Part shown: positions 1 through 64,000 of the stretch, piece after piece
How positions within the stretch are numbered: the stretch's first letter is position 1
Layout of the letters: every line of letters begins with the position of its first letter
Assembly (NCBI RefSeq): GCF_058153355.1
Contig: NZ_CM177019.1
Direction: 5' to 3' (one strand)
Length of the DNA: 64,000 nucleotides
Notes under the pieces: model-generated
The model's input: only the letters and a program-made list of their open reading frames with translations
The model's database searches: none
What the model was told of the DNA's origin: nothing
Made by a program: the position numbers and the translations under genes

Positions 1-201
1 TTTCCAGATGTGCGGATAGATGGTGTTGCCTAAAACCATCCCCAACAAAATTGCGAGGGTGAGGGCACTAAACCCGGCACCCGCAACCGCGGGAATGGAA
101 CCACCCCACAGGGCGACCCCGGTGATAACTGCACTCAGGGCTAACCCCGGAATAAAATGCCACAGTGTACGATGTTGTTTCTGTAAGGTGATATTCGTCA
201 T
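1..201 (-). CDS. yeiH: UPF0324 inner membrane protein YeiH, N-terminal part (gene runs off window start)
   Basis: Reverse-strand translation from the ATG at 199-201 gives MTNITLQKQHRTLWHFIPGLALSAVITGVALWGG..., a hydrophobic membrane N-terminus; divergent from yeiE as in K-12 synteny. Confidence 0.7.
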   Translation of the reverse strand, partial: MTNITLQKQHRTLWHFIPGLALSAVITGVALWGGSIPAVAGAGFSALTLAILLGMVLGNTIYPHIWK

Positions 202-299
202 AACCCTCTCCTTTAACCGGGTATAAGGTTACGACTAACTGGTTTAAAAATAAAATTGATTATATATTTATAATCAATCTTTATAAGTGGTAAGCGACT

Positions 300-1181
300 A
301 TGCACATCACCCTCCGGCAGTTGGAAGTTTTTGCAGAAGTATTGAAAAGTGGATCAACCACCCAGGCGTCGGTGATGCTGGCGTTGTCGCAATCAGCAGT
401 GAGCGCAGCCTTGACTGACCTGGAAGGGCAGCTTGGCGTGCAACTGTTTGATCGCGTGGGGAAAAGACTGGTTGTTAATGAACACGGGCGGCTGCTCTAT
501 CCGCGTGCGTTGGCACTGCTTGAACAGGCGATTGAAATCGAACAACTGTTTCGCGAAGACAACGGCGCGATTCGTATCTATGCCAGTAGTACTATCGGTA
601 ACTACATTCTGCCTGCAGTCATTGCCCGTTATCGCCATGATTATCCGCAGTTGCCGATTGAACTTAGCGTTGGGAACAGCCAGGACGTGATGCAAGCGGT
701 GCTGGATTTCCGCGTTGATATTGGCTTTATTGAAGGACCGTGCCACAGCACTGAAATCATCTCTGAACCGTGGCTGGAAGACGAGCTGGTGGTTTTCGCC
801 GCGCAGACTTCGCCGTTGGCTCGTGGTCCGGTCACCTTAGAGCAGCTGGCCGCTGCGCCGTGGATCCTGCGTGAACGCGGTTCCGGCACGCGGGAGATTG
901 TCGATTATCTGTTGCTGTCACATTTACCGAAGTTTGAGATGGCGATGGAGTTAGGTAACTCCGAGGCAATCAAACATGCGGTGCGTCATGGATTGGGAAT
1001 TAGTTGCCTGTCGCGACGGGTCATTGAAGATCAATTGCAGGCAGGCACGTTAAGTGAAGTTGCGGTCCCTCTGCCGCGCTTGATGCGCACGTTGTGGCGT
1101 ATACATCATCGGCAAAAACACCTTTCCAACGCGCTTCGGCGCTTTCTGGACTACTGCGATCCCGCGAATGTACCGTGTTAA
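300..1181 (+). CDS. yeiE: LysR-family transcriptional regulator YeiE
   Basis: 293-aa ORF with N-terminal LysR HTH ([24 protein letters not shown]) and a co-inducer domain; position next to lysP. Confidence 0.9.
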
Positions 1182-1385
1182 GTCACGGTACAGGAACATG
1201 CTGGTGCTGTGTCGATTTCGTGACGCAGTGCTTGCGGCATGCATTCGCCAGAAAAGAGATTGGCTGCTTTACTTATAATCCCGGGGCGATCATGAAGGTG
1301 TCTTATAACCGTGTATTTCTGCCGGAAGGATTGCCAATCGTCTGCTACAATCGCGCCTCATTTTTAAGATGGATAGCATTTTTGT

Positions 1386-2855
1386 ATGGTTTCCGAAACT
1401 AAAACCACAGAAGCGCCGGGCTTACGCCGTGAATTAAAGGCGCGTCACCTGACGATGATTGCCATTGGCGGTTCCATCGGTACAGGTCTTTTTGTTGCCT
1501 CTGGCGCAACGATTTCTCAGGCAGGTCCGGGCGGGGCATTGCTCTCGTATATGTTGATTGGCCTGATGGTTTACTTCCTGATGACCAGTCTCGGTGAACT
1601 GGCTGCTTACATGCCGGTTTCCGGTTCGTTTGCCACTTACGGTCAGAACTATGTTGAAGAAGGCTTTGGCTTTGCGCTGGGCTGGAACTACTGGTACAAC
1701 TGGGCTGTGACTATTGCCGTTGACCTGGTTGCTGCGCAGCTGGTTATGAGCTGGTGGTTCCCGGATACACCCGGTTGGATCTGGAGTGCGCTGTTCCTCG
1801 GCGTTATCTTCCTGCTGAACTACATTTCGGTCCGTGGCTTTGGTGAAGCAGAATACTGGTTCTCACTGATCAAGGTTACGACGGTTATTGTCTTTATTGT
1901 TGTCGGCGTGCTGATGATTATCGGTATCTTCAAAGGCGCACAGCCTGCGGGCTGGAGCAACTGGACAATCGGCGAAGCACCGTTTGCTGGTGGTTTTGCG
2001 GCAATGATCGGCGTGGCAATGATTGTCGGCTTCTCTTTCCAGGGTACCGAGCTGATCGGTATTGCTGCAGGCGAGTCCGAAGATCCGGCGAAAAACATTC
2101 CACGCGCGGTACGTCAGGTGTTCTGGCGAATCCTGTTGTTCTATGTGTTCGCGATCCTGATCATCAGCCTGATTATTCCGTACACCGATCCGAGCCTGCT
2201 GCGTAATGATGTGAAAGACATCAGCGTCAGTCCGTTCACCCTGGTATTCCAACACGCGGGTCTGCTCTCTGCGGCGGCGGTGATGAACGCTGTTATTCTG
2301 ACGGCGGTGCTGTCAGCGGGTAACTCCGGTATGTATGCGTCTACTCGTATGTTGTACACCCTGGCGTGTGACGGTAAAGCGCCGCGCATTTTCGCTAAAT
2401 TGTCGCGTGGTGGCGTGCCGCGTAACGCGCTGTATGCGACGACGGTGATTGCCGGTCTGTGCTTCCTGACCTCCATGTTTGGTAACCAGACGGTATACCT
2501 GTGGTTGCTGAACACCTCTGGTATGACAGGCTTTATTGCCTGGCTGGGGATTGCGATTAGCCACTACCGCTTCCGTCGCGGTTACGTATTGCAGGGACAC
2601 GACATTAACGATCTGCCGTACCGTTCAGGCTTCTTCCCACTGGGGCCGATCTTCGCATTCATTCTGTGTCTGATTATCACTTTGGGCCAGAACTACGAAG
2701 CGTTCCTGAAAGACACCATTGACTGGGGCGGCGTAGCGGCAACATATATTGGTATCCCGCTGTTCCTGATTATCTGGTTCGGATACAAGCTGATTAAAGG
2801 AACTCACTTCGTACGCTACAGCGAAATGAAGTTCCCGCAGAACGATAAGAAATAA
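1386..2855 (+). CDS. lysP: Lysine-specific permease (APC family)
   Basis: 489-aa ORF with 12-TM amino acid permease signature; N-terminus MVSETKTTEAPGLRRELK; synteny. Confidence 0.95.
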   Translation: MVSETKTTEAPGLRRELKARHLTMIAIGGSIGTGLFVASGATISQAGPGGALLSYMLIGLMVYFLMTSLGELAAYMPVSGSFATYGQNYVEEGFGFALGWNYWYNWAVTIAVDLVAAQLVMSWWFPDTPGWIWSALFLGVIFLLNYISVRGFGEAEYWFSLIKVTTVIVFIVVGVLMIIGIFKGAQPAGWSNWTIGEAPFAGGFAAMIGVAMIVGFSFQGTELIGIAAGESEDPAKNIPRAVRQVFWRILLFYVFAILIISLIIPYTDPSLLRNDVKDISVSPFTLVFQHAGLLSAAAVMNAVILTAVLSAGNSGMYASTRMLYTLACDGKAPRIFAKLSRGGVPRNALYATTVIAGLCFLTSMFGNQTVYLWLLNTSGMTGFIAWLGIAISHYRFRRGYVLQGHDINDLPYRSGFFPLGPIFAFILCLIITLGQNYEAFLKDTIDWGGVAATYIGIPLFLIIWFGYKLIKGTHFVRYSEMKFPQNDKK

Positions 2856-2876
2856 GTTTCCTCCCTTCCTTGCTAA

Positions 2877-2902
2877 GCCCTCTCAACCGAGAGGGCTTTT
2901 TC
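2877..2902 (+). terminator. Rho-independent terminator downstream of lysP
   Basis: GC stem gccctctc / gagagggc with loop aacc, followed by tttttc. Confidence 0.6.
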
Positions 2903-2949
2903 AATTCTATTTCCCTGACAAATCATGTGGATATAAATCTTAACATTTG

Positions 2950-2980
2950 GATTGATAATTGTTATCGTTTGCATTATCGT
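2950..2980. promoter_or_regulatory. Fur box in the cirA promoter region
   Basis: gattgataattgttatcgtttgcattatc resembles the Fur consensus GATAATGATAATCATTATC; cirA is a classical Fur-repressed gene. Confidence 0.55.
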
Positions 2981-3147
2981 TACGCCGAAATCAAAAAAGG
3001 CTGACAAATCAGGGGCTGTTCCGGCTTTCTGGGATGATCACCTGCATACAAATAAGTCCACCGCGATGCTGCCGTACGCAAGGGGACGTGAAAAAGATGT
3101 GAGCGATAACCCATTTTATTTTCGTAGTTACCTCATGGAGATATGGA

Positions 3148-5127
3148 ATGTTTAGGTTGAACCCCTTCGTACGGGTCGGGCTGTGTTTGTCCGCTATTTC
3201 TTGTGCATGGCCTGTGTTAGCGGTCGATGATGATGGCGAAACGATGGTTGTCACCGCATCTTCCGTTGAGCAAAACCTTAAAGATGCACCCGCCAGTATC
3301 AGCGTCATTACCCAGGAAGACCTGCAGCGAAAACCAGTACAGAATCTAAAGGATGTGCTCAAAGAAGTGCCTGGCGTACAACTGACGAACGAAGGGGATA
3401 ACCGTAAGGGCGTTAGTATTCGTGGTCTGGACAGCAGCTACACCCTGATTCTCGTCGACGGTAAACGCGTTAACTCCCGCAATGCCGTCTTCCGCCACAA
3501 TGATTTCGATCTGAACTGGATCCCGGTCGATTCCATCGAACGTATTGAAGTGGTCCGTGGCCCGATGTCGTCGCTGTACGGTTCCGATGCGCTCGGCGGT
3601 GTCGTGAATATCATCACCAAAAAAATCGGTCAGAAATGGTCGGGTACCGTTACTGTCGATACCACCATTCAGGAACATCGCGATCGCGGTGATACCTATA
3701 ACGGTCAGTTCTTTACCAGCGGGCCATTAATTGACGGTGTGCTGGGAATGAAAGCTTACGGCAGCCTGGCAAAACGTGAAAAGGATAACCCGCAAAACTC
3801 AACTACCACCGATACCGGAGAAACGCCGCGTATTGAAGGATTCTCCAGCCGCGACGGCAATGTGGAATTTGCCTGGACGCCGAATCAAAATCACGATTTT
3901 ACTGCCGGATACGGTTTTGACCGTCAGGATCGTGATTCCGACTCGCTGGACAAAAACCGCCTGGAACGTCAGAACTACTCCGTCAGCCATAATGGGCGTT
4001 GGGATTACGGCACCAGCGAACTGAAATACTACGGTGAGAAAGTCGAAAACAAAAACCCTGGCAACAGCAGCCCGATTACTTCCGAAAGCAATACGGTCGA
4101 TGGTAAATACACGTTGCCACTGACGGCGATTAATCAGTTTGTTACGGTTGGCGGTGAATGGCGTCACGACAAACTTAGCGATGCAGTAAACCTGACCGGA
4201 GGAACAAGCTCCAAAACGTCTGCCAGCCAGTACGCGCTGTTTGTGGAAGATGAATGGCGGATCTTCGAGCCGCTGGCGCTGACGACCGGCGTGCGTATGG
4301 ACGATCACGAAACCTACGGTGAACACTGGAGTCCTCGTGCCTACCTGGTTTATAACGCCACCGACACCGTAACGGTGAAAGGGGGCTGGGCGACGGCATT
4401 TAAAGCGCCTTCTCTGTTGCAACTTAGCCCTGACTGGACGAGCAATTCCTGCCGTGGCGCATGCAAGATTGTGGGTAGCCCGGATCTGAAACCTGAAACC
4501 AGCGAAAGTTGGGAGCTGGGGCTTTACTACATGGGTGAAGAAGGCTGGCTGGAAGGGGTTGAATCCAGCGTGACCGTTTTCCGCAACGATGTAAAAGATC
4601 GTATCAGCATCAGCCGTACGTCTGACGTCAATGCTGCTCCGGGCTACCAAAACTTTGTCGGTTTTACAGCGGACGGTGTGCCAGTATTCAGCTACTACAA
4701 CGTTAACAAAGCACGTATTCAGGGCGTGGAAACCGAACTGAAAATTCCGTTCAACGATGAATGGAAACTGTCGATCAACTACACCTACAACGATGGTCGT
4801 GATGTCAGCAACGGCGAAAACAAACCGTTGTCCGATCTGCCGTTCCATACCGCTAACGGTACGCTGGACTGGAAACCGCTGGCGCTGGAAGACTGGTCAT
4901 TCTATGTTTCTGGTCACTATACCGGGCAGAAACGCGCCGACAGCGCGACGGCTAAAACTCCGGGCGGTTATACCATCTGGAATACCGGCGCGGCCTGGCA
5001 GGTGACCAAAGACGTCAAACTGCGTGCGGGTGTGCTGAACCTTGGCGACAAGGATCTCAGTCGTGACGACTACAGCTATAACGAAGACGGACGTCGTTAC
5101 TTTATGGCAGTGGATTATCGCTTCTGA
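3148..5127 (+). CDS. cirA: TonB-dependent outer membrane receptor CirA (colicin I receptor / catecholate siderophore receptor)
   Basis: 659-aa ORF with signal peptide, TonB box (ETMVVTAS), plug and beta-barrel, and C-terminal aromatic residue (…VDYRF). Confidence 0.95.
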
Positions 5128-5134
5128 TGCGAAG

Positions 5135-5161
5135 ATGCCCGGCGTCGATCCCGCCGGGCAT
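5135..5161. terminator. GC-rich hairpin between convergent cirA and the MFS transporter gene (possible bidirectional terminator)
   Basis: atgcccggcg ... cgccgggcat inverted repeat; no clear T-tract on either side. Confidence 0.3.
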
Positions 5162-5185
5162 AATCCCAGAAATTCGCTTCTGGCT

Positions 5186-6508
5186 TTATAACCGATGAAA
5201 TTTTGCCAGTAAGGCCAGTGAAAATGTTGTCAGCAAAATGGTAATGACTGCGTAAATATACACTCCTGACCATTCCCAACTGTTTTTCACCATAATAACT
5301 GGAAGCCCTGCCATTGCCGCGCCTAAATAACTAAACAAGCCCCTGAATCCAGTAATGGAACCTGCCGCATCTTTATGCGTAACATCAAGACACCCGACAG
5401 CGAATAACATATGCGGTCCATACAATGCAAACCCCATGATTGTAAACAGAATAGCCGTTAATGTGTAGGAGACGTCCTGCACCAGCGGTACGAGAACGAT
5501 GCAAATACATAAAGCGATGGCAAAGATTAATCCGGTCATCCAGCGGTTACTTTTAAACATGAAATCGGACAAGTACCCCGCCAGTAATCCCCCAGCAAGT
5601 CCACCTGCTTCAAACCAGGATATAATGGAGTTCGCTTTAATCAGGCTCCAGTTATGAACCTGAGAATAATAAATTTGTGGCCAGTCATTGAGGATGGTGC
5701 GTGCAATATAGACCGACATATCCCCGAGGATAATGAGCCAAACTAATGGGTTGGTAAGAATATATTTAACGAATATTTGCCAAAAACTGAGATCAACCGG
5801 ACTTGCTTTAACTTGTGCAAGTTCTGTCGGGTCGTTGCGCCACTTACCGACGTTAGGCAAACCGAGCGTGCCGGGACGATCTTTTATCGTAAACAAGGCA
5901 ACAATCCCCATAATCAGTGAGATTACACCCGGAACATAAAAGCCCATCTTCCAGCTGCCACTAAAAGCAATAGCAAAGCTTGTCAGGAGAGGCGCAAGAC
6001 TACCGCCAATATTATGCGCAGCTTCAACAACTGCCCACCAGCGTCCGCGTTCATTTTTCGAGAACCACGAGGCCATAATTTTTGCCATTGGCGGAAAACT
6101 GGTACCCTGGAGAATAGCATTAAGGCTATACAGGATATAGAACGCAGCAACGCTGTCTGAAAAACCGAAAAGAATGTTAACAATACCGACGCCAATAAGT
6201 ACGGGGCCAGTCATCGCTCGTGGGTTAATTTTATCGACTAACATGCCACCTACAAACTTCATGGAGCCATAAAGAATGTAAAAGACCGACGACATGATAG
6301 CGAAATCTTGTGCGGTTAATGACGTATCCGTTAACATCGCTGGCATGGCCGCAGAGAAATTCTTGCGGGTTAAGTAAAATACGGCATAAGAGATAAATAC
6401 AGAGGTGATGATTTCAATGCGAAATTTTTTATAAGTATGATCAACTTCTTCTTTTGGTTTGACCACAGGTTGGTCGGCCTGGCTGAAAATAAATTTTTTC
6501 AAACTCAT
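5186..6508 (-). CDS. MFS transporter, organophosphate:Pi antiporter (GlpT/UhpT/PgtP-like) family
   Basis: 440-aa ORF with about 12 TM segments; N-terminal region YAVFYLTRKNFSAAMP matches the GlpT/UhpT-family motif; in an AT-richer accessory block. Confidence 0.85.
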   Translation of the reverse strand: MSLKKFIFSQADQPVVKPKEEVDHTYKKFRIEIITSVFISYAVFYLTRKNFSAAMPAMLTDTSLTAQDFAIMSSVFYILYGSMKFVGGMLVDKINPRAMTGPVLIGVGIVNILFGFSDSVAAFYILYSLNAILQGTSFPPMAKIMASWFSKNERGRWWAVVEAAHNIGGSLAPLLTSFAIAFSGSWKMGFYVPGVISLIMGIVALFTIKDRPGTLGLPNVGKWRNDPTELAQVKASPVDLSFWQIFVKYILTNPLVWLIILGDMSVYIARTILNDWPQIYYSQVHNWSLIKANSIISWFEAGGLAGGLLAGYLSDFMFKSNRWMTGLIFAIALCICIVLVPLVQDVSYTLTAILFTIMGFALYGPHMLFAVGCLDVTHKDAAGSITGFRGLFSYLGAAMAGLPVIMVKNSWEWSGVYIYAVITILLTTFSLALLAKFHRL

Positions 6509-6540
6509 TGTGAGTTTCCTTTTCTGTGAACCTTATGGCG

Positions 6541-7428
6541 CTATAATTTTTCTTCTATAAAAAAGAGAAGCGACTCGAAACCATTAAAATTAATCTGGTC
6601 AGCAATTTTTTCCCGGGTTTTAGGTTTTGCTTTCCATGCCACGCCATTTCCGGCATGCAAAAGCATAGGAATATCATTGGCACCATCTCCACAGGCAATG
6701 ATGTTTTCACGGCAGATAGCTAACTCTGTCGCTAAATTTATCAGGGTTTGCTTTTTCTTTTCTGCATTCATAATAGGTAAGGTAATTGTATCAGTTAACA
6801 GATCTTCCTTAATGCGCACAGAGTTAGAAAATGCAAAATCAAGTTGATATTTTTCCTTCAATCGCTCAGTAAAAATATCCAAACCTCCAGATATAATTGC
6901 CGTCTTGAATCCTTTTTCTTTTAGTATGGGAAGAATAGTTTCAAGACCTGGTGAAAGAGTCATCTGTTCACAAACTTGATGCAATATATCTTTATGCGTT
7001 CCTTTAAGCATGGCAATTCGCCGGGTAAAACTGGTATCAAAATCGATTTTCCCTTCCATCGCTTCACGGGTCAGTGCGGTGATTTTTTCAGAGATGCCGA
7101 GTCTACGGGCTATTTCATCGACACCTTCTTCTTCAACAAAGGTGGAATCCATATCAAAGGCAATAATTCCCTGATCCGGTAAGACCCTGGGTTTACGGAA
7201 AAAATCGAATTGATGATTATCAGCACGGTGACGTAAACCAGCATAAAAAGCAGGGTTGGTAACATCATCTGGTAATACTAGCTTTAGATACTCTTTATTT
7301 ATTTTCCCACTGTAATTCGTTGTTAGCGAAAACACCGAGGGGGAAATCTTTAAATGTTGCAGATAATCTTCCAGACATTTTTGGGTGATGTCGATGCCTG
7401 TTGGCGACAAGAAATAAATAATCGTCAT
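6541..7428 (-). CDS. HAD-superfamily phosphoserine phosphatase (SerB paralogue)
   Basis: 295-aa ORF with HAD motif I (IIAFDMDSTF), EGKIDFDTSF, AIISGG and GDGANDIPML; aligns by eye to E. coli SerB along its length. Confidence 0.85.
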   Translation of the reverse strand: MTIIYFLSPTGIDITQKCLEDYLQHLKISPSVFSLTTNYSGKINKEYLKLVLPDDVTNPAFYAGLRHRADNHQFDFFRKPRVLPDQGIIAFDMDSTFVEEEGVDEIARRLGISEKITALTREAMEGKIDFDTSFTRRIAMLKGTHKDILHQVCEQMTLSPGLETILPILKEKGFKTAIISGGLDIFTERLKEKYQLDFAFSNSVRIKEDLLTDTITLPIMNAEKKKQTLINLATELAICRENIIACGDGANDIPMLLHAGNGVAWKAKPKTREKIADQINFNGFESLLFFIEEKL

Positions 7429-7520
7429 TTACCGCTCCTTTTTATCTGCAATGATTATAATAAGATTTCGTAGAAGCTGATGTATCTGACAATCACAGTT
7501 GTGAATGTTAAATAAAAGAT

Positions 7521-7585
7521 AAAAAAGTACTTTTTTTGATACTTTGAAATAATAAGATACTAAAAGTACCATTTTTGATATCTTT
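7521..7585. promoter_or_regulatory. Divergent promoter region of the island with a direct repeat (AAAAGTAC-N6/7-TTGATA)
   Basis: aaaagtactttttttgatac (7523-7542) and aaaagtaccatttttgatatc (7562-7582), two near-identical copies about 40 bp apart in an AT-rich intergenic region between divergent operons. Confidence 0.3.
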
Positions 7586-7617
7586 ACCAGGATATAACGA
7601 ATAACTATTTTTCAACG

Positions 7618-8991
7618 TTGAAGGAATCATTTACAAATATGGAAAGCTGCGTAGATATATTCAAGATAGTTATTGGTCCATCCAGTTCCCGCACAGTCGG
7701 GCCAATGCGTGCGGCTTATAATTTTGTGTCACAATTGAAACAGCGAGAAATGTTACCTTTGTTGCGGAAAATTGATGTCGAACTTTATGGTGCGCTGTCA
7801 TTAAGCCGCAAGTGCCATAATGTTGATGTGGCGATTTATCTCGGTTTGCAAGGACACTTACCTGACAGCGTTGACATTCGCATGGAAATGTCCGCCATCA
7901 GGCGTGCAGAAACTGAGGCGACGCTGGAAGTTATGCCTGGTGTCAACGTCAGTGTATCCATTCTTTCTAATCTACAAGCGCATCCGGGGCACCCTTATGC
8001 GATGACATTTCGTGCCAGAGATGACTGGTTTACACTTTATGAAGAAACCTGGTTTTCTATCGGCGACGGTCAAGTGCTAAAAGCAGGAGAGGCGATTATT
8101 CCTCCATCAGTCACTCCACATCCTTTTGAATTCCAGAACGCAAACGAATTATTAAAACTTTGTCAGCAAAACGGATTATCTGTCGCGGCATTAATGATGA
8201 AAAACGAACTGCACTGCCAGACAGCAGCTTTTTTGCATGACGATCTTCATAAAAAATGGGAAGTAATGAAGGATGCGGTTTATCGCGGGATGCATACAGA
8301 AGGATTACTTCCAGGTCCGTTTCAGGTTAACCGTCGTGCCTGTGCTTTATATAAATCGTTGCAGTCAAAGGGGTTTTCCAATGACTTCCTGACTGCGCTC
8401 AATTGGGTCAATACTTTTGCCATTGCGGTGAGCGAAGAAAATGCTGCGGGTGGACGTGTCGTGACAGCACCCACCAACGGCGCGAGCGGTATTATCCCGG
8501 CTGTACTGTGCTGGTATGATAAATTCATTCACGAGCTTGATACATACTCCGTTACCCGCTTTTTACTGACCGCTGGTGCCATCGCCATTCTGTTCAAAAA
8601 AAATGCCTCTATTCTGGGTTCTGAAGTTGGATGTCAGGGGGAAATAGGTGTTGCCAGTTCAATGGCGGCAGCAGGATTAGCAGAACTTATGGGCGGGTCA
8701 GTGGCTCAGGTACTTAGCGCGGCAGAAATTGCGATGGAGCATCATTTAGGTTTGACCTGTGATCCAGTTGGCGGGCAGGTACAAATTCCTTGTATTGAAC
8801 GAAATGCTATTTCAGCTGTGAAAGCTATCAACGCAACGACGATGGCGTTGAGTCGCATAAGCGAGCCGTGCATTACGCTGGATGAGATAATTTCCGCGAT
8901 GTATGAAACCGGAAAGGATATGAGCGCTAAATACCGTGAAACTTATCATGGCTGTCTGAGCAAATTGCAGCCAAGAAAAAAGGATGCGTAA
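7618..8991 (+). CDS. L-serine dehydratase (L-serine ammonia-lyase, Fe-S type, single-chain SdaA-like)
   Basis: 457-aa ORF; N-terminal [20 protein letters not shown] matches the SdaA/SdaB/TdcG signature; true start may be the Met at 7639. Confidence 0.9.
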
Positions 8992-9382
8992 GATGAAATA
9001 TAATACGATGAATAACAACGAAATTATTTTATCACTGTGCGCTCGCATTAAAGAAACGCGTATCTCATTATCATTGACCCAACAGCAGTTAGCCGAGCGT
9101 GCATTGGTGGGCATAGCAACGGTCAAGCGGATTGAAAAGGGGGGAAGTTTAAATCTTGATACTCTCATTTCTCTTCTGCGCGCGCTGAATAAATTGCAAA
9201 ATCTCGATGCCATATTGTTCGAAGCAGAAATGCGTAATTTCAACGAAAATAGTTCCAGCGGCGAAGGGGCAGGGCGACTACAGGTACGCCAGCAACTGAC
9301 AGATTTAAACCAGAAGTCTCCAGCCCCGCACGCAGATGACCATAATTTTAGTACGGCGCTGGAAAATACCCTCTGCTGGTGA
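8984..9382 (+). CDS. XRE-family helix-turn-helix transcriptional regulator
   Basis: 132-aa ORF with HTH region LSLTQQQLAERALVGIATVKRIEKG; overlaps the 3' end of the serine dehydratase gene, suggesting co-transcription. Confidence 0.7.
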   Translation: MRKMKYNTMNNNEIILSLCARIKETRISLSLTQQQLAERALVGIATVKRIEKGGSLNLDTLISLLRALNKLQNLDAILFEAEMRNFNENSSSGEGAGRLQVRQQLTDLNQKSPAPHADDHNFSTALENTLCW

Positions 9383-10252
<870 letters not shown>

Positions 10253-10476
10253 TCATCATACCGTTTATTCAATGTGCTGTGAGTAACTTTCACTTCCGTA
10301 TATACATAACGATGTTTTAACATCTGCTGATGAAAGGCAGCGGCAATTACAATAATTATCGCTGTGAATACTGGATTATGTGCGCCGCCTCACGCACAAT
10401 AATCAGGCTGTAAATCAGCTTAATAACTTTGCCCCCACGCAGGGCGGAGGCGTCACACCTGCAGGAGAAATCATAA

Positions 10477-11145
10477 ATGCCATCACTCAGTAAAGAAGCG
10501 GCCCTGGTTCATGAAGCGTTAGTTGCGCGAGGACTGGAAACACCGCTGCGCCCGCCCGTGCATGAAATGGATAACGAAACGCGCAAAAGCCTTATTGCTG
10601 GTCATATGACCGAAATCATGCAGCTGCTGAATCTCGACCTGGCTGATGACAGTTTGATGGAAACGCCGCATCGCATCGCTAAAATGTATGTCGATGAAAT
10701 TTTCTCCGGTCTGGATTACGCCAATTTCCCGAAAATCACCCTCATTGAAAACAAAATGAAGGTTGATGAAATGGTCACCGTGCGCGATATCACCCTGACC
10801 AGTACCTGTGAACACCATTTTGTTACCATCGATGGCAAAGCGACGGTGGCTTATATCCCGAAAGATTCGGTGATCGGTCTGTCAAAAATTAACCGTATCG
10901 TGCAGTTCTTTGCCCAGCGTCCGCAGGTGCAGGAACGTCTGACGCAGCAAATTCTCATTGCGCTACAAACGCTGCTGGGCACCAATAACGTGGCTGTCTC
11001 TATCGATGCGGTACATTACTGCGTGAAGGCGCGCGGCATCCGCGATGCAACCAGTGCCACGACAACGACCTCTCTTGGTGGATTGTTCAAATCCAGTCAG
11101 AATACGCGCCACGAGTTTCTGCGCGCTGTGCGTCATCACAACTGA
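10477..11145 (+). CDS. folE: GTP cyclohydrolase I
   Basis: 222-aa ORF; conserved core ...[21 protein letters not shown]... Confidence 0.95.
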
Positions 11146-11161
11146 TTAAAAGGCAGGAACC

Positions 11162-12319
11162 ATGGAGCGCAACGTCACGCTCGATTTTGTTCGCGGCGTC
11201 GCCATTCTGGGGATCCTGCTATTAAACATCAGCGCCTTTGGGTTACCAAAGGCGGCTTATCTCAATCCCGCCTGGTACGGCGCTATTACGCCGCAGGATG
11301 CATGGACCTGGGCATTACTCGATCTCATCGGTCAGGTGAAATTCCTCACGCTTTTTGCGTTGCTGTTTGGTGCTGGCCTGCAAATGTTGCTACCCCGTGG
11401 CAAACGCTGGATCCAGTCGCGGTTAACACTGTTAGTCTTGTTGGGCTTTATTCACGGTTTATTGTTCTGGGACGGCGATATTCTGTTGGCTTACGGGCTG
11501 GTGGGCTTAATCTGTTGGCGGCTGGTGCGCGATGCTCCATCGGTAAAAAGCCTGTTTAATACCGGCGTCATGCTTTATCTGGTGGGGCTTGGCGTTTTGC
11601 TATTGTTGGGGTTGATTTCAGACAGTCAGACCAGCCGCGCCTGGACGCCGGATGCATCGGCTATTTTGTATGAAAAATACTGGAAGCTTCATGGCGGCGT
11701 TGAAGCGATCGGTAACCGTGCCGATGGAGTTGGGAACAGTTTACTGGCACTGGGCGCACAGTATGGCTGGCAACTGGCAGGGATGATGCTAATTGGCGCG
11801 GCGCTGATGCGCAGTGGCTGGCTGAAAGGGCAGTTTAGCTTGCGCCATTATCGGCGTACCGGTTTTGTGCTGGTGGCGATTGGGGTGATCATTAACCTTC
11901 CAGCGATCGCCCTGCAATGGCGGCTGGACTGGGCATATCGCTGGTGCGCCTTCTTACTTCAGATGCCGCGGGAACTGAGTGCGCCGTTTCAGGCGGTTGG
12001 CTATGCGTCGCTGTTTTATGGTTTCTGGCCGCAATTGAGCCGCTTTAAGCTGGTGCTCGCGATCGCCTGCGTCGGACGGATGGCGCTGACCAACTATCTA
12101 TTGCAAACGCTGATTTGTACCACGCTTTTTTATCACCTCGGTTTGTTTATGCAGTTTGACCGTCTGGAATTGCTGGCGTTTGTTATTCCGGTATGGCTGG
12201 CGAATATTCTCTTCTCTGTTATCTGGCTGCGTTACTTCCGTCAGGGGCCGGTGGAATGGCTCTGGCGTCAGTTAACTTTACGTGCTGCCGGACCTGCATT
12301 ATCTAAAACATCAAGATAA
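11162..12319 (+). CDS. yeiB: DUF418-family inner membrane protein YeiB
   Basis: 385-aa polytopic membrane ORF; synteny folE-yeiB-galS. Confidence 0.85.
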   Translation: MERNVTLDFVRGVAILGILLLNISAFGLPKAAYLNPAWYGAITPQDAWTWALLDLIGQVKFLTLFALLFGAGLQMLLPRGKRWIQSRLTLLVLLGFIHGLLFWDGDILLAYGLVGLICWRLVRDAPSVKSLFNTGVMLYLVGLGVLLLLGLISDSQTSRAWTPDASAILYEKYWKLHGGVEAIGNRADGVGNSLLALGAQYGWQLAGMMLIGAALMRSGWLKGQFSLRHYRRTGFVLVAIGVIINLPAIALQWRLDWAYRWCAFLLQMPRELSAPFQAVGYASLFYGFWPQLSRFKLVLAIACVGRMALTNYLLQTLICTTLFYHLGLFMQFDRLELLAFVIPVWLANILFSVIWLRYFRQGPVEWLWRQLTLRAAGPALSKTSR

Positions 12320-12460
12320 CGATCTGGATCACATTCATTAACAAAATGGTTGTAACCGTTTCCATTGCTGTGACTCGATTCACGAAGTCCTGAATTCAGT
12401 GCTGACAAAATAGCCGCCAGCAAGCAGGCATTTACTGCAATCTCATAACAGGTAGTGAAT

Positions 12461-13501
12461 ATGATCACCATTCGTGATGTAGCGCGTCAGGCTGGCGTCT
12501 CTGTGGCAACGGTTTCCCGGGTGCTCAATAACAGCACGCTGGTCAGTGCCGACACGCGTGAAGCAGTAATGAAAGCAGTGAGCGAGCTGGATTATCGGCC
12601 AAACGCCAATGCCCAGGCGCTGGCAACTCAGGTTAGCGATACCATTGGCGTGGTGGTAATGGACGTTTCTGATGCGTTTTTCGGCGCGCTGGTAAAAGCG
12701 GTGGATCTCGTCGCCCAGCAGCACCAGAAATATGTGCTAATAGGTAATAGCTATCATGAAGCGGAAAAAGAGCGTCATGCCATTGAGGTGTTAATTCGCC
12801 AGCGTTGTAACGCGTTGATTGTTCATTCAAAAGCGTTAAGCGATGATGAATTAGCGCAGTTTATGGATAACATTCCCGGTATGGTGTTAATCAACCGCGT
12901 TGTGCCAGGTTACGCCCATCGTTGCGTTTGCCTGGATAATCTCAGCGGTGCCCGAATGGCCACGCGCATGTTGCTCAATAATGGTCATCAACGTATTGGT
13001 TATCTTTCTTCCAGCCACGGTATTGAAGATGATGCCATGCGCAAAGCAGGCTGGATGAGTGCGTTGAAAGAGCAGGATATTATTCCGTCGGAAAGCTGGA
13101 TTGGCACTGGCACCCCGGACATGCCAGGCGGTGAGGCGGCGATGGTTGAACTGCTGGGGCGCAATCTACAACTTACCGCTGTATTTGCATACAACGACAA
13201 TATGGCCGCTGGCGCACTGACGGCATTAAAAGATAATGGTATTGCGATTCCGTTACATCTCTCAATCATCGGTTTCGATGATATTCCCATCGCTCGTTAC
13301 ACCGACCCACAATTAACGACCGTGCGTTATCCCATTGCTTCGATGGCAAAATTAGCTACCGAACTGGCCTTACAAGGGGCAGCAGGCAACATTGATCCTC
13401 ACGCCAGCCACTGTTTTATGCCGACGTTAGTGCGTCGCCATTCTGTCGCAACGCGCCAGAATGCGGCAGCGATCACTAACTCAACAAATCAGTCGATGTA
13501 A
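12461..13501 (+). CDS. galS: LacI/GalR-family repressor GalS (mgl isorepressor)
   Basis: N-terminal [27 protein letters not shown] and periplasmic-binding-fold sugar domain; start taken at the second Met of the 348-aa ORF. Confidence 0.9.
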
Positions 13502-13529
13502 CCGCTTTCAATCTGTGAGTGATTTCACA
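13496..13529. promoter_or_regulatory. mgl control region: GalS/GalR-type operator followed by a CRP site
   Basis: atgtaaccgctttcaat resembles the gal operator GTGTAAACGATTCCAC; tgtgagtgatttcaca (13514-13529) is a near-consensus CRP site TGTGA-N6-TCACA. Confidence 0.55.
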
Positions 13530-13779
13530 GTATATTAACAATGCGATAGCTATGATTGCACCGTTTTAACGCTGTAACCTGTATGTAACAGTGAATCATC
13601 ACTTTCACCGAGGTAATAGCGTCATAACAACAATTAAAGCCGTTTTCTGGAGCGTTACCGGGCATGGAAGAACGAATTTTAAAAAGTGAGCTTCGGCGTT
13701 CAGTAACACTTCATTAACTCTACTGCCCCGCCGAGCATTTATCTCAAGCACTACCCTGCATAAGAAAACCGGAGATCTC

Positions 13780-14778
13780 ATGAATAAGAAGGTGTTAACC
13801 CTGTCTGCAATCATGGCCAGCATGTTATTCGGTGCTACTGCACACGCTGCTGATACCCGTATTGGTGTAACAATCTATAAGTACGACGATAACTTTATGT
13901 CTGTTGTGCGCAAGGCTATCGAACAAGATGCGAAAGCCGCGCCAGATGTTCAGCTGCTGATGAATGATTCTCAGAATGACCAGTCCAAGCAGAACGATCA
14001 GATCGATGTATTGCTGGCGAAAGGGGTGAAGGCACTGGCGATCAACCTGGTTGACCCGGCAGCTGCGGGTACGGTGATTGAGAAAGCGCGCGGGCAAAAC
14101 GTGCCGGTGGTTTTCTTTAACAAAGAACCGTCTCGTAAGGCGCTGGATAGCTACGATAAAGCCTACTATGTCGGCACTGACTCCAAAGAGTCCGGCATTA
14201 TTCAGGGCGATTTGATTGCTAAGCATTGGGCGGCAAACCAGGATTGGGATCTCAACAAAGACGGTCAGATTCAATTCGTACTGCTGAAAGGTGAACCGGG
14301 CCATCCGGATGCAGAAGCACGCACCACTTACGTGATTAAAGAGCTGAATGACAAAGGCATCAAAACTGAACAGTTACAGTTAGATACCGCTATGTGGGAT
14401 ACCGCTCAGGCGAAAGATAAGATGGACGCCTGGCTGTCTGGCCCGAACGCCAACAAAATCGAAGTGGTTATCGCCAACAACGATGCGATGGCAATGGGCG
14501 CAGTAGAAGCACTGAAAGCACACAACAAGTCCAGCATTCCAGTGTTTGGTGTCGATGCGCTGCCAGAAGCTCTGGCACTGGTGAAATCCGGTGCACTGGC
14601 GGGCACCGTATTGAACGACGCTAACAACCAGGCGAAAGCGACTTTTGATCTGGCGAAAAACCTGGCCGATGGCAAAGGTGCGGCTGATGGTACCAACTGG
14701 AAAATCGACAACAAAGTGGTCCGCGTACCTTACGTTGGCGTAGATAAAGACAACCTGGCTGAATTCAGCAAGAAATAA
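13780..14778 (+). CDS. mglB: Periplasmic galactose/glucose-binding protein
   Basis: 332-aa ORF with signal peptide and periplasmic sugar-binding fold; followed by mglA and mglC. Confidence 0.95.
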
Positions 14779-14786
14779 GACTGATT

Positions 14787-14809
14787 GGGCGCAGTCATTT
14801 ACTGCGCCC
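14787..14809 (+). terminator. Intercistronic hairpin between mglB and mglA (attenuator-type)
   Basis: gggcgcagt cattt actgcgccc followed by ttattg. Confidence 0.5.
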
Positions 14810-14838
14810 TTATTGTATGGCCAACAAGGTAAAATTAT

Positions 14839-16359
14839 ATGGTCAGCTCAACGACTCCGTCTTCCGGGGAATACTTGTTGGAAATGAGCGGTATCAACAA
14901 GTCTTTTCCGGGTGTTAAGGCACTTGATAACGTTAATTTAAAAGTCCGGCCACATTCTATCCATGCATTAATGGGGGAAAACGGCGCAGGAAAATCAACA
15001 TTATTAAAATGCCTGTTTGGTATTTATCAAAAAGACTCCGGCACCATTTTGTTCCAGGGTAAAGAGATCGATTTTCATTCTGCCAAAGAAGCACTGGAAA
15101 ATGGTATTTCGATGGTACACCAGGAATTAAACCTGGTATTACAACGTTCGGTGATGGACAACATGTGGCTGGGGCGATATCCCACCAAAGGCATGTTTGT
15201 CGATCAGGACAAAATGTACCGCGAAACCAAAGCGATTTTTGATGAGCTGGATATTGATATCGATCCGCGTGCGCGCGTCGGCACATTATCCGTTTCGCAA
15301 ATGCAGATGATCGAAATCGCCAAAGCGTTTTCCTATAACGCGAAAATTGTGATTATGGATGAACCGACATCTTCGTTAACTGAAAAAGAGGTCAATCATC
15401 TTTTCACTATTATTCGTAAATTAAAAGAGCGCGGCTGCGGTATTGTTTATATCTCGCATAAAATGGAAGAAATCTTCCAGTTATGTGATGAAGTCACCGT
15501 ATTGCGCGACGGTCAGTGGATCGCTACCGAACCGCTGGCAGGGCTAACGATGGACAAGATCATCGCCATGATGGTTGGACGCTCTCTTAACCAGCGTTTC
15601 CCTGACAAAGAAAACAAGCCGGGCGAAGTGATTCTGGAAGTGCGTAATCTGACGTCGCTGCGCCAGCCGTCGATTCGCGATGTCTCGTTTGATCTGCATA
15701 AAGGGGAGATCCTCGGTATTGCCGGTCTGGTGGGGGCGAAACGTACTGATATTGTTGAGACGTTATTTGGTATTCGCGAGAAATCGGCTGGCACCATTAC
15801 GTTGCACGGCAAAAAGATCAATAACCATAACGCTAACGAAGCCATAAACCACGGATTTGCACTGGTAACTGAAGAGCGCCGCTCAACGGGAATTTATGCC
15901 TATCTGGATATTGGCTTTAACTCGTTAATTTCCAATATCCGCAACTACAAAAATAAAGTTGGCTTGCTGGATAACTCGCGGATGAAAAGCGATACCCAGT
16001 GGGTAATTGATTCGATGCGGGTAAAAACGCCGGGACATCGTACGCAAATTGGTTCACTCTCCGGCGGTAATCAGCAAAAGGTAATTATTGGGCGCTGGCT
16101 GCTTACGCAACCAGAAATATTAATGCTCGATGAACCAACGCGCGGTATTGATGTCGGAGCGAAGTTTGAAATTTATCAGTTAATTGCCGACCTGGCGAAG
16201 AAAGGCAAGGGGATTATTATTATTTCCTCCGAAATGCCAGAGTTGTTAGGGATAACAGACCGTATTCTGGTCATGAGCAATGGTCTCGTTTCCGGAATTG
16301 TCGATACAAAAACAACAACGCAAAACGAAATTCTGCGTCTTGCGTCTTTGCACCTTTAA
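14839..16359 (+). CDS. mglA: Galactose/methyl-galactoside ABC transporter ATP-binding protein (duplicated ABC domains)
   Basis: 506-aa ORF with two Walker A/ABC signature sets (GENGAGKST ...). Confidence 0.95.
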
Positions 16360-16374
16360 GATTAGGGGCCTCCC

Positions 16375-17385
16375 ATGAGTGCGTTAAATAAGAAAAGTTT
16401 TCTTACTTACCTGAAAGAGGGCGGTATTTACGTCGTTCTTTTAGTTTTGCTGGCGATTATTATTTTCCAGGACCCAACTTTTTTAAGTCTGTTGAACTTA
16501 AGTAATATTCTCACCCAGTCATCGGTGCGTATTATTATCGCGCTTGGTGTGGCAGGATTAATTGTCACCCAGGGGACCGACCTTTCTGCGGGACGTCAGG
16601 TAGGGCTGGCAGCCGTGGTGGCAGCGACGTTATTGCAGTCCATGGATAACGCTAACAAAGTATTCCCGGAAATGGCGACGATGCCGATTGCGCTGGTAAT
16701 TCTGATTGTCTGTGCCATTGGCGCGGTGATCGGTTTGATCAACGGCCTGATTATCGCTTATCTCAACGTGACGCCATTCATTACCACGCTCGGCACGATG
16801 ATTATCGTCTACGGCATCAACTCGCTCTATTACGACTTTGTCGGGGCGTCGCCAATTTCTGGTTTTGACAGTGGTTTCTCTACCTTTGCTCAGGGCTTTG
16901 TCGCGCTGGGGAGCTTCCGTCTTTCTTACATCACTTTCTACGCGTTGATTGCGGTGGCATTCGTCTGGGTGTTGTGGAACAAAACCCGCTTCGGCAAGAA
17001 CATTTTTGCCATTGGCGGTAACCCGGAAGCGGCGAAAGTTTCTGGTGTCAACGTTGGCCTGAACCTGCTGATGATCTACGCGTTGTCTGGTGTGTTCTAT
17101 GCCTTTGGCGGGATGTTAGAAGCCGGACGTATCGGCTCTGCCACCAACAACCTCGGCTTTATGTATGAGCTGGATGCTATCGCAGCGTGCGTGGTGGGCG
17201 GCGTATCGTTTAGCGGCGGTGTGGGGACGGTAATTGGTGTAGTGACCGGGGTAATTATTTTTACCGTCATCAACTATGGCCTGACGTATATCGGCGTAAA
17301 CCCATACTGGCAGTACATCATCAAAGGGGCGATTATTATCTTCGCCGTGGCGCTGGATTCACTGAAATACGCGCGTAAGAAGTGA
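16375..17385 (+). CDS. mglC: Galactose/methyl-galactoside ABC transporter permease
   Basis: 336-aa polytopic ORF immediately after mglA. Confidence 0.95.
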   Translation: MSALNKKSFLTYLKEGGIYVVLLVLLAIIIFQDPTFLSLLNLSNILTQSSVRIIIALGVAGLIVTQGTDLSAGRQVGLAAVVAATLLQSMDNANKVFPEMATMPIALVILIVCAIGAVIGLINGLIIAYLNVTPFITTLGTMIIVYGINSLYYDFVGASPISGFDSGFSTFAQGFVALGSFRLSYITFYALIAVAFVWVLWNKTRFGKNIFAIGGNPEAAKVSGVNVGLNLLMIYALSGVFYAFGGMLEAGRIGSATNNLGFMYELDAIAACVVGGVSFSGGVGTVIGVVTGVIIFTVINYGLTYIGVNPYWQYIIKGAIIIFAVALDSLKYARKK

Positions 17386-17400
17386 TGTGAATGTGGGTAT

Positions 17401-17450
17401 TGCCGGATGCGCCGCATCCGGCAATCGGTGCCAAATGCCGGATGCGTCTC
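17401..17450. repeat. REP (palindromic unit) element(s)
   Basis: ttgccggatgcgccgcatccggcaa palindrome plus a second gccggatgcg copy. Confidence 0.6.
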
Positions 17451-17455
17451 TGATT

Positions 17456-18691
17456 TTACAACGTTACCGGGTGTTCTTTCTCTCCCTTCTTAAACTTCAC
17501 TTCCCCAAGATCAATACAACCCACCGGGCAGACGTGACCGCAAAGCAGGCAACCCACACATTTCTCGGTATTACAATGCGGTGTGCGGGTTTTCTCGCTC
17601 CATTCCATCGCCTGGTGACCGCCGTCATAACAGGAAATATAACAGCGTCCACAGCCAACACATTTATCGAGATTGATGTTGGGATAGACAATATAACTGC
17701 GGTCTAAATCTTCCGCCGGAACAATATTGTGATTCGCCAGACCTACCATCTCCTGCAACGAATCAAACCCCTGATCGGCAAGATAGTGTGACAACCCGCT
17801 CGCCATATCTTCCACTATCCGATAGCCGTACTGCATAATGCCGGTGGTCACCTGCAATGTCGCTGCACCGAGCAATAAAAACTCTGCCGCATCTTCCCAG
17901 GTTTCAATACCGCCGATACCGCTAATCGGGAAATCGCGCAGCTCTGGATGGGTGCGCATTTGCTGAATAAAGCGTAGGGCGATCGGTTTTACCGCTTTAC
18001 CGGAATATCCGGAAATACTCGATTTACCGTTAACGATCGGCATACCAATTTTCTGATTAAGATCGATATTGGTGATGGATTTAACGGTATTAATCGCCGC
18101 AATGCCATCTGCGCCGCCGCGCTTCGCAGCCAGCGCCACTTCGCACATATCACCGATATTCGGCGTCATCTTCGCCAGCATCGGCAGCGTAGAACCACGT
18201 TTCACTGCCCGACAATATTTTTCTACCAGCTCCGGGCTTTGCCCGACATCACTACCCATCGCATGAGAAGTCATTTGCGGACAGGAGAAGTTACACTCGA
18301 TCATATCCGCACCAGCTTCTTGCACCAGGCGCGCCAGATCCTCCCACTGCTGTTCATTTTCGCCCATGATCGAGGCGATCAATACTTTGTCCGGATAATC
18401 TTCTTTCAGCCGACGCAGGGCGGCCAGATTCTCCTCCAGAGGATGTTCGGCAATCTGCTCCATATTTTTGAAGCCGATAAAACCGGTATCTTCTTTCACC
18501 AGATGATCAAAACGTGGTGAGACTTCGTTGGCGATAAAAAAGCCGATCGTTTTAAATACCACGCCACCCCAGCCCGTGTCGTAGGCTTTGGCGCACATCT
18601 CATAGCAGTTGCCTACCGGCGAAGAAGAGAGGCAGAACGGGTTGGGAAACTTCACGCCGCAAAAAGTAATCGAAAGATCTTTCGTTAACAT
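17456..18691 (-). CDS. preA: NAD-dependent dihydropyrimidine dehydrogenase subunit PreA (dihydroorotate-dehydrogenase-like, with 4Fe-4S ferredoxin domain)
   Basis: ORF with DHOD-like TIM barrel and C-terminal Cys clusters ([11 protein letters not shown]...[12 protein letters not shown]); start taken at [10 protein letters not shown]. Confidence 0.9.
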
Positions 18692-19923
18692 GAGCAAGCT
18701 CCCTCTAAATAGTGATGAATCGCCTCGGCGGCTTCTTTCCCGGTTTTCACGGCATAGACCACGGTTTTGTCACCCTCAACAATATCGCCAGCAGCAAAGA
18801 CTTGCGGATCGCGGGTCTGGTAATTTTGTGTATTGATGGTGTTACGCTGCGGCTCTAACTCCGCAAAGGCATCCAGTCTGGCATGCTGACCGACGGCGAG
18901 AATAATTTTATCTGCCGCCATCGTCAGTTCGCCCGGTAAGCGTACATGCTTAAACGTGACTTTATTGCCTTCCACGGCCACTGGTGTGAATCCATCGATG
19001 ATCGAAACGCCCAACTCCCGGGCGCTGGCAAACTCTTTTTCGCTTGCCGGAAACTCATCTAACTCTTCACGTGCTACGCAGGTTACCGCCTGACAGCCGA
19101 GAACTTTCAGCGTGCTGGCAACGTCCATCGCGACATCACCGCCGCCGATAATTAATGCGCTTTGTGGAATGCTGATATCGCCTTGCGCCTGGCGTGCACG
19201 TTGCAGGAAGTCGACGGCAATCTCAACGTCGCTATGCTCAAACAGCGGTAGCCCCGAACCGCTCGATAACCCCACGGTGACAAGTACTGCGCGGTTTTCG
19301 GCTTTCAGTTGCGCCAGGGTGAGTACTTTACCTATTTCGTTATTGCACTTAATGGTCACGCCCATTTTTTCAATACGGGCGATTTCTGCATCCAGCACCG
19401 ATTGCGGTAACCGAAATTGCGGAATACCGTTACACAGCCAGCCACCGGGTTGCGCTTCTTTTTCATAAATAGTGACGTCGTACCCCATATTTGTCAGCGT
19501 CACACTGGCCTGTAACCCGGCAGGGCCCGCGCCAATAATCGCTACCTTACCGAGCGTTTTAGTGCCTGGCTGATAAATTTCCATCCCGGTTTGTTGTTCA
19601 AAATCAGTGATAAAACGCTGTAAGCGCCCAATATCAATGGGATCATCAACACCGGCACGGGTACAACCGCTCTGGCATAATTTCTCCGTTGGGCAAATTC
19701 TGGCGCATACAGCACCTAAGGCATTATTTTCGCGAATTGTCTCGGCAGCGCCTTTAAAATTACGAAAGTAGATTGAGCGTATAAATTTCCCCGGATCGGT
19801 TTGTGCCGGGCAAGCCTGACTACAGGGAGCGTCGTGACATAATAAACAGCGAGAGGCTTCTTTAATCGCCAGTAAAGGCGTAAAAGCCGGAGTGAGTTCA
19901 TCCAGATAATTTTGTTGCGGCAT
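18685..19923 (-). CDS. preT: NAD-dependent dihydropyrimidine dehydrogenase subunit PreT (GltD-like FAD/NAD oxidoreductase)
   Basis: 412-aa ORF with Rossmann motif IIGAGPAGL and N-terminal Cys cluster; coupled to preA. Confidence 0.9.
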
Positions 19924-20108
19924 GTGATCTTCCTTAATGCTATGAGTAATTAAGGCGAACGCTAAATATACTCGTCATACTTCAAGTTGCATGTGCTGCG
20001 TCTGCGTTAGCTCACCCCAGTCACTTGTCGCCTTCCTGCAACTCGAATTATTTAGAGCATAAATATTGCGTGCTGATATTAAGGCTAAGCGTGTGGGGAA
20101 ATTTAAAC

Positions 20109-20124
20109 TGTGAAAGAATTCACA
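20109..20124. promoter_or_regulatory. Consensus CRP-binding site
   Basis: tgtgaaagaattcaca is a perfect TGTGA-N6-TCACA palindrome in the preT/yeiS upstream region. Confidence 0.4.
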
Positions 20125-20209
20125 AATAGCTGCGGTTCAGAATGTTATATCCGCAGCTTATTGACTGAAGTAATAATTATTCTCAATAATTAACAGGGGA
20201 GGGACAATA

Positions 20210-22245
<2,036 letters not shown>

Positions 22246-22304
22246 GGCGTTGCCTCATAATCATGTAATGGGATAACAGTTTACGAACCCGTTATGGCTT
22301 TATA

Positions 22305-22320
22305 TGTGATCTGAATCTCA
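22305..22320. promoter_or_regulatory. CRP-like site in the cdd promoter region
   Basis: tgtgatctgaatctca (TGTGA-N6-TCTCA) upstream of cdd, a known CRP/CytR-controlled gene. Confidence 0.4.
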
Positions 22321-22374
22321 TTAATTGTGCAACGAATGAAACTTACATCAAAAATGCGCGACGCATCGCAAATT

Positions 22375-23501
<1,127 letters not shown>

Positions 23502-23604
23502 TTAATTCGTAAAACGTGCTACCGATCACATTAAGAATTCTCAGCATAGTTGAATTACAGGGAAGTAACATCGGGCGAGTGCCCAGTTCAGCACACTAAT
23601 TCTG

Positions 23605-24504
23605 CTATAAAAAGTGCAGAAACTGACTTAAAGCATAAGAAGGCGTTTCGTTATTACGCCAAAACACACCGACGCTGCCTTTCTGTTCAATCTTTGGCAG
23701 GTTGAGGATCACCAGTTGCCCCTGGCTGGCATAACGTTGCGCCAGGCGTAATGACAAAATAGAGATCATATTGCTGCTTTGTAACAGGTTGGTACTGACG
23801 TTCATCGACGCCGACTCAATCGTGTTTTCTGGCAGCATCACGCCGTGGTCTACCAGCGCATTATCAATGCTGATGCGGATGGGGGTACCTGTCGGCCAGA
23901 CTATCCACCGCCAGTTAGCAAGATCATTCCAGCTGAGGGTGGCGTATTTCGCCAGTGGATGCTCAGGACGGGCGACAAAGCATACCGGCTCGGTGTAGAG
24001 CACGCGATAATTCAGCGGCAGCTGCAACGCGCGACCGCCAATTCGCCCAACCACCACATCGATAGAACCTGCCAACAGATCTTGCAGCAATGGGGTCATC
24101 ACCTTCTCTTCGATATTCAGGTGTAGAGTTGGCATCTCCTTGAGCAAATGCAAAATCGCCTGGGATACGCAGTCAGTGGCGACGGGAGAACAGCCAATTT
24201 TCAGACTGCCGACCAGTCCACCTTGTTTAAAACGGGCCAGTTCATGTTGCGAGCGCTCCATGTCATTGATTAACCGCTGGGCATGTTGCAATAACAATCT
24301 ACCGCCTTCGGTAGGGCGTAACCCTTTGCTGTGCCGCTCAAAGAGTGTGAGGCCGATCTCATCTTCGAGTTGTGACAACCATTTCGACAGCGCAGGCTGG
24401 GTGATATTCATCATCCGCGCGACATGGGTCAGATTGCCCTGTTCACCCAGCGCCACCAGCATTTGCAGGTGATGAAGCTTTAGTTTCTGCGCCCAGTTTG
24501 CCAT
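23605..24504 (-). CDS. mhbR: LysR-family regulator of the 3-hydroxybenzoate/gentisate cluster (MhbR-like)
   Basis: HTH MANWAQKLKLHHLQMLVALGEQGNLTHVARMMNITQPALSKWL; divergent from the catabolic operon; start chosen at the Met preceded by GGAGG. Confidence 0.8.
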   Translation of the reverse strand: MANWAQKLKLHHLQMLVALGEQGNLTHVARMMNITQPALSKWLSQLEDEIGLTLFERHSKGLRPTEGGRLLLQHAQRLINDMERSQHELARFKQGGLVGSLKIGCSPVATDCVSQAILHLLKEMPTLHLNIEEKVMTPLLQDLLAGSIDVVVGRIGGRALQLPLNYRVLYTEPVCFVARPEHPLAKYATLSWNDLANWRWIVWPTGTPIRISIDNALVDHGVMLPENTIESASMNVSTNLLQSSNMISILSLRLAQRYASQGQLVILNLPKIEQKGSVGVFWRNNETPSYALSQFLHFL

Positions 24505-24509
24505 TTGCC

Positions 24510-24525
24510 ATAACCTCCAGGTTAT
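24510..24525. promoter_or_regulatory. Palindromic LysR-type box (ATAACC-N4-GGTTAT) at the mhbR/mhbT divergent promoter
   Basis: ataacctccaggttat, a perfect inverted repeat immediately upstream of the mhbR start. Confidence 0.4.
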
Positions 24526-24630
24526 CTCTCTGCCCGAAATGCCATTGTACATTTCATCTCTTTAATCACAATATCGCAACATACATAAAACAAAAGAAAC
24601 ATCTACCTTACCTGCACTGAGGCATTTACT

Positions 24631-25989
24631 ATGACTCAACGACGTGATTTACAAGCACTGATCGATGCTGCTCCGGTCGGCAAGATGCAGTGGCGCGTTA
24701 TCATCTGCTGTTTTCTGGTGGTAATGCTCGATGGTTTTGACACCGCGGCTATCGGATTTATCGCCCCTGATATTCGCACTCACTGGCAACTCACCGCAGG
24801 CGATCTCGCCCCGCTTTTTGGCGCGGGTCTGCTGGGATTAACCGCAGGCGCACTGCTTTGTGGCCCGTTGTCTGACCGCTTTGGCCGCAAGCGGGTGATT
24901 GAGCTGTGCGTCTTTTTATTTGGCGCGTTAAGTCTCGCCTCTGCGTTTTCACCAGATCTGCAAACGCTGGTATTACTGCGTTTTCTCACAGGGCTTGGGC
25001 TTGGCGGGGCGATGCCGAACACCATCACCATGACCTCGGAGTATCTGCCTGCCCGCCGCCGAGGCGCGCTGGTGACGCTGATGTTTTGCGGCTTTACGCT
25101 GGGTTCGGCGTTTGGCGGGATTGTCAGCGCACAGCTGGTGCCGGTGATTGGCTGGCACGGGATCCTGGTGTTGGGTGGCGTATTACCGCTGATGCTGTTT
25201 GTCGCACTGCTTGTGATTCTTCCGGAATCGCCACGCTGGCAGGTGCGCCGCCAGTTACCACAGGCGGTGATTGCAAAAACTGTCAGCGCCATTACCCGCG
25301 AGCGTTATGTCGATACCCACTTTTATCTCAATGAATCAGCCTCCGTTACAAAAGGCAGCATTCGTCAACTGTTTATGGGACGTCAGTTACCCATTACGTT
25401 GATGTTGTGGGTAGTGTTCTTTATGAGCCTGCTGATTATTTACCTGCTCTCAAGCTGGATGCCAACGCTGTTGAACCATCGCGGCATAGACCTGCAACAC
25501 GCGTCCAGGGTCACCGCCGCGTTCCAGATTGGCGGTACGTTGGGCGCGCTGGCGCTGGGCGTGCTGATGGATAAGTTCAATCCTTTCCGCGTGCTGGCGC
25601 TGAGCTATGCCGTAGGCGCTGTATGCATCGTGATGATTGGCTTAAGCCAGGATGGATTATGGCTGATGGCGCTGGCGATTTTCGGCACCGGCATTGGCAT
25701 TAGCGGATCTCAGGTGGGGTTGAACGCGTTGACCGCAACGCTCTACCCAACGCAAAGCCGCGCCACGGGCGTGAGCTGGTCAAACGCCGTAGGCCGCTGC
25801 GGCGCGATTGTCGGCTCGCTTTCTGGCGGCCTGATGATGGCGATGAATTTCTCTTTCGACACCCTGTTTTTCATTATCGCTGTGCCCGCGGCGATCAGTG
25901 CGGTGATGTTAAGCCTGCTGATCGCCGTGGTTCGCCAGTCGACCTCTGTCCCTGACTCACTGCCTCGCGCAGGCGTTGTGAACGAATAA
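24631..25989 (+). CDS. mhbT: MFS aromatic acid (3-hydroxybenzoate/gentisate) transporter, MhbT-like
   Basis: 452-aa 12-TM MFS ORF with motif [12 protein letters not shown]; first gene of the catabolic operon. Confidence 0.8.
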
Positions 25990-26000
25990 GGAGCATCCTA

Positions 26001-27029
26001 ATGACTGATAACAATCAAAAAAGCCGCGAGCAATTTTATCAGCATATTTCCGGGCAAAACCTGACCCCGCTGTGGGAGTCACTGCACCACCTGGTGCCGA
26101 AAACGCCCAACGCCAACTGTGCGCCAGCGTACTGGAATTATCAGGAGATCCGCCCGCTGCTGCTGGAGAGCGGCAGCCTGATTGGTGCGAAAGAGGCCGT
26201 GCGCCGCGTGCTGGTGCTGGAAAACCCGGCGCTGCGCGGGCAGTCTTCCATTACCGCGACTTTATATGCCGGTTTGCAACTGATCATGCCGGGCGAAGTG
26301 GCACCGAGTCATCGTCATAATCAGTCGGCGCTGCGTTTTATTGTTGAAGGCAAAGGGGCATTTACCGCCGTTGATGGCGAACGCACGCCAATGAATGAGG
26401 GCGATTTTATCCTGACCCCACAATGGCGCTGGCACGATCATGGTAACCCTGGCGACGAACCGGTTATCTGGCTCGATGGGCTGGATCTGCCATTAGTGAA
26501 CACTCTGGGCTGCGGTTTTGCCGAAGATTACCCGGAAGAGCAACAACCGGTAACGCGTAAAGAGGGCGATTATCTGCCGCGTTACGCTGCCAATATGTTG
26601 CCGCTGCGCCATCAGACGGGGAACTCCTCACCGATCTTTAACTATCGTTATGACCGTAGCCGCGAAGTGCTGCACGATTTAACCCGCCTGGGCGATGCCG
26701 ACGAGTGGGATGGCTACAAAATGCGCTATGTCAACCCGGTCACCGGCGGCTATCCGATGCCGTCGATGGGCGCCTTCCTGCAACTGCTACCGAAAGGGTT
26801 CGCTTCCCGCGTGGCGCGTACCACTGACAGCACTATCTACCATGTAGTGGAAGGTAGCGGACAAGTCACCATCGGCAATGAAATCTTCACCTTTAGTGCA
26901 AAAGATATCTTTGTGGTGCCGACCTGGCACGGCGTGTCATTCCAGACTACGCAAGATACCGTTTTATTCAGTTTTTCGGACAGACCGGTACAAGAAGCCC
27001 TGGGGCTGTTCCGCGAAGCGCGTTATTAA
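26001..27029 (+). CDS. mhbD: Gentisate 1,2-dioxygenase (bicupin)
   Basis: 342-aa ORF with cupin His motif ([17 protein letters not shown]...) and two cupin halves. Confidence 0.9.
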
Positions 27030-27044
27030 TTTGGGAGAGAGAAA

Positions 27045-27746
27045 ATGACTCAATATGTATTCGAACCACAAGCGCCCGTTACCGTACCGGTTGTTGGCAG
27101 TGATGAACAATTCCCCGTGCGCCGCGTTTACTGCGTCGGGCGTAACTATGCCGCCCACGCCCGCGAAATGGGCTTTGATCCGGATCGTGAACCCCCCTTC
27201 TTCTTCTGCAAACCAGCAGATGCCGTTGTTCCGGTCGCCGCTGGCGAAACGCTGGCGCTGCCGTATCCGGCGCAGACCGATAACTATCATTACGAAATTG
27301 AACTGGTGGTGGCGATTGGTAAAAAGGGCAGCGATATCCCACTGGAAAAGGCCCATGAATATGTCTGGGGTTATGCCACAGGCCTTGATATGACGCGCCG
27401 GGACCGTCAAATGGAAATGCGTCAGATGGGCCGCCCGTGGGAAATCGGCAAAGCATTTGATCTCTCGGCCCCCATCGCACCGCTGCACAAAGCCAGCGAA
27501 ACCGGCGGTATTGATAACGCACCAATCTGGTTACAGGTAAACGGTGAAGATCACCAGCGCAGCGATATTCGCCATCTCATCTGGTCGGTGAATGAAACCA
27601 TCAGCTACCTGTCAGGCTTCTTTGAGCTGCAACCGGGCGATCTGATCTTCACTGGTACGCCAGAAGGGGTGGGCCCGGTAGTGAAAGGTGATGTGATCAC
27701 GGGCAACGTCGAGGGCTTAACCCCTATCGCGGTGAAGATTGTCTGA
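27045..27746 (+). CDS. mhbH: Fumarylpyruvate hydrolase (FAH family)
   Basis: 233-aa ORF with fumarylacetoacetate-hydrolase-family fold signature (…[15 protein letters not shown]…). Confidence 0.85.
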
Positions 27747-27751
27747 GGTGC

Positions 27752-28399
27752 ATGATGAAGCTGTACAGTTTTTTTAATAGTTCAGCATCGTACCGGGTAC
27801 GCATTGCGCTGGCGCTGAAAGGCATTAATTACCAGACCGAAGGGGTGAATATCCGTATTGGTCAGCAAAATGAACTGGCCTATCGGCGGATGAATCCTGT
27901 CGGGCTGGTGCCGACGCTGCTGACTGACGAGGGCGAGTCACTCGGTCAGTCGCTGGCGATTATTGACTGGCTGGATCGTCACTACCCGCAAGTTCCGCTG
28001 GTGCCGCAGGAAGAACCGGCCCGCAATAAGGTGCTGGAAATTGTCTATGCCATCGCCTGTGATATTCATCCATTGAATAACCTGCGCGTGCTGCGCTACC
28101 TGACCGAAGAGCTGAACGTCAGTGAAGAAGAGAAAAAACGCTGGTATGCGCACTGGATCCAGCAAGGTTTAAGCGCGGTGGAACAGCTACTGCGCCAGAG
28201 CCAGTCGGGGCAATTTTGTGTGGGTGAGACGCCGACGCTGGCAGACTGCTGCCTTGTTCCGCAGTGGGCGAACGCGCTACGTATGAACTGCGATCTGAGT
28301 GGATATCCGCGCTGCAAAGCGGTGTACGACGCCTGCACACAACTGCCAGCGTTCATTGCCGCAGCGCCAGAAAATCAACAAGATAAAATTTCAGCCTGA
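27752..28399 (+). CDS. mhbI: Maleylpyruvate isomerase (zeta-class glutathione S-transferase)
   Basis: 215-aa ORF with GST N-terminal thioredoxin-like start MKLYSFFNSSASYRVRIALALKG. Confidence 0.85.
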   Translation: MMKLYSFFNSSASYRVRIALALKGINYQTEGVNIRIGQQNELAYRRMNPVGLVPTLLTDEGESLGQSLAIIDWLDRHYPQVPLVPQEEPARNKVLEIVYAIACDIHPLNNLRVLRYLTEELNVSEEEKKRWYAHWIQQGLSAVEQLLRQSQSGQFCVGETPTLADCCLVPQWANALRMNCDLSGYPRCKAVYDACTQLPAFIAAAPENQQDKISA

Positions 28400-28413
28400 C
28401 CAGGAGAACCATA

Positions 28414-29607
28414 ATGACTAAAGTGACACGCGCAGTAATTGTGGGAGGCGGGATCGGCGGTGCGGCAACTGCGCTGTCACTGGCCCGCCAGGGGATCAAA
28501 GTGGTGCTGCTGGAAAAGGCGCATGAGATCGGTGAGATTGGCGCAGGTATCCAGTTGGGGCCAAATGCGTTTTCGGCGTTGGATAGTCTTGGTGTTGGCG
28601 AAATCGCCCGCCAACGTGCGGTATTCACCGATCACATCACCATGATGGACGCGGTGAACGCCGAAGAAGTGGTGCGTATTGAAACCGGGCAGGCCTTTCG
28701 TGACCATTTCGGCGGCCCTTACGCGGTGATCCTCCGGGTTGATATTCATGCCTCGGTGTGGGAAGCGGTACTGACGCATCCGGACGTGGAGTATCACACC
28801 TCTACGAATGTCGTGGATATTCGTGAGACGGAAGACGATGTCACCGTTTTCGACGATCGAGGTAATAGCTGGAGCGGCGATATTTTGATTGGCTGTGATG
28901 GCGTGAAGTCAGTGGTGCGCCAGAGCTTATTAGGCGATGCGCCGCGCGTCACCGGTCATGTGGTCTACCGTGCGGTTATCGATTGTGCGGATATGCCGGA
29001 AGATTTACGTATTAATGCGCCGGTATTGTGGGCGGGTCCGCACTGTCACCTGGTACATTATCCTTTGCGCGGCGGCAAGCAGTATAACCTGGTGGTGACA
29101 TTCCACAGCCGCCACCAGGAAGAGTGGGGCGTGAAGGATGGCAGTAAAGAGGAAGTGCTTTCCTATTTTGAAGGCATTCACCCGCGTCCTCGCCAGATGC
29201 TGGATAAACCGACGTCATGGCGACGCTGGTCAACGGCCGATCGTGAACCGGTAGGGAAATGGGGGACTAACCGCATTACGCTGGTGGGCGATGCGGCCCA
29301 TCCGGTGACGCAGTATATGGCACAAGGTGCCTGTATGGCGCTGGAAGATGCAGTAACGCTGGGTAAGGCGCTGGCGCAGTGTGAGGGTGATGCGGCGCAA
29401 GCTTTTGCGCTGTATGAGTCGGTACGTATTCCGCGTACCGCGCGCATCGTCTGGTCGACCCGTGAAATGGGGCGGGTTTATCACGCCGCAGGGGTAGAAC
29501 GTCAGGTACGTAACCTGCTGTGGAAAGGGAAATCGCAGGCAGAGTTTTATCGCGGCATGGAGTGGCTGTACGGCTGGAAAGAAGATAACTGTCTGCAACC
29601 ACGCTGA
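28414..29607 (+). CDS. mhbM: 3-hydroxybenzoate 6-hydroxylase (FAD-dependent monooxygenase)
   Basis: 397-aa ORF with FAD-binding GxGxxG (VIVGGGIGGAATAL) and the DG and GD motifs of flavin hydroxylases. Confidence 0.85.
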   Translation: MTKVTRAVIVGGGIGGAATALSLARQGIKVVLLEKAHEIGEIGAGIQLGPNAFSALDSLGVGEIARQRAVFTDHITMMDAVNAEEVVRIETGQAFRDHFGGPYAVILRVDIHASVWEAVLTHPDVEYHTSTNVVDIRETEDDVTVFDDRGNSWSGDILIGCDGVKSVVRQSLLGDAPRVTGHVVYRAVIDCADMPEDLRINAPVLWAGPHCHLVHYPLRGGKQYNLVVTFHSRHQEEWGVKDGSKEEVLSYFEGIHPRPRQMLDKPTSWRRWSTADREPVGKWGTNRITLVGDAAHPVTQYMAQGACMALEDAVTLGKALAQCEGDAAQAFALYESVRIPRTARIVWSTREMGRVYHAAGVERQVRNLLWKGKSQAEFYRGMEWLYGWKEDNCLQPR

Positions 29608-29638
29608 GTACTTCTTACCCAATCAGGTGCACGGACGG

Positions 29639-29676
29639 TCCCCTCGCCCCTTTGGGGAGAGGGTTAGGGTGAGGGG
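29639..29676. repeat. G/C-tract structured repeat at the junction between the mhb cluster and dusC
   Basis: tcccctcgcccctttggggagagggttagggtgagggg, with nested inverted repeats cccc-ttt-gggg and ccctc...gaggg. Confidence 0.4.
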
Positions 29677-29726
29677 AAAAATCTTGCCCGAATTAATCAG
29701 TAAGTCAGTTTGTCTGCAAACACCAG

Positions 29727-29755
29727 AGGCGCTAACATAGCGCCTCATTTTTTTG
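29727..29755 (+). terminator. Rho-independent terminator after the mhb operon
   Basis: aggcgctaacatagcgcct hairpin followed by cattttttt; lies inside the long ORF-track N-terminal extension of dusC, which argues for the downstream dusC start. Confidence 0.5.
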
Positions 29756-29766
29756 CGGGTGATGAT

Positions 29767-30714
29767 ATGCGTGTGTTACTGGCGCCGATGGAGGGTGTAC
29801 TCGACTCTCTGGTGCGTGAATTGCTGACCGAAGTTAACGACTACGATCTGTGCATCACCGAGTTTGTCCGCGTGGTGGATCAACTGCTGCCGGTAAAAGT
29901 TTTTCATCGCATTTGCCCGGAGCTACAAAACGCCAGCCGAACGCCATCCGGTACGCTGGTGCGCGTGCAATTGCTGGGTCAGTTCCCACAATGGCTGGCA
30001 GAGAACGCCGCCCGTGCGGTGGAGTTAGGTTCCTGGGGTGTGGATCTTAATTGCGGCTGTCCGTCGAAAACGGTTAACGGTAGCGGCGGCGGGGCGACAC
30101 TACTCAAAGATCCTGAACTCATCTACCAGGGTGCAAAAGCGATGCGTGAAGCTGTACCGGCGCATTTGCCCGTCAGTGTGAAAGTGCGTCTGGGCTGGGA
30201 CAGCGGTGAGAAGAAATTTGAAATCGCCGATGCGGTTCAACAGGCTGGCGCTACGGAGTTGGTGGTGCATGGGCGGACAAAAGAGCAGGGGTACCGCGCG
30301 GAGCATATTGACTGGCAGGCGATTGGCGAGATTCGCCAACGGCTGAATATTCCAGTGATTGCCAACGGTGAAATCTGGGACTGGCAGAGCGCGCAACAGT
30401 GTATGGCGATCAGCGGCTGTGACGCGGTGATGATTGGTCGCGGAGCGCTCAATATTCCCAATCTGAGCCGAGTGGTAAAATACAACGAACCGCGAATGCC
30501 GTGGCCGGAGGTGGTTGCTTTGCTACAAAAATATACCCGTCTGGAAAAGCAGGGCGATACCGGGTTATATCACGTTGCGCGGATTAAACAGTGGTTGAGT
30601 TATTTGCGTAAAGAATACGATGAAGCAACAGAATTATTTCAGCATGTTCGGGTGTTGAATAATTCCCCTGATATTGCAAGGGCTATTCAGGCAATTGATA
30701 TCGAGAAACTCTAA
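29767..30714 (+). CDS. dusC: tRNA-dihydrouridine(16) synthase DusC
   Basis: 315-aa product starting [36 protein letters not shown]; TIM-barrel Dus family. Confidence 0.9.
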
Positions 30715-31086
30715 GAAACCATAGTGATGTTTTTTGACAATGTGTTAGCTCTTTATCAATAGGCCGCACGGTTGTTTGGTGGCGTCAAAATCGCCGAGGC
30801 GTTCCCTGAAGGCCGGGGCAGCCCACATGGATGTGGGCTGAGGGCGCGTTTTACAGGGATGTTACCTCGCGCCCGACCCGGTAGCCGTAAGGGATAAGCC
30901 GAGGGCACCGCGCAGCGGCGATTTTGTTCGCCAGAGCCCGGGGGTGCAGGGGGCGGCGGCGACTGGTCGCCCCCTGCGCGCTCCTTGCGCTAGTGATTAT
31001 ATGAAGCAATGCACATGACAGGAGCGCAACAGGATGAGAGACTGAAATATTCTCGTTATTTTCGGATCTGATGACGTTAATTAATT

Positions 31087-31170
31087 TTAAAATATCATCT
31101 TAAATACGCCAGTCACCACCAGTAGTCCAATCAGGAAAATAATCAATACAGCCCAGAGTATAATTTTCAT
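31087..31170 (-). CDS. yohP: Small membrane protein YohP (27 aa)
   Basis: Reverse-strand ORF MKIILWAVLIIFLIGLLVVTGVFKMIF; below the ORF-track size cut-off and read manually. Confidence 0.75.
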   Translation of the reverse strand: MKIILWAVLIIFLIGLLVVTGVFKMIF

Positions 31171-31393
31171 TGGCGTTCCTTTATTTGTGAGTGTCGAATA
31201 AGTATAGGAAAAAACGAAGCCCTTTGCCGTTACTCATAAGTGATTAAGATAAATCGGAGAATATCATTCACTTACTGTATATTTTTCTGAATATGTCGTT
31301 TTATTGCCACTGATGTATTGCCACGCGAAACTAAAAAATATATTGCATCACACGGTAATCTCCGCGCACCTTTTCTTACCTGACTATTCCTCC

Positions 31394-32830
31394 ATGAATC
31401 GTGATTCCTTTTACCCAGCCATCGCCTGTTTTCCTCTGTTACTGATGCTGGCCGGGTGTGCGCCTATGCATGAAACCCGCCAGGCGTTAAGCCAGCAAAC
31501 ACCCGCTGCGCAAGTTGACACCGCATTACCTACGGCGCTGAAAAATGGTTGGCCAGACAGCCAATGGTGGCTGGAGTATCACGATAATCAACTCACTTCA
31601 TTAATTAACTATGCACTGCAGAACGCACCGGATATGCAGGTGGCTGAACAGCGCATTCAGCTGGCTGAAGCCCAGGCGAAGGCAGTTGCCACTCAGGATG
31701 GCCCTCAGATCGATTTTTCTGCGGATATGGAGCGGCAAAAAATGTCGGCAGAAGGGCTAATGGGGCCGTTTGCTCTGAACGATCCTGCCGCAGGTACGAC
31801 CGGTCCGTGGTACACCAATGGTACTTTTGGCTTAACGGCGGGCTGGCATCTTGATATTTGGGGAAAAAATCGGGCGGAGGTTACTGCTCGCCTCGGTACG
31901 GTTAAAGCACGGGCGGCGGAACGCGAGCAAACCCGCCAATTGCTGGCTGGCAGCGTAGCCCGCCTGTACTGGGAGTGGCAAACCCAGGCAGCGTTAAACA
32001 CTGTTTTGCAGCAAATCGTAAAAGAGCAGAACACCATTATCGCGACCGATCGCCAGCTATATCAGAACGGGATTACTTCTTCAGTTGAAGGTGTGGAAAC
32101 CGATATTAATGCTAGCAAGACCCGGCAGCAGCTCAACGATGCCGTGGGAAAAATGAAAATTATTGAGGCACGGTTAAGCGCACTTACAAATCACCAGATA
32201 AAGTCATTGAAGCTTAAACCGGTTGAGTTGCCGAAAGTGGCAAGTCAGCTTCCTGATGAACTGGGGTATTCATTGCTGGCACGGCGGGCAGATTTGCAGG
32301 CAGCGCATTGGTACGTTGAGTCATCGTTAAGCACCATTGATGCGGCAAAAGCGGCATTTTATCCTGACATCAACCTGATGGCCTTCCTGCAACAGGATGC
32401 GTTGCACTTAAGCGATTTGTTCCGTCATTCCGCGCAGCAAATGGGCGTTACGGCAGGCCTGACGCTACCCATTTTCGATAGTGGTCGTCTTAACGCCAAC
32501 CTCGATATTGCAAAAGCCGAAAGCAACTTGTCTATCGCCAGCTACAACAAAGCGGTGGTTGAAGCGGTGAATGACGTGGCGCGGGCAGCCAGTCAGGTTC
32601 AGACGCTGGCGGAGAAAAACCAGCATCAGGCGCAAATTGAGCGCGATGCCTTGCGTGTGGTAGGTCTTGCGCAGGCCCGCTTTAACGCGGGTATCATTGC
32701 TGGTTCCCGCGTCAGCGAAGCCAGAATCCCGGCGCTGCGTGAGCGGGCCAATGGCCTGTTATTGCAAGGGCAGTGGCTGGATGCCTCCATTCAACTCACT
32801 GGTGCGTTGGGCGGGGGTTACAAACGCTGA
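31394..32830 (+). CDS. mdtQ: Outer membrane efflux lipoprotein, OMF/NodT family (MdtQ), apparently intact
   Basis: 478-aa product from MNRDSFYPAIACFPLLLMLAGCAP with lipobox LAGC; TolC-like repeats; uninterrupted frame. Confidence 0.85.
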   Translation: MNRDSFYPAIACFPLLLMLAGCAPMHETRQALSQQTPAAQVDTALPTALKNGWPDSQWWLEYHDNQLTSLINYALQNAPDMQVAEQRIQLAEAQAKAVATQDGPQIDFSADMERQKMSAEGLMGPFALNDPAAGTTGPWYTNGTFGLTAGWHLDIWGKNRAEVTARLGTVKARAAEREQTRQLLAGSVARLYWEWQTQAALNTVLQQIVKEQNTIIATDRQLYQNGITSSVEGVETDINASKTRQQLNDAVGKMKIIEARLSALTNHQIKSLKLKPVELPKVASQLPDELGYSLLARRADLQAAHWYVESSLSTIDAAKAAFYPDINLMAFLQQDALHLSDLFRHSAQQMGVTAGLTLPIFDSGRLNANLDIAKAESNLSIASYNKAVVEAVNDVARAASQVQTLAEKNQHQAQIERDALRVVGLAQARFNAGIIAGSRVSEARIPALRERANGLLLQGQWLDASIQLTGALGGGYKR

Positions 32831-32882
32831 TGATATACGCCTTCTATACTTAACGTTTATTCAGCGTTAAGTGGAGAACTCG

Positions 32883-33644
32883 ATGGCACAGGTCGCGATT
32901 ATTACCGCTTCCGATTCGGGGATCGGCAAAGAGTGCGCGTTATTACTGGCGCAGCAGGGTTTTGATATTGGTATTACCTGGCACTCAGATGAAGAAGGGG
33001 CAAAAGATACCGCGCGTGAGGTGGTTAGCCACGGCGTACGTGCGGAGATGGTGCAGTTGGATCTCGGTAAACTGCCAGAGGGGGCACTGGCGCTGGAGAA
33101 ACTTATTCAACGGCTGGGGCGCATCGATGTGCTCGTGAATAATGCGGGCACAATGACCAAAGCGCCGTTTCTTGATATGGCTTTCGATGAGTGGCGCAAG
33201 ATTTTTACCGTTGATGTTGATGGTGCATTTTTATGCTCGCAAATTGCGGCCCGCCAGATGGTGAAACAAGGGCAGGGCGGTCGCATCATCAACATTACGT
33301 CGGTACATGAGCATACGCCGCTGCCGGATGCCAGCGCCTATACAGCCGCTAAACATGCACTCGGTGGGCTAACCAAAGCGATGGCGCTTGAGCTGGTCAG
33401 GCATAAGATTTTGGTGAATGCAGTCGCGCCTGGGGCTATCGCCACGCCAATGAATGGCATGGATGACGGCGACGTGAAGCCCGACGCGGAGCCTTCGATT
33501 CCCCTGCGGCGTTTCGGCGCAACGCATGAGATTGCCAGCCTGGTGGCGTGGTTATGCTCTGAAGGCGCAAATTACACCACCGGGCAGTCGTTAATTGTCG
33601 ATGGTGGCTTTATGCTGGCGAATCCGCAGTTCAACCCAGAATAG
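32883..33644 (+). CDS. yohF: Short-chain dehydrogenase/reductase YohF
   Basis: 253-aa product with SDR motifs TASDSGIGKE (cofactor binding) and Y-x3-K (YTAAKHAL). Confidence 0.9.
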   Translation: MAQVAIITASDSGIGKECALLLAQQGFDIGITWHSDEEGAKDTAREVVSHGVRAEMVQLDLGKLPEGALALEKLIQRLGRIDVLVNNAGTMTKAPFLDMAFDEWRKIFTVDVDGAFLCSQIAARQMVKQGQGGRIINITSVHEHTPLPDASAYTAAKHALGGLTKAMALELVRHKILVNAVAPGAIATPMNGMDDGDVKPDAEPSIPLRRFGATHEIASLVAWLCSEGANYTTGQSLIVDGGFMLANPQFNPE

Positions 33645-33691
33645 CACTGTGAGGTGCGTGGTTATTTCAATGGGTAATCTTTGGTAGGTAT

Positions 33692-33762
33692 GATAAGACG
33701 CATAAGCGTCGCATCAGGCATGGTGCGACGGATGTCGGATGCGGCGCAAACCGCCTTATCCG
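33692..33762. repeat. REP/BIME elements between convergent yohF and yohD
   Basis: gataagacgcataagcgtcgcatcaggcat and cggatgcggcgcaaaccgccttatccg. Confidence 0.6.
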
Positions 33763-33773
33763 AGGCAATGGTT

Positions 33774-34352
33774 TTACGCCTGATCATCCGGCTTTTTCTT
33801 CCCGCGCCGTTTCAGCCACCAGCGCACGCCAACCACCAGAACCACGACCAGAATCAACCAGACCCAGTGCTTCAAATGCTGGTCGAGATTGTGCAACCAC
33901 GGCGCAATCACCTGACCACCAGCATAACCGATAGTGGTAAAAATCAACGCCCAGGCAAATGCGCCGAGAATATTCAGCGGCAGAAAGATTTTCGGCGGCA
34001 GCTGGCTGGCACCAATCAGCGTCGGGCCAATCACCCTAAAGCCATACATAAAACGCGTACCAATGACAAACAGATACGGATGGCGTTGGATAAGTTTCTG
34101 CGCCCGCTCAATTTTATCCTGATGTTTCGAGAAACGGCGTAATAGCTTGCCGCCAAAGCGCCGCCCGCACAGATAAAGCACCTGGTCGCCAATCATGCCG
34201 CCAAGCGCCACAGAAAGTACCACCAGCGGGAACTTTAATAGTCCCTGATGTGCCGCAACGCCTCCCAGCAAAGTCACGGTTTCACCTTCCGCCAGGCTAC
34301 CGATCACCAGCGCGGCATAACCATATTGTGAGATGAGTGTATTGAGATCCAT
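33774..34352 (-). CDS. yohD: DedA-family inner membrane protein YohD
   Basis: 192-aa ORF with DedA/SNARE-associated fold; synteny. Confidence 0.9.
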   Translation of the reverse strand: MDLNTLISQYGYAALVIGSLAEGETVTLLGGVAAHQGLLKFPLVVLSVALGGMIGDQVLYLCGRRFGGKLLRRFSKHQDKIERAQKLIQRHPYLFVIGTRFMYGFRVIGPTLIGASQLPPKIFLPLNILGAFAWALIFTTIGYAGGQVIAPWLHNLDQHLKHWVWLILVVVLVVGVRWWLKRRGKKKPDDQA

Positions 34353-34521
34353 AGGCCAGTCTGTCTCCCTTTAGTTGCCTGTAAGCATACACCCTGTGAA
34401 TAGTTAACGCTGAAAAAGGACATACATCAGACGGTGCAAATTACATGAGCGAACAAAAAATAATCACAAGCTGACTTATACTTGAACTGTCAGGTTCATG
34501 AACTCACAACAAGGGGGCGGT

Positions 34522-35109
34522 ATGAGCCATGTCTGGGGACTGTTTTCCCATCCCGATCGTGAAATGCAGGTGATTAATCGCGAAAACGAAACGATTTCTC
34601 ATCACTACACCCACCACGTTTTGCTGATGGCGGCAATTCCGGTGATTTGCGCCTTCATTGGCACCACACAAATTGGCTGGAATTTTGGCGATGGCACCAT
34701 CCTGAAGTTATCCTGGTTTACCGGACTGGCGCTGGCTGTCTTGTTTTATGGCGTTATGCTGGCTGGGGTCGCGGTGATGGGGCGGGTCATCTGGTGGATG
34801 GCGCGCAATTATCCGCAGCGTCCGTCACTTGCGCACTGCATGGTCTTTGCGGGCTACGTTGCAACTCCGCTGTTTTTAAGCGGTCTGGTGGCGCTTTATC
34901 CGCTGGTCTGGTTGTGTGCGCTGGTCGGCACGGTGGCGCTGTTTTACACCGGCTACCTGCTTTATCTCGGTATTCCGAGCTTCCTGAATATCAACAAAGA
35001 GGAAGGCCTTAGCTTCTCCAGTTCGACGCTGGCGATTGGCGTGCTGGTACTGGAAGTGCTGCTCGCCCTTACCGTTATACTATGGGGTTACGGTTATCGT
35101 TTGTTCTAG
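34522..35109 (+). CDS. yohC: Yip1-family inner membrane protein YohC
   Basis: 195-aa product from MSHVWGLFSHPDREMQVINRE; 5 TM segments. Confidence 0.85.
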   Translation: MSHVWGLFSHPDREMQVINRENETISHHYTHHVLLMAAIPVICAFIGTTQIGWNFGDGTILKLSWFTGLALAVLFYGVMLAGVAVMGRVIWWMARNYPQRPSLAHCMVFAGYVATPLFLSGLVALYPLVWLCALVGTVALFYTGYLLYLGIPSFLNINKEEGLSFSSSTLAIGVLVLEVLLALTVILWGYGYRLF

Positions 35110-35282
35110 CAAGTTCTTTTGTGTTGCATTGCTGGCGTAAATGTCAGCAATGCAGCATTTCCTCACGATTCTCCTTTGACGATCGCACTTTTTGCTCGTT
35201 ATGATGGCGTCGCTAGCCTCAGTAAATCCTTACTCCGGCGGTGCGCAACCTGTGCGCGTGAACCACTATCTGAATGCTCATC

Positions 35283-36215
35283 ATGCCGAAATTTCGAGTT
35301 TCTTTATTTAGCCTGGCCCTGATGCTGGCTGTGCCTTTTGCGCCGCAGGCCGTTGCGAAAACGGCAGCCGCTACCACCGCTTCACAACCGGAAATTGCTT
35401 CCGGTAGCGCGATGATTGTTGATCTGAATACCAACAAAGTGATCTATTCGAACCACCCGGATCTGGTGCGTCCGATTGCGTCTATCAGTAAATTAATGAC
35501 CGCGATGGTCGTGCTGGATGCGCGACTGCCGCTGGATGAAAAACTAAAAGTGGATATCAGCCAGACGCCGGAGATGAAAGGGGTCTATTCGCGCGTACGA
35601 CTGAACAGCGAAATCAGCCGTAAAGATATGCTGTTGCTGGCGCTGATGTCTTCAGAAAACCGCGCGGCGGCAAGCCTTGCGCACCATTATCCCGGTGGCT
35701 ACAAAGCCTTTATTAAGGCGATGAATGCGAAAGCGAAATCGCTCGGAATGAACAACACGCGCTTTGTTGAACCGACCGGATTGTCGGTGCATAACGTTTC
35801 AACTGCCCGTGACTTAACCAAACTGCTTATTGCCAGCAAACAATATCCATTGATCGGGCAGTTAAGTACTACCCGGGAAGATATGGCAACCTTCTCTAAC
35901 CCGACGTATACGCTGCCGTTCCGCAATACTAACCATCTGGTGTATCGCGATAACTGGAATATTCAGTTAACCAAAACCGGTTTTACCAATGCGGCGGGCC
36001 ATTGTCTGGTGATGCGCACGGTTATCAATAATAAACCGGTGGCGCTGGTAGTGATGGATGCGTTTGGCAAATATACCCATTTTGCCGATGCCAGCCGCCT
36101 GCGTACCTGGATTGAAACCGGTAAAGTGATGCCAGTTCCGGCAGCAGCGTTGAGCTATAAAAAACAAAAAGCCGCCCAGATGGCGGCGGCGGGGCAGACG
36201 GCGCAGAACGATTAA
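35283..36215 (+). CDS. pbpG: D-alanyl-D-alanine endopeptidase PBP7
   Basis: 310-aa product with signal peptide and active-site SxxK (SISKLMT) and SxN motifs. Confidence 0.9.
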
Positions 36216-36228
36216 GGGTAGGCAGAAT

Positions 36229-36297
36229 AAGGCGTTTACGCCGCATCCGGCATTCGGAGCACAATGCCTGATGCGATGCTTCTATTTGCATCAGGCA
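36229..36297. repeat. REP elements between convergent pbpG and dld
   Basis: aggcgtttacgccgcatccggca and gcctgatgcgatgcttctatttgcatcaggc. Confidence 0.6.
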
Positions 36298-36308
36298 TCC
36301 AGCCGTAT

Positions 36309-38024
36309 TTACTCCACTTCCTGCCAGTTTTTCCGCTTACTGGTTTTACCGATCCCCGGATTCATGCTGTTGGTCGGATCGTTCTCGCGATAGAACTTCT
36401 GCAACGTCTCCGGTGCTTTATACAAATGACCGACGTTATGCTCGGCAGGGTATTGCGCGCCGCGCTGCTGTAGCAGTTCCAGCATCTGTTCTTTCAACGC
36501 ATGCACATCCACGCCTTTTTTAACGATGTAATCCTGATGGAAGACATAGCACATAAAATGGCCGTAATAGAGCTTGTGCACCAGCTGGCAGTCGATCTCC
36601 GGCGGTAAATGCTCATACCACTCGGTGTCGTTACGCCGCAGAGCGATATCCAGCGCCAGAATGTCTTCGACTTCATCGGAATGCACGGCCTGATAACGAA
36701 TTGCTGCGCCCGCAGCGGCGAAACGGTGTAAAAACGCTTTGCTGCCTTCCTCCGGCGTACAGACAAAGAAATCGCCCTCGGCCTGTTTGAAATAATCCAC
36801 CAGCCACGATTTAGCTTCGCCGACGCCATCGCCCGCCATTTTTAACAGCAGATGATGTTCATATTTATCGCGCCAGCTTTTCATGCGCGGTGGTAAATGG
36901 CTGGGGAACAAGTGACCGAATTTTTGCATCGCACGGTCGGTAAAATGCGGACGGAAGAATTTCACTTTCTCCAGCATCGCATCGGTGCGTCCCTTGAGAT
37001 TAAAGAAGAACGGCATCTTGTCGGTGCCTAACTTATCAATCATCAGGAAGGTATCTTTGCCGTATTTTTCCGCAATATCGTAGATATCCCGGTGCATATA
37101 TTCCCCGGCAACTGGCAGATTTTCGAAATTAGCCAGAATATGACGGCGGATTTCGGTCAGTACTTCCGGCTGGTTGGTGCCGATATAAAACACCTGCTGG
37201 TTTTTTTCCGCTTCGAAGGTATCAAGACGTACCGCAAAGACGGCCAGTTTACCGGCGCAACCGGAGGATTCAAACAGGCGATCCGGGTCGGCGTTATAAC
37301 GTGCGGGTGTGTCGGCTTCAATATCACGAACGCGGTGGACATAGTCATAATCGTGGGCGTGACGACCATCGTGGCGAATATCATCTTCTTTGATGCGATC
37401 GTCATCCAGCTTGCTAAGGATCTGCTCCGGCGTTTCGCCCAGATCAATCCCCAGATGATTCACCAGCGTCAGTTTGCCTTCTTCATTTATACGCGCGAAT
37501 AACGACATTTCGGTATACGCCGGGCCACGCTGCACCAGCGAGCCGCCGGAGTTGTTACAAATACCGCCGATGACCGATGCGCCTATACACGATGATCCAA
37601 TCACTGAGTGCGGTTCGCGTCCCAGCGGTTTGAGGGCTTTTTCCAGCGAATAGAGTGTGGTGCCCGGATAGGCCAGCACCTGTTCGCCCTTACCGAGTAC
37701 GTGCAGCTTGTCGAGACGCAGGGTGCTGATGATCACGATATCGCGATCATAATCGTTACCGTTTGGCGTCGATCCTTCGGTCAGACCTGTATTGGCGGCC
37801 TGCATCAGAATAATTTTGTCGGCGGTGACGCAGGCTTTCAGCACCCGCCACAATTCCAGTAGTGAGCCAGGGAAAACGACAGCCAGCGCGTCGCCCTGAC
37901 CAGAACGGAAGCCCTTGCGATAGCGGGCCGTTTTTGCGGGATCGGTGAGCAGGTGTGAATGACCGACCAGACGGGCAAGTTCATTCAAAAAGGCTTTATT
38001 ATCAGTTGTTGTCATGGAAGACAT
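36309..38024 (-). CDS. dld: FAD-dependent D-lactate dehydrogenase (membrane-associated, quinone-linked)
   Basis: 571-aa product from MSSMTTTDNKAFLNELARLVG; FAD-binding PCMH domain. Confidence 0.9.
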   Translation of the reverse strand: MSSMTTTDNKAFLNELARLVGHSHLLTDPAKTARYRKGFRSGQGDALAVVFPGSLLELWRVLKACVTADKIILMQAANTGLTEGSTPNGNDYDRDIVIISTLRLDKLHVLGKGEQVLAYPGTTLYSLEKALKPLGREPHSVIGSSCIGASVIGGICNNSGGSLVQRGPAYTEMSLFARINEEGKLTLVNHLGIDLGETPEQILSKLDDDRIKEDDIRHDGRHAHDYDYVHRVRDIEADTPARYNADPDRLFESSGCAGKLAVFAVRLDTFEAEKNQQVFYIGTNQPEVLTEIRRHILANFENLPVAGEYMHRDIYDIAEKYGKDTFLMIDKLGTDKMPFFFNLKGRTDAMLEKVKFFRPHFTDRAMQKFGHLFPSHLPPRMKSWRDKYEHHLLLKMAGDGVGEAKSWLVDYFKQAEGDFFVCTPEEGSKAFLHRFAAAGAAIRYQAVHSDEVEDILALDIALRRNDTEWYEHLPPEIDCQLVHKLYYGHFMCYVFHQDYIVKKGVDVHALKEQMLELLQQRGAQYPAEHNVGHLYKAPETLQKFYRENDPTNSMNPGIGKTSKRKNWQEVE

Positions 38025-38219
38025 TTTCCACTCCTTGTGGTGGCGAAAAAATATCACAAACTAGAATAGCGCCTTGTATGACAATTCAGCGAGTGAATAT
38101 TTTGAAAATTCAGACAATAAACTGAGCATTCTTTTTCTCTCTCTATCATGCTTATGGCAAACTACGGTTTTTGCACCATTTTCGCTGCCTCGTCGGGCAA
38201 CAGAGGAAGAAAAATCCAT

Positions 38220-40517
38220 ATGAAATGGCTATGTTCAGTAGGAATCGCGGTGAGTCTGGCCCTGCAGCCAGCACTGGCGGATGATTTATTCGGCAACCAT
38301 CCATTAACGCCCGAAGCGCGGGATGCGTTCGTCACCGAACTGCTTAAGAAAATGACAGTTGATGAGAAAATTGGTCAGCTGCGCTTAATCAGCGTCGGCC
38401 CGGATAATCCGAAAGAGGCGATCCGCGAGATGATCAAAGACGGGCAGGTTGGGGCGATTTTCAACACCGTAACCCGTCAGGATATCCGCGCCATGCAGGA
38501 TCAGGTGATGGAATTAAGCCGCCTGAAAATCCCTCTTTTCTTTGCTTACGACGTGCTGCACGGTCAACGCACGGTTTTCCCGATTAGCCTCGGTCTGGCC
38601 TCTTCTTTTAATCTTGATGCGGTGAAAACGGTCGGGCGTGTCTCTGCTTATGAAGCCGCAGATGATGGCCTGAACATGACCTGGGCACCGATGGTCGATG
38701 TCTCGCGCGATCCGCGCTGGGGACGTGCTTCCGAAGGTTTTGGCGAAGATACGTATCTCACTTCGATTATGGGTAAAACCATGGTGGAAGCGATGCAGGG
38801 TAAAAGCCCGGCAGATCGCTACTCGGTGATGACCAGCGTCAAACACTTTGCCGCTTACGGCGCGGTAGAAGGTGGTAAAGAGTACAACACCGTCGATATG
38901 AGTCCGCAGCGCCTGTTTAATGATTATATGCCGCCGTACAAAGCGGGGCTGGACGCAGGCAGCGGCGCGGTGATGGTGGCGCTGAACTCGCTGAACGGCA
39001 CGCCAGCCACCTCCGACTCCTGGCTGCTGAAAGATGTTCTGCGCGACCAGTGGGGCTTTAAAGGCATCACCGTTTCCGATCACGGCGCAATCAAAGAGCT
39101 GATTAAACATGGCACGGCGGCAGACCCGGAAGATGCGGTGCGCGTGGCACTGAAATCGGGCATCAACATGAGTATGAGCGACGAGTATTACTCGAAGTAT
39201 CTGCCTGGGTTGATCAAATCCGGCAAAGTGACGATGGAAGAGCTGGATGACGCTGCCCGTCATGTACTGAACGTGAAATATGATATGGGGTTGTTTAACG
39301 ACCCGTACAGCCATCTCGGTCCGAAAGAGTCTGACCCGGTGGATACCAATGCCGAAAGCCGCCTGCACCGCAAAGAAGCGCGTGAAGTGGCACGCGAAAG
39401 CCTGGTGTTGCTGAAAAACCGTCTCGAAACGTTACCGCTGAAAAAATCAGCCACCATTGCGGTGGTTGGGCCACTGGCGGACAGCAAACGTGACGTGATG
39501 GGCAGCTGGTCCGCAGCCGGTGTTGCCGATCAATCCGTGACCGTACTGACCGGGATTAAAAATGCCGTCGGTGAAAACGGTAAAGTGCTGTACGCCAAAG
39601 GGGCGAACGTTACCAGTGACAAAGGCATTATCGATTTCCTGAATCAGTATGAAGAGGCGGTCAAAGTCGATCCGCGTTCGCCCCAAGAGATGATTGATGA
39701 AGCGGTGCAAACCGCGAAACAATCTGATGTGGTGGTGGTTGTGGTCGGTGAAGCTCAGGGGATGGCGCACGAGGCTTCCAGCCGTACCGATATTACTATT
39801 CCGCAAAGCCAACGTGACTTGATTGCGGCGCTGAAAGCCACCGGTAAACCGCTGGTGCTGGTGCTGATGAACGGACGTCCACTGGCGCTGGTGAAAGAAG
39901 ATCAGCAGGCTGATGCGATTCTGGAAACCTGGTTTGCGGGGACTGAAGGCGGTAATGCGATTGCCGATGTGTTGTTTGGCGATTACAACCCGTCGGGCAA
40001 GCTGCCGATGTCCTTCCCGCGTTCTGTCGGGCAGATCCCGGTGTACTACAGCCATCTGAATACCGGTCGGCCGTATAATGCCGACAAGCCGAACAAATAC
40101 ACTTCGCGTTATTTTGATGAAGCTAACGGGGCGCTGTATCCGTTCGGCTATGGTCTGAGCTATACCACCTTCACCGTCTCTGATGTGAAACTTTCTGCGC
40201 CGACCATGAAGCGTGACGGCAAAGTGACCGCCAGTGTGCAGGTGACGAACACCGGTAAGCGCGAAGGGGCGACGGTAGTGCAGATGTACTTGCAGGATGT
40301 GACGGCTTCCATGAGTCGCCCGGTGAAGCAGCTGAAAGGCTTTGAGAAAATCACCCTGAAACCGGGCGAAACTCAGACCGTCAGCTTCCCGATTGATATC
40401 GAGGCGCTGAAGTTCTGGAATCAACAGATGAAATATGACGTCGAGCCTGGCAAGTTCAATGTCTTTATCGGCACTGATTCCGCACGCGTTAAGAAAGGCG
40501 AGTTTGAGTTGCTGTAA
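38220..40517 (+). CDS. bglX: Periplasmic beta-glucosidase (GH3)
   Basis: 765-aa product from MKWLCSVGIAVSLALQPALA (signal peptide); GH3 N-terminal and C-terminal domains. Confidence 0.9.
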   Translation: MKWLCSVGIAVSLALQPALADDLFGNHPLTPEARDAFVTELLKKMTVDEKIGQLRLISVGPDNPKEAIREMIKDGQVGAIFNTVTRQDIRAMQDQVMELSRLKIPLFFAYDVLHGQRTVFPISLGLASSFNLDAVKTVGRVSAYEAADDGLNMTWAPMVDVSRDPRWGRASEGFGEDTYLTSIMGKTMVEAMQGKSPADRYSVMTSVKHFAAYGAVEGGKEYNTVDMSPQRLFNDYMPPYKAGLDAGSGAVMVALNSLNGTPATSDSWLLKDVLRDQWGFKGITVSDHGAIKELIKHGTAADPEDAVRVALKSGINMSMSDEYYSKYLPGLIKSGKVTMEELDDAARHVLNVKYDMGLFNDPYSHLGPKESDPVDTNAESRLHRKEAREVARESLVLLKNRLETLPLKKSATIAVVGPLADSKRDVMGSWSAAGVADQSVTVLTGIKNAVGENGKVLYAKGANVTSDKGIIDFLNQYEEAVKVDPRSPQEMIDEAVQTAKQSDVVVVVVGEAQGMAHEASSRTDITIPQSQRDLIAALKATGKPLVLVLMNGRPLALVKEDQQADAILETWFAGTEGGNAIADVLFGDYNPSGKLPMSFPRSVGQIPVYYSHLNTGRPYNADKPNKYTSRYFDEANGALYPFGYGLSYTTFTVSDVKLSAPTMKRDGKVTASVQVTNTGKREGATVVQMYLQDVTASMSRPVKQLKGFEKITLKPGETQTVSFPIDIEALKFWNQQMKYDVEPGKFNVFIGTDSARVKKGEFELL

Positions 40518-40526
40518 TGCTTTAGT

Positions 40527-40647
<121 letters not shown>

Positions 40648-40789
40648 AGAAACGCCGGGCAAAATATGCCCTTTAAGTATTTATCTGATTCTGCAACTGA
40701 ATCCTTCCGCTCAGGCTAACCCCGCCATTATCAACTATGCTTTTCTCTTAATTCGCTGAAAACAACAGTAAAAGAATGAGGAAAGCATC

Positions 40790-41707
40790 ATGCCACTCTC
40801 AAAGCTCTGGGCAGGTTCACTGGTTTTGTTGGCAGCCGTGAGCCTGCCGCTACAGGCGGCTTCCCCCGTTAAAGTCGGTTCGAAAATCGATACCGAAGGC
40901 GCGCTACTCGGCAACATTATTTTGCAAGTGCTGGAAAGCCACGGCGTACCGACGGTGAATAAAGTCCAGTTGGGAACCACGCCGGTGGTGCGCGGGGCGA
41001 TTACTTCCGGTGAACTGGATATCTATCCGGAATATACCGGCAATGGCGCGTTTTTCTTTAAAGATGAAAACGATGCGGCGTGGAAAAATGCCGGGCAAGG
41101 CTACGAGAAAGTCAAAAAGCTCGATGCAGAACAAAACAAGTTAATCTGGCTGACGCCTGCGCCTGCAAATAACACCTGGACCATCGCCGTGCGTCAGGAT
41201 GTTGCAGAGAAAAACAAACTCACTTCGCTTGCCGACCTGAGTCGTTATCTGAAAGACGGTGGCACCTTCAAACTGGCGGCCTCAGCAGAGTTTATCGAAC
41301 GCGCCGATGCCTTACCCGCTTTTGAAAAAGCCTATGGCTTTAAGCTCAGTCAGGATCAGTTGCTGTCACTGGCCGGTGGCGACACTGCGGTGACAATCAA
41401 AGCTGCTGCCCAGCAAACATCCGGCGTTAATGCGGCGATGGCTTACGGCACCGACGGCCCGGTCGCGGCGCTGGGGCTGCAAACCTTAAGCGATCCGCAA
41501 GGCGTGCAACCTATCTACGCGCCTGCACCAGTGGTGCGTGAATCGGTGTTGAAGGAGTATCCGCAAATGGCACAGTGGCTACAGCCAGTCTTCGCCAGCC
41601 TCGATGCAAAAACATTGCAGCAACTGAATGCCAGCATTGCTGTGGAAGGACTGGATGCCAAAAAAGTGGCTGCCGACTACCTGAAACAAAAAGGGTGGAC
41701 GAAGTAA
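40790..41707 (+). CDS. osmF: Periplasmic glycine betaine-binding protein OsmF (YehZ)
   Basis: 305-aa ORF with signal peptide; first gene of osmF-yehYXW ABC transporter operon. Confidence 0.9.
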   Translation: MPLSKLWAGSLVLLAAVSLPLQAASPVKVGSKIDTEGALLGNIILQVLESHGVPTVNKVQLGTTPVVRGAITSGELDIYPEYTGNGAFFFKDENDAAWKNAGQGYEKVKKLDAEQNKLIWLTPAPANNTWTIAVRQDVAEKNKLTSLADLSRYLKDGGTFKLAASAEFIERADALPAFEKAYGFKLSQDQLLSLAGGDTAVTIKAAAQQTSGVNAAMAYGTDGPVAALGLQTLSDPQGVQPIYAPAPVVRESVLKEYPQMAQWLQPVFASLDAKTLQQLNASIAVEGLDAKKVAADYLKQKGWTK

Positions 41708-41713
41708 TTTCCC

Positions 41714-42871
41714 GTGACTTATTTCCGTATTAATCCTGTTCTGGCGCTGCTGCTGTTGCTGACGGCAATCGCAGCGGCGCTGCCGTTTATCAGTTACGCG
41801 CCTAATCGTTTAGTCTCGGGTGAGGGGCGTCATCTCTGGCAGCTGTGGCCGCAAACGATCTGGATGCTGGTGGGCGTTGGTTGCGCCTGGCTGACCGCCT
41901 GTTTTATTCCCGGTAAAAAAGGCAGCATTTTTGCACTCATTCTGGCGCAATTCGTCTTCATATTGCTGGTGTGGGGCGCGGGAAAGGCGGCGACACAACT
42001 GGCGCAAAATGGCAGTGCGCTGGCGCGTACCAGCCTCGGCAGTGGTTTCTGGCTGGCTGCGGCGCTGGCATTGCTGGCCTGTAGCGATGCCATCCGCCGA
42101 ATCTCCACGCATCCGCTGTGGCGCTGGTTGTTGCATATGCAGATTGCCATTATTCCGCTGTGGTTGCTGTACTCCGGTACGCTTAACGATCTTTCGCTAA
42201 TGAAAGAATACGCCAACCGTCAGGATGTGTTTAATGACGCGCTGGCGCAACATCTGACGTTGCTGTTTGGTGCGGTGCTGCCTGCGTTAGTGATTGGTGT
42301 GCCGCTGGGCGTCTGGTGCTACTTTTCCACTGCGCGGCAGGGGGCGATTTTTTCTCTGCTGAATGTCATTCAGACCGTGCCTTCGGTGGCGCTCTTTGGC
42401 CTGTTGATTGCGCCGCTTGCCGCGCTGGTTACGGCCTTTCCGTGGCTGGGTAAGCTCGGCATAGCAGGAACCGGAATGACACCCGCACTGATTGCGCTGG
42501 TGCTCTATGCCTTGCTGCCGCTGGTGCGCGGTGTGGTAGTCGGCTTGAACCAGATCCCGCACGATGTGCTGGAGAGCGCCACAGCGATGGGCTTGAACGG
42601 AGCACAGCGATTCCTGCATGTGCAGCTACCGCTGGCGTTACCGGTATTTCTGCGCAGCCTGCGGGTGGTGATGGTGCAAACCGTCGGCATGGCGGTGATT
42701 GCGGCATTAATCGGCGCAGGTGGTTTTGGTGCGCTGGTTTTCCAGGGGCTGCTAAGCAGTGCCATTGATTTAGTGTTGCTGGGGGTGATCCCGGTAATCG
42801 TACTGGCGGTGCTGATCGACGCACTGTTCGATCTGGTTATCGCACTGCTGAAGGTGAAACGTAATGATTGA
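41714..42871 (+). CDS. yehY: ABC transporter permease YehY
   Basis: 385-aa polytopic ORF; operon position. Confidence 0.9.
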
Positions 42872-43790
42872 ATTTAGCCATGTCAGCAAACTGTTCGGCA
42901 CACAAAAAGCCGTTAACGATCTCAATCTCAATTTTCAGGAAGGGAGTTTTTCGGTGCTGATTGGTACATCAGGCTCCGGTAAATCCACCACATTGAAAAT
43001 GATCAACCGTCTGGTAGAGCATGACAGCGGAGTGATCCGCTTTGCCGGAGAAGAAATTCGCTCGCTGCCAGTGCTGGAGTTACGCCGCCGGATGGGCTAT
43101 GCCATTCAATCTATTGGCCTGTTTCCCCACTGGAGCGTGGCGCAAAACATTGCTACTGTGCCGCAATTACAAAAATGGTCGCGGGCGCGGATCGACGACC
43201 GTATCGACGAATTAATGGCGCTACTGGGGCTGGAGCCGAATTTGCGTGAGCGTTATCCGCATCAGCTTTCCGGCGGTCAGCAGCAACGTGTGGGAGTGGC
43301 CCGCGCACTGGCTGCCGATCCGCAAGTCTTACTGATGGATGAACCCTTTGGCGCACTGGACCCGGTAACGCGCGGCGCGTTGCAACAAGAGATGACGCGT
43401 ATTCACCGTTTGTTAGGGCGCACCATTGTGCTGGTCACTCATGATATTGATGAGGCGCTACGGCTGGCAGAACATCTGGTATTGATGGATCACGGTGAAG
43501 TGGTGCAGCAGGGCAATCCGCTGACGATGCTGACTCGTCCGGCGAATGAATTTGTCCGCCAGTTTTTTGGCCGTAGTGAACTGGGTGTGCGCCTGCTTTC
43601 GTTACGTAGCGTGGCGGATTATGTGCGCCGCGAAGAGCGGGCTGAAGGTGAGGCGCTGGCAGAAGAAATGACGCTACGCGATGCGCTCTCCCTGTTTGTC
43701 GCGCGGGGATGCGAAGTGCTGCCGGTGGTGAACACGCAGGGCCAGCCTTGCGGTACGCTGCATTTTCAGGATCTGCTGGTGGAGGCGTAA
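42864..43790 (+). CDS. yehX: ABC transporter ATP-binding protein YehX (with C-terminal CBS-like region)
   Basis: Walker [10 protein letters not shown], signature LSGGQQQRV and Walker B LLMDEP. Confidence 0.9.
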
Positions 43791-43794
43791 GCGT

Positions 43795-44526
43795 ATGAAG
43801 ATGTTGCGCGATCCGCTGTTCTGGCTCATTGCTCTGTTTGTGGCGCTGATTTTCTGGCTGCCTTACAGCCAGCCGCTGTTTTCTGCCTTGTTCCCACAAC
43901 TGCCACGACCCGTTTATCAGCAAGAAAGTTTTGCCGTCCTGGCGCTGGCCCATTTCTGGCTGGTGGGAATTTCGAGTTTGTTTGCTGTGATCATTGGCGT
44001 TGGTGCCGGAATTGCCGTCACTCGACCGTGGGGTGCGGAATTTCGCCCACTGGTAGAAACTATCGCTGCCGTTGGGCAGACTTTTCCGCCCGTCGCGGTG
44101 CTGGCGATTGCTGTTCCGGTGATGGGGTTTGGTCTGCAACCGGCGATTATCGCCTTGATCCTGTACGGTGTGCTGCCCGTCCTGCAGGCGACACTTGCCG
44201 GGCTGGGATCGATTGATGCCAGCGTGACAGAAGTTGCTAAAGGTATGGGAATGAGCCGTGGTCAGCAACTGCGTAAGGTCGAGCTACCGCTGGCGGCTCC
44301 GGTGATTCTGGCGGGCGTGCGAACTTCGGTGATTATCAACATTGGTACGGCGACGATCGCCTCAACGGTAGGGGCCAGCACGCTGGGTACGCCCATCATC
44401 ATCGGGCTTAGCGGATTTAATACCGCGTATGTGATCCAGGGGGCGTTACTGGTGGCACTGGCGGCGATCATCGCAGACCGCCTGTTTGAAAGGCTGGTGC
44501 AGGCGCTTAGCCAGCACGCAAAATAA
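43795..44526 (+). CDS. yehW: ABC transporter permease YehW
   Basis: 243-aa polytopic ORF; operon position. Confidence 0.9.
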
Positions 44527-44614
44527 AGGTATAACCTGCGAGCATGACGCCACCAATTCCGCCTAACGCCATAAACAGGAACAGGGCGATGACCCCAATT
44601 TTAGCTATGCGCAT
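44507..44614 (-). CDS. yohO: Small membrane protein YohO (35 aa)
   Basis: Reverse-strand [38 protein letters not shown] read manually; overlaps the yehW 3' end. Confidence 0.7.
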
Positions 44615-44673
44615 AATGCACTCCTTATGTTAACGAAAGGATTGTACAGTAAAGCGCATTTGTTAACGAATCA

Positions 44674-45405
44674 TTAAATGCCGAGTGGGAAAATATCATG
44701 GCCTTGTTCCTGCCAACTGGTAAGTTGCTGCTGTTGGGCAGAGGTTCGATTTTCACCGCACCACACCAGCAATGTACGGCCTTCGAACAGTTCAGGGCGT
44801 AGTTGATTGAGCGAGTGGGCGAGGACATCAATGCGCCAGCCCTGTTGACTGGCAATCCAGCCCTCTAGCCACAGACGGGTGGTATCCTGAATATTCCAGC
44901 CAACCACCAGCGCATCTTTACCCTGTTTTTTACGTGCCGAAGCCAGACAAATGGCGATGTAGTTGATCAGTACGCCGTCGAGGATCGCCAGCAGCGCCTG
45001 GAGAGTCGGTTGTTGGCACTGAAGTCGTCGGCGCAGAGGAATAAACAGGTGCGTGGTGAGTGTCTGGGCGGGGTAATCCTGACCGCGCTCTTTGATCCAC
45101 GTTCGCAGGCTATGCAGATTGCCGCTTTGCAGGTAAGTCAGTAATGTTTCTTGCTGATCGCGCCAGCCGTTCTGCACATCAACATTTTCATTACTGAGCA
45201 GCATTTTAACTTTGCTGACCTGCACGCCGTTGTCGATCCAGCGTTTGATCTCGCGGATCCGGTCAATATCGGCATCATTGAACAGCCGATGACCGCCGTC
45301 TGTCCGTTGCGGTTTCAGCAATCCGTAACGCCTCTGCCACGCGCGTAACGTGACAGGGTTAATATCACAAAGCAACGCCACTTCACCAATTGTGTAAAGC
45401 GCCAT
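44674..45405 (-). CDS. mlrA: MerR-family regulator MlrA (activator of csgD)
   Basis: 243-aa ORF with MerR HTH MALYTIGEVALLCDINPVTLRAWQRRYGLLKPQRTDGGHRLF. Confidence 0.9.
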   Translation of the reverse strand: MALYTIGEVALLCDINPVTLRAWQRRYGLLKPQRTDGGHRLFNDADIDRIREIKRWIDNGVQVSKVKMLLSNENVDVQNGWRDQQETLLTYLQSGNLHSLRTWIKERGQDYPAQTLTTHLFIPLRRRLQCQQPTLQALLAILDGVLINYIAICLASARKKQGKDALVVGWNIQDTTRLWLEGWIASQQGWRIDVLAHSLNQLRPELFEGRTLLVWCGENRTSAQQQQLTSWQEQGHDIFPLGI

Positions 45406-45626
45406 CGTCTCACCCTTGCTCGCGAGGTCCCAGTTTAACTTTAGACGCAGTTTTGCGAACCAGGTAGTTTTGCCCGTTTTTTGTTCATCTATAGGGTGAT
45501 TTTATTTTTGCCAGGCGATTTTGAGTGATCGTACTCACGAATTCTCATTTTTTTGCAAGAGTTCAAAGAAAGTTAAACGCAGGCAATGTATGTTACGCGT
45601 TTTAAAGGGAAGTGTGGTTTGCGGGT

Positions 45627-47312
45627 ATGTACGATTTTAATCTGGTGTTGCTGCTGCTTCAGCAGATGTGCGTTTTTTTAGTCATTGCGTGGTTAATGAG
45701 TAAAACGCCATTATTCATACCGTTAATGCAGGTCACGGTTCGTCTGCCGCATAAATTTCTCTGCTACATCGTCTTTTCCATCTTCTGCATCATGGGCACT
45801 TGGTTTGGGCTGCACATTGACGATTCTATTGCCAATACCCGTGCGATTGGTGCGGTAATGGGCGGCTTACTCGGCGGTCCGGTCGTCGGTGGGCTGGTTG
45901 GTCTGACCGGCGGGTTACATCGATATTCGATGGGGGGCATGACCGCGCTAAGTTGCATGATCTCGACCATCGTTGAAGGATTGCTCGGCGGCCTGGTACA
46001 CAGCATCCTGATCCGTCGCGGGCGCACTGATAAAGTCTTTAACCCCATTACCGCCGGTGCCGTCACGTTCGTCGCTGAAATGGTGCAAATGTTGATCATC
46101 CTGGCGATCGCCCGACCTTATGAAGATGCGGTGCGTCTGGTGAGTAATATTGCTGCGCCAATGATGGTCACCAATACCGTCGGCGCGGCGCTGTTTATGC
46201 GTATATTGCTCGATAAACGCGCGATGTTTGAAAAATACACTTCGGCTTTTTCTGCTACTGCGCTGAAAGTGGCTGCCTCGACGGAAGGCATTTTGCGCCA
46301 GGGGTTTAACGAAGTGAACAGCATGAAAGTGGCACAGGTGCTGTATCAGGAGCTGGATATTGGTGCAGTCGCGATTACCGATCGAGAGAAATTGCTGGCC
46401 TTTACCGGAATTGGTGACGACCACCATTTACCTGGTAAACCGATTTCTTCGACTTACACCTTAAAAGCGATTGAAACCGGTGAAGTGGTCTACGCCGATG
46501 GCAACGAAGTGCCTTACCGTTGCTCGTTGCATCCGCAATGCAAACTGGGTTCGACGCTGGTGATTCCGTTGCGTGGTGAAAATCAGCGGGTGATGGGCAC
46601 CATCAAATTGTATGAAGCCAAAAACCGTTTGTTCAGTTCAATCAATCGCACGCTGGGCGAGGGGATTGCGCAACTGCTTTCGGCGCAGATCCTCGCCGGG
46701 CAATATGAGCGGCAAAAAGCGATGCTCACCCAGTCAGAGATCAAACTGCTTCACGCTCAGGTGAACCCCCATTTTTTGTTTAATGCGCTTAACACCATTA
46801 AAGCGGTGATCCGCCGCGACAGCGAACAGGCCAGCCAGCTGGTGCAGTATCTTTCCACTTTTTTCCGCAAAAACTTAAAGCGGCCTTCGGAGTTTGTTAC
46901 TCTCGCCGACGAAATTGAACATGTGAACGCTTATCTGCAAATTGAAAAGGCGCGCTTCCAGTCGCGGTTGCAGGTCAGCATTGCTATTCCGCAAGAATTA
47001 TCCCAGCAGCAATTGCCCGCGTTTACCCTGCAACCGATTGTGGAAAACGCCATTAAACATGGGACATCACAACTGCTGGATACAGGGCGAGTAGCAATCA
47101 GCGCCCGACGTGAGGGGCAACATTTGATGCTGGAGATCGAAGACAATGCTGGCTTGTATCAACCGGTAACCAATGCCAGCGGGCTGGGGATGAATCTGGT
47201 GGATAAGCGTTTACGTGAACGGTTTGGCGATGACTATGGGATAAGCGTCGCCTGTGAACCTGATAATTACACCCGAATAACGTTACGACTGCCATGGAGG
47301 GACGAGGCATGA
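45627..47312 (+). CDS. btsS: LytS-type sensor histidine kinase BtsS (YehU)
   Basis: 561-aa product with 5TMR-LYT membrane domain, GAF region and His_kinase/HATPase region (…[11 protein letters not shown]…). Confidence 0.9.
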
Positions 47313-48028
47313 TTAAAGTCTTAATTGTCGATGACGAACCGTTAGCACGGGAGAACCTGCGCGTATTTTTGCAGGAGCAGAGTGATATTGAAATTGTCGG
47401 CGAGTGTTCAAACGCTGTAGAAGGGATCGGCGCGGTGCATAAACTGCGCCCGGACGTGCTGTTCCTCGATATCCAGATGCCGCGCATCAGTGGTCTGGAA
47501 ATGGTGGGAATGCTCGACCCGGAACATCGTCCGTATATCGTTTTTCTCACCGCGTTTGACGAATACGCCATTAAAGCCTTTGAAGAACATGCATTTGATT
47601 ATCTCCTGAAGCCAATTGATGAAGCGCGGCTGGAGAAAACGCTGGCGCGTTTGCGTCAGGAGCGCAGCAAGCAGGATGTTTCGCTGTTACCGGAAAATCA
47701 ACAGGCGCTGAAATTTATCCCTTGTACGGGGCATAGTCGGATTTATTTGCTGCAAATGAGAGATGTAGCATTTGTCAGCAGTCGGATGAGCGGTGTCTAC
47801 GTTACCAGCCACGAAGGGAAAGAAGGTTTTACCGAACTGACTTTGCGCACCCTGGAGAGCCGTACACCACTACTGCGCTGCCATCGTCAGTACCTGGTTA
47901 ACCTCGCGCATTTACAGGAGATTCGTCTGGAAGATAACGGCCAGGCCGAGTTGATTTTACGTAATGGCTTAACTGTTCCGGTCAGCCGCCGCTATCTGAA
48001 AAGTTTAAAAGAGGCGATTGGCCTGTAA
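47309..48028 (+). CDS. btsR: LytTR-family response regulator BtsR (YehT)
   Basis: 239-aa product from [16 protein letters not shown] with receiver domain (Asp in VLFLDIQMP) and C-terminal LytTR DNA-binding domain; 4-nt overlap with btsS. Confidence 0.9.
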
Positions 48029-48074
48029 AAGACTGCTAAAATGGTTTTTTGCCTCATCAACACCTGAAGGCCTC

Positions 48075-48545
48075 ATGCTAAGTAACGATATTCTGCGCAG
48101 CGTGCGCTACATTTTGAAAGCCAATAATAACGACTTGGTGCGCATTCTGGCGCTGGGTAATGTCGAAGCCACTGCGGAACAGATCGCCGTCTGGCTACGC
48201 AAAGAAGACGAAGAAGGGTTTCAGCGTTGTCCGGACATTGTTCTGTCTTCATTCCTGAATGGCCTGATTTATGAAAAACGTGGCAAGGATGAGTCAGCTC
48301 CGGCACTGGAGCCGGAACGTCGCATTAATAACAACATCGTGCTGAAAAAATTACGTATCGCGTTTTCGCTGAAAACTGATGATATTCTGGCGATCCTTAC
48401 CGAACAGCAGTTCCGCGTTTCGATGCCGGAAATTACGGCGATGATGCGTGCACCGGATCATAAAAACTTTCGTGAATGCGGCGATCAATTCATGCGTTAT
48501 TTTCTGCGTGGGCTGGCAGCGCGCCAGCATGTGAAGAAAAGCTAA
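48075..48545 (+). CDS. yehS: DUF1456-family protein YehS
   Basis: 156-aa product from MLSNDILRSVRYILKANNNDLVRI; synteny. Confidence 0.85.
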   Translation: MLSNDILRSVRYILKANNNDLVRILALGNVEATAEQIAVWLRKEDEEGFQRCPDIVLSSFLNGLIYEKRGKDESAPALEPERRINNNIVLKKLRIAFSLKTDDILAILTEQQFRVSMPEITAMMRAPDHKNFRECGDQFMRYFLRGLAARQHVKKS

Positions 48546-48587
48546 GACGGGTATGGCGGCCATGCGAAGAACATGGCCGCCGACAGA

Positions 48588-49049
48588 TTATTTCACTTCT
48601 TTAAAACCAGCGGCTTTCATCACCAGTTCCATTTGCGCCATAGTGATACCTTTTTTGGCATCTTCAGCAGAAACGTTGATACCTGAAATACCCTGCAGGG
48701 CTTTAAAATCAACTTTTTCCATATCGATAGTCACGTTTTCCTGAGCATAAGTATCGGTAAAGGTTAATTTTTCTTCAACGCCAGGGATGTTTTTATATTT
48801 GGCACTTAACGGCTCAAGTGTCTTGGCAGCATCTTCTTTGGTGGTTGCACCAATGGAAGCAAATTGAATTTTGGTTTCAGAAGATTGCTTAAGAACCTTG
48901 TCACCTTTGTAGACATAGGTAATAGCAATTTCAGTACCGTTCAGATTAGCGCTAAATTTCTTCGATTCTTCTTTGTCACCGCAGCCAGCAAGAGAGAAAA
49001 CCAGAACAGATGCAACAACAAGGGAAAACAGCTTATTGAAAGCCTTCAT
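48588..49049 (-). CDS. yehR: DUF1307-family lipoprotein YehR
   Basis: 153-aa product MKAFNKLFSLVVASVLVFSLAGC with lipobox LAGC. Confidence 0.85.
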   Translation of the reverse strand: MKAFNKLFSLVVASVLVFSLAGCGDKEESKKFSANLNGTEIAITYVYKGDKVLKQSSETKIQFASIGATTKEDAAKTLEPLSAKYKNIPGVEEKLTFTDTYAQENVTIDMEKVDFKALQGISGINVSAEDAKKGITMAQMELVMKAAGFKEVK

Positions 49050-49180
49050 GTAAAACTCCATTTTATTTAATCAAGGAACTGGTGACCACACCAGGGGCCA
49101 TATAGGATATGCCTAATACCTTGGCGTGAGCAGTCCGGAACTGGAGTAGAACTCTTTGTAAAAAGCACTATTTGTCCTTG

Positions 49181-51172
49181 TTACTCAAGCAAGGTTAATA
49201 ATTGTTCGCAAAGCAAAACGCAGTTATTCATTGCTTCTCCCCGTGCCTCGCCTTCTGTATTACGAAATTGTCCCAACACATGTGCCAGCCGATAAAAACC
49301 CATCGCGGTGAGTTCATTGACCAGCAACTCTGACTGACTAATGGCACTCTGTTCCTGATAGCGCCAGCCATTATGGAGCAGTTGAATAAGCAACGCCTGA
49401 CAGCGCATCAGTAACTGATGAGTGGTAGACGGTACAGGCAGAACGCTGGCAGAAGGTAGCGGTGCCACAGGCGCAGTTTCTGCGTCCAGCGCCCAGGCGC
49501 GGGTTTTTGTCATCATCACCCGTGGTTCCAGTGTCAATTGCCCCTCTACAAAACTGACAAAGCCAGAAACCAGACTCACGGGGTCGTCTGTTTGTTGTAA
49601 CAGAGCTGCCATGCGTTCAACGGCAAAAGGAGAACAGGCAGATGCCGGAAGGGATAACGTCAGCACATTATCGTCACCTTCGCCACTGATTACCTGCGCA
49701 TCCAGTGTCTGCCGACTGCTGTCCCAACCGAGTGAAATGCACTCTTCTACTGGCAGAATAAATAAGTTATCGACCTGGTTAAGCTGTCGTATGGCGGCTG
49801 GCGGACGTTGGCGTAAATATTCCCGCAAAGCCACAATGCCCGGCTGGCGCAGTGGTGCGCTCAACATTTGCCAGGCATCAGGCGACAGCGGAACAACACT
49901 GCTTAAGCGGTTGCGGGTAGCTAATAGCAACTCGCCATCAGCACTGCGTTTTGCTGCTTGTGAAACAATTTGCCCACCCGCCAGCGCGCCAGCCTGAAAA
50001 CTAAACAGCCGCCGTTTTGCCGCTGGAGAGTTATCCTGTTCACTTCTCGGCCAACTGCGCGAAAGATGCAAAATACTGCCGGTGTCGGGATCGGTGAACC
50101 AGATGCGTAAACCATACCGCTCATTATCCTGCCAGCAACGCATACCTAGTGACACCAGCCGCAAATGATCAAGCTTTGCTTCGCCAGCAATGCCTGCGCC
50201 AATGACCGTGCGCCACGGTATGGGCGGTACTTCACCGACACTGTCACGTCGCGCCATCTCTTGTGCACTGTTCAAGCGACTGGTTAACGCCGCAAGCTGG
50301 CACAAGCATTTTCCGGCATGATAGTAGCTGGCGCGGGCGTGGAAGGCATCAACGCTTGCCCGTAGCTGTCGTAGTGATTCACTTACCCAACGCCAGTTGC
50401 AGCGTTCCGCCGCTTGCTGCGCGCGGCTGAAAGCGGCCTCGTAGTGGATTGACGGTTGGCTGATGCCTCCCAGCCATAATGCCTGACTTAATTGCTGAAC
50501 ATATTGACGACATGCTTTACCTTCGTCGCTGGAAAACGGATCGTCAGATGATGTGACGTGTTCACTGTGCATCTGCCAGATCAAATGAGTAAATTCTGCT
50601 TGTTGATTTTTGGCCTCGACGAAGGCCTGCACAGCCAGTGCTACGTGTTCACACAGCGTTCCTTCAATACAATCACAACGGGCGAAACGAATGCTGCTGC
50701 GGGAATAAAAACGCACATCGCTCATCGGTAAGCGGGCAGAGGGAATTTCGCCCGGCGTGCAGAACAACTCAATGGTGATGCCTTTAGCGACCAGCGCCTG
50801 CGCGCGTTTGCGCGTGGTATTGGGCAGGGTAGCCAGTTCTTCCTGCCAGATTGCCGGATCCCACTCTTCTTCTTTTTCCGTAGGCTGGGCGGTGGCACAA
50901 AGTCGTTGATAACTTAACACCAGCATCACGCGATGACGGCACATGCCGCTGGCCCCGCAGCTGCATTGAGCCTCTTTCAGTGCCTGACTGTTCGCCAGCC
51001 GGGTACGGACACCGTCACTGAACGTGGCGATTAAAGCGCCGTTCTCATGGCAGATTTCCGGGACATTGCCATTTTCCAGTTCCTTAAGGCTGCGCTTCAC
51101 AAAACCAGCATTGCTTAACGCCGTCAGGGCCTGCGGTGTCAGTTCTAATAATTCCGGACGTAGTGAATTCAT
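49181..51172 (-). CDS. yehQ: SWIM zinc-finger protein YehQ
   Basis: Start MNSLRPELLELTPQ overlaps the yehP stop (ATGA); two CxCx5CxH SWIM motifs visible (CSCGASGMCRH and CDCIEGTLCEH). Confidence 0.85.
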   Translation of the reverse strand: MNSLRPELLELTPQALTALSNAGFVKRSLKELENGNVPEICHENGALIATFSDGVRTRLANSQALKEAQCSCGASGMCRHRVMLVLSYQRLCATAQPTEKEEEWDPAIWQEELATLPNTTRKRAQALVAKGITIELFCTPGEIPSARLPMSDVRFYSRSSIRFARCDCIEGTLCEHVALAVQAFVEAKNQQAEFTHLIWQMHSEHVTSSDDPFSSDEGKACRQYVQQLSQALWLGGISQPSIHYEAAFSRAQQAAERCNWRWVSESLRQLRASVDAFHARASYYHAGKCLCQLAALTSRLNSAQEMARRDSVGEVPPIPWRTVIGAGIAGEAKLDHLRLVSLGMRCWQDNERYGLRIWFTDPDTGSILHLSRSWPRSEQDNSPAAKRRLFSFQAGALAGGQIVSQAAKRSADGELLLATRNRLSSVVPLSPDAWQMLSAPLRQPGIVALREYLRQRPPAAIRQLNQVDNLFILPVEECISLGWDSSRQTLDAQVISGEGDDNVLTLSLPASACSPFAVERMAALLQQTDDPVSLVSGFVSFVEGQLTLEPRVMMTKTRAWALDAETAPVAPLPSASVLPVPSTTHQLLMRCQALLIQLLHNGWRYQEQSAISQSELLVNELTAMGFYRLAHVLGQFRNTEGEARGEAMNNCVLLCEQLLTLLE

Positions 51173-52305
51173 GACTGAAGATTCTCCGCAAGCCAGGTAG
51201 CCAGTTCGCCCGGCGTCATTGCGGCTATTTGTGCGCCGACATTTACCAGCGCCTGGGCTGTATCGCGGTCGTAGCAAGGTGTTGCGGTGCTATCGAGCGC
51301 TGCCAGTCCCAGCACTTTGATGCCGCTCTGGACACACTTTTTCACCTGATGCGTCAGCAATGATGATGAACCCCCTTCATAAAAATCGCTCACGAGGATG
51401 ATGACGCTTTTCGCTGGTTGTTCAATAAGTTGCCGACCATATTCCACGGCGCTGGCGATATTGGTCCCGCCATCCAGCTGTACTTTCATTAATAACTCTA
51501 CCGGATCGGCAACGTCTGCCGTGAGATCGACGACGCTTGTGTCAAAAGCGACCAGATGGGTGCGGATACCGGGTAACTGCCATAAACAGGCCGCCATCAC
51601 CGCTGAGTGGATCACCGAATCGACCATTGAGCCGCTTTGATCAACCAGTAACACCAGCTGCCATTGTTCGCTATGGCGTTTAATTCGGCTGTTAAAGCGG
51701 GGGGATTCGATATACAACTTGCCGTGTTGCGGGTGCCAGTGTTGCAGGTTGGCGCGCAGAGTACTTTTGAAATCGAAATTACGTGCCAGTGGAATAAATG
51801 AGCGGCGACGGCGATCGCGGACACCTGAAAAAGCCTGACGAACTTCCTTTGCCAGTCGCGCCATAATTTCTTCAACAACCTGGCGCACTATCCGGCGGGC
51901 GGCAGCCAGCACTTCGGGATTCATCAGATGTTTGGTGTGCAAAACGGCGCGTAGCAGGCTTTCAGAAGGCTGCATACGCTCCAGCACGTCGAGATTCGTC
52001 ACCACATCTTCAATGCCGTAGCGCAGTACGGCATCGCTTTCCAGCCGCTCAATCACCCGTTGCGGAAATAGTGTGTGAATACTGTTGATCCACTCAGGGG
52101 TGGTGAGATTTGAGTCACCTAATCCACCGGAGCGTTCACCACGCTGGAGCCGTTCAGGATCGCGCCCATACAGCCACTCCAGCGCGTGGTCTATCTGCCG
52201 GGCATTGTCATCCAGCCCACAAAGCGTCGTTTCTGCCGCTTCGCCAAGAATTAATCGCCAGCGTTGTAGCTCACGAGTGGTCAGAAGATCGTTCAGTTCA
52301 GACAT
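51169..52305 (-). CDS. yehP: von Willebrand factor A (VWA) domain protein YehP
   Basis: 378-aa product from MSELNDLLTTRELQRW; MIDAS motif DxSxS in LVLLVDQSGSM. Confidence 0.85.
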   Translation of the reverse strand: MSELNDLLTTRELQRWRLILGEAAETTLCGLDDNARQIDHALEWLYGRDPERLQRGERSGGLGDSNLTTPEWINSIHTLFPQRVIERLESDAVLRYGIEDVVTNLDVLERMQPSESLLRAVLHTKHLMNPEVLAAARRIVRQVVEEIMARLAKEVRQAFSGVRDRRRRSFIPLARNFDFKSTLRANLQHWHPQHGKLYIESPRFNSRIKRHSEQWQLVLLVDQSGSMVDSVIHSAVMAACLWQLPGIRTHLVAFDTSVVDLTADVADPVELLMKVQLDGGTNIASAVEYGRQLIEQPAKSVIILVSDFYEGGSSSLLTHQVKKCVQSGIKVLGLAALDSTATPCYDRDTAQALVNVGAQIAAMTPGELATWLAENLQS

Positions 52306-54577
52306 GGAAAACTCCCCAGTGTTGCAGTGATGCCAGTGCCTGCTGTTCGAGTTGTTGATGATGTGCAATGGCTTGCGGTGGACAATGCAACGGCATTTGC
52401 AGCGCTGAAACGGGAAGCTGTGCGAGCTGGTAATGCTCAAGCACCTGATGCGCCAGCGTCCCGCGTTCTCGTGGTGGTAGCCAGGCCATCGCCGCGCGTA
52501 AATCGGGCAGGGCGTTAATAAAATCGTCGTCACTCAGTTGATTTAAATGACTACTGAAACCGGCGATAAATGCCGGCTGACAGGCCAGTTGATGGCGGGC
52601 CAGCGCCAGCAAACCGTGCAGCGCCTCGCCAGATTGTGCCGGGGATAATTGTGCCAGCATCGTCAGCGCCGCTTCGGCACTGGCGTTGGGATGTTCCAGA
52701 CGCATCAGCGCGCCAAGGGCCGCACCGCGATCCAGCGCTGGGGCATGAATCGCCTGACTGCGACGTTCCAGTAAGGCTACCGCCGCAGAAAGCGAAACGC
52801 CGGGTAAATTAACGCCGCTATTTAGATCGCGCAGGATATGGCAAAGCGCCTGCCAGCTATGCAGGTGAGCGTGAAACTCCTTCTCATCCGGCCTGCCGTT
52901 GGATTCACATAGCCACAGTGTGCGATCGATAGCCGCGTATAACGTCGTCTGTAATATCTGCGCGCCTTGCATACCGCTGATTTCATCGAGCTGCCACAAG
53001 GCGTAAAGCACTTCCAGCGCCTGGCCCATTTCGGCAAACTGATTTTCCTTGGCGATTAATAATGTGAGTTGTTCCAGTAATTGCTGACTGAAGGACGCCA
53101 GACCCGCTAACGCGGCCTGGCTAAGACATGTGGTGATGCCGCTGATTCCACCCGCGTCCAGCATATCGGCTTCTAATTTATTGCGTGCGGCCTCCTGGAG
53201 TGTGGCACCAAAGCAGGCGGCTTCAATCAATGCCGCATGTTGGCTAAGTGGCTGGGTTAATGTCCAGCGTTCTTCACCGTTGCCCGCCAGCGTCAGTGTA
53301 CTTCCTTGCTCGCGCACAATGCCGGGAATCTCCAGTATTACCAACTGATGTAGCACCTGACTTTGCGCCAGTCCATCGGGGGTAAAGCGATTTAAGGTAA
53401 GCTCCGCCGGAAGAGAGATTCCGGTACGTTCCAGTTCGTAGGTGACATCTTTTGGCAGAGGTGGCTGTGGCGTCGAGGGGGCAAGTTTACCGAATCCGTC
53501 ACCTGCTAATGTGTCTATCAACGTTACCAGTATCGGATCGGTATCGGGATGAATAACGTCGCGATAGCTCCACGGCAACGGCGCATTCAAGGCTTCTTTA
53601 ATCAGCGAGCCTGCTATGGCATCCAGCCAGTCAGTGCGTAACGGTAGTGTATGACCGCGCAACTGTGCCAGCGCCATCGCATGTAAATGAGCGGCAGCCA
53701 TATCCGCGGTTGAAGCAGGCAATTTGTGCTGGCGCAAACGGGTAAGAACCGTTTTTAGTAGTTGTTCACCTGCCTGCTGCAAGCCCCACCGCCAGCACCA
53801 GTTTTGCCAGACCGGGGCAGGCATTCCTGAAAGGTATCCTGCCAGCACATCAAGGCGCTTTTCACTGTATGGCGTGAGATAGCAACCTGTAACGGCATCA
53901 TCCTGTGAGAGCAATTCTGGCTTGTTAATTTCTTGCGGGCATTCGCGCCACATTTTTGCCAGTGCCGGAGCGTGCCAGCCTCCGCAGACGACTAATACGT
54001 CGCCATTATTTTGCTGCATCGCCCATGCAATCCAGCGGGCCATAAAGGCTTCGCGCTGACGATTGAGTGCATCGCCGGAGGCGTCGCCCCGCAGTTGTGC
54101 AAAATAGTGCGCCAGTGCAGAGGGTAATATAGTTTGCTGGCTTTCATCTTCGAACAAGTGATCCCACAAGGTGTCGCTGTTATCCATGCGGGTGGCACGC
54201 AGCAGAAAGGCCTGGCTTTCCTCTTGCATATCAGGCGAATCATCCTCTTCTTCACTTTGTGCCCAGCAAGGCAAATCGATGAAGTAAGTTTGTGCCTGAA
54301 TACGACGTGCGGCTTGTAGCGCCTGCCACTCCGGCGAAAATTCAGCAAATGGCGTCCAGGCACCACGCCCGGGGGCCGCACCGTCCTGATACTGGCAATA
54401 ACTGTAAATAGCTACCGGAAGCTGGTGGGCTAACAACAGTTCGTCTACCCGGTCATTAAAATCAGCCGGGCCTTCAATCAACACGTATCGTGGCCGCTGG
54501 CTTTCGATTAACGATTTCACCAGCCGGGCGCAGGCCGGACTATGATGCCGGATGCCGACAATTAACGGCTCGCTCAT
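52298..54577 (-). CDS. yehM: Large uncharacterised protein YehM
   Basis: 759-aa product from MSEPLIVGIRHHSPACARLV; no recognisable catalytic motif by eye; sits between the AAA+ and VWA genes. Confidence 0.85.
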   Translation of the reverse strand: MSEPLIVGIRHHSPACARLVKSLIESQRPRYVLIEGPADFNDRVDELLLAHQLPVAIYSYCQYQDGAAPGRGAWTPFAEFSPEWQALQAARRIQAQTYFIDLPCWAQSEEEDDSPDMQEESQAFLLRATRMDNSDTLWDHLFEDESQQTILPSALAHYFAQLRGDASGDALNRQREAFMARWIAWAMQQNNGDVLVVCGGWHAPALAKMWRECPQEINKPELLSQDDAVTGCYLTPYSEKRLDVLAGYLSGMPAPVWQNWCWRWGLQQAGEQLLKTVLTRLRQHKLPASTADMAAAHLHAMALAQLRGHTLPLRTDWLDAIAGSLIKEALNAPLPWSYRDVIHPDTDPILVTLIDTLAGDGFGKLAPSTPQPPLPKDVTYELERTGISLPAELTLNRFTPDGLAQSQVLHQLVILEIPGIVREQGSTLTLAGNGEERWTLTQPLSQHAALIEAACFGATLQEAARNKLEADMLDAGGISGITTCLSQAALAGLASFSQQLLEQLTLLIAKENQFAEMGQALEVLYALWQLDEISGMQGAQILQTTLYAAIDRTLWLCESNGRPDEKEFHAHLHSWQALCHILRDLNSGVNLPGVSLSAAVALLERRSQAIHAPALDRGAALGALMRLEHPNASAEAALTMLAQLSPAQSGEALHGLLALARHQLACQPAFIAGFSSHLNQLSDDDFINALPDLRAAMAWLPPRERGTLAHQVLEHYQLAQLPVSALQMPLHCPPQAIAHHQQLEQQALASLQHWGVFHV

Positions 54578-54587
54578 GCATCTTTCC

Positions 54588-55676
54588 TCACGGCAGGCGG
54601 TGGCGAGCTTGATAATAAGCCTGCCAGTGAGCTTCTTTATGTGTAGCGACACGTTGTTCGAAGTAACGGCGCAGACGTGCGCGATCTTCTTCGTTATCTT
54701 TGACGATGGTTCCGGCAATACAGTCCACCAGGTCGGCTGGCTCCCCCGCGCGATTCGCTAAAAACCAGGCGCGGACGCCCACGGCGTGGGCCACGTTAAC
54801 GGCTTCAGCGGTGGACATAATCGCTGTAAGGGTATCCATTGACGTTTTCTTTTCGCCGTTGGCACGCAGATCGCGGAAGGTGCGTACCAGTAACTCAAGT
54901 ACCGCGTCAGGCACTTTATGCGGAATACCGCTATGGGCCAACAAACGCGCCGAAGCACTGGCGACCAGTTCCAGCTCCTGGGCGAAATCCATAATCGGAA
55001 AAACCGTTTCAAAATCGAATCGGCGTTTTAGTGCCGCGCTCATTTCATTAACGCCGCGATCGCGGGTATTGGCGGTGACAATAATATTAAAGCCTTCCCG
55101 CGCATAGAGCTGACTGGCTTCACCAGTGAGTTCCGGCACCGTCATAACCCTGTCAGAAAGCATACCTAACAGACAGTCTTGTACTTCCAGTGGTGTACGC
55201 GTTATCTCTTCAAAACGGACAATTTTGCCGTCGCGCATTCCCTGGTAGAGCGGGGCAGGGACCAGCGCTTCCGTTGACGGACCATGATTAATAAGCAGGG
55301 CGTAGTTCCAGCCGTACTTGATTTGATCTTCGGTGGTAGATGCGCCGCCCTGGATAGTTAACCCAGCATCGCCGCTAATAGCGGTTGCCAGTAATTCAGA
55401 CAGGAGAGATTTTGCGGTGCCAGGTTCCCCCACCAACATCAAACCGCGCCCGGTAGCAAGAGTGACTAACATGCGTTCGACAGCGGAGGGACTAATCACG
55501 ACTTTACGGCTGATATTTTGCGCGCTATCGCCAAGAATAAAAGAACGGGCCGCAGGCAAACTTAACTGCCAACCGGGCGGGCAAGGTGCGTTATCATTTT
55601 GCTTTAATTTTGCCAGTTCATCGGCGTATAACACAGCGGCAGGCGGACGCTGCAGATGATTATTCTGCGGTGACAT
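54588..55676 (-). CDS. yehL: MoxR-family AAA+ ATPase YehL
   Basis: 362-aa ORF with Walker A GEPGTAKS and the AAA+ core; first gene of the yehLMPQ operon. Confidence 0.9.
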   Translation of the reverse strand: MSPQNNHLQRPPAAVLYADELAKLKQNDNAPCPPGWQLSLPAARSFILGDSAQNISRKVVISPSAVERMLVTLATGRGLMLVGEPGTAKSLLSELLATAISGDAGLTIQGGASTTEDQIKYGWNYALLINHGPSTEALVPAPLYQGMRDGKIVRFEEITRTPLEVQDCLLGMLSDRVMTVPELTGEASQLYAREGFNIIVTANTRDRGVNEMSAALKRRFDFETVFPIMDFAQELELVASASARLLAHSGIPHKVPDAVLELLVRTFRDLRANGEKKTSMDTLTAIMSTAEAVNVAHAVGVRAWFLANRAGEPADLVDCIAGTIVKDNEEDRARLRRYFEQRVATHKEAHWQAYYQARHRLP

Positions 55677-55786
55677 ATATTCATCCCTGAAATGTATTAA
55701 TCAAATAAACGATATTTTACGCGCAATAAATGTTTGGCGCATTAGTTGTTTGAGCGGAAAATATCTGGAAAGCAGATCACAGTAAA

Positions 55787-55868
55787 TAAAAAAACCTGCT
55801 GGTGAGGCAGGTTCTTTTATTTACTACTTTGACGATAACTTGCTGATTGTGCAACATTTCGTACCAAC
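55787..55868 (-). ncRNA. orzO: Candidate antisense sRNA antitoxin (OrzO-like) transcribed divergently from the toxin gene
   Basis: Minus-strand -10 TATAAT (plus coordinates 55875-55880) with a TTGCAA -35 at 55898-55903; predicted transcript starts at the reverse complement of an 18-nt repeat (55851-55868) and ends at a strong terminator (55794-55822). Symbol is from memory of the EHEC locus and is not verified. Confidence 0.4.
55794..55822 (-). terminator. Rho-independent terminator (strong on the minus strand, weaker bidirectional)
   Basis: acctgc-tggtgagg-gcaggt hairpin flanked by aaataaaaaa on one side and tcttttattt on the other. Confidence 0.6.
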
Positions 55869-55897
55869 GAATGAATTATAACCATATCCACATCCCG

Positions 55898-55925
55898 TTG
55901 CAATTCACTAAGCGAGATTTATAAT
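55898..55925 (+). promoter_or_regulatory. Sigma70-type promoter for the small toxin mRNA (long 5' UTR)
   Basis: -35 ttgcaa (55898-55903), 16-bp spacer, -10 tataat (55920-55925); predicted start about 174 nt upstream of the toxin ATG. Confidence 0.4.
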
Positions 55926-56106
55926 CGTGCCCGTTGGGAGGTTGTGCCGGATTGAACCAATTTCAAGTCCTGGCTGCCGGACGGGGGGTGCCGCAGGTGG
56001 TGCCCTGATCCGGAGAGCAACGTTTCGTACCAACATACGTAAACCAGTATCGACAGGCAGTGTAAGGGTAAGGTGCTGGTGTTGCGCTCCTTAATAAGGA
56101 GAGCGG

Positions 56107-56196
56107 ATGGACACGCTGACACAAAAGTCAACCGTGCTCATTGCCGTACTGGAGTTATTAGTGGCTCTGTTGCGGTTGATTGATTTGTTGAAGTAA
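56107..56196 (+). CDS. zorO: Type I toxin-like small hydrophobic peptide (29 aa), ZorO-like
   Basis: ORF MDTLTQKSTVLIAVLELLVALLRLIDLLK preceded by SD aaggagagcgg-ATG; amphipathic single helix resembling TisB/DinQ-class toxins. Symbol assigned from memory, moderate certainty. Confidence 0.55.
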   Translation: MDTLTQKSTVLIAVLELLVALLRLIDLLK

Positions 56197-56218
56197 CGGG
56201 CAAATTGAAACGCATCTA

Positions 56219-56245
56219 AGGGGGAATACCGTTTCCCCCTTTAAT
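56219..56245 (+). terminator. Terminator hairpin after the toxin ORF (also at the 3' end of convergent yehK)
   Basis: agggggaa-taccgt-ttccccct followed by ttaataaagctattttt. Confidence 0.45.
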
Positions 56246-56249
56246 AAAG

Positions 56250-56570
56250 CTATTTTTCTATTTGTTGGATGAATATATTTTGTAGTTCACGATTAAAAAT
56301 TGCTATTACAGTTTTAGGTGATTCACCTCGTAATTTACGCTCATCAATAAATTCATCTCTTATATAAATCAACGCATCATTTATTAGCGGGTCGACATCT
56401 TCTCGATCACGTTGATGAAATGTTGGATGTAGCCGGAATCGCTCCAACCGGTAGACGGAACCAGTAAATAATTCAGAGCATTTATGGATCTCAAGTCTGA
56501 AGGAAAACGGATCTTCAGGTACAGGGACTTCATAATCATAAGTAGCGACCAGCTCTTTTTGCACGATCAT
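56250..56570 (-). CDS. yehK: Small uncharacterised protein YehK
   Basis: 106-aa ORF immediately downstream of yehI on the same strand. Confidence 0.8.
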   Translation of the reverse strand: MIVQKELVATYDYEVPVPEDPFSFRLEIHKCSELFTGSVYRLERFRLHPTFHQRDREDVDPLINDALIYIRDEFIDERKLRGESPKTVIAIFNRELQNIFIQQIEK

Positions 56571-56630
56571 CGCTTTTCCCGGTGGTAAGTCGTGTTGATA
56601 ACGGGCAGTCGCATCACTGCCCGCTGTGTT

Positions 56631-59600
56631 TTAATGGAAAATGACGTCAGGTGCGCTTAACGCTTCACTCAAATCAAACGTATCGAGTTCGGCAAAAGTG
56701 ACAGATTTATTGTCACGGTACACTCGAAGAGAACGGAAGCTCATTAGCGCTTTGCTATCAGCACTGTAGTGGTTAAAACCGGGTGAAAACTTAAGGACCA
56801 GCCGATACTCGCCCAGGTCATAGACACATGCGTCCTCAAAACCTGACTCCCAGCCTTTGTATCGCATTCCCATAAGTTGCCCAACGGTTGCGGATTTACC
56901 TTCCCAGCGAGTCAGGCTGTTACTGGCTGACTCGTCAGGTGTGAGCAGCACTGTGCGCCGCATCAACTGGCGAAAAGGCGGCATAATTTCGTAATCGGCA
57001 AAAACCTGTGCAAATTCACTGCGCATTTCTGCTGTCATTTCTAACGGGTGGGCAATGCCAATCAGAGCATCCGCAGGCAGGTCAATTGGCTCATCTTGTG
57101 CGTTGCAGAACTCCCCCTCAGCGGCCACGCGAAAGGCGTTGAGTAAACGACGCGGTTCATTTGCCGGATAAACCGCCCATATTAATCGCTGAGTAACCAG
57201 GCGAGTAAAGGGATGATTAACAAACAGAGAATGAAAATCTGCCAGCGACCAGCGTCGGGTGGTGCGTAGGGCAGTTTCAAGACGCGGGAGCAGGTTTTTG
57301 CTCACCTGAGTGGCATCTTTTTTTAGCCCTTTTAGTCGGGCCAGTGCCTCGGGTGCTTTCAGCTGATCGTCATCGGCGCGCAACCGGGGAACACTTTTCT
57401 GGCGAACGTTTTGCTGATCAAAGATAACCGGGTTGAGGTTTTCATCGAAGCGAACGGTAAACTGCCGGGGTCCAAAATCAAATATCAACGCCTGCGGATC
57501 ATCCAGGCCCAGTGTTGGGACTAATCTGTCCGCTAACTCTTCCTGGCTTAGTCCACGATTTTCTGCGACCACCTGAAGAAATTCCGCCGCGTTATCACGT
57601 AAGGGACGGGATTTCGCCCGTTGCGATATATGATGCAGCTGTATCAGCGCCATATCATTATTCATCAGGGTAAGTATGTTCAGGCCACTGACGGCGCGGG
57701 CAGATTTGCCTTCCTGTGGCCAGGCGAGGATCTGTGTTGTCAGATCCCGAGCCGTGCTTTCGTCACCAAAGAGACTTAACGCCAAAAAAGCCCAGTTGTC
57801 TTTTGCGGGGGCGCCAGCCTGTTGCCAGGCGGTGAAGAGATCCCAGGCAAAAGCGGCCAGCGTTTGTGGCTGGCAGAACGTTTTCAGTTGTTCCAGCCCA
57901 CAATAAAAACGTCCGCCCTGGGTAAAGCGCAGCATTTCGCCGATAATTTCCAGAGCATCATCAGTAACATGTTGATTATTCGTGATAATTCTCGGTCTGG
58001 ACCACATTGTCGGATGCCAGAAATCAGGGGCTTTGGGAATGCGTGCCGGGTAAATGTCCATTGGACCCTGTTTAAGTAATTGCTCCAGGGCAGGCCATAC
58101 ATCTGTATGCTGCCAGCGGTTTGCCACGGTTTGCAGTAATTCGCCATGCCCTTGTTCATACAGTAAACGCAGAGCGCTGAGTGCCGCTTCGCTGTTATCG
58201 CCAGACCTGGCAAAGATTAATGGGATCAGCGCCGTAGCCGTATGCTCCGGCCATTGTAAAATCCACTGGCGAGCCAGATTACGCTGGCCCGCAAAACGAT
58301 GCCAGACGCGGGCAACGGGCAGCGCCAGTTCTGTTGCGCCAAAATGAATCAGCAGCGGAAATATCTCTTTGGGATGTCGGGCAAAGGCGGTGATTAATCC
58401 GGGCAAAGCATCGGTACCCAGGACACTTAACAGATATTCTACCCCGGTGTAATGAAAATCAGCCGCGACAATTTGTTGCCAGCACGATACCGCCATTTCG
58501 CGCGGCATTTGCGCGATAAGATACAGGTTCCATACTCCCCAACGCTTTTCATCAGTGTAATTAAATTTGCGTTGGAAAGTTCGCCACCCCTCCATCAACG
58601 CAACACTATCTTGTGCCAGTAATGCGCTGGCGGCCTCTTCCCGGTAGTGTTTATTTTCATTCTGTTTTGCCTGATAATTGAGCAATCTTCCTACTGAAGT
58701 ATGTGTCTCTAGTTGATCGGTATCCAGAGCATCCAATTGTCCTTTGAGAATAAACTCATTAAACTTCCACCTGTGATCTTCAAAACCTAATTCCCGCAAG
58801 AAGGTATCCGCCCCTCTGTTAGCAAGACGTTCGTCAAAAGACATGGCGCTAAAATGGTCAATTGCAGTTTGCTGTTCCGGCGTCCAGTGTTTATTCGGCG
58901 ACCTGTACGCTTGCGGTACAAGCGTAAGTTCAGGTAGCGAAAAGTGAGTTATGGAAGCCTTTTTCCTGCCACGCCACGGTGGTGAAACGAGGATTTCAGG
59001 CAGACTACTGTTATCGGTGCTATCAATAACCGGTTTTGGCGAAGCCGATAAATAACTATTCACCACTGCCCGGGCTTGAGTACTTAACGACGGGATCACC
59101 TCTTCTGCCAGTTGTGGCTGCGATGCCATCAGCGTTTGTAACAGCGTACGCCAGTATTCATCACGTGCTTTTTGCTGTGCAGGCAGCTTTTTGTCTTCGA
59201 TGATAGGATAACCAGGGCGCGTAGGGGGGGCTTTTAACGCCAGTAGTTCTGCCAGTGCGGCGAGCGTCGCATGGGGAAAGTTTTTACTGTATTTAGCCAC
59301 ACGCTGCAGGCTGGGTTTGTTTTTATCGGCAACTAACAGCAAGATGCGAATAACTTGCGGATGGTTAATTTGTACCAGCAGGCTACCGCAATCTTCTTTA
59401 TGGGCATACATCGCGAGGCGTGGAACGGCTGCAATTCCTTGTTCGCGCAAAAGGGCGGCGCAGGCCGCGTAGCCGAAGTGGTTTTCATGCGACATGTAGC
59501 TGGCTTCGCGATCGCTAAATATATCCTGGCTCCAGTAGCGTTCGAGTTTTCTCACCGCTCTGGGGTCATTAGCAACAACTTTTAACCACTCCTTAGAATG

Positions 59601-60287
59601 AAAATGAGTCCGCGGGCATTCAAGGCCTACCAACTCATTGGCGATTTCTGGTTTCTCCGGGAGGATGAGTGCAATAAAAGGACGGCGAACTTGGGGTAGT
59701 CCTGGCAGTGCGGCAATGAGTTTGTCGGCGCAACGCTGCCAGCAGCTTTCCTCTGCCAGAGAGAGAGGCTTACGCAGTCGGAGATCGAATTCGTTATAGG
59801 TTTCTGAGCGATAACCATAACCATAGCCATAGTCCTCCTTCTGATACTGCAATGTTACTACCAGAGGATCGTTCTCATAACACCGCGCAATAAACTGGCG
59901 TGCAATCACCACCTCAGTCGCATATTCCAGCCCCTCTTGTTGGACGATTTCGTCGAGCAACTGTTGGCTGTCATTTTGCGCGATACAGGCTAGCGCCGCC
60001 ATTGTCCGGGCCGGAATTGAGGGTTTGTGCTCGCCGATCAAGTTGATGGCTTGCGTAATGGCCGACTGCCACTCCAGTGAAAAATTTTCATAACGCCAGA
60101 CAATGTTTTTTTTCTTCTCAGCAATGTGTAGCAATTTATCACCCAGTGTCTGGATGAGGCTTTCAGTGATAACAGGCACCGGTTCGCCCGGCCAATTGCG
60201 ATGGCTGAGTGGTGTTTTGCCTTTTTTATATTTCAGTTCCAGTTGGGCGTTATCCGCCAGCCACGGTAATTCCTTGTCCATGCTCAT
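56631..60287 (-). CDS. yehI: Giant DUF4132-family protein YehI
   Basis: 1218-aa ORF; paralogous to the adjacent molR product (shared blocks such as HLSLAEESCWQRCADKLIAALP...ALILPEKPEIANE). Confidence 0.9.
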   Translation of the reverse strand: MSMDKELPWLADNAQLELKYKKGKTPLSHRNWPGEPVPVITESLIQTLGDKLLHIAEKKKNIVWRYENFSLEWQSAITQAINLIGEHKPSIPARTMAALACIAQNDSQQLLDEIVQQEGLEYATEVVIARQFIARCYENDPLVVTLQYQKEDYGYGYGYRSETYNEFDLRLRKPLSLAEESCWQRCADKLIAALPGLPQVRRPFIALILPEKPEIANELVGLECPRTHFHSKEWLKVVANDPRAVRKLERYWSQDIFSDREASYMSHENHFGYAACAALLREQGIAAVPRLAMYAHKEDCGSLLVQINHPQVIRILLLVADKNKPSLQRVAKYSKNFPHATLAALAELLALKAPPTRPGYPIIEDKKLPAQQKARDEYWRTLLQTLMASQPQLAEEVIPSLSTQARAVVNSYLSASPKPVIDSTDNSSLPEILVSPPWRGRKKASITHFSLPELTLVPQAYRSPNKHWTPEQQTAIDHFSAMSFDERLANRGADTFLRELGFEDHRWKFNEFILKGQLDALDTDQLETHTSVGRLLNYQAKQNENKHYREEAASALLAQDSVALMEGWRTFQRKFNYTDEKRWGVWNLYLIAQMPREMAVSCWQQIVAADFHYTGVEYLLSVLGTDALPGLITAFARHPKEIFPLLIHFGATELALPVARVWHRFAGQRNLARQWILQWPEHTATALIPLIFARSGDNSEAALSALRLLYEQGHGELLQTVANRWQHTDVWPALEQLLKQGPMDIYPARIPKAPDFWHPTMWSRPRIITNNQHVTDDALEIIGEMLRFTQGGRFYCGLEQLKTFCQPQTLAAFAWDLFTAWQQAGAPAKDNWAFLALSLFGDESTARDLTTQILAWPQEGKSARAVSGLNILTLMNNDMALIQLHHISQRAKSRPLRDNAAEFLQVVAENRGLSQEELADRLVPTLGLDDPQALIFDFGPRQFTVRFDENLNPVIFDQQNVRQKSVPRLRADDDQLKAPEALARLKGLKKDATQVSKNLLPRLETALRTTRRWSLADFHSLFVNHPFTRLVTQRLIWAVYPANEPRRLLNAFRVAAEGEFCNAQDEPIDLPADALIGIAHPLEMTAEMRSEFAQVFADYEIMPPFRQLMRRTVLLTPDESASNSLTRWEGKSATVGQLMGMRYKGWESGFEDACVYDLGEYRLVLKFSPGFNHYSADSKALMSFRSLRVYRDNKSVTFAELDTFDLSEALSAPDVIFH

Positions 60288-60290
60288 TCC

Positions 60291-63200
60291 TTATTCAAAC
60301 AGGGCTTCGATGTCGTTAATTAACTCGCTAGCGGTGATGTCATCGAGTGCGGAGAACTGCGCTTCCTGTGTTGAATTAATCCCCCAGCCATAGCTTTCTG
60401 CTTTGCCTTCCCATAGCCACAGCTTGCTTAAGAGTTGCTCGGCACTGAGTTCGGCTGGCGACATACCAACTGCAAATCCTTCATCGATTTCCATGATTAA
60501 TGACCAGCGGCCCAGAGGTTTGATCATCCAGCCGATCCAGCCACCGTCCTGCGGTTCACCACGCATCCAGCCTTTATTCGCCAGCCCCATTACCCGACCG
60601 CTCGGGCATTTTCTGCCTGCCCAGCGGGTCAATTCGCTGGCATTGCGCTCGGTTTCTGTCAGGGCGTAACTGTTACGGTCGAGCTGGCGGAACGGCGGTA
60701 GCAGTTCGTAGTCGGCAAAAAGCTGACCAAAGGCGGCAGCATCCGTGGGTGATATTTCCAGAACGTGAGGAATGCCAACAGAGATATCGCCTTCCGGCAG
60801 GGTGAAAAGATCATCGTCAGCGGTGCTGTAGCTGTTATCTTCCGCCACACGGAAGCACGCCAGTAACTGGTTGTCTGCGCTATAAATGCCCCAAATCAGA
60901 CGGCGGGTTAAGTGGCAGACCAGCGGATGCTCAACCAGAAAGAGCTGAAAGTTTTCTGGCGACCAGCGGCGGCGCAGGCACATGGCGGATTCCAGCCTTG
61001 CCACCTGCTGGGCGGCAACGGTACGCGCATCTTTTTTCAGCAGTTTGTAGCGGTTAACTGCATCGTTCGCTTGAGTTTCATCATCGCTTTTGTTCGGTTT
61101 AGGCAAGTCTTTCAGGCGGCTGCCGGAAGCATCACGCACAAACGGTTTTAAGGTTTCATCAAAGCTGACGGTGAACTGCCGTGGCCCGAAATCCAGCAGC
61201 AGCGAACCGTTATCATCCAGACCGAGATCCGGTGCTAACCGGTCTTCAAGCTCCGCCACCGTGAGTTCGCGGCTCTCGGCAATGTCGGCAATTTTTTCTT
61301 TTGCCCGCTCCTGTAATGCTTTGAATTTCAGTTTCTGGGCGATGCCGTTAAGCTGCATCAGGGCGATATCACTACCGATAGCAGCGAGAATATCCAGCCC
61401 GACGGTGGCGCGTTTATGCTGGGATTCACCAGGCCAGGCGCGAATCAAAGGCGTCAGTTTGCGGGCGGTATCATCGTTGCCGAGAACACCTAACGCAGTG
61501 AACGCCCAGCTTTCTTTCGACGGTGCGCCAGCGGTCTGCCAGGCGGTAAACAGATCCCAGGCAAATTCAGCCAGTGAGTCGGCGGTACAGGCATCTTTCA
61601 CCTGCAATAACCCCGCATACAGAGCCTCTTCCTGAGGGAAGCGGAGCATTTCACCGAGGTGGAGGAGGGCGTTATCTGGCAGTGATTGGGCGTTTGCTTT
61701 TAATACCGGGCGTGTCCAGAGCGATGGCTGATAAAAGGCCGGAAGTGTCGGGATTTTAGTCGGGTGATTATCTAAGGGATCGAGCGCAAGTAGAGCGTTC
61801 ACCGCATCGGTTACTTCCGGCTGGTTATAACGCTGGGCGATTTCTTGCAGTAATGACGGATAACCACTTTCAATCAACATACGTAAGGCGGCGCGGGCGT
61901 TATCCTGGGCTTCACCAGCTTTGCCGAGTGCCGCAGGCAACAGGCCGATAATGGCATGTTCCGGATATTTCAGCAGCCAGGTGCGGGCGTCTTGTCGTAG
62001 AGTTTTGAGTTTGTTAAAGGCGCGGGCGACGGCAGGAGCCAGTTCCGTTGCGGCAAAATAATTAGCAACCGCAAAACCTTCTTGAGGGTAGCGTGAAAAC
62101 GAGTGTAGAAAACCACTCATACCTGCCAGTCGCAAATAAAGCATGACAGGTTTTACCGCGGTATGCGGCTCTTTGCTGAGAAACTCCCATAGTTTAATCG
62201 CTGTTTGCATAGGTAAAAAGGGAAGTGAGTTGAGATGCCACTCCCCCTGATACGGTGCATGGTGGGCTTTAAACATTTGGATGAGTGTAGCGAAGTCCTC
62301 ACGTTCCCATGCGTCAATTGCCGAGTCAGAAGCGCCGATATATTTATATGTGTCAAAATCCCAGCGGCGATACCCCAGCGAGTAAAGGAAATCTTTAGCA
62401 CCTTCACCTGGCTTATGCGATTCCCAGTCCCAATGAGTTTGAAACTCTTTTGCTTCTGTGTCGGTTATTGTGCATATGGATTTGAGTTTGAGCGGTGCTA
62501 AATCCAACACCGGAATCGTCGATTTTTTCTTTTTCGAAAGCCAGGGAGGTAAGACTAATACGGCTGGCAGTAGAGCGGCGCAGGCATGGTTTGACGGTTG
62601 TATCAGTTGTTGCTGGCATGATTTCAGCACTTCAACTGCGGCTGTCGAGAGCCAGGGAGTGACCTGTTCTGCCAGTGCCGGTTGCGAGATAAGCATCGTC
62701 ATTAGCATAATGCGCCAAGTATTCTCTTCTTTTTGCGCAAGAAGTTCCGCCAGTGCCGCCAGTGCTGCGTGTGGGAACGCAGCGCAAGCTTTCGTCATCC
62801 GATCGTGACAGCGTTTAGTTTGCCCGGCTACACGTATGAGCAGTGTTAATGCGAACGGATGATTGATATGACGCAATACATCTGCGCAGTAGTCACTTGC
62901 GGCATAGGGAGCAAATCTGGGCAGGGCTGCAACACCTTGCTCCTGTAATACGGTGGCTGACAATATCGCACCACAATAGTAATCATCAAAAATGGCATAT
63001 GGCTCGTGATATTTTTCTAATGAGGCAAGAATGTGCTCATCAGTCGCCACTATTTTTAGCCACTCAAGCGAGGGTAATTTTTTTTTCCCCAGTAGACGCT
63101 GGGCAATTTCATGTGCAATTTCTGGTTTTTCGGGTAATAACAAAGCAATTAATGGTTGCCGCCATTCTGGAATATGTGGAATTGCGGCAATAAGTTTTTG

Positions 63201-64000
63201 TGCACATTTTTGCCAGAGAGACTCTTCCGCCAGTGATAAATGTTTCCGTAGGCGTAATTCAAAACTGGAATATTGCTGCAGGTTATCAGGTGCAATACCA
63301 GACGGCAGAATAATAATGGTATTATTCGCATAATCCCATTCAATATCAATCTGTTGAAGATGTATTACTACATCAGTAGCATATTCCAGGCCACCTTCCT
63401 GAACGAGCTGATCCATAACATCCTCACGCTCTTTATATCTCGTGCACTTCAGTTCAAGTGCCGTGAGTACAGCCATTACTGGTGATGGTAACTGTGTTGT
63501 TTTCAGGCAGTCGATCTGACTGAGCGCCTGGGAGATGGCGTTTTGCCATTCTAAAGAACAGGCGCTGAAGTCAAATGTGGCTGTTTTATTATCCCGTTGC
63601 AACACGCTACAGGCTAAGCGGCGTAACTGGGTCAATTCGTCTGCTTGCTGAACAGGAACTCCGGGAAAGCGGCGATGGCTTAACGTGGTGTGTACAACTT
63701 CGGGCGGAAAAACGACAGCAATATCTTTCGCCAGCCACGGTAAAACATCATCTGTATTTTTGTCAGCCACACGGGCTTCTGCTACGCAAAAGGGTTGTTC
63801 CTGAATAATGGTGGATAAGGCCGCTACCTTGAGAGAATCCGTTACCGTTTGGGAAGGTTGCAAAGAATTATCCTTCGCTTGCCCCACATACCCCTTCTTC
63901 ACCTTCTCCGCAATCAGCCTCAGTTCCGCTTTTTCCGCCGCCGCAGCATCAGCAAAGCTTTTTACCTGGCTTTGCCCGTTGGTACTGACTTTGCCCCAAC
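60291..64000 (-). CDS. molR: Giant DUF4132-family protein MolR (YehH/YehG/YehF equivalent), intact frame, 5' end beyond window
   Basis: Uninterrupted reading frame from 60291 to the window edge, with no in-frame stop in 63903-64000; paralogue of yehI. Confidence 0.8.
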   Translation of the reverse strand, partial: WGKVSTNGQSQVKSFADAAAAEKAELRLIAEKVKKGYVGQAKDNSLQPSQTVTDSLKVAALSTIIQEQPFCVAEARVADKNTDDVLPWLAKDIAVVFPPEVVHTTLSHRRFPGVPVQQADELTQLRRLACSVLQRDNKTATFDFSACSLEWQNAISQALSQIDCLKTTQLPSPVMAVLTALELKCTRYKEREDVMDQLVQEGGLEYATDVVIHLQQIDIEWDYANNTIIILPSGIAPDNLQQYSSFELRLRKHLSLAEESLWQKCAQKLIAAIPHIPEWRQPLIALLLPEKPEIAHEIAQRLLGKKKLPSLEWLKIVATDEHILASLEKYHEPYAIFDDYYCGAILSATVLQEQGVAALPRFAPYAASDYCADVLRHINHPFALTLLIRVAGQTKRCHDRMTKACAAFPHAALAALAELLAQKEENTWRIMLMTMLISQPALAEQVTPWLSTAAVEVLKSCQQQLIQPSNHACAALLPAVLVLPPWLSKKKKSTIPVLDLAPLKLKSICTITDTEAKEFQTHWDWESHKPGEGAKDFLYSLGYRRWDFDTYKYIGASDSAIDAWEREDFATLIQMFKAHHAPYQGEWHLNSLPFLPMQTAIKLWEFLSKEPHTAVKPVMLYLRLAGMSGFLHSFSRYPQEGFAVANYFAATELAPAVARAFNKLKTLRQDARTWLLKYPEHAIIGLLPAALGKAGEAQDNARAALRMLIESGYPSLLQEIAQRYNQPEVTDAVNALLALDPLDNHPTKIPTLPAFYQPSLWTRPVLKANAQSLPDNALLHLGEMLRFPQEEALYAGLLQVKDACTADSLAEFAWDLFTAWQTAGAPSKESWAFTALGVLGNDDTARKLTPLIRAWPGESQHKRATVGLDILAAIGSDIALMQLNGIAQKLKFKALQERAKEKIADIAESRELTVAELEDRLAPDLGLDDNGSLLLDFGPRQFTVSFDETLKPFVRDASGSRLKDLPKPNKSDDETQANDAVNRYKLLKKDARTVAAQQVARLESAMCLRRRWSPENFQLFLVEHPLVCHLTRRLIWGIYSADNQLLACFRVAEDNSYSTADDDLFTLPEGDISVGIPHVLEISPTDAAAFGQLFADYELLPPFRQLDRNSYALTETERNASELTRWAGRKCPSGRVMGLANKGWMRGEPQDGGWIGWMIKPLGRWSLIMEIDEGFAVGMSPAELSAEQLLSKLWLWEGKAESYGWGINSTQEAQFSALDDITASELINDIEALFE

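Follow-up and report, generated by a model that had tools for sequence, protein, structure and literature searches.

A conserved gene block between cirA and yeiG of Escherichia coli, Salmonella and Citrobacter as a candidate module for the use of an external phospho-amino acid

The organophosphate:phosphate antiporter (OPA) family members of E. coli and Salmonella, namely GlpT, UhpT, PgtP and the sensor UhpC, share a common fold and a conserved pair of phosphate-binding arginines (R45/R269 in GlpT and R46/R275 in UhpT), and their genes occur together with either a two-component system (Uhp, Pgt) or glp genes, not with a phosphatase and a deaminase as in the block described here. The sdaCB and tdc serine-uptake operons, in turn, pair an importer with a serine deaminase, as does the locus described here, the difference being that its importer would carry a phosphorylated amino acid. 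Salmonella enterica carries STM2195–STM2198 (t0660–t0657 in Typhi), an orthologous block at the same site whose products are 64–92% identical to those encoded in the DNA analyzed here; the mapping of the STM2196–2198 locus tags onto the genes of the block is our assumption. STM2195 has been listed as a putative DNA-binding protein without an ortholog in K-12 (PMC3487940). In the literature we searched, the Salmonella genes carry generic annotations only, with no functional study, and no description of the four genes as a unit was found.

Uptake of phosphoserine by E. coli has been described for PhnCDE (PMC4394545), and our search of the literature found no other bacterial route. PhnCDE belongs to the Pho regulon; it is an ABC phosphonate transporter that takes up phosphoserine promiscuously, for phosphorus scavenging, and is unrelated to the present block in fold, regulation and purpose.

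Organization of the locus and its control region

In the window, that is, the whole 64-kb stretch of E. coli DNA that was analyzed, ORF calls place four intact genes at positions 5186–9382, as the first-pass annotation had it, flanked by cirA (3148–5127) and yeiG (9383–10219). The genes form two divergent units. The minus-strand unit encodes an OPA-family MFS transporter (5186–6508; 440 aa, with the motif FYLTRKNFS) and a SerB-type HAD-IB phosphatase (6541–7428; 295 aa, with DMDST and GDGAND); the phosphatase gene comes first, 32 nt upstream of the other, and the two are probably co-transcribed. The plus-strand unit encodes a paralog of the single-chain Fe-S L-serine dehydratases that belongs to a distinct subfamily (7639–8991; 450 aa, beginning MESC) and an XRE-family HTH regulator (8993–9382; 129 aa, beginning MKYNTMNN), the stop codon of which abuts that of yeiG. 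Cross-species conservation and RefSeq disfavor the alternative starts of the dehydratase gene at 7618 (against 7639) and of the HTH gene at 8984 (against 8993). Both the division into two divergent units and the four gene identities proposed from the first reading (MFS/OPA, SerB-type HAD, serine dehydratase and XRE) hold up in the ORF calls and in Pfam, NCBIfam and structure matches, respectively.

The block spans 4255 bp and is AT-rich, as initially observed, with a GC content of 0.431 compared to 0.505 in the flanks and 0.512 in the whole window. Unexpectedly, the Escherichia copies are AT-richer than the Salmonella copies. In K-12-type strains, the gap between cirA and yeiG is just 31 bp. 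Between the convergent stop codons of cirA and the MFS gene (5135–5183), reading of the sequence reveals two hairpins, ATGCCCGGCG-N7-CGCCGGGCAT (5135–5161) and CCAGAA-N6-TTCTGG (5166–5183), which are probably terminators, with no call on them in a consensus terminator scan; comparison of the junctions indicates that, of the two hairpins, the K-12 empty site retains no more than the left arm of the former.

The two units are separated by a 210-bp control region (7429–7638; GC 0.26) which, across 15 aligned loci, is mostly not conserved between genera except for the motifs listed here. On the minus strand, an RBS, AGGAG (7435–7439), precedes the HAD-MFS unit, and the likely −10 element of its promoter, ATTATAAT (7454–7461), for which conservation suggests the promoter function, is kept as ATT[AG]TAAT in 14 of the 15 loci, the exception being one Citrobacter with ATTGTAGT. 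The locus alignment further shows a conserved palindrome, ATCACAGTTGTGAAT (7492–7506), the spacing of which is not of the CRP type. On the plus strand, there are two operator-like dyads, AAAGTACTTTTTTTGATAC (7524–7542), with half-sites GTAY(C)/GATAY, and AAAGTACCATTTTTGATAT (7563–7581), which are direct repeats of one another 39 bp apart; the motif has only two matches in the 64 kb, compared to the expectation of 0.01, and the dyads are conserved at the same place in the orthologous loci. The sigma-70-like promoter assigned to the dehydratase-regulator unit, TTGAAA-17-TACCAT (7544–7572, plus strand), is a bare consensus match from a scan in which the total number of such matches fell below the shuffle expectation; it is credible because of its position relative to the dyads, with the −35 element abutting the first and the −10 element overlapping the second. 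The regulator itself produces weak but consistent matches to XRE-type NCBIfam models, and Pfam HTH_3 is recorded for its orthologs; the gene is conserved and evolves under purifying selection, and no sensor domain is recognizable in the protein. We propose that the XRE protein is a putative autoregulated repressor of both units.

The predicted transporter and enzymes

The MFS protein matches Pfam MFS_1 at 1e-46 and the GlpT structure 1PW4 with an E-value of 5e-69 over residues 7–426, and its top NCBIfam matches are all members of the OPA family, the best one being the UhpC receptor subfamily. Fold, sequence similarity and phosphate-binding residues all place the protein in this family (TC 2.A.1.4). 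It is, however, only 26–39% identical to GlpT, UhpT, PgtP and UhpC, and it does not qualify as an ortholog of any of the four, its scores lying under every curated cutoff (UhpC, 426 vs 564; GlpT, 279 vs 633; PgtP, 217 vs 750; UhpT, 198 vs 497). The two essential arginines, along with the lysine and the histidine, are kept: R48, K84, H165 and R270 correspond to GlpT R45, K80, H165 and R269 and are invariant in the alignment of the MFS family. The roles of GlpT K80, H165 and R269 in the phosphate site have been described previously (PMC2739438).

The differences lie elsewhere in the alignment. The positions of UhpT D388 and K391 are occupied by T386 and R389, so that the cation in TM11 is unpaired, as it also is in PgtP (V/R) and in contrast to UhpC, GlpT and UhpT. 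Furthermore, at the position of the cavity residue N162 of GlpT (PMC2739438 supplement), the protein has the acidic residue E162, instead of the WN pair of the OPA antiporters. In a set of 122 full-length sequences, the nearest 50%-cluster representatives, the combination of E162 and R389 is exclusive to the family of this protein. The negative and positive charges of these residues would fit the NH3+ and COO- groups, respectively, of a phospho-amino acid, and we propose that the protein is a candidate phospho-L-serine:phosphate antiporter. Of the four genes, that of the transporter is under the strongest constraint, with dN/dS of 0.03–0.05.

The phosphatase passes the SerB equivalog model TIGR00338 (score 207.6, cutoff 144.15) and retains the HAD-IB catalytic core and the phosphoserine-binding residues of SerB and M. 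jannaschii PSP. The motifs D92-M-D94-S-T and GDGAND (residues 247–252) are invariant in 15 enteric orthologs and in a 35%-identical copy from Photobacterium, and so are, in the same 16 sequences, D92, D94, E101, M124, F130 and R137. The last four of these residues align with E20, M43, F49 and R56 of M. jannaschii PSP (1F5S), which we take to be the amino- and carboxylate-binding residues in the PSP crystal structures. The likeness to SerB is confined to the core, where the identity to the K-12 protein is 41%; the full-length SerB model NF008350 is not passed (201 against a cutoff of 413), with residues 80–288 alone matching, and the N-terminal domain of about 85 aa is fast-evolving and unrelated to that of SerB. 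The structure 4EZE, that of the Salmonella ortholog, matches the phosphatase over its full length (E 7e-118); we presume that it comes from the EFI, with this ortholog as an EFI target. Because the housekeeping serB gene is present in 5424 of the 5426 complete E. coli genomes, the phosphatase of the block is an additional paralog, and the fact that it is encoded with a transporter points to a catabolic role rather than the biosynthetic one of SerB.

The dehydratase is 50% identical to SdaA of K-12, passes the L-serine ammonia-lyase equivalog TIGR00720 (547, cutoff 345) and matches the Legionella structure 4RQO with an E-value of 8e-109. Its residues C332, C374 and C385 are invariant in 15 orthologs and align with Legionella C343, C385 and C396, presumably the ligands of the Fe-S cluster. 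With its beta and alpha domains, the TIGR00720 match and the three cluster cysteines, the protein is of the single-chain Fe-S type, like SdaA, SdaB and TdcG. It differs from these, however, in having SSSRT in place of SSSHT and in having lost the Cys-containing C-terminal tail. All 15 members of the subfamily have GPSSSRT instead of GPSSSHT, whereas in the other 105 matches arginine never occurs at this position and histidine always does; the C-terminal Cys tail is absent from all 15 and present in all five canonical tails examined. In the structure of the Legionella serine dehydratase, this tail reportedly blocks the active site. Identity is at least 67% within the subfamily and at most 54% to the rest, and from this sequence comparison, we assign the dehydratase to a distinct subfamily. 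Given its departure from the canonical motif and tail, its substrate or kinetics may differ.

Proposed function and alternatives

In our assessment, the block is best explained as a self-contained catabolic module under its own regulator that would serve the use of an external phospho-amino acid; the likeliest substrate is O-phospho-L-serine, and we regard this reading as slightly more probable than not. The OPA-family transporter would swap external phosphoserine for internal phosphate, and the SerB-type phosphatase would cleave phosphoserine into L-serine and phosphate, thereby regenerating the counter-substrate of the antiporter. The dedicated Fe-S dehydratase would convert serine to pyruvate and ammonium, averting a toxic build-up of serine, and the XRE protein would bind the two dyads at the dehydratase promoter and keep the module off until induced. 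The transported substrate, the direction of the flux, the role of the repressor and the inducer are all inferred from sequence comparison. Import, dephosphorylation and deamination of phosphoserine, the possibility of which was raised in the first-pass annotation, appears to be the best-supported reading on the basis of the substrate-site residues, the shared operators and the recurring linkage of the genes.

This linkage extends beyond the enteric locus. The transporter and a SerB-type HAD are paired in four contexts, namely the enteric locus, L055/L056, P. lutimaris L006 and L052, and the pairs occur in both gene orders. Moreover, a second set contains members of all four families (71, 49, 50 and 55% identity); it is diverged, rearranged and in a non-syntenic context, and its dehydratase is of the same SxSRT subtype. 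More distant homologs of the transporter adjoin a SerA-like or D-2-hydroxyacid dehydrogenase, neighbors that are compatible with phosphorylated substrates of the serine pathway; in Gallibacterium, the transporter occurs alone. More tentatively, at slightly less than an even chance in our judgment, the MFS protein could found a new substrate class of the OPA family, that is, a dedicated phosphoserine importer that owes its specificity to the E162/R389 charge pair and forms a loop that recycles phosphate, together with a SerB paralog of its own and a dehydratase subtype that has lost the autoinhibitory C-terminal cysteine.

The same linkage to dehydrogenases is open to another interpretation, which we consider unlikely but which fares best among the alternatives: a module of the same type for a different anionic organophosphate, such as PEP, 2- or 3-phosphoglycerate, phosphothreonine, phosphohydroxypyruvate or a similar phospho-carboxylate, with the phosphatase and the dehydratase acting on the compound or its product. 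The T386/R389 pair copies the pattern of PgtP, the substrates of which are PEP and phosphoglycerates; the dehydratase subfamily is atypical, and the transporter falls under all equivalog cutoffs. However, the Glu and the Arg that bind the amino and carboxylate groups, respectively, in PSP are both retained in the phosphatase; the family-specific cavity residue E162 suggests a substrate with a cationic group, unlike phosphoglycerates and PEP; and the dehydratase scores above the cutoff of the L-serine ammonia-lyase equivalog, with its three cluster cysteines intact.

It appears still less probable that no uptake is involved at all and that the block controls the serine pool through an extra SerB and an extra SdaA that have a regulator to themselves, the MFS protein being an exporter or a UhpC-like sensor, or else that paralogs have been juxtaposed by chance. 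Among the NCBIfam models, the MFS protein indeed matches the UhpC receptor subfamily best, and STM2195, the regulator gene of Salmonella, tolerates insertions poorly (PMC3487940), so that misexpression may be harmful. These readings are at odds with the absence of UhpA/UhpB-type partners, none of which was found among the ORFs of the window, and with the retention of all transport-critical residues in the most constrained of the four proteins, and chance juxtaposition is at odds with the linkage of the same families in several independent arrangements.

Distribution, ancestry and significance

The block is present on the chromosome, in a single copy and at the cirA-yeiG site, in 85 of the 5426 complete E. 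coli genomes (1.6%). It is syntenic in Salmonella enterica (three subspecies), eight Citrobacter species, one Scandinavium-like genome and Escherichia whittamii. The similarity between the copies follows the species tree, with E. whittamii the closest, followed by Salmonella and Citrobacter, and the divergence of the block tracks that of its flanks, such that the three haplotypes within E. coli differ as much as their flanks do. Across all four genes, dN/dS of 0.03–0.3 indicates purifying selection. Because of this synteny and the divergence that follows species and flanks, the block is considered to be ancestral and lost from about 98% of E. coli; with only 85 of the 5426 genomes keeping it, a deletion most likely gave rise to the K-12 arrangement. 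From these comparisons, the block most likely resided next to yeiG before Escherichia, Salmonella and Citrobacter diverged and was cleanly deleted from most E. coli, K-12 among them; an old transfer into their common ancestor may have occurred.

The initial framing of the block as an accessory island, understood as a recent horizontal gain by some E. coli, with its GC of 0.43 against 0.51 in the flanks, its presence in only 1.6% of the complete genomes and a diverged second copy elsewhere in a phage- and IS-like context, is largely refuted, and very improbable in our view, by the identical site and gene order in Salmonella, Citrobacter, Scandinavium-like genomes and E. whittamii, by the similarity that follows the species tree and by E. 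coli haplotypes that differ like their flanks. As noted from the outset, there is no sign of mobility: ORF calls and a tRNA search detected no integrase, transposase or tRNA in the block, no Rfam match was found within it, comparison of the junctions with K-12, E. whittamii and Salmonella revealed no flanking repeats, and no copy was found on genuine plasmids. Among the marks of a genomic island that were considered (mobility genes, tRNA or repeats, syntenic absence and atypical GC), only atypical GC is apparent. One ground that the first-pass annotation itself gave for refutation was ancestral core sequence lost in K-12 with unrelated functions; synteny bears out the ancestral origin and the loss, whereas the functions did not prove to be unrelated.

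Whatever its function, this low-GC "island" of E. coli is an ancestral segment that persists as a presence/absence polymorphism. Should the proposed function be correct, phospho-amino acids would become the fourth substrate class of a textbook transporter family, and a conserved but uncharacterized locus of Salmonella and Citrobacter, one protein of which already has a crystal structure, would be assigned a function. A dedicated phosphoserine importer would also be useful for genetic-code expansion, which currently relies on poor, Pho-dependent phosphoserine uptake (PMC4394545). For the bacteria themselves, phosphoserine from host or dietary phosphoproteins and from phospholipid breakdown, with casein, phosvitin, phosphatidylserine turnover and the host cytosol as candidate sources, would come within reach of the carriers, namely Salmonella, Citrobacter and about 1.6% of E. 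coli, a nutrient niche that would set them apart from the rest.

Layout and evolutionary history of the cirA-yeiG block

The block spans window positions 5128–9382 (4255 bp) between cirA (3148–5127, plus strand) and yeiG (9383–10219, minus strand) and, as proposed in the first-pass annotation, contains four genes in two divergent units, all of them intact: the MFS transporter (5186–6508) and, 32 nt upstream of it, the HAD phosphatase (6541–7428) on the minus strand, and the serine dehydratase (7639–8991) and XRE regulator (8993–9382) on the plus strand. These gene calls stood, but the longer starts initially given to the dehydratase and the regulator did not, cross-species conservation and RefSeq both favoring 7639 and 8993. 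It also holds that the block is AT-richer than its surroundings (GC 0.431 vs 0.505 in the flanks), that cirA and yeiG are adjacent in K-12-type strains (31 bp between them), and that the block carries no integrase, transposase or tRNA gene; no Rfam families were detected in it either. In E. coli, the stop codons of the regulator and yeiG abut (window 9380–9385), which leaves no spacer between the convergent genes, and in the Salmonella locus L002 the two overlap by 12 nt (4103–4114), so that the transcripts must overlap. A small in-frame difference makes the cirA product shorter in the window (659 aa) than in Salmonella, K-12 and other E. coli (663–664 aa).

The block is found in 85 of the 5426 complete E. 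coli genomes, always chromosomal, in a single copy and at the cirA-yeiG site; plasmid carriage was rejected, the respective matches being mis-binned pieces of the Salmonella chromosome that also include yeiG/fghA. Beyond E. coli, the identical four-gene order between yeiG and cirA or lysP recurs in several taxa, with the block at the same site in Salmonella enterica subspecies enterica, arizonae and diarizonae, in eight Citrobacter species and in Escherichia whittamii; it is also present in a Scandinavium-like genome and in another enteric genome whose left flank differs. Protein identity to the window drops in species order, from E. whittamii (MFS 95%, HAD 82%, dehydratase 87%, regulator 95%) to Salmonella (92%, 64%, 72% and 75%, respectively) and Citrobacter (88–92%, 58–64%, 74–77% and 69–74%). 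Synonymous divergence between the window and E. whittamii is 0.29–0.63 in the block, equal to that of the flanking genes (0.35–0.64), and all four genes evolve under purifying selection (dN/dS 0.03–0.3). Three haplotypes of the block exist within E. coli, with 99.7%, 97.0% and 96.2% identity to the window, and the divergence between haplotypes is about the same in the block and in the flanks. At the K-12 empty site, what remains of the cirA terminator hairpin is its left arm, followed by the yeiG stop codon, and no repeats are present. The original framing of the block as an acquired island thus proved wrong: recent horizontal gain was rejected on the strength of synteny and divergence, and on the simplest reading most E. 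coli have lost, by deletion, a module ancestral to the enterobacteria. The low GC content, more pronounced in the Escherichia copies than in those of Salmonella, could stem from a transfer that reached the common ancestor long ago.

Two of the haplotypes (B and C, those other than the window's) reside in K-12-like backgrounds, with flanks 98–99% identical. The window lineage is 92–97% identical to K-12 over the comparable 60 kb (window 1–60600), that is, far more diverged than is usual between E. coli phylogroups, and a divergent E. coli lineage is the probable source of the window. The window contains a second block without a counterpart in the K-12 arrangement, a six-gene gentisate/3-hydroxybenzoate degradation cluster (23540–29722) encoding a LysR regulator, a PcaK-like transporter, gentisate 1,2-dioxygenase, a FAH-family hydrolase, a maleylacetoacetate/maleylpyruvate isomerase and 3-hydroxybenzoate 6-monooxygenase. 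In Citrobacter koseri NCTC10786 (L023 6001–7321), the transporter gene appears frameshifted and the other three genes are intact. In C. freundii-complex species (L012, L013, L015, L016, L017, L025), the gene of another TonB-dependent receptor stands in place of cirA, its product 35–36% identical to CirA and encoded on the opposite strand, next to an unchanged four-gene block.

Predicted activities of the enzymes and the transporter

Uptake, dephosphorylation and deamination of phosphoserine, the route suggested in the first-pass annotation, is the best available explanation of the block, judging from sequence. The HAD protein passes the SerB equivalog model (207.6 vs a cutoff of 144), fails the full-length enterobacterial SerB model and is 41% identical to K-12 SerB across the catalytic core; the structure of its Salmonella orthologue has been solved (4EZE) and bears no more specific name than “HAD-like hydrolase.” Since 5424 of the 5426 E. 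coli genomes have the canonical serB, the HAD gene of the block is an extra copy. HAD residues D92 and D94 align with the catalytic aspartates of the M. jannaschii phosphoserine phosphatase (PSP), and E101, M124, F130 and R137 align with PSP E20, M43, F49 and R56, which in the PSP structures hold phosphoserine by its amino group, side chain and carboxylate. All six residues are invariant in 16 of 16 sequences, including the 35%-identical Photobacterium copy, and stay fixed while the N-terminal 85 residues drift.

The dehydratase passes the L-serine ammonia-lyase equivalog (547 vs a cutoff of 345), is 50% identical to SdaA and retains all three cysteines of the cluster. Its subfamily is sharply set apart, with at least 67% identity inside and at most 54% to everything else, and each of the 15 members carries GPSSSRT at the position of the GPSSSHT found in all 105 canonical matches. 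None of the 15 has the Cys-containing C-terminal tail that is present in the canonical sequences inspected and that intrinsically plugs the active site of the Legionella serine dehydratase.

The transporter is a member of the OPA family (GlpT structure 1PW4, E 5e-69) that scores below the cutoffs of the UhpC, GlpT, PgtP and UhpT models; a UhpC-like sensor role was rejected, no Uhp partners being present. The phosphate-site residues are kept, R48, K84, H165 and R270 corresponding to GlpT R45, K80, H165 and R269, the last three of which have described roles in this site (PMC2739438). The D388-K391 pair of UhpT is replaced by T386 and R389, leaving an unpaired cation, a feature shared with PgtP, which has V and R at these positions (the PgtP sequence compared was validated with 900 bits against NF047787); UhpC and GlpT are uncharged there. 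Hall, Fann and Maloney reportedly found in 1999 that unmasking K391 of UhpT moves its preference towards PEP, with its extra carboxylate. The transporter family further has V161-E162 where every other aligned OPA protein has W-N, and GlpT W161 and N162 are cavity residues (PMC2739438 supplement). Among 1.84 billion 50%-cluster representatives, the sole full-length one with more than 50% identity is the family's own (Photobacterium lutimaris, 68%), the next best reaching 38%. Of the 122 nearest representatives of full length, this family alone has E at position 162, and three have R or K at 389. E162 and R389 would together add one negative and one positive charge to the cavity, matching what a phospho-amino-acid zwitterion would need.

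Gene linkage and the control region

The transporter gene adjoins a SerB-type gene, passing TIGR00338 in each case, in four contexts. The order is HAD then MFS in the enteric locus, and MFS then HAD in P. lutimaris and in a metagenomic contig. The fourth is a second set of all four families (L055 3473–7434; L056) in an assembly labelled Salmonella enterica, rearranged (HAD, MFS and regulator, with the dehydratase convergent) and strongly diverged, the four proteins showing 71%, 49%, 55% and 50% identity to those of the window, and with SxSRT again in the dehydratase. On its flanks are phage- and IS-like genes (a phage lysis gene and an IS-like remnant) as well as an autotransporter, and this set could therefore be the module in a mobile form. 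The P. lutimaris pair (L006 2464–9289) lies just after a xanthine/uracil-family permease and adenine deaminase, the same neighbors as those of K-12 uhpT (L049, adeQ-adeD-uhpT), which hints at an ancestral locus shared with the uhp genes.

In Gallibacterium, the transporter occurs alone (77–82% identical), and the neighbors of 42–45% homologues in Edwardsiella and Helicobacter are uninformative. Remoter homologues (64% and 53%) lie divergently beside genes for a SerA-like and a D-2-hydroxyacid dehydrogenase. Such neighbors keep phospho-hydroxy-acid substrates in play; they would also fit phosphoserine use, via reversed SerC and SerA steps.

The divergent region (210 bp, GC 0.26) shows little conservation between genera apart from three elements: ATTATAAT near the HAD ribosome-binding site, the palindrome ATCACAGnTGTGAAT, and a direct repeat whose two 19-nt copies stand 39 bp apart and form imperfect dyads (GTAYC-N6-GATAY). 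The repeats abut the -35 and overlap the -10 of a promoter-like TTGAAA-17-TACCAT facing the dehydratase. The motif has only two sites in 64 kb (0.01 expected) and, in orthologous loci, is confined to the equivalent intergenic region. This placement is in keeping with autorepression by the XRE protein, which would act through the two dyads. In Tn-seq data, STM2195, the Salmonella regulator, is among the genes less insertion-tolerant in Typhimurium than in Typhi (PMC3487940), weak evidence that is consistent with harmful derepression; STM14_2709, a weak hit in an iron-restriction Tn-seq study, was given no weight. A search for a riboswitch or leader RNA gave no Rfam match at E up to 1, and the conserved TCACA-N2-TGTGA was dismissed as a CRP site, its spacing being wrong for CRP.

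Relation to known systems and significance

The proposed logic, organophosphate in and phosphate out, resembles that of the GlpT, UhpT and PgtP systems, and the proposed coupling of an importer with a deaminase resembles sdaCB and tdc. However, no characterised OPA member is orthologous to the transporter, the dehydratase is a separate subtype, and the phosphatase would be a catabolic paralogue of the housekeeping SerB, with a different N-terminal domain. Control would be exerted by a small XRE protein rather than a two-component system. In the literature searched, the promiscuous PhnCDE (PMC4394545) was the sole route of phosphoserine uptake found, and no published description of the four-gene block turned up in the open full-text literature covered.

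Taken as a whole, function and ancestry together, the explanation falls in our judgment slightly on the probable side, its ancestry part being considerably more secure than the functional one. The functional prediction is clear and cheaply testable, concerns a locus conserved in Salmonella and Citrobacter, and would have practical value for phosphoserine delivery.

Follow-up and report, generated by a model that had tools for sequence, protein, structure and literature searches.

Two conserved operator-like elements in a four-gene island of Escherichia coli, with the co-resident XRE-family protein as their probable binder

Introduction

The operators bound by the Cro and CI proteins of phages 434 and lambda are short dyads whose A/T-rich centre is not directly contacted, and several such operators lie between divergent promoters, the regulator controlling its own transcript. 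Among metabolic genes of the Enterobacteriaceae, sdaA, sdaCB and tdcABCDEFG are under global regulators such as Lrp, CRP, FNR, IHF and TdcA, and serine catabolism is important to these bacteria in the gut. HipB, a cooperative binder of the dyad TATCCN8GGATA, has a C-terminal tail that is unstructured, ends in a conserved Trp and acts as a degradation signal for Lon (PMC3376134).

Here we describe two 20-bp elements (sites 1 and 2) between the divergent operons of a four-gene island, found in a 64-kb stretch of DNA that we refer to as the window, together with an XRE-family protein encoded by the island itself. This protein belongs to the same helix-turn-helix (HTH) fold family as the phage repressors, and 434 Cro matches its profile, but the island element is chromosomal, metabolic and non-phage; the phage operators are adjacent, whereas the island has two sites only, 39–40 bp apart from centre to centre, the first of which is a poor dyad. 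With the sda and tdc genes the island shares the enzyme class, and a paralogous locus in Klebsiella has a pair of transporter and dehydratase genes like sdaCB; the differences are a dedicated small XRE gene, a private motif, and repeats that lack any conserved CRP, FNR, IHF or Lrp consensus. HipB offers the nearest known parallel: the island protein also has a Cro/C1-type HTH and counts a HipB among its PDB relatives, the HipB dyad compares with (G)TATC-N6-GATA(C) in the island, and the tail of the island protein is of low confidence in the structural model and ends in an invariant Trp. Yet the island is not a hipBA system. Its dyad has a gap of N6, not N8, and half-sites without the second C; the HipB operator TATCC-N8-GGATA, allowing up to two mismatches, is absent from all 14 representative spacers compared below; the island holds no HipA-like kinase or toxin gene; and the genes presumed to be regulated are catabolic.

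Results and discussion

The island and its distribution

The host DNA is an E. coli chromosome, 99.7% identical to strain 2013C-4282 across 5.5 kb, in which the four genes form an insertion between cirA and yeiG (Table 1). GC content in windows along the island is 33–50%, mostly under the 47–57% of the flanks, and falls to 26% in the spacer between the two operons. Every family match of the MFS transporter scores under the equivalog cutoffs. Together, the antiporter-like MFS protein, the SerB paralog, the dehydratase and the regulator look like a module for phosphoserine uptake and catabolism; a search of the literature for the island or for a phosphoserine transporter cluster found no relevant study.

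The island occurs in 86 of 5426 complete E. coli genomes, in every case once and in the chromosome. Among Citrobacter koseri assemblies the regulator gene of the island is widespread, and the position of the module between cirA and yeiG is common to Citrobacter, Salmonella arizonae and diarizonae, Scandinavium and E. whittamii. The SerB-like gene has diverged at its start: the first 40 residues (window 7309–7428) are 62.5% identical between E. coli and E. whittamii, in contrast to the 95% identity of the neighbouring XRE protein between the same two species, and in other genera they are too diverged for tblastn (E limit 1e-5). In one further locus (L146 6001–6889, GCA_040775525.1) the SerB paralog is divided between two ORFs of 213 aa and 98 aa, probably by a frameshift or as a pseudogene, with both sites intact.

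Table 1. Features of the island and of the spacer between its operons (window coordinates).
Feature	Position	Strand	Remarks
MFS transporter, UhpC/PgtP/GlpT-like (resembles organophosphate:phosphate antiporters)	5186..6508	-	Leftward operon gene 2; family matches under equivalog cutoffs
SerB-like HAD phosphoserine phosphatase paralog	6541..7428	-	Leftward operon gene 1; TIGR00338, 207.6 bits, over cutoff
Conserved block ATTATAAT	7453-7460		Pairwise identity 0.82
Predicted leftward -10, TATAAT (SerB-like/MFS operon)	7454..7459	-	Consensus prediction
Third conserved block, alignment columns ATCACAG..TGTGAATG	7491-7507		Pairwise identity 0.81
The same block, ATCACAGTTGTGAATG	7492..7507	.	TCACA invariant in 14 representatives; also in L145
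Site 1, distal copy, AAAAGTACTTTTTTTGATAC	7523..7542	+	A-tract, weak left arm GTAC, T-run, right arm GATAC; matrix 28.3 bits
Best predicted rightward sigma-70 promoter	7544..7572	+	-35 TTGAAA 7544-7549, 17-bp spacer, -10 TACCAT 7567-7572
Site 2, proximal copy, AAAAGTACCATTTTTGATAT	7562..7581	+	Better dyad of the two; matrix 30.4 bits
L-serine ammonia-lyase, Fe-S type (dehydratase)	7639..8991	+	Rightward operon gene 1; TIGR00720, 547 bits
XRE-family HTH_3 regulator, 129 aa	8993..9382	+	Last rightward-operon gene; PF01381; candidate binder

Sequence and symmetry of the two elements

A preliminary description of this DNA had reported two near-identical elements about 40 bp apart in the spacer, and they are present there: sites 1 and 2, both on one strand, agree at 17 of 20 positions, with a distance of 39 bp between their starts. 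Two of its measurements are corrected here, as the gaps from aaaagtac(c) to ttgata are 5 and 4 bases long (part of the T run) and not 6–7, and the spacer is 210 bp long (7429–7638) and not 189 bp, the RefSeq start of the dehydratase being the ATG at 7639 and not the in-frame TTG at 7618. The sequence AAAAGTACNNTTTTTGATA, allowing up to three mismatches, occurs at two places only within the window, namely the sites themselves, compared with an expected 0.16 occurrences. A weight matrix built from the orthologous spacers scores the two sites at 28 and 30 bits, and the next best match in the window reaches 10 bits; the matrix is derived from these same sites, and the high scores of the orthologs are partly circular.

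Within each copy, four T's are flanked by the arms of an inverted repeat, (G)TATCA / TGATA(C/T); in site 2 of most orthologs the sequence reads GTATCA-TTTT-TGATAT. The pattern TATC-N6-GATA is found with at most one mismatch at site 2 in 13 of the 14 representatives and at site 1 in one, the left arm of site 1 being variable (GTAT, GTAC, GTGC, GCAT, GAAC and others). The motif as a whole is asymmetric, with an A-tract on the 5′ side only, lacking a mirror on the 3′ side, and a central T-run. The label of direct repeat given in the preliminary description is right in so far as there are two same-strand copies, but each of them holds an imperfect inverted repeat, (G)TAyC-N6-GATA, and a pair of partly symmetric sites in the same sense is a better description of the feature than a plain direct repeat. 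Arm positions are complementary in 85% of cells, compared with 25–46% when the register is slid. Covariation between the arms is no higher than in shuffles (0.160 vs 0.166, with 329 of 500 shuffles reaching the observed score and a single double change), and the arms are therefore kept as sequence, as in a protein-binding palindrome, and not as an RNA stem.

Conservation of the spacer

Conservation was assessed in an alignment of 21 distinct orthologous spacers from Escherichia, Citrobacter, Salmonella, Scandinavium and metagenomes, with column identity computed from 14 representatives. Mean pairwise column identity among the representatives is 0.79 for site 1 and 0.86 for site 2, and drops to 0.37–0.45 in three stretches beside and between the conserved blocks. 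The consensus of the element is AAArGTATyrTTTTTnATAy, that is, AAA[AG]GTAT[CT][GA]TTTTT[G/n]ATA[CT], within which TTTTT and ATA show no variation in the 14 representatives. Each locus has exactly two matrix matches, both on the strand of the dehydratase and 39–40 bp apart, and nothing further comes close in a matrix scan of the 64-kb window and of 5–12-kb flanks of the other loci. Even among eight E. coli alleles, which diverge from one another by as much as 5% over a 321-bp region, only three single-base changes fall in the sites, all of them in strain GF4-3. The preliminary description had proposed a search for the repeat at orthologous loci, and at every locus examined both copies are kept, as the best-conserved parts of the spacer.

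Scanning metagenomes with a degenerate two-site DNA pattern gave at least nine orthologous loci that keep the sites. The pattern has at least 120 metagenome matches, of which 111 listed ones are low-GC contigs with a paired score of at most 32 bits, compared with 53–63 bits for the orthologs, and no new gene context appeared among the matches listed. Four of the low-GC contigs (L033, L046, L050 and L078) carry repeats spaced by 38 bp, AGTTGTGCTGnTTTTGATAT, which match the pattern, are unrelated to the island and look like tandem or CRISPR-like arrays. By these sequence comparisons, we show the repeat to be under purifying selection and specific to this locus in the DNA examined, and it is close to certain that it is a functional cis-regulatory element.

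Two other blocks of the spacer are conserved (Table 1). In Escherichia and the C. freundii group the third block forms a palindrome, TCACA-N2-TGTGA; Salmonella has TATCACAGATATCAC in its place. Reading this palindrome as a CRP site was rejected: the order and spacing of the half-sites are wrong, and TCACA alone is invariant. The block may be the site of another factor or belong to the region upstream of the leftward promoter.

The candidate binder

The XRE protein has a Cro/C1-type HTH (PF01381) whose PDB relatives are 4ghj, 434 Cro and a HipB, and its single NCBIfam match is the HipB-type model TIGR03070, under the cutoff. Among orthologs the recognition-helix region, GIAT[IV]KRIEKG, is nearly invariant and W129 is invariant. 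The protein has no recognisable sensor domain; residues 93–119 of its tail have a pLDDT below 50, and the C-terminus reads ...LENTLCW. The stretch from about residue 80 to residue 129 (window 9230–9382) holds the conserved motifs GRLQVRQ and ALENTLxW, followed by the invariant Trp. An AlphaFold2 model made from a 12-sequence alignment has a mean pLDDT of 70 with the HTH region drawn as one long helix, a Foldseek search of the PDB with this model returned meaningless matches only (E ≥ 0.7), and we have made no use of a structural argument.

Close relatives of the protein (65–76% identity) are found only in Citrobacter, Salmonella (arizonae, diarizonae and some enterica), Scandinavium, E. whittamii and metagenome bins, and a scan of a genome collection with the XRE alignment gave 11 loci, every one with the same type of island. 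In E. coli both sites have GTAC and the protein is of the ALVGIATV variant. Co-variation between recognition helix and operator found no support, as locus L153 shares the E. coli variant ALVGIATV but has GTATC in site 2, not GTAC.

The motif and the XRE gene in three gene arrangements

Nearly all of the loci examined hold this cluster of four genes between cirA and yeiG, as in the window; as exceptions on position, the flanks of L010 differ, and L011 keeps the yeiG side alone. Two other gene arrangements are informative. In the arrangement seen in the window, MFS and SerB diverge from Sdh and XRE (MFS-SerB <> Sdh-XRE). In the second arrangement, represented by locus L145 (1–3048), SerB, MFS and XRE follow one another on one strand, the SerB protein being 52% and the XRE protein 41% identical, and a 77-aa ORF occupies the place of the dehydratase. 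L145 thus lacks an adjacent dehydratase; its contig ends 450 bp upstream of serB, so a more distant one may exist. Both sites are retained in this locus, at a spacing of 39 bp and with scores of 25 and 24 bits, and so is the TCACAG block.

The third arrangement is found on the chromosome of Klebsiella (L155–L158, e.g. CP003218.1), where a 146-aa XRE paralog, 42% identical, adjoins an operon of an SdaC/TdcC-like transporter and an L-serine dehydratase, with no SerB or MFS gene adjacent to these three. About 190 bp upstream of the operon lies TAAAGTATCATTTTTAATAC, which scores 26.3 bits, a value reached in 2 of 5000 shuffles of this 31%-GC region. A weak second element, AGTACTAATTTTGATGC, lies 38 bp off and by eye resembles E. 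coli site 2, and at −0.2 bits it is not significant. Relative to the operon, the strong element has its motif match on the opposite strand; read along the operon, it is GTATT-AAAAAT-GATAC: the central tract is inverted and the arms are kept, which hints that the arms are the recognised part.

The XRE gene is the sole component present in all three arrangements, the motif accompanies an XRE homolog in each of them, and the XRE subfamily was seen only at loci that bear the motif. A fragment of the Klebsiella XRE region has also been captured by an IncFIA resistance plasmid, pBH100alpha (L154, NZ_CP025254.1 39795–40235), where the regulator lies with RpiR and aminotransferase genes beside aph(3')-Ia and ISKpn26. 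No motif is present upstream of the XRE paralog on this plasmid; in Klebsiella the motif precedes the neighbouring transporter/dehydratase operon, which is lost from the plasmid copy.

Predicted promoters and a possible mechanism

The promoter positions given here are consensus predictions in 26%-GC DNA and should be read as such. The putative leftward −10 is matched by a promoter-like sequence in its column in 11 of the 14 representatives, and three invariant columns (7454, 7458 and 7459) correspond to T6, A2 and T1 of this minus-strand hexamer. The predicted rightward promoter matches the consensus at 9 of 12 positions, the sole such match in the spacer, and is identical across the eight E. 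coli alleles; its −10 column recurs in 6 of the 14 representatives, and its −35 differs between genera. Its predicted −10 falls within site 2, and site 1 ends one base 5′ of its −35. Another candidate for the rightward −10, TATTTT at 7606–7611, was dropped, since GAGTTT (or GAG-TTT) stands there in six of the other seven E. coli alleles compared.

We consider it probable that the two elements are operators of the island's own XRE regulator. The operator role that the preliminary description proposed for this protein gains from the conservation of both copies and from a motif that travels with the XRE family, and is weakened by the poor dyad of site 1. In the scheme that we infer from the sequence, which extends to the identity of the binder, its binding as a dimer, the positions of the promoters, repression over activation and the inducing signal, a dimer of the Cro-type protein would recognise the (G)TATC-N6-GATA(C/T) dyad around its A/T-only centre, and two dimers would occupy sites held 39–40 bp apart. 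In E. coli the proximal site would cover the best predicted −10 and the start of the dehydratase–XRE operon, and the distal site would abut the −35. The most likely action would then be negative autoregulation by promoter occlusion, as the XRE gene lies within the rightward operon and repression there would be autoregulation. A second effect, on the divergent SerB-like/MFS promoter, is possible. The predicted −10 of that promoter lies leftward of the sites at a distance of about 65–130 bp; relative to a putative leftward start near 7447, the sites would span about −76 to −134, and about −45 to −60 would be taken up by the TCACAG block. As the protein has no sensor domain, the inducing signal may act through the low-confidence, Trp-terminated tail. 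Some observations count against an XRE operator: the single orientation of the sites in all E. coli-type loci and the asymmetry of the motif are unexplained by a symmetric dimer alone. The spacing of 39 bp amounts to about 3.7 helical turns, which places the two sites on different faces of the helix.

Alternative explanations

The sites might instead bind a chromosomal factor common to these Enterobacteriaceae, such as a regulator that responds to serine or phosphate, or one of the nucleoid proteins (e.g. IHF, Fis, Lrp or H-NS), an alternative that we judge unlikely. The 26%-GC spacer, rich in phased A/T tracts, is typical territory of nucleoid proteins, the motif is asymmetric with a spacing that is not a whole number of helical turns, the L-serine dehydratase genes of E. 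coli are under global regulators, and both the E. coli-type and the Klebsiella loci have the dehydratase. But a comparison of the 14 representative spacers with 13 published regulator consensus sequences (CRP, FNR, IHF, Fur, PhoB, Lrp, ArcA, Nac, NanR, ExuR/UxuR, TyrR, CytR and ArgR), found no conserved match on the repeats; AT-rich weak matches of the ArcA/ArgR kind recur at 7498–7507, outside the repeats, and readings of the repeat as an IHF, FNR, PhoB, Fur, Lrp, Nac, NanR or ExuR site were rejected, as none fits. Against a shared factor stand also the lack of any extra matrix match in the window or the flanks, the restriction of near-identical 32-mers elsewhere in the 5426 E. coli genomes to the AT-rich coding genes leoC and toxB, the retention of the sites in L145 without an adjacent dehydratase, and a strict conservation of the TAT and ATA bases that is unlike H-NS or Fis sites. 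A less probable reading still takes the blocks for core promoter parts (−35, −10 and UP-like) of one or two tandem rightward promoters, the repeat reflecting two similar promoters. It draws on the TTGATA of each right arm, a 5/6 match to the −35 consensus, on −10-like left arms in site 2 (TATCAT/TACCAT) and, in the C. freundii group, in site 1 (TAGTAT), and on a TTGATG-16 bp-TATAAA arrangement seen by eye after the weak second element in Klebsiella. Against it, key positions of the −10 are lost: the T at position 6 has become C in Salmonella and ENA11, and E. coli site 1 reads AAGTAC. The base of site 1 that varies most is the G of TTGATA, a position that −35 sequences normally conserve strongly. 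Moreover, no partner hexamer at 16–18 bp is kept between genera, the invariant T-run and ATA would have no role in a plain promoter, and a sequence-conserved dyad is not a promoter property.

That the elements act as RNA, forming small hairpins of the type GGUAUCA-UUUU-UGAUACC within an extended leader at the 5′ end of the dehydratase mRNA, as attenuators or as protein-binding stem-loops, seems very improbable to us. The complementarity of the arms would suit such hairpins, and a promoter upstream of site 1, if there is any, would put both elements in the transcript; against them are compensatory changes that do not go beyond chance, broken pairs in several species (e.g. the E. coli GTAC and a G-to-A change in C. 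koseri), the lack of any Rfam match to the elements at E up to 1 and of any terminator-like site in the spacer, and a strong Klebsiella element that lies on the strand opposite to the operon. We give the least credence to a functionless chance repeat in low-complexity AT-rich DNA. Homopolymer runs do supply 9 of the 17 matching positions in a spacer of such low GC content, yet a direct repeat of 17/20 arises in just 3 of 1000 dinucleotide-preserving shuffles of that spacer, and the repeat is kept across at least four genera while surrounding spacer columns fall to about 40% pairwise identity.

Implications

If the XRE protein is the binder, the regulatory principle is a textbook one, in which a locally encoded HTH protein controls a divergent promoter through dyad sites, with no new mechanism. 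A bolder proposal, which we put forward only tentatively and with more doubt than conviction, is that these XRE proteins form an undescribed family dedicated to L-serine/phosphoserine catabolic operons of Enterobacteriaceae, that a shared two-operator module has moved between at least three arrangements, and that the proteins, lacking a ligand domain, receive their signal through a disordered tail like that of HipB (with a terminal Trp in the E. coli type), which could be proteolysed in a regulated manner or captured by an island enzyme. Confirmation of the XRE operators would provide a mutable switch, made up of two 20-bp sites and one 129-aa protein, over a four-gene accessory island. In view of the role of serine catabolism in the gut, a defined pair of operator and regulator would make the conditions of island expression directly testable, and interest is added by an island that is itself uncharacterised and by XRE regulators that seem to form a family linked with loci for serine dehydratase.

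Other sequence features of the spacer

Several minor features of the spacer may be recorded separately. Just 3′ of site 2, an ATCACGG box (columns 7583–7591) is semi-conserved in most genera except Escherichia and Salmonella, and with the TGATA of the site it makes up a weak CRP-like sequence, TGATA-N6-TCACG, which lies over the right edge of site 2 in 8–13 of the 14 representatives, E. coli not among them. A 10-bp sequence, ATAATAAGAT, is repeated exactly: it occurs at 7457–7466, over the predicted leftward −10, and again at 7549–7558, between the two sites; at the Klebsiella locus, AATAATAAGAT is likewise found between the two elements.

Follow-up and report, generated by a model that had tools for sequence, protein, structure and literature searches.

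The closest described system is the preTA (yeiTA) operon of E. coli K-12. RegulonDB lists a CRP activator site of yeiTA at -57.5 (ECK120035029), and the K-12 sequence of this site, TGTGAATCTTTTCACA, is copied in Table S4 of Shimada 2011 (PMC3105977). The same work reports a Genomic SELEX-chip peak for cAMP-CRP in the yeiS>/>yeiTA spacer of K-12, for which the box TGTGAAAAGATTCACA at 2.23195 Mb is given (PMC3105977, Table S3). CRP control of preTA was catalogued by 2011, and these two records make catabolite control of the operon established knowledge. Beyond Shimada 2011, nothing relevant was found in the literature that links preT or yeiT with CRP, cAMP or ChIP; crp or cya expression data for preT were not found in the searchable literature, and preT is absent from the ChIP-exo table of Latif 2018. 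In O157:H7, yeiT is up 2.1-fold at the growth transition in glucose minimal medium, which is consistent with CRP control but not specific for it. A σ28 SELEX peak designated 'yeiT' lies inside the gene and was set aside as irrelevant. The operon is of clinical interest for 5-fluorouracil, an anticancer drug that PreTA, as the bacterial dihydropyrimidine dehydrogenase, inactivates in the gut; the clinical preTA literature examined contains no information on CRP, glucose control or the promoter.

Two class II CRP promoters, those of mglBAC and cdd, are also close relatives in terms of architecture, and both are found in the 64-kb stretch of DNA that was analysed as a whole here (the window). The -10 hexamer is TATGAT at mglB (RegulonDB position -41.5) and TAAACT at cdd (RegulonDB position -42.5); both hexamers have an offset of 21 nt from the CRP box, and the two promoters served as positive controls. 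A different kind of described element is the ERIC (IRU) repeat, an imperfect palindrome of about 127 bp in its canonical form, which has a conserved core, inserts at TA and is present in dispersed copies. Known size variants include short forms with an internal deletion and long forms with an internal insertion of about 70–80 bp.

The window is E. coli DNA; among complete genomes, that of strain EC42405 comes closest. On the minus strand of the window, the gene order is cdd, sanA, yeiS, preT and preA, with a spacer of 286 bp separating yeiS and preT. The sequence-only reading had reported a perfectly symmetric TGTGA-N6-TCACA element, TGTGAAAGAATTCACA (tgtgaaagaattcaca), upstream of the preT-preA operon, and both the motif and its placement in this spacer are right. 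The features of the locus are:

20210..20449, minus strand: yeiS coding sequence, the co-directional neighbour upstream of preT
20109..20124, reading TGTGAATTCTTTCACA on the preT strand: core of the CRP box, TGTGA-N6-TCACA, assigned by exact match, matrix score and RegulonDB orthology
20106-20127: full 22-bp CRP site, with its centre at 20116.5
18685..19923, minus strand: preT (yeiT) coding sequence, the regulated gene
17456-18691, minus strand: preA coding sequence, 3' of preT and overlapping it by 7 nt

The motif corresponds to the cAMP-CRP activator site already catalogued for the preTA operon of E. coli, and the observation is right without being new. When the window is aligned with K-12, the same site appears at the same orthologous position in the spacer, with identical half-sites and flanks (CTATTTGTGAA...TTCACAGTTTAAAT) and the same TAGCCT block downstream; only the box spacer differs, being ATTCTT in the window and ATCTTT in K-12. 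With the variant in the window, the CRP box contains an EcoRI site (GAATTC). The box centre is located 85 bp 3' of the yeiS stop codon and 193.5 bp 5' of the preT ATG, while the distance to the ATG is 101.5 bp in K-12; in the window, a 93-bp ERIC repeat stands between the promoter and preT. The direct basis for the CRP site consists of the sequence, the orthology to K-12, the published in vitro binding of CRP to the K-12 spacer and the conservation across genera; what we infer is the class of the promoter, where transcription starts and whether ERIC has any effect. With high confidence, a cAMP-CRP activator site of the preTA promoter is the best explanation of the motif; a class II geometry, discussed below, is the preferred but less certain arrangement.

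The part of the yeiS-preT spacer that is free of ERIC occurs once per genome and is shared by 5,421 of 5,426 complete E. coli genomes. The window carries a rare allele of it: its 149-bp ERIC-free promoter segment (20064-20212) is matched at an identity of at least 99% in just five of the 5,421 genomes, most others being 90–95% identical and the K-12-type alleles 80–90%.

Exact TGTGA-N6-TCACA matches occur twice in the 64 kb, compared to 0.08 expected from dinucleotide shuffles, and a count of two was reached in 0 of 100 shuffles. The second exact match (13514-13529) has the same sequence as the mglBAC CRP site in RegulonDB. For scoring, a symmetrised CRP weight matrix was derived from 92 RegulonDB CRP cores (from Shimada 2011, Table S4), with yeiTA and mglBAC excluded from the training so that the test is non-circular. 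The preT box reaches 16.2 bits, which is the top score in the window and exceeds 98% of the training sites, and the known sites of cdd (15.4 bits), mglB (15.3 bits) and galS (12.8 bits) rank below it. The best scores of the shuffled windows had a mean of 13.3 (sd 1.4), with 16.5 as the top of 100. The next matches in the window, at 13514-13529, 22305-22320, 12369-12384 and 23515-23530, are all known sites, namely those of mglBAC (-41.5), cdd and galS and the dusC/yohJK SELEX site, which validates the matrix. The fifth score in the window, 12.1 bits for TGTGAGGCCGATCTCA at 24346-24361, was matched to no listed site.

A second CRP site is not found upstream of preT, the box being the single match with at most one mismatch within 700 bp. 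This differs from cdd, where a second CRP site and CytR are used. CytR co-regulation of preT, considered with cdd nearby, was rejected, as a TGCAA motif is present in some Citrobacter alleles only.

Conservation was analysed at preT loci that had been collected by a PreT protein search, i.e., unbiased with respect to the motif, with one genome per species. The search provided 19 enterobacterial loci from Escherichia (including E. coli, E. albertii and E. whittamii), Citrobacter and Pseudocitrobacter; 13 are of the Citrobacter type, one of them from a metagenome-assembled genome labelled Raoultella. When up to one mismatch is allowed, each of the 19 loci has a single box in the 700 bp upstream of preT, and this box is always perfect. 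When extra E. coli alleles are counted, all 24 alleles whose spacer is intact have a perfect box with invariant half-sites, and the box is also perfect in two further alleles, those of E. coli J31 and EFF60. In contrast to the half-sites, the box spacer occurs in five versions among the 24 alleles (ATTCTT, ATCTTT, ATCCTT, AACCTT and ATAGAT). The half-sites are under stronger constraint than the box spacer at the orthologous position, and this conservation across genera provides independent support for a CRP site. When 12 alleles without insertions, taken from the three genera, are aligned, four blocks stand out as invariant: CTAT-TGTGAA....TTCACAG around the box, GC-TAGCCT, CCTTAATT and CATTAAGGAAG, the last of which is the block of the ribosome-binding region.

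These data also bear on the idea of a chance palindrome without function. About 0.08 perfect cores per 64 kb would amount to a handful per whole genome, and a comparable matrix score was seen in one of 100 shuffled windows. However, both half-sites are perfectly conserved in three genera, while the box spacer and the flanks diverge, and CRP binding in vitro is published (PMC3105977). Conservation and SELEX data together effectively refute a chance origin, to which we attach next to no weight.

The palindrome could alternatively function as an RNA hairpin in the 3' region of sanA-yeiS, contributing to termination or stability instead of binding a protein. The neighbourhood of the box provides some grounds for this, because the box follows a conserved hairpin by only 3 nt:

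20128..20158, minus strand: hairpin AGCTGCGG-15 nt-CCGCAGCT, directly 3' of yeiS and 3 nt before the CRP box, identified by RNA folding

This yeiS hairpin is supported in E. albertii by a compensatory pair (CTGTGG/CCACAG) and replaced by a different hairpin at the same position in Citrobacter, and it is possibly the 3'-end structure of the sanA-yeiS transcript. The box itself folds as a short stem-loop, and conserved arms around a variable centre are also expected of a hairpin. Yet, the box stem comprises just 5 bp in most alleles and compensatory changes are absent, the arms are exact CRP consensus half-sites, and the K-12 spacer was selected in vitro by purified cAMP-CRP (PMC3105977). A terminator scan detected neither a terminator-like site at the box nor any intrinsic terminator in the spacer, the yeiS hairpin falling outside its definition with a 15-nt loop and the tail AUUUGUGAAU. 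Furthermore, the box follows the yeiS stop at a distance that depends on the genus (84–87 bp in Escherichia and 114 bp in Citrobacter), whereas the spacing between the box and TAGCCT is constant. A function of the palindrome as an RNA element is therefore very unlikely.

The sequence-only reading had offered a divergent transcript as an alternative target of CRP, and this part of it is not supported. yeiS and preT are co-directional, both being encoded on the minus strand, and a divergent gene is absent. CRP would instead have to drive an antisense transcript on the plus strand back into yeiS, for which the symmetry of the site would be suitable and for which a TTGACT-18-AATAAT sequence is present at 20161-20190, the sole promoter-like match on that strand. 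But one such match compares with 1.3 expected in shuffles, and the TTGACT hexamer requires an AGTCAA, which is absent from K-12 and other alleles. With its only candidate promoter not conserved, a CRP-driven plus-strand transcript is highly improbable.

For a cAMP-CRP activator site of preTA, the geometry of the promoter is the main question, and three further positions are needed to discuss it:

20082..20087, minus strand: TAGCCT, candidate -10 hexamer, starting 21 nt past the box
20074..20075, minus strand: start predicted from the geometry if the promoter is class II, with the CRP centre at -41.5 or -42.5
20059..20062, minus strand: equivalent of the K-12 b2146 5'-RACE end (-47 or -44), mapped by alignment and straddling the upstream junction of ERIC

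All six bases of TAGCCT are invariant in 12 sequences from three genera. Since only about one third of the columns between the box and the ribosome-binding block are invariant, we estimate the chance of six successive invariant columns at a prespecified position as about 0.001, treating columns as independent. The offset between the box and TAGCCT is 21 nt in 23 of the 24 alleles; one Citrobacter allele has 20 nt, and the additional E. coli allele EFF60 has 22 nt. The distance from TAGCCT to the ATG, by contrast, ranges from 64 to 268 bp. In a class II promoter, the -10 hexamer starts about 29.5 bp past the CRP centre, and this is where TAGCCT is found. The preT promoter thus resembles mglBAC and cdd in having a CRP box followed 21 nt on by a TAnnnT hexamer. 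It differs from them in its weaker -10 element, in which only three of six positions agree with TATAAT, and in that its class II start is predicted only. TAGCCT retains T1, A2 and T6, the most important -10 positions, as would be expected for an activator-dependent promoter.

An invariant TAGCCT at the same offset as the -10 hexamers of mglB and cdd favours the class II arrangement. The competing view is that the same CRP site activates from -57.5 (or -54.5), in a class I-like manner with CRP contacting the alpha-CTD, and that transcription begins at a downstream start in K-12. Besides its listing by RegulonDB, this view can draw on a 5' end of b2146 at -47 from the ATG, which was obtained with a gene-specific 5'-RACE primer and is given as 'b2146 -47 Tttactaaacgctcgccttaa' in Table S1 of Mendoza-Vargas 2009 (PMC2760140). 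When the leading TTT is trimmed, the 5' end becomes the A at -44. This base is 57.5 bp away from the box centre, and K-12 has a reasonable -10 element (TACATT) 7 nt upstream of it. By this arithmetic, the -57.5 of RegulonDB appears to rest on the Mendoza-Vargas 2009 end. In the published data examined, no experimental start was found at the class II position, the sole 5' end found for the promoter being 54.5–57.5 bp past the CRP centre and 13–16 nt downstream of the predicted class II start. Kim et al. 2012 list a 2-read start inside yeiS, 228 nt upstream of the yeiT ATG (K-12 2231827, U00096.2), which hints at weak read-through or an internal start.

Several observations speak against the downstream start. 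The authors of the RACE study did not determine 5'-triphosphate ends, so that primary and processed ends are not distinguished, and the poly-A tailing leaves the initiating nucleotide in a leading T run ambiguous (PMC2760140). The TACATT of K-12, i.e., the -10 element implied by -57.5, is not conserved: it is absent from the window, which has CACGCA like the EC8-type alleles, and Citrobacter contains a T-rich stretch of variable length instead. If the start is fixed relative to the ATG, the distance from CRP to the start would lie anywhere between about 55.5 and 79.5 in alleles without insertions, which is a poor fit to the face-of-the-helix dependence of class I activation. Class I sites occupy a fixed helical face at -61.5, -71.5 and so on, and a site at -57.5 does not lie on the canonical face defined by -61.5. 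Gaston et al. reportedly established in 1990 that class I activation depends on strict helical phasing. In addition, the empty ERIC site is where the K-12 RACE end maps, and the mapped position is the ERIC junction in ERIC-bearing strains. Because the K-12 -10 element is not conserved and the CRP-to-start distance would be variable if the start tracks the ATG, the class II arrangement is preferred over -57.5. From the sequence comparison, we consider class II somewhat probable and activation from -57.5 rather unlikely, with the remainder going to both promoters or neither. The comparison accordingly marks the RegulonDB position of the preTA site as probably mistaken, or at the very least as an assumption.

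What the sequence-only reading overlooked, while its assignment of CRP and catabolite control agrees with the RegulonDB entry, the SELEX-chip peak and the cross-genus conservation and was already known, is a repeat between the site and preT:

19969..20061, minus strand: ERIC (IRU) repeat of 93 bp, a form shortened by an internal deletion of 32 bp, inserted at a TA downstream of the promoter and upstream of the preT ribosome-binding region

The ERIC core AAGTGACTGGGGTGAGC is matched exactly, and the element is dispersed in the genome, with a median of 5 places per genome. In RNA folding, ERIC forms a long hairpin of its own and does not engage the ribosome-binding region. Rfam returned nothing above threshold over the spacer; the sub-threshold matches over ERIC are V_AS5 (23.6 bits with a gathering threshold of 96; 19971-20062) and CssrA (15.7 with a gathering threshold of 93), and the match to V_AS5, a Vibrio antisense RNA, probably reflects ERIC-like sequence in the family seed.

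The ERIC of the window is an ordinary member of its family in its palindrome, core, TA insertion and dispersed copies; distinctive are its place in the leader of a CRP-dependent operon and the six size classes that exist at one orthologous site. The same TA is empty of ERIC in K-12, EC8, E. whittamii and others, whereas it carries about 70 bp in E69, 125 bp in JNE131328, about 130 bp in E. albertii, 171 bp in MOD1-EC7003 and 203 bp in EC22, in line with the short and long variants known for ERIC. An ERIC-containing query was covered to at least 80% by 2,197 of 5,425 complete E. coli genomes (about 40%), although the 93-bp form with the exact spacer of the window is rare (17 records with an identity of at least 99%). 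All ERIC insertions are located downstream of TAGCCT, and the geometry between CRP and the -10 hexamer is therefore untouched.

A mechanism can be proposed on this basis. Under glucose scarcity with high cAMP, both TGTGA half-sites would be occupied by a CRP dimer that recruits RNA polymerase, and the preTA genes for the NAD-dependent dihydropyrimidine dehydrogenase would thereby come under catabolite control. In a class II promoter, CRP at -41.5 would substitute for a -35 element and act together with the weak putative -10 hexamer TAGCCT (20082-20087), with transcription predicted to start near 20075. The 93-bp ERIC would be transcribed from about +15 within a 152-nt leader, compared to a leader of about 59 nt in K-12, and under class II its presence should leave the CRP-promoter geometry undisturbed. 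A more far-reaching and tentative proposal is that -57.5 is wrong, that the class II box and TAGCCT drive preTA, and that the ERIC polymorphism (at about +15, 0–203 nt, in about 40% of E. coli) leads to differences in preTA expression between strains; as a whole, this may be true but is doubtful.

The site is no addition to the list of CRP targets, and it is of practical interest only indirectly. What the comparison contributes is modest: a footprint conserved across genera, a case for class II as opposed to the RegulonDB position, and an ERIC in the preTA leader that varies between strains. If class II is true and ERIC alters expression, then carbon source and strain background would both influence the destruction of 5-fluorouracil by gut E. 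coli.

The remaining spacer contains two other elements, one on either side of the promoter:

20171..20185, minus strand: Fur-like 7-1-7 box TGAGAATAATTATTA, with 2 mismatches to TGATAATnATTATCA and its centre 61.5 bp upstream of the CRP centre
19932..19955, minus strand: inverted repeat CCTTAAT-N10-ATTAAGG, the 3' arm of which overlaps the preT Shine-Dalgarno sequence AAGGAAG (19929-19935)

The stems of the CCTTAAT repeat are invariant and its loop is variable in 11 sequences from three genera, with a folding energy of -4.3 kcal/mol. One C-to-U change retains a G.U pair, and covariation is not seen among these sequences. The repeat could be a weak RNA hairpin that sequesters the Shine-Dalgarno sequence, or it could be a DNA operator. 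GCCTTAA as a repeated operator, with one copy in the TAGCCT block and one in the repeat close to the Shine-Dalgarno sequence, was considered and rejected, the spacing between the copies varying from 37 bp to more than 200 bp.

At the preT promoter, a Fur ChIP-seq peak specific to anaerobic conditions is reported, and Fur-dependent activation of preT was confirmed with a PpreT-lacZ fusion (Beauchene et al. 2015, PMC4676285). We infer that TGAGAATAATTATTA may be the site used by Fur, which would fit the published peak. The Fur-like box is located 61.5 bp from the CRP centre in 11 of 11 Escherichia alleles and 72.5 bp from it, i.e., one helical turn more, in Pseudocitrobacter and in 12 of 13 Citrobacter-type alleles; in the allele Cit_MGH106, the best Fur-like match is at 90.5 bp and has 4 mismatches. 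In a single strain, E. coli 23CRST030 (L026), an IS2 element interrupts the 5' arm of the yeiS hairpin some 27 bp before the position expected for the CRP box, and splits the Fur-like box from the promoter.

Follow-up and report, generated by a model that had tools for sequence, protein, structure and literature searches.

Gene content and organisation of the locus

Between yohJ and dusC, the window (the whole 64,000-nucleotide stretch of contig NZ_CM177019.1, RefSeq assembly GCF_058153355.1, that was analysed) carries six open reading frames, all of them intact. The first, mhbR (23605-24504), lies on the minus strand and encodes a LysR-type regulator. Divergently from it, on the plus strand, follow mhbT (24631-25989), coding for an MFS transporter that resembles the aromatic-acid:H+ symporters; mhbD, or gtdA (26001-27029), for an Fe(II) bicupin gentisate 1,2-dioxygenase; mhbH (27045-27746), for a predicted FAH-family fumarylpyruvate hydrolase; mhbI, or maiA (27755-28399), for a glutathione-dependent maleylpyruvate isomerase of the zeta-class GST type; and mhbM (28414-29607), for an FAD-dependent 3-hydroxybenzoate 6-monooxygenase. 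Coordinates, order and family assignments all agree with the mhb organisation proposed in the initial annotation, the annotated start of mhbI being 27755 as against 27752 in that earlier call. Its pathway assignment and its modest estimate of novelty were also borne out. Three of the enzymes (MhbD, MhbI and MhbM) score above their NCBIfam equivalog cut-offs and the cluster is already annotated by RefSeq: mhbR-mhbTDHIM is a known pathway at a known locus.

The closest characterised system is that of Klebsiella pneumoniae (now oxytoca/michiganensis) M5a1, whose genes have been described by Jones & Cooper 1990, Robson 1996, Lin 2010 and Xu 2012 (as cited in PMC3572157 and PMC5566891). It comprises these six genes, arranged and oriented as in the window, with the LysR gene likewise divergent. 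With loci of the K. michiganensis and K. oxytoca type strains (L025, L033) standing in for M5a1, gene order and orientation were identical to the window; the syntenic orthologues of the K. oxytoca complex share 84-92% protein identity with the window and are likewise found between yohJ and dusC. The window differs from the M5a1 locus in no respect of kind and holds the orthologous locus in Escherichia. The gentisate cluster of E. coli O157:H7 occupies the same site with the same six genes, and represents a different allele lineage (cluster DNA 94.4%, proteins 97-99% identical to the window). The nag genes of Ralstonia sp. U2 and the mhbRTDHI cluster of Burkholderia xenovorans LB400 share the chemistry (dioxygenase, glutathione-dependent isomerase, fumarylpyruvate hydrolase) but differ from the window in chromosomal context; according to PMC3572157, the LB400 regulator is of the MarR type, its mhbM is found elsewhere in the genome, and protein identities to the Klebsiella proteins are only ~38-64% (Table 2 therein).

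Enzymes, transporter and regulation

The catabolic enzymes were assigned by profile scores, structural matches and diagnostic residues. MhbD scored 600.7 bits against TIGR02272 (cut-off 442.1), has two Cupin_2 stretches by Pfam, matches PDB 2d40, the E. coli O157:H7 enzyme, with 787 bits over residues 1-342, and is ~98% identical to the O157:H7 dioxygenase (tblastn on the O157:H7 locus). Its translation contains His104, His106 and His145, conserved between the two proteins and described as the iron ligands of the biochemically active O157:H7 enzyme in PMC4585797, which cites Adams 2006; profile score, bicupin architecture and the three histidines together mark it as a gentisate 1,2-dioxygenase. 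MhbM reached 754 bits against NF006021 (cut-off 459) and 265 bits against PDB 4bjy (Rhodococcus jostii enzyme family), and has GGGIGG at residues 11-16, GDAAHP and Arg169; the score and the GXGXXG and GD(A)AH fingerprints are those of a 3-hydroxybenzoate 6-monooxygenase. MhbI (309 bits against TIGR01262, cut-off 171) belongs to the zeta-class GSTs by its SSxxxRVRIAL motif and maiA equivalog match, and matches the NagL structures PDB 2jl4/2v6k, labelled 'maleylpyruvate isomerase', with 165 bits; a preference for maleylpyruvate over maleylacetoacetate would be expected from the genomic context. MhbH passed no NCBIfam equivalog cut-off, and its predicted role as fumarylpyruvate hydrolase draws on context and orthology, alongside matches to Pfam FAA_hydrolase (185 bits) and to PDB 6j5y (381 bits) and 4maq ('putative fumarylpyruvate hydrolase', 250 bits).

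MhbT has PcaK/AAHS families as its best NCBIfam matches, with 380.3 bits against the AAHS family TIGR00895, under the 418.55 cut-off. Its residues 34-37 read DGFD, in keeping with the DGXD motif in TM1 that PMC5566891 defines for such transporters; it is 86-87% identical to the syntenic K. oxytoca-complex orthologue, and the O157:H7 orthologue is named MhbT in RefSeq. The assignment of MhbR is at family level (Pfam HTH_1 and LysR_substrate). Although its open reading frame reaches 24552, RefSeq orthologues lack the extension and align from M17, and a GGAGG lies 10 nt upstream of the ATG at 24504, which is most likely the start codon, probably giving a product of 299 aa; in the same RefSeq alignment its C-terminus is three residues shorter than that of the orthologues. 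The 126-bp divergent control region between mhbR and mhbT (24505-24630) was aligned across 18 orthologous intergenic regions from many genera, in which several blocks are invariant or nearly so: a dyad ATAACC-N4-GGTTAT (24510-25), which is a putative MhbR binding site; an invariant block CCATTGTAC (24542-50) containing a TACAAT -10-like hexamer on the minus strand; and an invariant ACATA (24579-83). A promoter-like site runs on the minus strand from 24571 to 24544.

By orthology to characterised proteins, the products would form a complete route from 3-hydroxybenzoate to central metabolites. MhbT would take up 3-hydroxybenzoate, MhbM would hydroxylate it at C6 to gentisate with FAD and NADH, MhbD would open the gentisate ring with Fe2+ to yield maleylpyruvate, MhbI would isomerise this with glutathione to fumarylpyruvate, and MhbH would hydrolyse fumarylpyruvate to fumarate and pyruvate; the divergently transcribed MhbR is predicted to activate the operon from the conserved control region. 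All six genes appear to be under purifying selection, since omega is 0.03-0.07 for each of them against O157 and at most 0.09 in any comparison. It is improbable, in our judgement, that the operon is silent, or that in Escherichia it serves a substrate other than 3-hydroxybenzoate, such as gentisate or salicylate derivatives in the gut. The specificity of MhbT is not readable from sequence, its score being under the AAHS cut-off, and our literature searches returned nothing relevant on growth phenotypes of E. coli carriers or on the phylogroup distribution of the cluster; on the other hand, strong purifying selection acts on all six genes, MhbM scores above the 3-hydroxybenzoate 6-monooxygenase equivalog cut-off, and the promoter region is conserved with Klebsiella, where function has been demonstrated (references in PMC3572157).

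The spacer between mhbM and dusC

The mhbM-dusC spacer measures 159 bp in the window, in L001 and in O157, but ~60 bp in E. albertii, 61 bp in both Citrobacter and E69, and 61-63 bp across several genera. This comparison indicates that 61 bp is the ancestral length, and that a secondary insertion of ~100 bp (29612-29722), restricted to E. coli cluster alleles, accounts for the difference. The core of the insertion is a GC-rich palindromic repeat (29640-29676), which occurs once in the window and at a median of ~7 further places per E. coli genome.

Downstream of the insertion lies a terminator-like hairpin on the plus strand (29726-29755), with a 9-bp stem, arms GAGGCGCTA-ACA-TAGCGCCTC (hairpin proper 29726-29746) and a run of seven T that stops 12 nt short of the dusC start codon (ATG at 29767); both the MFE and the centroid fold predict it. 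A scan of 23300-31400 with Rfam gave two matches, both sub-threshold and outside the cluster. The hairpin is nearly invariant across genera, precedes dusC by ~12-30 nt in nearly all syntenic genomes examined, stays beside dusC even where 0.4-2.1 kb has been inserted after mhbM, and is present in BL21, a genome without the cluster. Given that it persists without the cluster and adjoins dusC across genera, it is a dusC-proximal element and was not brought by the cluster. The initial annotation, which assigned the cluster its own terminator at 29727-29755, was thus right about the hairpin and T-run and mistaken in making them cluster-specific. Conceivably, though this is unlikely, the near-invariant hairpin is a regulatory element for dusC and not merely a terminator.

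Synteny and co-divergence across enteric genera

The arrangement of all 11 genes, sanA-cdd-yohK-yohJ / mhbR-mhbTDHIM / dusC, was found in at least 28 species genomes from about ten genera among the 80 best loci, a set without E. fergusonii, other Escherichia representatives and Salmonella. These genomes include another Escherichia lineage, Citrobacter, the K. oxytoca complex, Raoultella, Kluyvera, Pluralibacter and Shimwellia, and in E. albertii the arrangement is seen as far as the contig end. The DNA identity of the cluster to the window declines together with that of its flanks: 98.4% (flanks 99.1/99.4%) for L001, 94.4% (96.0/95.9%) for O157, 91.3% (91.5/91.9%) for E69, 89.9% (88.8%) for E. 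albertii, 82.0% (79.2/73.4%) for Citrobacter and 78.8% (76.3/78.2%) for K. oxytoca. Protein distance matrices of flanks and cluster are correlated at Mantel r = 0.955 (none of 2000 permutations reached this value), and dS is similar in the two.

The usual marks of a horizontal island, namely mobility genes, repeats, a GC break and absence from related genera, are all missing here. No integrase or IS genes are found among the window ORFs at the locus, a search for direct or inverted repeats ~6.1 kb apart flanking the cluster returned none, there are no terminal inverted repeats, and there is no sharp GC break at the cluster, whose composition is continuous with dusC.

The empty site in K-12-type E. 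coli

As the initial annotation stated, K-12 lacks the cluster: K-12-type genomes (DH5a, BL21, strain C) have a 238-bp gap between yohJ and dusC, whereas O157:H7 carries the cluster at that very site. The empty site shares with the window a 72-bp yohJ-proximal core (23466-23537; it matches positions 1-72 of the BL21 yohJ-dusC gap at 100% identity), which sets the left boundary of the presence/absence difference at 23537/23538. In BL21 it also keeps 'TTTAATCCGCTGACC', the sequence found immediately after the stop codon of mhbM in E69 and E. albertii, and the empty allele carries ~104 bp of unrelated filler. An origin inside the cluster for the middle part (104-121 bp) of the K-12-type intergenic region found no support: blastn-short returned nothing, and local alignment against six cluster sequences scored 22-25, no better than shuffles (mean ~22). 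One and the same empty allele is common to 4918 of 5426 E. coli genomes (~91% of complete genomes), and the native-site junction with the cluster occurs in 504 of the 5426. Since the empty site retains an ancestral post-mhbM remnant and holds foreign filler, it is the derived state, and the sharing of this one allele points to a single loss and not to insertion; K-12-type loss would have been one event in which ~6.1 kb was replaced by ~104 bp of filler.

Discussion

Taken together, these observations show that the mhb operon has very probably been inherited vertically at yohJ-dusC, retained in the lineage of the window and lost from K-12-type E. coli. Such inheritance reaches back at least to the ancestor that Escherichia, Citrobacter, Klebsiella, Raoultella, Kluyvera and Shimwellia have in common. 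The initial annotation had read the cluster as an accessory trait inserted into core sequence, and had stated that this reading would fall if the cluster proved original to the site and merely deleted from K-12. The shared site in at least 28 species genomes, the co-divergence and the lack of mobility genes speak against the former reading, which is not supported; synteny and the empty-site remnant bear out the latter. 'Accessory' is a fair word for the distribution of the cluster in E. coli, where about 9-11% of complete genomes carry it (~9% at yohJ-dusC), and not for its origin.

Within E. coli the history of the locus is more complex. At the native site, several allele lineages are separated by 4-5.5%, with flanks that remain ~99% identical; O157 and isolate 362, for instance, are 95.5% identical in the cluster and 98.8% in the flanks. 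Such divergence beyond the flanks among mainstream E. coli alleles implies recombination or old allelic lineages, and not simple descent. Presence or absence at yohJ-dusC could conceivably be an old polymorphism of E. coli maintained by selection, as opposed to a neutral relic, although we consider this unlikely. If it were true, the divergence of alleles and the independent captures described below would mean that gentisate-pathway catabolism is selected for in pathogenic lineages in particular niches, for example ruminant guts or guts rich in plant phenolics.

Quite unlikely, too, is a history in which the locus is ancestral to the genus and the copy in the window was reintroduced from another Escherichia lineage by homologous recombination, with yohJ and dusC as arms. 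The slightly greater divergence of the cluster than of the flanks from O157 (94.4% vs 96.0%) and the excess seen among mainstream alleles would be expected of introgression, or equally of long-separated lineages. However, no recombination breakpoint was identified, and the window flanks, ~4% diverged from K-12, B and O157, are 99% identical to those of L001, whose cluster is close as well (98.4%), so that flank and cluster histories agree for the window lineage.

That the window lineage instead acquired the cluster as a horizontal cassette with its own terminator, inserted at yohJ-dusC with the K-12 state ancestral, is highly improbable: although few E. coli genomes carry the cluster, IS-flanked copies show that it can move, and Serratia copies 87-93% identical are not flanked by yohJ or dusC, its site and orientation are the same across genera, cluster and flanks co-diverge, mobility genes and target-site repeats are lacking, composition is continuous with dusC, the empty site is derived and the terminator is present without the cluster.

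Mobile copies do exist in E. coli, in a pathogenicity island with nleB/nleE/espL2 and on F4/STa ETEC plasmids. All six genes are present in them, with 92.9-94.8% identity to the window, but their neighbours are IS elements and virulence genes in place of yohJ and dusC; these copies are acquired cargo, and the window copy is not. The operon has been captured independently by the type III effector island and by the ETEC virulence plasmids. A 198-bp mhbM remnant in NCTC9100, considered as a trace of in-situ deletion, was dropped as evidence for the yohJ-dusC site because it belongs to an IS30/T6SS-remnant island at another place in the genome, where it is followed by the genes that also lie downstream of the L086 island copy.

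Use of 3-hydroxybenzoate and gentisate, phenolic breakdown products of plants and microbes, is predicted for the strain; this is a minor metabolic marker that separates lineages such as O157:H7 from K-12-like E. coli. The locus opens no new mechanistic question, and the main value of the analysis is one of correction: that a gene block is missing from K-12 does not show that it was acquired, and here the apparent 'island' is the ancestral state and K-12 the deletion mutant.

Gene content and predicted pathway

ORF inspection places six long ORFs in 23605-29607, one on the minus strand followed by five on the plus strand with gaps of 5-15 bp. Protein families were assigned by NCBIfam and Pfam scans, together with sequence searches against solved structures. 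The minus-strand gene, mhbR, encodes a LysR-type regulator (HTH_1 and LysR_substrate domains). The plus-strand genes encode an MFS transporter (mhbT; closest to PcaK and to aromatic-acid:H+ symporters, with a subfamily score of 380 bits that narrowly misses the 418.55 cut-off), a gentisate 1,2-dioxygenase (mhbD; TIGR02272, 600.7 bits against a cut-off of 442.1), a fumarylacetoacetate-hydrolase-fold protein (mhbH), a zeta-class GST isomerase (mhbI; TIGR01262, 309 against 171) and a 3-hydroxybenzoate 6-monooxygenase (mhbM; NF006021, 754 against 459). Among solved structures, the E. coli O157:H7 enzyme (PDB 2d40) aligns with the full length of the dioxygenase (787 bits), the isomerase matches NagL maleylpyruvate isomerases, the hydroxylase matches Rhodococcus 3-hydroxybenzoate 6-hydroxylase entries, and the hydrolase matches 4maq, a "putative fumarylpyruvate hydrolase". 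ORF layout, family scans and structure matches thus bear out the mhb organisation and pathway proposed in the initial annotation. Two starts can be specified: mhbR most likely begins at 24504, not 24552, as judged from RefSeq orthologues and a GGAGG box, and the annotated start of mhbI is 27755. The window mhbR stops at a TAG (23605-23607) where orthologues continue CAG-CAA-AAC-stop, so that its last three residues (QQN) are missing, a loss that is probably benign.

In the predicted pathway, MhbT would import 3-hydroxybenzoate, MhbM would convert it to gentisate, MhbD would cleave the ring to give maleylpyruvate, MhbI would turn this into fumarylpyruvate with glutathione, and MhbH would release fumarate and pyruvate. 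Most of these steps are predicted from orthology, and for the E. coli orthologues it is apparently only the dioxygenase whose activity has been shown: the O157:H7 enzyme is described as active, with His104, His106 and His145 as iron ligands, in PMC4585797 (citing Adams et al. 2006), and all three residues are found in the window translation. The 126-bp mhbR-mhbT interval is strongly conserved across genera; directly ahead of mhbR lies the dyad ATAACC-N4-GGTTAT (24510-24525), and an invariant block, CCATTGTAC, holds a minus-strand -10-like hexamer, features that would be consistent with LysR-type autoregulation and activation.

None of this gene content is new. In O157:H7 and other E. coli, RefSeq already has these six genes annotated at the yohJ-dusC position, under labels including mhbT, gtdA, maiA and 3-hydroxybenzoate 6-monooxygenase, and the mhb genes and pathway of Klebsiella M5a1 have been characterised by experiment (PMC3572157 and references therein; for MhbT, PMC5566891).

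Inheritance at a fixed site

The question is how the cluster came to lie here, the initial annotation having read it as an accessory trait inserted into a core locus. In our synteny survey, one representative genome per species was scanned with the dioxygenase, 10 kb were kept on each side, and the window flank and cluster proteins were placed in each locus by tblastn. All 11 genes of the arrangement sanA-cdd-yohK-yohJ / mhbR / mhbT-D-H-I-M / dusC were found in at least 28 species genomes, usually with mdtQ next after dusC. Besides a further Escherichia lineage (strain E69, which shares ~91.5% DNA identity with the window), the syntenic set takes in numerous Citrobacter species, the Klebsiella oxytoca complex, Raoultella, Kluyvera, Pseudocitrobacter, Pseudenterobacter, Pluralibacter, Shimwellia and Entomohabitans, and E. 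albertii has the identical arrangement as far as its contig end.

Across six comparison loci, cluster DNA identity to the window follows flank identity at every depth: 98.4% (flanks 99.1 and 99.4%) for L001, a near E. coli relative, 94.4% (96.0 and 95.9%) for O157:H7, 91.3% (91.5 and 91.9%) for E69, 89.9% (one flank, 88.8%) for E. albertii, 82.0% (79.2 and 73.4%) for Citrobacter portucalensis and 78.8% (76.3 and 78.2%) for K. oxytoca. All-against-all flank and cluster protein distance matrices are correlated (Mantel r = 0.955; 0 of 2000 permutations as high), synonymous divergence is alike inside and outside the cluster, and omega is 0.03-0.07 for all six genes in the O157 comparison, never exceeding 0.09 in any other. 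The mhbM-dusC spacer measures 61-63 bp in Escherichia E69, Citrobacter, Pseudocitrobacter, Pluralibacter and strain LSJC7. The window has neither integrase nor transposase ORFs, the cluster is flanked by neither direct nor terminal inverted repeats, and composition shows no sharp break. Insertion into a core locus is contradicted by the synteny, by the co-divergence with the flanks and by the lack of mobility genes and repeats; occupancy of the same site in other genera, with divergence tracking that of the flanks, instead indicates vertical inheritance at a fixed yohJ-dusC site.

Replacement in K-12-type E. coli

The absence of the cluster from K-12-type genomes, as initially noted, is borne out by a yohJ-dusC distance of 238 bp in BL21, DH5a, strain C and others. 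BL21 intergenic positions 1-72 are identical to the yohJ-proximal sequence of the window, and the final ~60 bp of its empty site match the ancestral mhbM-dusC spacer, including TTTAATCCGCTGACC, which begins a few bases 3' of the mhbM stop in E69 and E. albertii. The right breakpoint therefore lies at the end of mhbM. Between these ends is a filler of ~104 bp (ATCAGCGCTTATTTTTTCGC...GCAATCCCTCTTTGCAG; positions 3139-3242 of the BL21 locus L003), absent from the window and with a hairpin of its own (AGAGGGATTGC-AGTTTGCA-GCAATCCCTCT plus TTT); its alignment scores against the mhb clusters of all genera examined equal those of shuffles, with no detectable similarity to any. Shared ends around an unrelated middle imply that ~6.1 kb were replaced by a short filler.

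Among 5426 complete E. coli genomes, this same empty allele is present in 4918 (coverage of a 311-bp probe 80% or more) and the occupied left-junction probe is covered in 504, proportions that describe a database over-sampling O157:H7 and not natural frequencies. The two alleles add up to 5422 genomes, in favour of a single loss whose allele now dominates E. coli.

A hairpin adjoining dusC

A hairpin, GAGGCGCTA-ACA-TAGCGCCTC followed by seven T (GAGGCGCTAnnnTAGCGCCTC plus T-run), lies at 29726-29755, leaving 12 nt to the start codon of dusC, a position from which it could stop mhb transcription. The initial annotation took it for the cluster's own terminator; hairpin and T-run are real, but the ownership does not hold. 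It is present in BL21 although the cluster is not, persists in about 4900 mhb-less E. coli genomes, and adjoins dusC, not mhbM, where 0.4-2.1 kb have been inserted after mhbM (e.g. Kluyvera, Pseudenterobacter). Its sequence hardly varies among enterobacterial genera that share only ~78% identity in coding DNA (comparison loci L003, L005-L053), and the dusC ATG follows ~12-30 nt downstream. It is accordingly a conserved dusC-associated element that the cluster did not bring. Its placement, as a terminator directly before a ribosome-binding site, hints at a function in dusC expression, be it as attenuator, insulator or protein-binding palindrome.

The mhbM-dusC spacer of the window, L001 and O157 also carries a secondary insertion of ~100 bp (29612-29722), limited to E. 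coli cluster alleles. Its core (29640-29676) is a GC-rich imperfect palindromic repeat, CCCCTCGCCCCTTTGGGGAGAGGGTTAGGGTGAGGGG, with ~7 other copies in the median E. coli genome; it may resemble the boxC repeat family. In Kluyvera and relatives (L012, L014, L024, L029, L052), mhbM and dusC are separated by an additional 1.5-2.1 kb.

Copies elsewhere and allele history

In the Serratia marcescens group (L032, L034, L036, L042), an mhb cluster with 87-93% protein identity to Escherichia occurs without yohJ/dusC flanks, and this high identity in another context suggests transfer from Enterobacteriaceae. Trabulsiella (L007, L019, L045) and Cedecea (L035) likewise carry the cluster in a different context. 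A 9-kb contig in a MAG labelled Collinsella sp., an actinobacterium (L049), has E. coli-like mhbR, mhbT and mhbM (97-98% identical), an mhbD match limited to residues 1-309 (84%) and no tblastn match to mhbH or mhbI; this contig probably comes from E. coli, was mis-binned and carries an internal deletion.

Within E. coli, the cluster occurs anywhere in 611 genomes, ~107 more than at the native site. One operon copy neighbours the type III effector genes espL2, nleB and nleE in an island rich in IS elements (L086 9001-15116), another sits between IS1 and IS1414 on an ETEC plasmid that encodes F4 fimbriae and STa (L088 9001-14947), and a 198-bp mhbM remnant lies in an NCTC9100 island (L004 3001-3199). 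In E. coli the operon can thus be true mobile cargo, which it is not in the window. Native-site alleles of O157 and isolate 362 (L002 versus L087) share 95.5% identity across the cluster and 98.8% across the left flank; greater divergence in the cluster points to mainstream alleles that either form old lineages, predating the core genome around them by far, or were introgressed.

The core flanks of the window (20452-23537 and 29726-32830) share only ~96% identity with K-12-type, B and O157:H7 genomes, which are ~99% identical to one another there. They are 99% identical to the closest relative, strain 2020CK-00188, which is similarly ~4% diverged from K-12, B and O157. Given this ~4% divergence, the window derives from a deep-branching E. 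coli lineage in which the operon was retained. The evolutionary reading of the initial annotation is reversed, and the outcome it had named as contrary to its own view is the one found: presence of the cluster is the ancestral state of the site, and it is K-12 that carries a deletion.

Follow-up and report, generated by a model that had tools for sequence, protein, structure and literature searches.

The TRIP1 repeats were listed first by Rudd 1999 and described by Li et al. 2024 (PMC10888264). In the latter study, TRIP1a is located at aqpZ-ybjE (lysO), TRIP1b at putP-ycdN, where it has an internal deletion of 125 bp, TRIP1c 43 bp downstream of yohI (dusC), TRIP1d at alx-sstT, and TRIP1e at copA-ybaP. 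The copies are always found 38-96 bp after a stop codon. There are 0-5 of them per genome, zero only in draft assemblies. Both orientations occur at 1a and 1c, and among 5741 genomes TRIP1c was forward in 2952 and reverse in 2789. The copies also mediate large chromosomal inversions, with 156 rearrangements between them (PMC10888264).

The two "replication risk sequences" (RRS) of Pham, Cox, Goodman et al. (PMC10287960, PMC11194060, 2026 preprint) correspond to TRIP1a and TRIP1c. In K-12, RecA and SSB accumulate on about 2 kb of the lagging-strand template beside each RRS, and these peaks are abolished when the element is deleted (PMC10287960). Pol I, II, and IV halt at the G-quadruplex (G4) of the G-rich strand of the K-12 RRS, and extra copies introduced elsewhere result in new gaps (PMC11194060). 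At least one copy is conditionally essential in K-12. Both could be deleted only with an insH7-8 amplification (200-kb segment), or with inverted or ectopic copies present, and the loss or inversion of both copies alters supercoiling genome-wide (PMC11194060). In single-molecule experiments with a purified replisome, a gap was formed at nearly every encounter with the element in its native orientation and at ~66% of those with the inverted one, in which the C-rich strand is the lagging-strand template; the C strand is thus able to trigger gaps as well (Kusi-Appauh et al. 2026 preprint). Pham et al. proposed that, where the Ter macrodomain has its borders, such transient gaps serve as topological relief valves.

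In this mechanism, as shown in K-12, the fork unwinds the element, and the strand exposed as the lagging-strand template forms a G-quadruplex and stacked GC hairpins. The lagging-strand polymerase is blocked and resumes further downstream, which leaves a single-stranded stretch of up to ~2 kb, a transient gap on which SSB and RecA load. Topological relief at the edge of the Ter macrodomain is the proposed role of these gaps.

The dusC-yohP spacer matches TRIP1c and RRS-dusC

We analyzed a stretch of E. coli DNA of 64 kb, hereafter the window, whose gene order is syntenic with that of K-12. Gene names were taken from the RefSeq record NZ_CP098223.1, which is 100% identical to the window. The region of interest is the spacer between dusC and yohP (30715-31086). 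In the window's strain, a 3-hydroxybenzoate/gentisate cluster is inserted between yohJ and dusC, and the repeat is untouched.

A preliminary description, made from the letters of the window, had presented the spacer as GC-rich, highly structured, and devoid of open reading frames (ORFs) of 60 aa or more. Its account of the composition holds. The spacer has 55.6% GC for a window mean of 51.2%, and this average hides a core with values from 64.1% (30758-31030) to 67.4% (30772-30995) between flanks at ~32%. The ORF list has no ORF of at least 60 aa in 30715-31086, where the longest have 52, 50, and 41 aa, and a Pfam search of these short ORFs gave no match.

By its sequence and its location, the spacer is the known TRIP1c repeat, or RRS-dusC, and we regard it as a rediscovery rather than a new feature. 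The K-12 TRIP1c coordinates (2229122-2229394) map to 30758-31030 of the window. The repeat thus starts at ~30758, with dusC ending at 30714, in agreement with the published distance of 43 bp after the yohI/dusC stop. The identity to the K-12 lysO-aqpZ copy (TRIP1a, 915016-915281) is 93.4%. The RRS-dusC core coincides with the part of the repeat that is conserved in Klebsiella (query 16-229), and the published G4 20-mer is found in it without a mismatch. The features are listed in Table 1.

Table 1. Features of the dusC-yohP spacer and of its flanking genes, in window coordinates
Feature	Coordinates	Strand	Remarks
dusC, tRNA-dihydrouridine(16) synthase	29767..30714	+	Gene upstream of the spacer; ORF list and annotation of NZ_CP098223.1
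AT-rich spacer, dusC stop to repeat	30715..30757	.	33% GC
TRIP1c repeat, 273 bp	30758..31030	+	G-rich strand is +; 98.4-98.6% identical to the K-12 dusC-yohP copy (L007 2103-2437)
RRS-dusC core, 222-bp	30772..30995	+	K-12 deletion "58 to 281 bp downstream of dusC" (PMC11194060)
Outer stem, 5' arm	30776..30784	+	Pairs with 30929-30941; A5 columns 15-23 with 169-181; pairs 19-173 and 23-169 covary
P1, 5' arm, CAAAATCG	30786..30793	+	Pairs with 30919-30926; invariant in 18/18 sequences
Tandem-G.A helix, 5' arm	30794..30800	+	Pairs with 30898-30904; A5 columns 33-39 with 138-144
Hairpin 1, CAGCCCACAT-GG-ATGTGGGCTG, loop C[ATGGAT]G	30819..30840	+	3 covarying pairs; loop invariant in Escherichia and Klebsiella
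Hairpin 2, GGGCGCG...CGCGCCC	30842..30874	+	Loop C[AGGGAT]G at 30854-30861; pairs 88-108 and 93-102 covary
Tandem-G.A helix, 3' arm	30898..30904	+	Pairs with 30794..30800
Small hairpin, CCGC-GCA-GCGG	30908..30918	+	A5 columns 148-158; G-C to A-U in two Klebsiella copies
P1, 3' arm, CGATTTTG	30919..30926	+	Inverted repeat and alignment
Outer stem, 3' arm	30929..30941	+	Pairs with 30776..30784
Published G-quadruplex 20-mer, GGGGGTGCAGGGGGCGGCGG	30940..30959	+	Exact match, unique in the window, chance expectation 0.01; sequence from PMC11194060
Hairpin 3, 12-bp GC stem	30946..30977	+	5' arm with the G-runs of the G4 motif; pairs 186-219, 196-211, and 199-208 covary
Hairpin 4, closed by GCGCTCCT/AGGAGCGC	30978..31027	+	Interior variable; pair 227-262: U-A (9 sequences), C-G (6 sequences)
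AT-rich spacer, repeat to yohP	31031..31086	.	32% GC; weak inter-copy homology to ~31065
yohP, 27-aa small membrane protein	31087..31170	-	Convergent with dusC; ORF list and annotation of NZ_CP098223.1

Our preferred reading, to which we assign a probability of about 0.9, is that the spacer is TRIP1c, that its 222-bp core is RRS-dusC with lagging-strand gapping of the K-12 type, and that the whole fold is selected across Escherichia and Klebsiella. The preliminary description took its own proposals to fall if the region matched a known repeat family, and TRIP1c / RRS-dusC is such a family. Its suggestion of a recombination target came near the mark, since the K-12 element loads RecA (PMC10287960) and the TRIP1 copies mediate inversions (PMC10888264). 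The element was catalogued in 1999 and its function was assigned in 2023-2026. Hence, the spacer counts as explained.

Along the 64 kb of the window, the + strand attains a cumulative GC skew of +0.46. This positive skew points to the + strand as the leading-strand sequence, and thus as the lagging-strand template, as in K-12. From the skew and the synteny with K-12, we infer that the G-rich strand is the lagging-strand template in the window's strain. Extrapolating from K-12, gaps would form there too.

The whole fold is conserved across Escherichia and Klebsiella

The two palindromes quoted in the preliminary description are present. In a scan for inverted repeats, both have arms of 10 nt with 100% complementarity, the first at 30819-30828/30831-30840 and the second at 30946-30955/30968-30977, which puts the latter (30946-30977) one base off the coordinates given initially. 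The scan also revealed a long-range inverted repeat of 16 nt (30786-30801/30911-30926). The region was rightly described as highly structured. Folded as RNA, the + strand has a free energy of -143.7 kcal/mol, to be compared with -117.8 +/- 5.2 in shuffled sequences (z of -5.0), and the - strand has a z of -4.3. When DNA parameters were used on the 224-nt core, the z values were -6.0 for the + strand and -6.3 for the - strand, and none of 200 shuffles was equally stable.

To study the conservation of this fold, we used an alignment (A5) of 18 sequences: 13 distinct copies from Escherichia, namely from E. coli, E. albertii, E. whittamii, and two further Escherichia species, and 5 copies from Klebsiella. 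The refined fold has 77 pairs, which are 98.2% paired across the 18 sequences. Changes on both sides are found in 16 of the 77 pairs, for a mean of 9.7 in shuffles (0/500 shuffles as high), and in 66 cells, for 19.9 in shuffles; these numbers come from few independent lineages, about 5-6 sequence types. When the fold was slid by 1-3 columns as a control, the number of such pairs dropped to 0-4. At least one compensatory pair is present in nine of the 12 helices. For example, both sides have changed in three of the five pairs of the tandem-G.A helix (UA/CG, GC/AU, GC/AU).

The changes in hairpin 3 bear on the published model. There, C-G became A-T twice in B2 strains and G-C became A-T in Klebsiella, and the hairpin was preserved along with the G-runs. 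Such compensation shows selection on the hairpin, including its C-rich arm, which is not predicted by a description based on the G4 only. The two hairpins with ANGGAY loops show a similar upkeep: the variation of the hairpin 2 loop between copies is limited to A-N-GGA-Y. As judged from these substitutions, purifying selection acts across Escherichia and Klebsiella on the complete fold of the G-rich strand, and its target is wider than the G-runs.

One-sided changes resulted in 97 cells with G.U and 9 with A.C when read on the G-rich strand. This suggests that foldability is maintained on the G-rich strand, with the proviso that the structure was derived on that same strand and that the changes come from few lineages. 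Compensatory changes and tolerance of G.T are expected equally for a folded single strand of DNA, and the pattern therefore does not discriminate between RNA and DNA.

Copies, orientation, and distribution

We used megablast to search for the region in complete E. coli genomes and found it in 5425 of the 5426, each of which has 1-8 places (median of 3). The repeat unit shared by the copies corresponds approximately to 30762-31035 of the window, and weaker homology extends out to ~30735 and ~31065. Other copies are found at lysO-aqpZ and alx-sstT, and a truncated one at putP-efeU (TRIP1b). There is also a plasmid-borne copy with an internal deletion. TRIP1d is absent from alx-sstT in K-12, which has a Box C-like repeat instead. 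At the sensitivity of megablast, strain M1/5 has a single TRIP1 copy, which is reversed.

At dusC-yohP and at lysO-aqpZ, the flanking genes are the same and the element points one way or the other, depending on the strain. Between the two orientation alleles, the identity is ~88-91%. Only 3308 of the 5426 genomes have the allele of the K-12 type together with its flanks, in line with the forward and reverse counts of Li et al. In the B2 strain uk_P46212, the G-run motif (GGGGGTGCAGGGGGAGGAGG) is on the strand with negative GC skew, i.e., the leading-strand template. The same may apply to the G strand of TRIP1d, to judge from synteny with K-12. This natural variation complicates a strict model in which the G4 must be on the lagging-strand template. 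The gaps triggered by the C strand in the 2026 preprint largely reconcile this conflict of orientations.

The family extends beyond Escherichia. A BLAST search against plasmid records revealed Klebsiella copies with 83-86% identity, and one Citrobacter record also matched. About 13 places were found in the K. pneumoniae record CP125156.1, which is listed as a plasmid and is in fact a chromosome. We inspected four Klebsiella copies (three from K. pneumoniae, one from K. aerogenes), and they are located at unrelated intergenic sites; one of them is a tandem pair 437 bp apart. With these copies and the natural orientation variants, the family behaves as a dispersed repeat and is more than a pair of elements flanking Ter. 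We also searched 100,044 genomes, one per species, for the exact pattern GTCAAAATCGC-N(100-130)-GCGATTTTG. The true matches were all in Escherichia, next to ~80 chance matches. A restriction to this genus is ruled out by the Klebsiella copies. It was only apparent, because the pattern demands 20 exact bases and the Klebsiella copies differ just outside of it. There was no TRIP1 match in a search of a phage collection. The plasmid matches were all on non-mobilizable records, and some of these records clearly represent chromosomes, or segments of chromosomes, that were deposited as plasmids.

Alternative explanations

Dispersal raises the possibility that the element is a selfish or relict intergenic repeat, akin to MITEs or REPs, and that replication stalling is a by-product of its GC-rich palindromic structure. 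Its traits fit this idea in part. The copy number varies (1-8 places in our data, 0-5 in PMC10888264), both orientations occur at the same locus, and the copies all follow a stop codon at a distance of 38-96 bp. The 13 places of K. pneumoniae CP125156.1 are at unrelated intergenic sites and include a tandem pair, K-12 has a Box C-like repeat at alx-sstT where other strains have TRIP1d, and some copies are truncated (TRIP1b and the internally deleted one on a plasmid). Yet, neither terminal inverted repeats nor target-site duplications are recognisable, there is no associated transposase and no phage match, and the plasmids with matches are non-mobilizable. The one "empty" site that was examined, alx-sstT in K-12, is not a clean one: being filled by another repeat, it offers no readable insertion junction. 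The conditional essentiality of the element in K-12, with its effect on global supercoiling (PMC11194060), and the strong purifying selection on the whole fold and its loops across genera also speak against a by-product. We therefore consider this explanation unlikely. It is even harder to see in the element the remnant of a decayed gene, as the preliminary description had envisaged, and we give this idea practically no weight. It could draw on the ORFs of 41-52 aa inside the element and on an AGGAG-N8-ATG at its 3' end. However, the ORFs have no Pfam match and the substitutions track base-pairing, not codons. In addition, AGGAGCGC makes up the 3' side of a stem that covaries. The ORF that follows the AGGAG has three unconserved codons in the window (within 31031..31086), and ranges from 0 to 27 aa between copies: 3 aa in the window, 9 aa in K-12 TRIP1a, 27 aa in B2 strains, and none in TRIP1d.

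A structured RNA was another proposal of the preliminary description, which recommended a search with covariance models. We considered a more specific version, in which the element would also, or mainly, encode an RNA of the TwoAYGGAY type whose GGA loops bind a dimeric protein such as CsrA, the RNA acting as a sponge or as a module of the 3' UTR. The Rfam model of TwoAYGGAY (RF01731), the only notable match in a permissive search, aligns with the G-rich strand over its full length, with 30.2 bits and an E-value of 0.035 in a 2-kb search, below threshold. Five other full-length TRIP1 copies were scanned, and four of these match on the same strand with 26.1-29.9 bits; this second scan covered seven other loci and gave no match for one full-length copy (L012) nor for the truncated TRIP1b locus (L101). 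All these scores are below the gathering threshold of 43 bits. We also compared a profile of the TRIP1 5' domain with five Psychromonas members of the family using nhmmer, and the result was insignificant (2.6 bits, for 1.0 bits in the top-scoring one of 400 shuffles). The sole ACANGGAYG sites of the 64-kb window, ACAUGGAUG and ACAGGGAUG, are in two hairpins separated by 28 nt, and they resemble the CsrA SELEX consensus, RUACARGGAUGU. The ANGGAY loops stay constant while their stems covary, and G.U is tolerated on the G-rich strand, which is co-directional with dusC in K-12 and in the window with no terminator in between. Binding of CsrA to TwoAYGGAY RNAs was proposed in PMC4333381. Against this, there is neither a sigma-70 promoter nor an intrinsic terminator within or beside the element, strains differ at two loci in the direction of the element with respect to its neighbouring genes, and the tables of the E. 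coli CsrA CLIP-seq study have a "No" for dusC and for ybjE in all of their CLIP columns. A TTGACA at 30736 was considered as a promoter and rejected, as its spacing to any -10-like hexamer is wrong. The sole promoter-like match (31071-31098) is at the yohP end of the spacer and points away. No Rfam family reached its threshold: the matches to AgvB (31004-31064, 22.9 bits for a threshold of 56) and ATPC in a permissive search were treated as chance. Covariation is, as mentioned above, equally expected for single-stranded DNA, and a function at the DNA level was shown experimentally, including with the purified replisome (Kusi-Appauh et al. 2026 preprint). Hence, an RNA role is unsupported by promoter, terminator, conserved ORF, or CsrA CLIP signal, and we hold it to be quite improbable. 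The reading of the spacer as TRIP1c / RRS-dusC, a DNA element, is preferred.

Implications

Our analysis adds three aspects to the published picture of the RRS: the compensatory upkeep of hairpin 3 and of the two ANGGAY hairpins, the many copies in Klebsiella, and the common alleles with the G strand on the leading-strand template. With the whole fold and its two ANGGAY loops visibly under selection, mutants of the loops and of the C-rich arm are predicted to change gap formation or to reveal a binding partner. The dispersed copies of Klebsiella and the two replication orientations in natural E. coli provide tests of the idea of a pair of relief valves flanking Ter. Finally, the resemblance to TwoAYGGAY offers a cheap means of searching for analogous elements outside Enterobacteriaceae.

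Comparison with known systems

REP units are ~35 bp long and Box C elements ~56 bp. Like TRIP1, the REP/BIME and Box C repeats are GC-rich, palindromic, intergenic, usually located just after stop codons, and variable between strains. TRIP1 differs by its length (~270 bp), by having 1-8 copies rather than hundreds, by its multi-helix fold, and by the lack of the REP consensus. The preliminary description was correct in setting the spacer apart from REP units. A REP half-consensus has no match in 30715-31086 and has matches elsewhere in the window, e.g., at 40566-40626. Similarly, the Rfam model of naRNA4, which is REP-derived, has no match in the spacer.

The pilE G4 is a short single G4 that needs a cis sRNA transcript and serves antigenic variation. 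It is not known to be related to TRIP1 in sequence. This G4 of Neisseria gonorrhoeae is the only other bacterial example cited by Pham et al. in which a G-quadruplex induces gaps or nicks as well as recombination. The sRNAs of the CsrB/CsrC type, which have their own promoter and intrinsic terminator, many GGA hairpins, and bind CsrA in vivo, are a different case: the element has no promoter or terminator, has only two ANGGAY loops, and has no CLIP-seq call at dusC or ybjE.

The element shares its architecture with TwoAYGGAY (RF01731, Weinberg et al. 2010), an orphan motif of gut metagenomes, Clostridia, and some gamma-proteobacteria that has large P1 stems. The two have in common a long closing stem (P1), a junction with two adjacent hairpins, an AG linker, terminal loops CAUGGAUG and ACAGGGAU/C, internal tandem G.A pairs, and the presence of multiple copies in the host. 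Tandem G.A pairs in the TwoAYGGAY stem have been noted (PMC4333381). The loops differ in part. Loop 1 (AUGGAU) fits AYGGAY, whereas loop 2 of the window (AGGGAU) is ARGGAY; in other copies it is AAGGAC, AUGGAC, or ACGGAC. TRIP1 also has two further 3' hairpins and the G-run motif, which are outside of the Rfam model. Rows 1-5 of the published TwoAYGGAY alignment are five copies from the genome record of Psychromonas ingrahamii (NC_008709.1), whose loops ACAUGGAUGU and ACAGGGACGU are like those of TRIP1. Given the sub-threshold scores and the failed profile match, TRIP1 resembles TwoAYGGAY in architecture, and membership is not supported by the sequence comparisons. That the 5' domain of TRIP1/RRS, with its two C[ANGGAY]G hairpins and its long tandem-G.A stem, is the same kind of module as TwoAYGGAY is a long shot. 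If it were true, the TwoAYGGAY "RNAs" of Psychromonas, Clostridia, and gut metagenomes would be RRS-like DNA elements that program replication gaps. Or else, the RRS would also be a protein-binding RNA or single-stranded DNA with GGA loops recognised by a dimeric binder such as CsrA.

The comparison with the two published descriptions of the element itself is more straightforward. The window copy agrees with TRIP1 in its locus, in its extent of 273 bp, and in the sites of its paralogues (aqpZ-lysO, putP-efeU, and alx-sstT), with no material difference. It shares with RRS-dusC the 222-bp core and the exact G4 20-mer, and both of its strands are predicted to fold stably as single-stranded DNA.

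Reversed TRIP1c allele and TRIP1 copies in other sequence records

Besides the hairpin listed in the table, the reversed-orientation allele of TRIP1c in B2 strains (loci L003 and L005) has a different DusC C-terminal end, …IDIDKLR* instead of …IDIEKL*. The last residues of the protein being altered, the orientation polymorphism extends into coding sequence.

Copies of the repeat were also found in other sequence records. K. pneumoniae CP125156.1 has 13 TRIP1/RRS-like places in total, including a tandem pair flanked by a mechanosensitive-channel gene and pcaC; the 5.37-Mb record is classed as plasmid sequence, though it evidently represents a chromosome. The 88-kb plasmid pMTY11352_3 carries the chromosomal block poxB-hcr-hcp-lysO-aqpZ-ybjD-ybjX-macA, with its TRIP1a copy included. 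An Escherichia TRIP1 copy was also present in a 583-bp contig (NZ_JABWSY010000051.1, coverage 0.72) labelled 'Bacillus sp. EB106-08-02-XG196', which is almost certainly E. coli contamination in the Bacillus assembly. The left flank of this copy is of the TRIP1a type and the right one of the TRIP1b type, and the contig represents a recombinant junction of the two.

Features and their coordinates (L-handles are compared loci)
Feature	Location	Context
Perfect 12-bp hairpin GATAAGCTGCGA…TCGCAGCTTATC	L003 2778-2830 / L005 (B2 strains)	Overlaps dusC stop codon, reversed-orientation allele
Two tandem TRIP1/RRS-like copies, 437 bp apart	L102 2564-2776 and 3001-3213	K. pneumoniae CP125156.1
TRIP1a copy, ~75 bp missing across hairpins 1 and 2	L006 3972-4165	E. 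coli TUM11352 plasmid pMTY11352_3
yohJ-dusC interval genes	Window about 23600-29607 (L100 1882-7893)	LysR regulator, mhbT, gentisate 1,2-dioxygenase, FAH-family hydrolase, maleylacetoacetate isomerase, 3-hydroxybenzoate 6-monooxygenase
48-bp GC-rich unit containing GGGGAGAGGGTTAGGGTGAGGGG	Window 29632-29678	Between monooxygenase gene and dusC
Spurious small ORFs	Window 29623-29748	Arise from the 48-bp unit
AgvB match	Window 31004-31064 (-)	TRIP1c 3' end and spacer preceding yohP
Inverted REP-type half-sites	Window 40566-40626	CTTATCAGGCCTTC on +, CTTATCCGGCCTAC on -
naRNA4 match	L101 1316-1352	K-12 putP-efeU spacer

Sub-threshold RNA matches and probable REP sites

The sub-threshold Rfam match to the anti-GcvB sRNA AgvB (22.9 bits, threshold 56, E 0.18) was taken as due to chance. 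Another sub-threshold match (28 bits, threshold 59.5), to the REP-derived nucleoid-associated RNA naRNA4, lies about 115 bp from the truncated TRIP1b of K-12 and thus suggests that a REP unit stands beside this copy. The inverted half-sites in the window, probably an ordinary REP/BIME element, served solely as the positive control of the REP search.

Sequences upstream of dusC

The 48-bp unit shows 94% identity to a segment of the repeat which takes up the alx-sstT spacer of K-12, at the site occupied by TRIP1d in other strains, and has the appearance of a Box C repeat. The window strain has catabolic genes between yohJ and dusC, whereas K-12 has only a 239-bp spacer at the same place; these genes therefore look like an inserted 3-hydroxybenzoate/gentisate catabolic island adjoining RRS.

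Follow-up and report, generated by a model that had tools for sequence, protein, structure and literature searches.

The window (the whole stretch of DNA that was analysed, 64,000 nt of contig NZ_CM177019.1 from assembly GCF_058153355.1) carries the gene mdtQ (yohG), which encodes a lipoprotein of the outer-membrane factor (OMF) class. The gene order around it, dusC-yohP-mdtQ-yohF-yohD-yohC-pbpG, is identical to that of K-12, other E. coli and Salmonella, and mdtQ thus lies at its orthologous position. The small gene yohP is placed upstream and divergently, and yohF follows on the same strand. The coordinates of the gene, of its predicted domains and of its immediate neighbors are collected in table 1.

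Table 1. Features of the mdtQ locus in the window (positions are those of the whole window)
Feature	Position	Strand	Basis and remarks
mdtQ (yohG) CDS	31394..32830	+	478 codons + TGA, intact; NF008524, 1013 bits; PF02321 in two stretches
Lipoprotein signal peptide	31394..31459	+	regex and hydropathy check; lipobox at 31448-31459
A5 run, codons 50-51	31541..31545	+	alignment; GAAAAAT here, GAAAAT in K-12 (A4)
First OEP repeat, aa 69-266	31598..32191	+	Pfam
Predicted beta-barrel strands 1-2, aa 105-116 and 139-153	31706..31852	+	AlphaFold2 and DSSP
Predicted beta-barrel strands 3-4, aa 325-336 and 348-357	32366..32464	+	AlphaFold2 and DSSP
yohP, 27-aa small membrane protein gene	31087..31170	-	translation MKIILWAVLIIFLIGLLVVTGVFKMIF; annotated in homologous loci; divergent from mdtQ
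yohP-mdtQ divergent intergenic region	31171..31393		alignment; conserved across lineages
yohF, SDR oxidoreductase gene	32883..33644	+	starts 52 nt 3′ of mdtQ

An earlier note on this DNA had described mdtQ as an uninterrupted frame of 478 codons, and this is what was found: the frame runs from the ATG at 31394 to the TGA at 32828-32830, it spans 1437 nt and it has zero internal stops. The longest open reading frame starts further upstream, at a TTG at 31304 (508 aa), and this start was rejected. In detail, the ATG at 31394 is taken as the start because the family model NF008524 aligns there from residue 1 to 478 with positions 1-478 of the protein, and because a sensible signal peptide is obtained only from this ATG.

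The protein belongs to the OMF/NodT family and to the MdtQ equivalog on every computational criterion, in agreement with the family named in the earlier note. The MdtQ equivalog of NCBIfam (NF008524) scored 1013.2 bits (cut-off 650) and was aligned over residues 1-478 of 478, and the NodT lipoprotein subfamily of outer membrane factors (TIGR01845, TC 1.B.17) scored 276 bits (cut-off 210.05). The next-best NCBIfam match was the MdtP model NF007390, at 348.5 bits (E = 6e-104), below its cut-off of 597. The TolC subfamily of type I secretion outer-membrane proteins (TIGR01844) gave only 56.8 bits, far short of its cut-off of 225.15. The description of MdtQ as TolC-like is therefore valid at the level of the fold and fails at the level of the TolC subfamily. 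Two tandem OEP repeats were recognized by Pfam (PF02321, E = 1e-32, two stretches), the second of which covers approximately aa 285-477, and the secondary structure of the predicted model also shows the internal duplication.

The lipoprotein signal with the motif LAGC, which had also been noticed before, is present as well. The N-terminus (MNRDSFYPAIACFPLLLMLAGC followed by APMH) shows a hydrophobic h-region, a canonical lipobox L19-A20-G21-C22 and an alanine at position +2. Cys22 is invariant across an alignment of 68 homologues with identities down to 27%. The alanine at +2 would imply sorting of the mature lipoprotein to the outer membrane by the Lol system.

The AlphaFold2 model of MdtQ, built on this alignment of 68 sequences, showed a mean pLDDT of 86.5 and a pTM of 0.81. 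Four beta-strands and helices of up to 73 residues were assigned by DSSP, in the duplicated pattern of an OMF protomer. When the model was compared with the PDB by Foldseek, OprN, VceC, CusC, CmeC and OprM were retrieved at E values of about 1e-22, with TM-scores of 0.75-0.81 (query-normalised) and 0.81-0.87 (target-normalised); for OprN, VceC and CusC the target-normalised values were 0.85-0.87. An OMF protomer fold of the OprM/VceC/CusC type is thus confidently predicted for MdtQ.

MdtQ was compared with three known outer-membrane factors. Among solved structures, VceC of Vibrio cholerae (PDB 1yc9) is the closest in sequence (E = 7e-39 over aa 51-477 of MdtQ), with a target-normalised TM-score of 0.87 and an identity of approximately 26%. 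VceC is the outer-membrane factor of the MFS-type pump VceAB and is also a lipoprotein; its gene lies in an operon with the adaptor and the pump, whereas mdtQ is an orphan. TolC (PDB 1ek9) shares the overall fold with MdtQ (Foldseek E of about 1e-13 to 7e-13, TM-scores of 0.66-0.73) at an identity of 12-13%. Contrary to MdtQ, TolC is not a lipoprotein, and it has been proven to work with the AcrAB, EmrAB and MacAB pumps. MdtP of E. coli, encoded in ytcA-mdtNOP, is a paralogue, as MdtQ falls below the MdtP equivalog cut-off; it sits in an operon of the type YtcA-adaptor-FUSC-OMF, whereas mdtQ has neither an adaptor nor a transporter gene next to it.

The orthologous locus of K-12 MG1655 (b2139) has the same neighbors, is 1436 nt long and is annotated as a pseudogene, in agreement with the earlier note. 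In the pairwise alignment with the K-12 locus, proposed there as a check, the two sequences differ by a single indel and 53 substitutions (96.3% nucleotide identity). The indel lies in the A5 run at 31541-31545, where K-12 lacks one A, and it is the sole difference that breaks the frame. Owing to this loss the K-12 frame stops after 69 codons; when the A is restored, the K-12 gene encodes a full-length protein with 7 residues different from those of the window. MdtQ (YohG) of O157:H7 (UniProt Q8X659, accession as in PMC11762307) corresponds to the same gene as in the window, with 478 aa, the lipobox and the same synteny.

In order to follow this difference through the species, probes of 50 and 51 nt for the A4 and A5 forms were designed with the homopolymer inside every 28-mer seed. 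Of the 5,426 complete E. coli genomes, 5,420 contain mdtQ DNA, and in 5,390 of these a single match extends over 80% or more of the query. By probe matches, the in-frame A5 allele was found in 5,052 genomes (~93% of the 5,426) and the A4 allele of K-12 in 355. All 40 rows sampled from the A4 set were genomes of 4.47-4.74 Mb, and most were named K-12 derivatives (MG1655, DH1, BW2952, TG1, XL10, C600, and MC4100). A homopolymer run is a classic site of sequencing errors, and the length difference of a single A might for this reason be an artefact of sequencing or assembly that affects the window or the K-12 reference. This explanation is extremely improbable and has been effectively refuted by the population counts, as 355 genomes with independent assemblies share A4 and 5,052 others share A5. 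The 40 sampled A4 rows are all K-12-sized and mostly named laboratory derivatives; the split follows the lineage and not the sequencing platform.

The frameshift is confined to the K-12 laboratory lineage, and an intact mdtQ is therefore to be expected in any strain other than K-12. Eleven non-K-12 alleles were translated, and none of them contained a stop. Eight of these are loci from a spread sample (O145, strain B, O157:H7, O104:H4, bloodstream and poultry isolates), each of which is annotated as a CDS and is not marked as a pseudogene, and three further alleles complete the set. Outside E. coli, orthologues of full length (478-479 aa) were found in E. albertii, at 93% identity, and in Salmonella and Citrobacter, at 81%.

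These counts bear directly on the reading implied by the earlier note, namely, that retention of an intact mdtQ is rare and specific to this strain and sets the isolate apart. Apart from the pseudogene of the reference K-12, this reading could draw on the allele itself, which is unusual in its nucleotides: it belongs to a divergent allele group with approximately 96% identity to the majority of E. coli alleles, and only 7 genomes carry an mdtQ at least 99% identical to it. However, with A5 in approximately 93% of the complete genomes and all 11 sampled non-K-12 alleles intact, rare retention had very little probability left and is already refuted. The nucleotide divergence of the allele is, moreover, almost all synonymous (7 amino acid differences) and equals that of the whole locus. 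Of the extra retained channel that had been suggested, the intact gene stands and the unusual retention does not. The region is very probably a wild-type, intact mdtQ (yohG) allele, one of the four OMF genes of E. coli (tolC, cusC, mdtP, and mdtQ). That the intact gene is the norm in E. coli and K-12 the exception is already known and is re-derived here; a 2025 review on TolC (PMC11762307) treats mdtQ as core to E. coli despite its pseudogene label.

One exception to the intact gene outside K-12 was met, that is, strain STEC379 (NZ_CP091024.1). At 2248-3573 of this sequence an IS1A element stands in place of the 5′ part of mdtQ and its upstream region, and a 576-nt 3′ remnant is left, annotated as a partial TolC family pseudogene; this is a natural loss outside K-12. 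Independent truncations of mdtQ have been described in S. Typhi and Paratyphi A (PMC9241588).

The whole locus of the window is 95-97% identical to K-12 throughout, and the identity of 96-97% leaves enough divergence for a test of selection on mdtQ. Compared with the repaired K-12 allele, the allele of the window shows 46 synonymous and 7 nonsynonymous changes, which correspond to a dS of 0.15, a dN of 0.0064 and a dN/dS of 0.043. Judged from these substitutions, mdtQ is under strong purifying selection, which argues against a decaying gene. Two amino acid substitutions are private to the window, E209V and V250A. Inactivation of the protein by these missense changes was considered and rejected: both columns are variable, with V or A common there. 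The MdtQ protein of strain 2013C-4282 (WP_001078154.1) differs by 2 amino acids, at 99.4% nucleotide identity of the genes. The best of the 5,426 complete genomes (EC42405) reaches only ~98% identity over 24 kb of the window, which indicates a mosaic or divergent Escherichia lineage outside this genome set.

Between 31380 and 31396, before the ATG of mdtQ, no Shine-Dalgarno sequence was recognized in any of six aligned lineages (TTCCTCCATG in the window and TTCCCCCATG in K-12); the motif 5′ of the ATG is TTCCTCC in the window and TTCCCCC in K-12. A promoter and terminator scan of 30600-33800, with counts no better than those of shuffled sequences, gave no sigma-70 consensus promoter on the + strand upstream of mdtQ. 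A candidate found by eye, TTGCCA-15 nt-TATATT at 31318-31344, is weak and was set aside. According to the review PMC11762307, the promoter of mdtQ has not been experimentally confirmed. The same scan of 30600-33800 found no terminator in the gap of 52 nt between mdtQ and yohF, so that co-transcription of the two genes is possible; yohF also has its own Shine-Dalgarno sequence (GGAG, 7 nt before the ATG). The pairing of mdtQ with an SDR gene is kept in Salmonella and in a 60%-identical homologue and is absent in Citrobacter portucalensis.

Some noncoding elements were also located in this neighborhood. The Rfam scan of 29500-34500 returned no match at the gathering threshold; a REP-like element in the yohF-yohD spacer (33687-33765) matched naRNA4 (RF02564) with 50.9 bits, short of the gathering score (59.5). 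The GC-rich repeat between dusC and yohP (~30776-31046) corresponds to the published TRIP1c element (PMC10888264). Its orientation in the window is that of K-12 and EC42405. In O157:H7 the element is turned around, with 88% identity to the other strand, and judging from the alignment pattern 2013C-4282 and MS20659 appear to share this inversion.

An intact frame may still belong to a gene that is effectively cryptic, that is, poorly transcribed or translated under ordinary conditions and giving no measurable efflux, in which case the extra functional channel proposed earlier would be overstated. The upstream region is compatible with this alternative, as neither a Shine-Dalgarno sequence in any aligned lineage nor a + strand sigma-70 match exceeding the shuffled background was found, and the promoter is unconfirmed by experiment (PMC11762307). 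Furthermore, K-12, STEC379 (with IS1 at the junction) and some isolates of S. Typhi and Paratyphi A have lost mdtQ at no obvious cost, so that its loss seems tolerated. On the other hand, a dN/dS of 0.043 at a dS of 0.15, together with full-length orthologues in Salmonella and Citrobacter at 81% identity, is irreconcilable with a gene that has never been used. Products of the orthologues are also known: the YohG protein was detected in the outer-membrane/exoprotein proteome of Klebsiella ST258 (PMC4404324), and the literature reports induction of the Salmonella yohG transcript in a ciprofloxacin-selected strain and by hypochlorite. A cryptic mdtQ is considered rather doubtful. A yohG null phenotype (puromycin, acriflavine, and tetraphenylarsonium) goes back to Sulavik 2001, in the form in which PMC11762307 cites that work; if it was obtained in K-12 it would be puzzling, because the K-12 gene carries the frameshift. 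For the strain of the window, a functional MdtQ is supported only indirectly, by the purifying selection, the predicted fold and the conserved lipobox.

MdtQ has a Sec/SPII signal peptide and, from what is known of the family, would be lipidated at Cys22 and then carried by Lol transport to the outer membrane. There three protomers would assemble into a trimer, with a beta-barrel of 12 strands and an alpha-helical tunnel in the periplasm, which would dock a periplasmic adaptor and an inner-membrane pump and serve as their exit duct. No adaptor, transporter or FUSC gene adjoins mdtQ on either side (dusC, yohP, yohF, yohD, yohC, and pbpG). Any partner would have to be encoded elsewhere, and the context of the homologues makes an adaptor of the EmrA/AaeA/MdtN type with an MFS or FUSC (PET-family) transporter likelier than an RND pump.

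This context was taken from a search of 1.84 billion cluster representatives (50% clusters). The top 120 homologues of an earlier search were all at least 80% identical to MdtQ and uninformative on partners. The survey was accordingly based on the contigs of 9 full-length homologues, the nearest ones that fall outside the MdtQ clade (36-41% identity); these contigs form a small metagenomic sample. Five of the 9 homologues lie directly 3′ of a FUSC (PET-family) transporter gene, and three of these five are in complete operons of the type YtcA-adaptor-FUSC-OMF, as in the MdtNOP arrangement. Two more are found in MFS-OMF clusters, one of which continues with an EmrA-like adaptor, and the contexts of the remaining two were not resolvable. 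An RND gene was beside none of the 9 homologues, the two unresolvable contexts included in this number.

Since the nearest non-orphan homologues sit with FUSC or MFS genes and never with RND genes, a partner of the EmrA/AaeA type is suggested, and MdtQ probably belongs to an OMF branch which serves non-RND pumps with adaptors of the EmrA/AaeA/MdtN type. The search for the partner of MdtQ is narrowed by this analysis to pumps of that kind. A more specific proposal is that MdtQ is the natural exit duct for a pump with an EmrA/AaeA-type adaptor, and the aromatic-acid exporter AaeAB would be the most attractive candidate. The proposal builds on the occurrence of the homologues in tripartite FUSC/MFS operons and on the strong purifying selection on mdtQ, and AaeAB comes in as a candidate and no more because a major review lists its outer-membrane partner with a question mark, as "AaeAB-?" (PMC8277102). 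In this specific form the proposal is distinctly unlikely to be correct. If it were true, efflux genetics in K-12 would have missed this route, since the laboratory lineage alone carries the frameshift. In more general terms, conclusions drawn from K-12 on outer-membrane channels and TolC dependence should be treated with caution, as they may not transfer to natural isolates, because these carry a fourth intact outer-membrane factor.

Differences from K-12 were also noticed at two other loci of the window. Between yohJ and dusC (23605-29607) there is a 3-hydroxybenzoate/gentisate catabolic (mhb) cluster, with genes for a LysR regulator, MhbT, gentisate 1,2-dioxygenase, an FAH-family hydrolase, maleylpyruvate/maleylacetoacetate isomerase and 3-hydroxybenzoate 6-monooxygenase. 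K-12 is without this cluster, and Salmonella has the same at the same place. A single match over 80% or more of positions 20000-44000 of the window is seen in only 495 of the 5,426 complete E. coli genomes. The mhb cluster distinguishes this strain more than mdtQ does.

The second locus is found at 60291-63902 on the complementary strand, where an uninterrupted open reading frame encodes a DUF4132 protein of 1203 aa. In K-12 the respective region is divided between a CDS, yehF, and a pseudogene, yehH, with one extra base near position 61241 of the window and a divergent, indel-rich patch at approximately 62350-62470. Like mdtQ, this may be a gene that is intact in the window and a pseudogene in K-12, but the true 5′ end of the frame may fall beyond the edge of the window.
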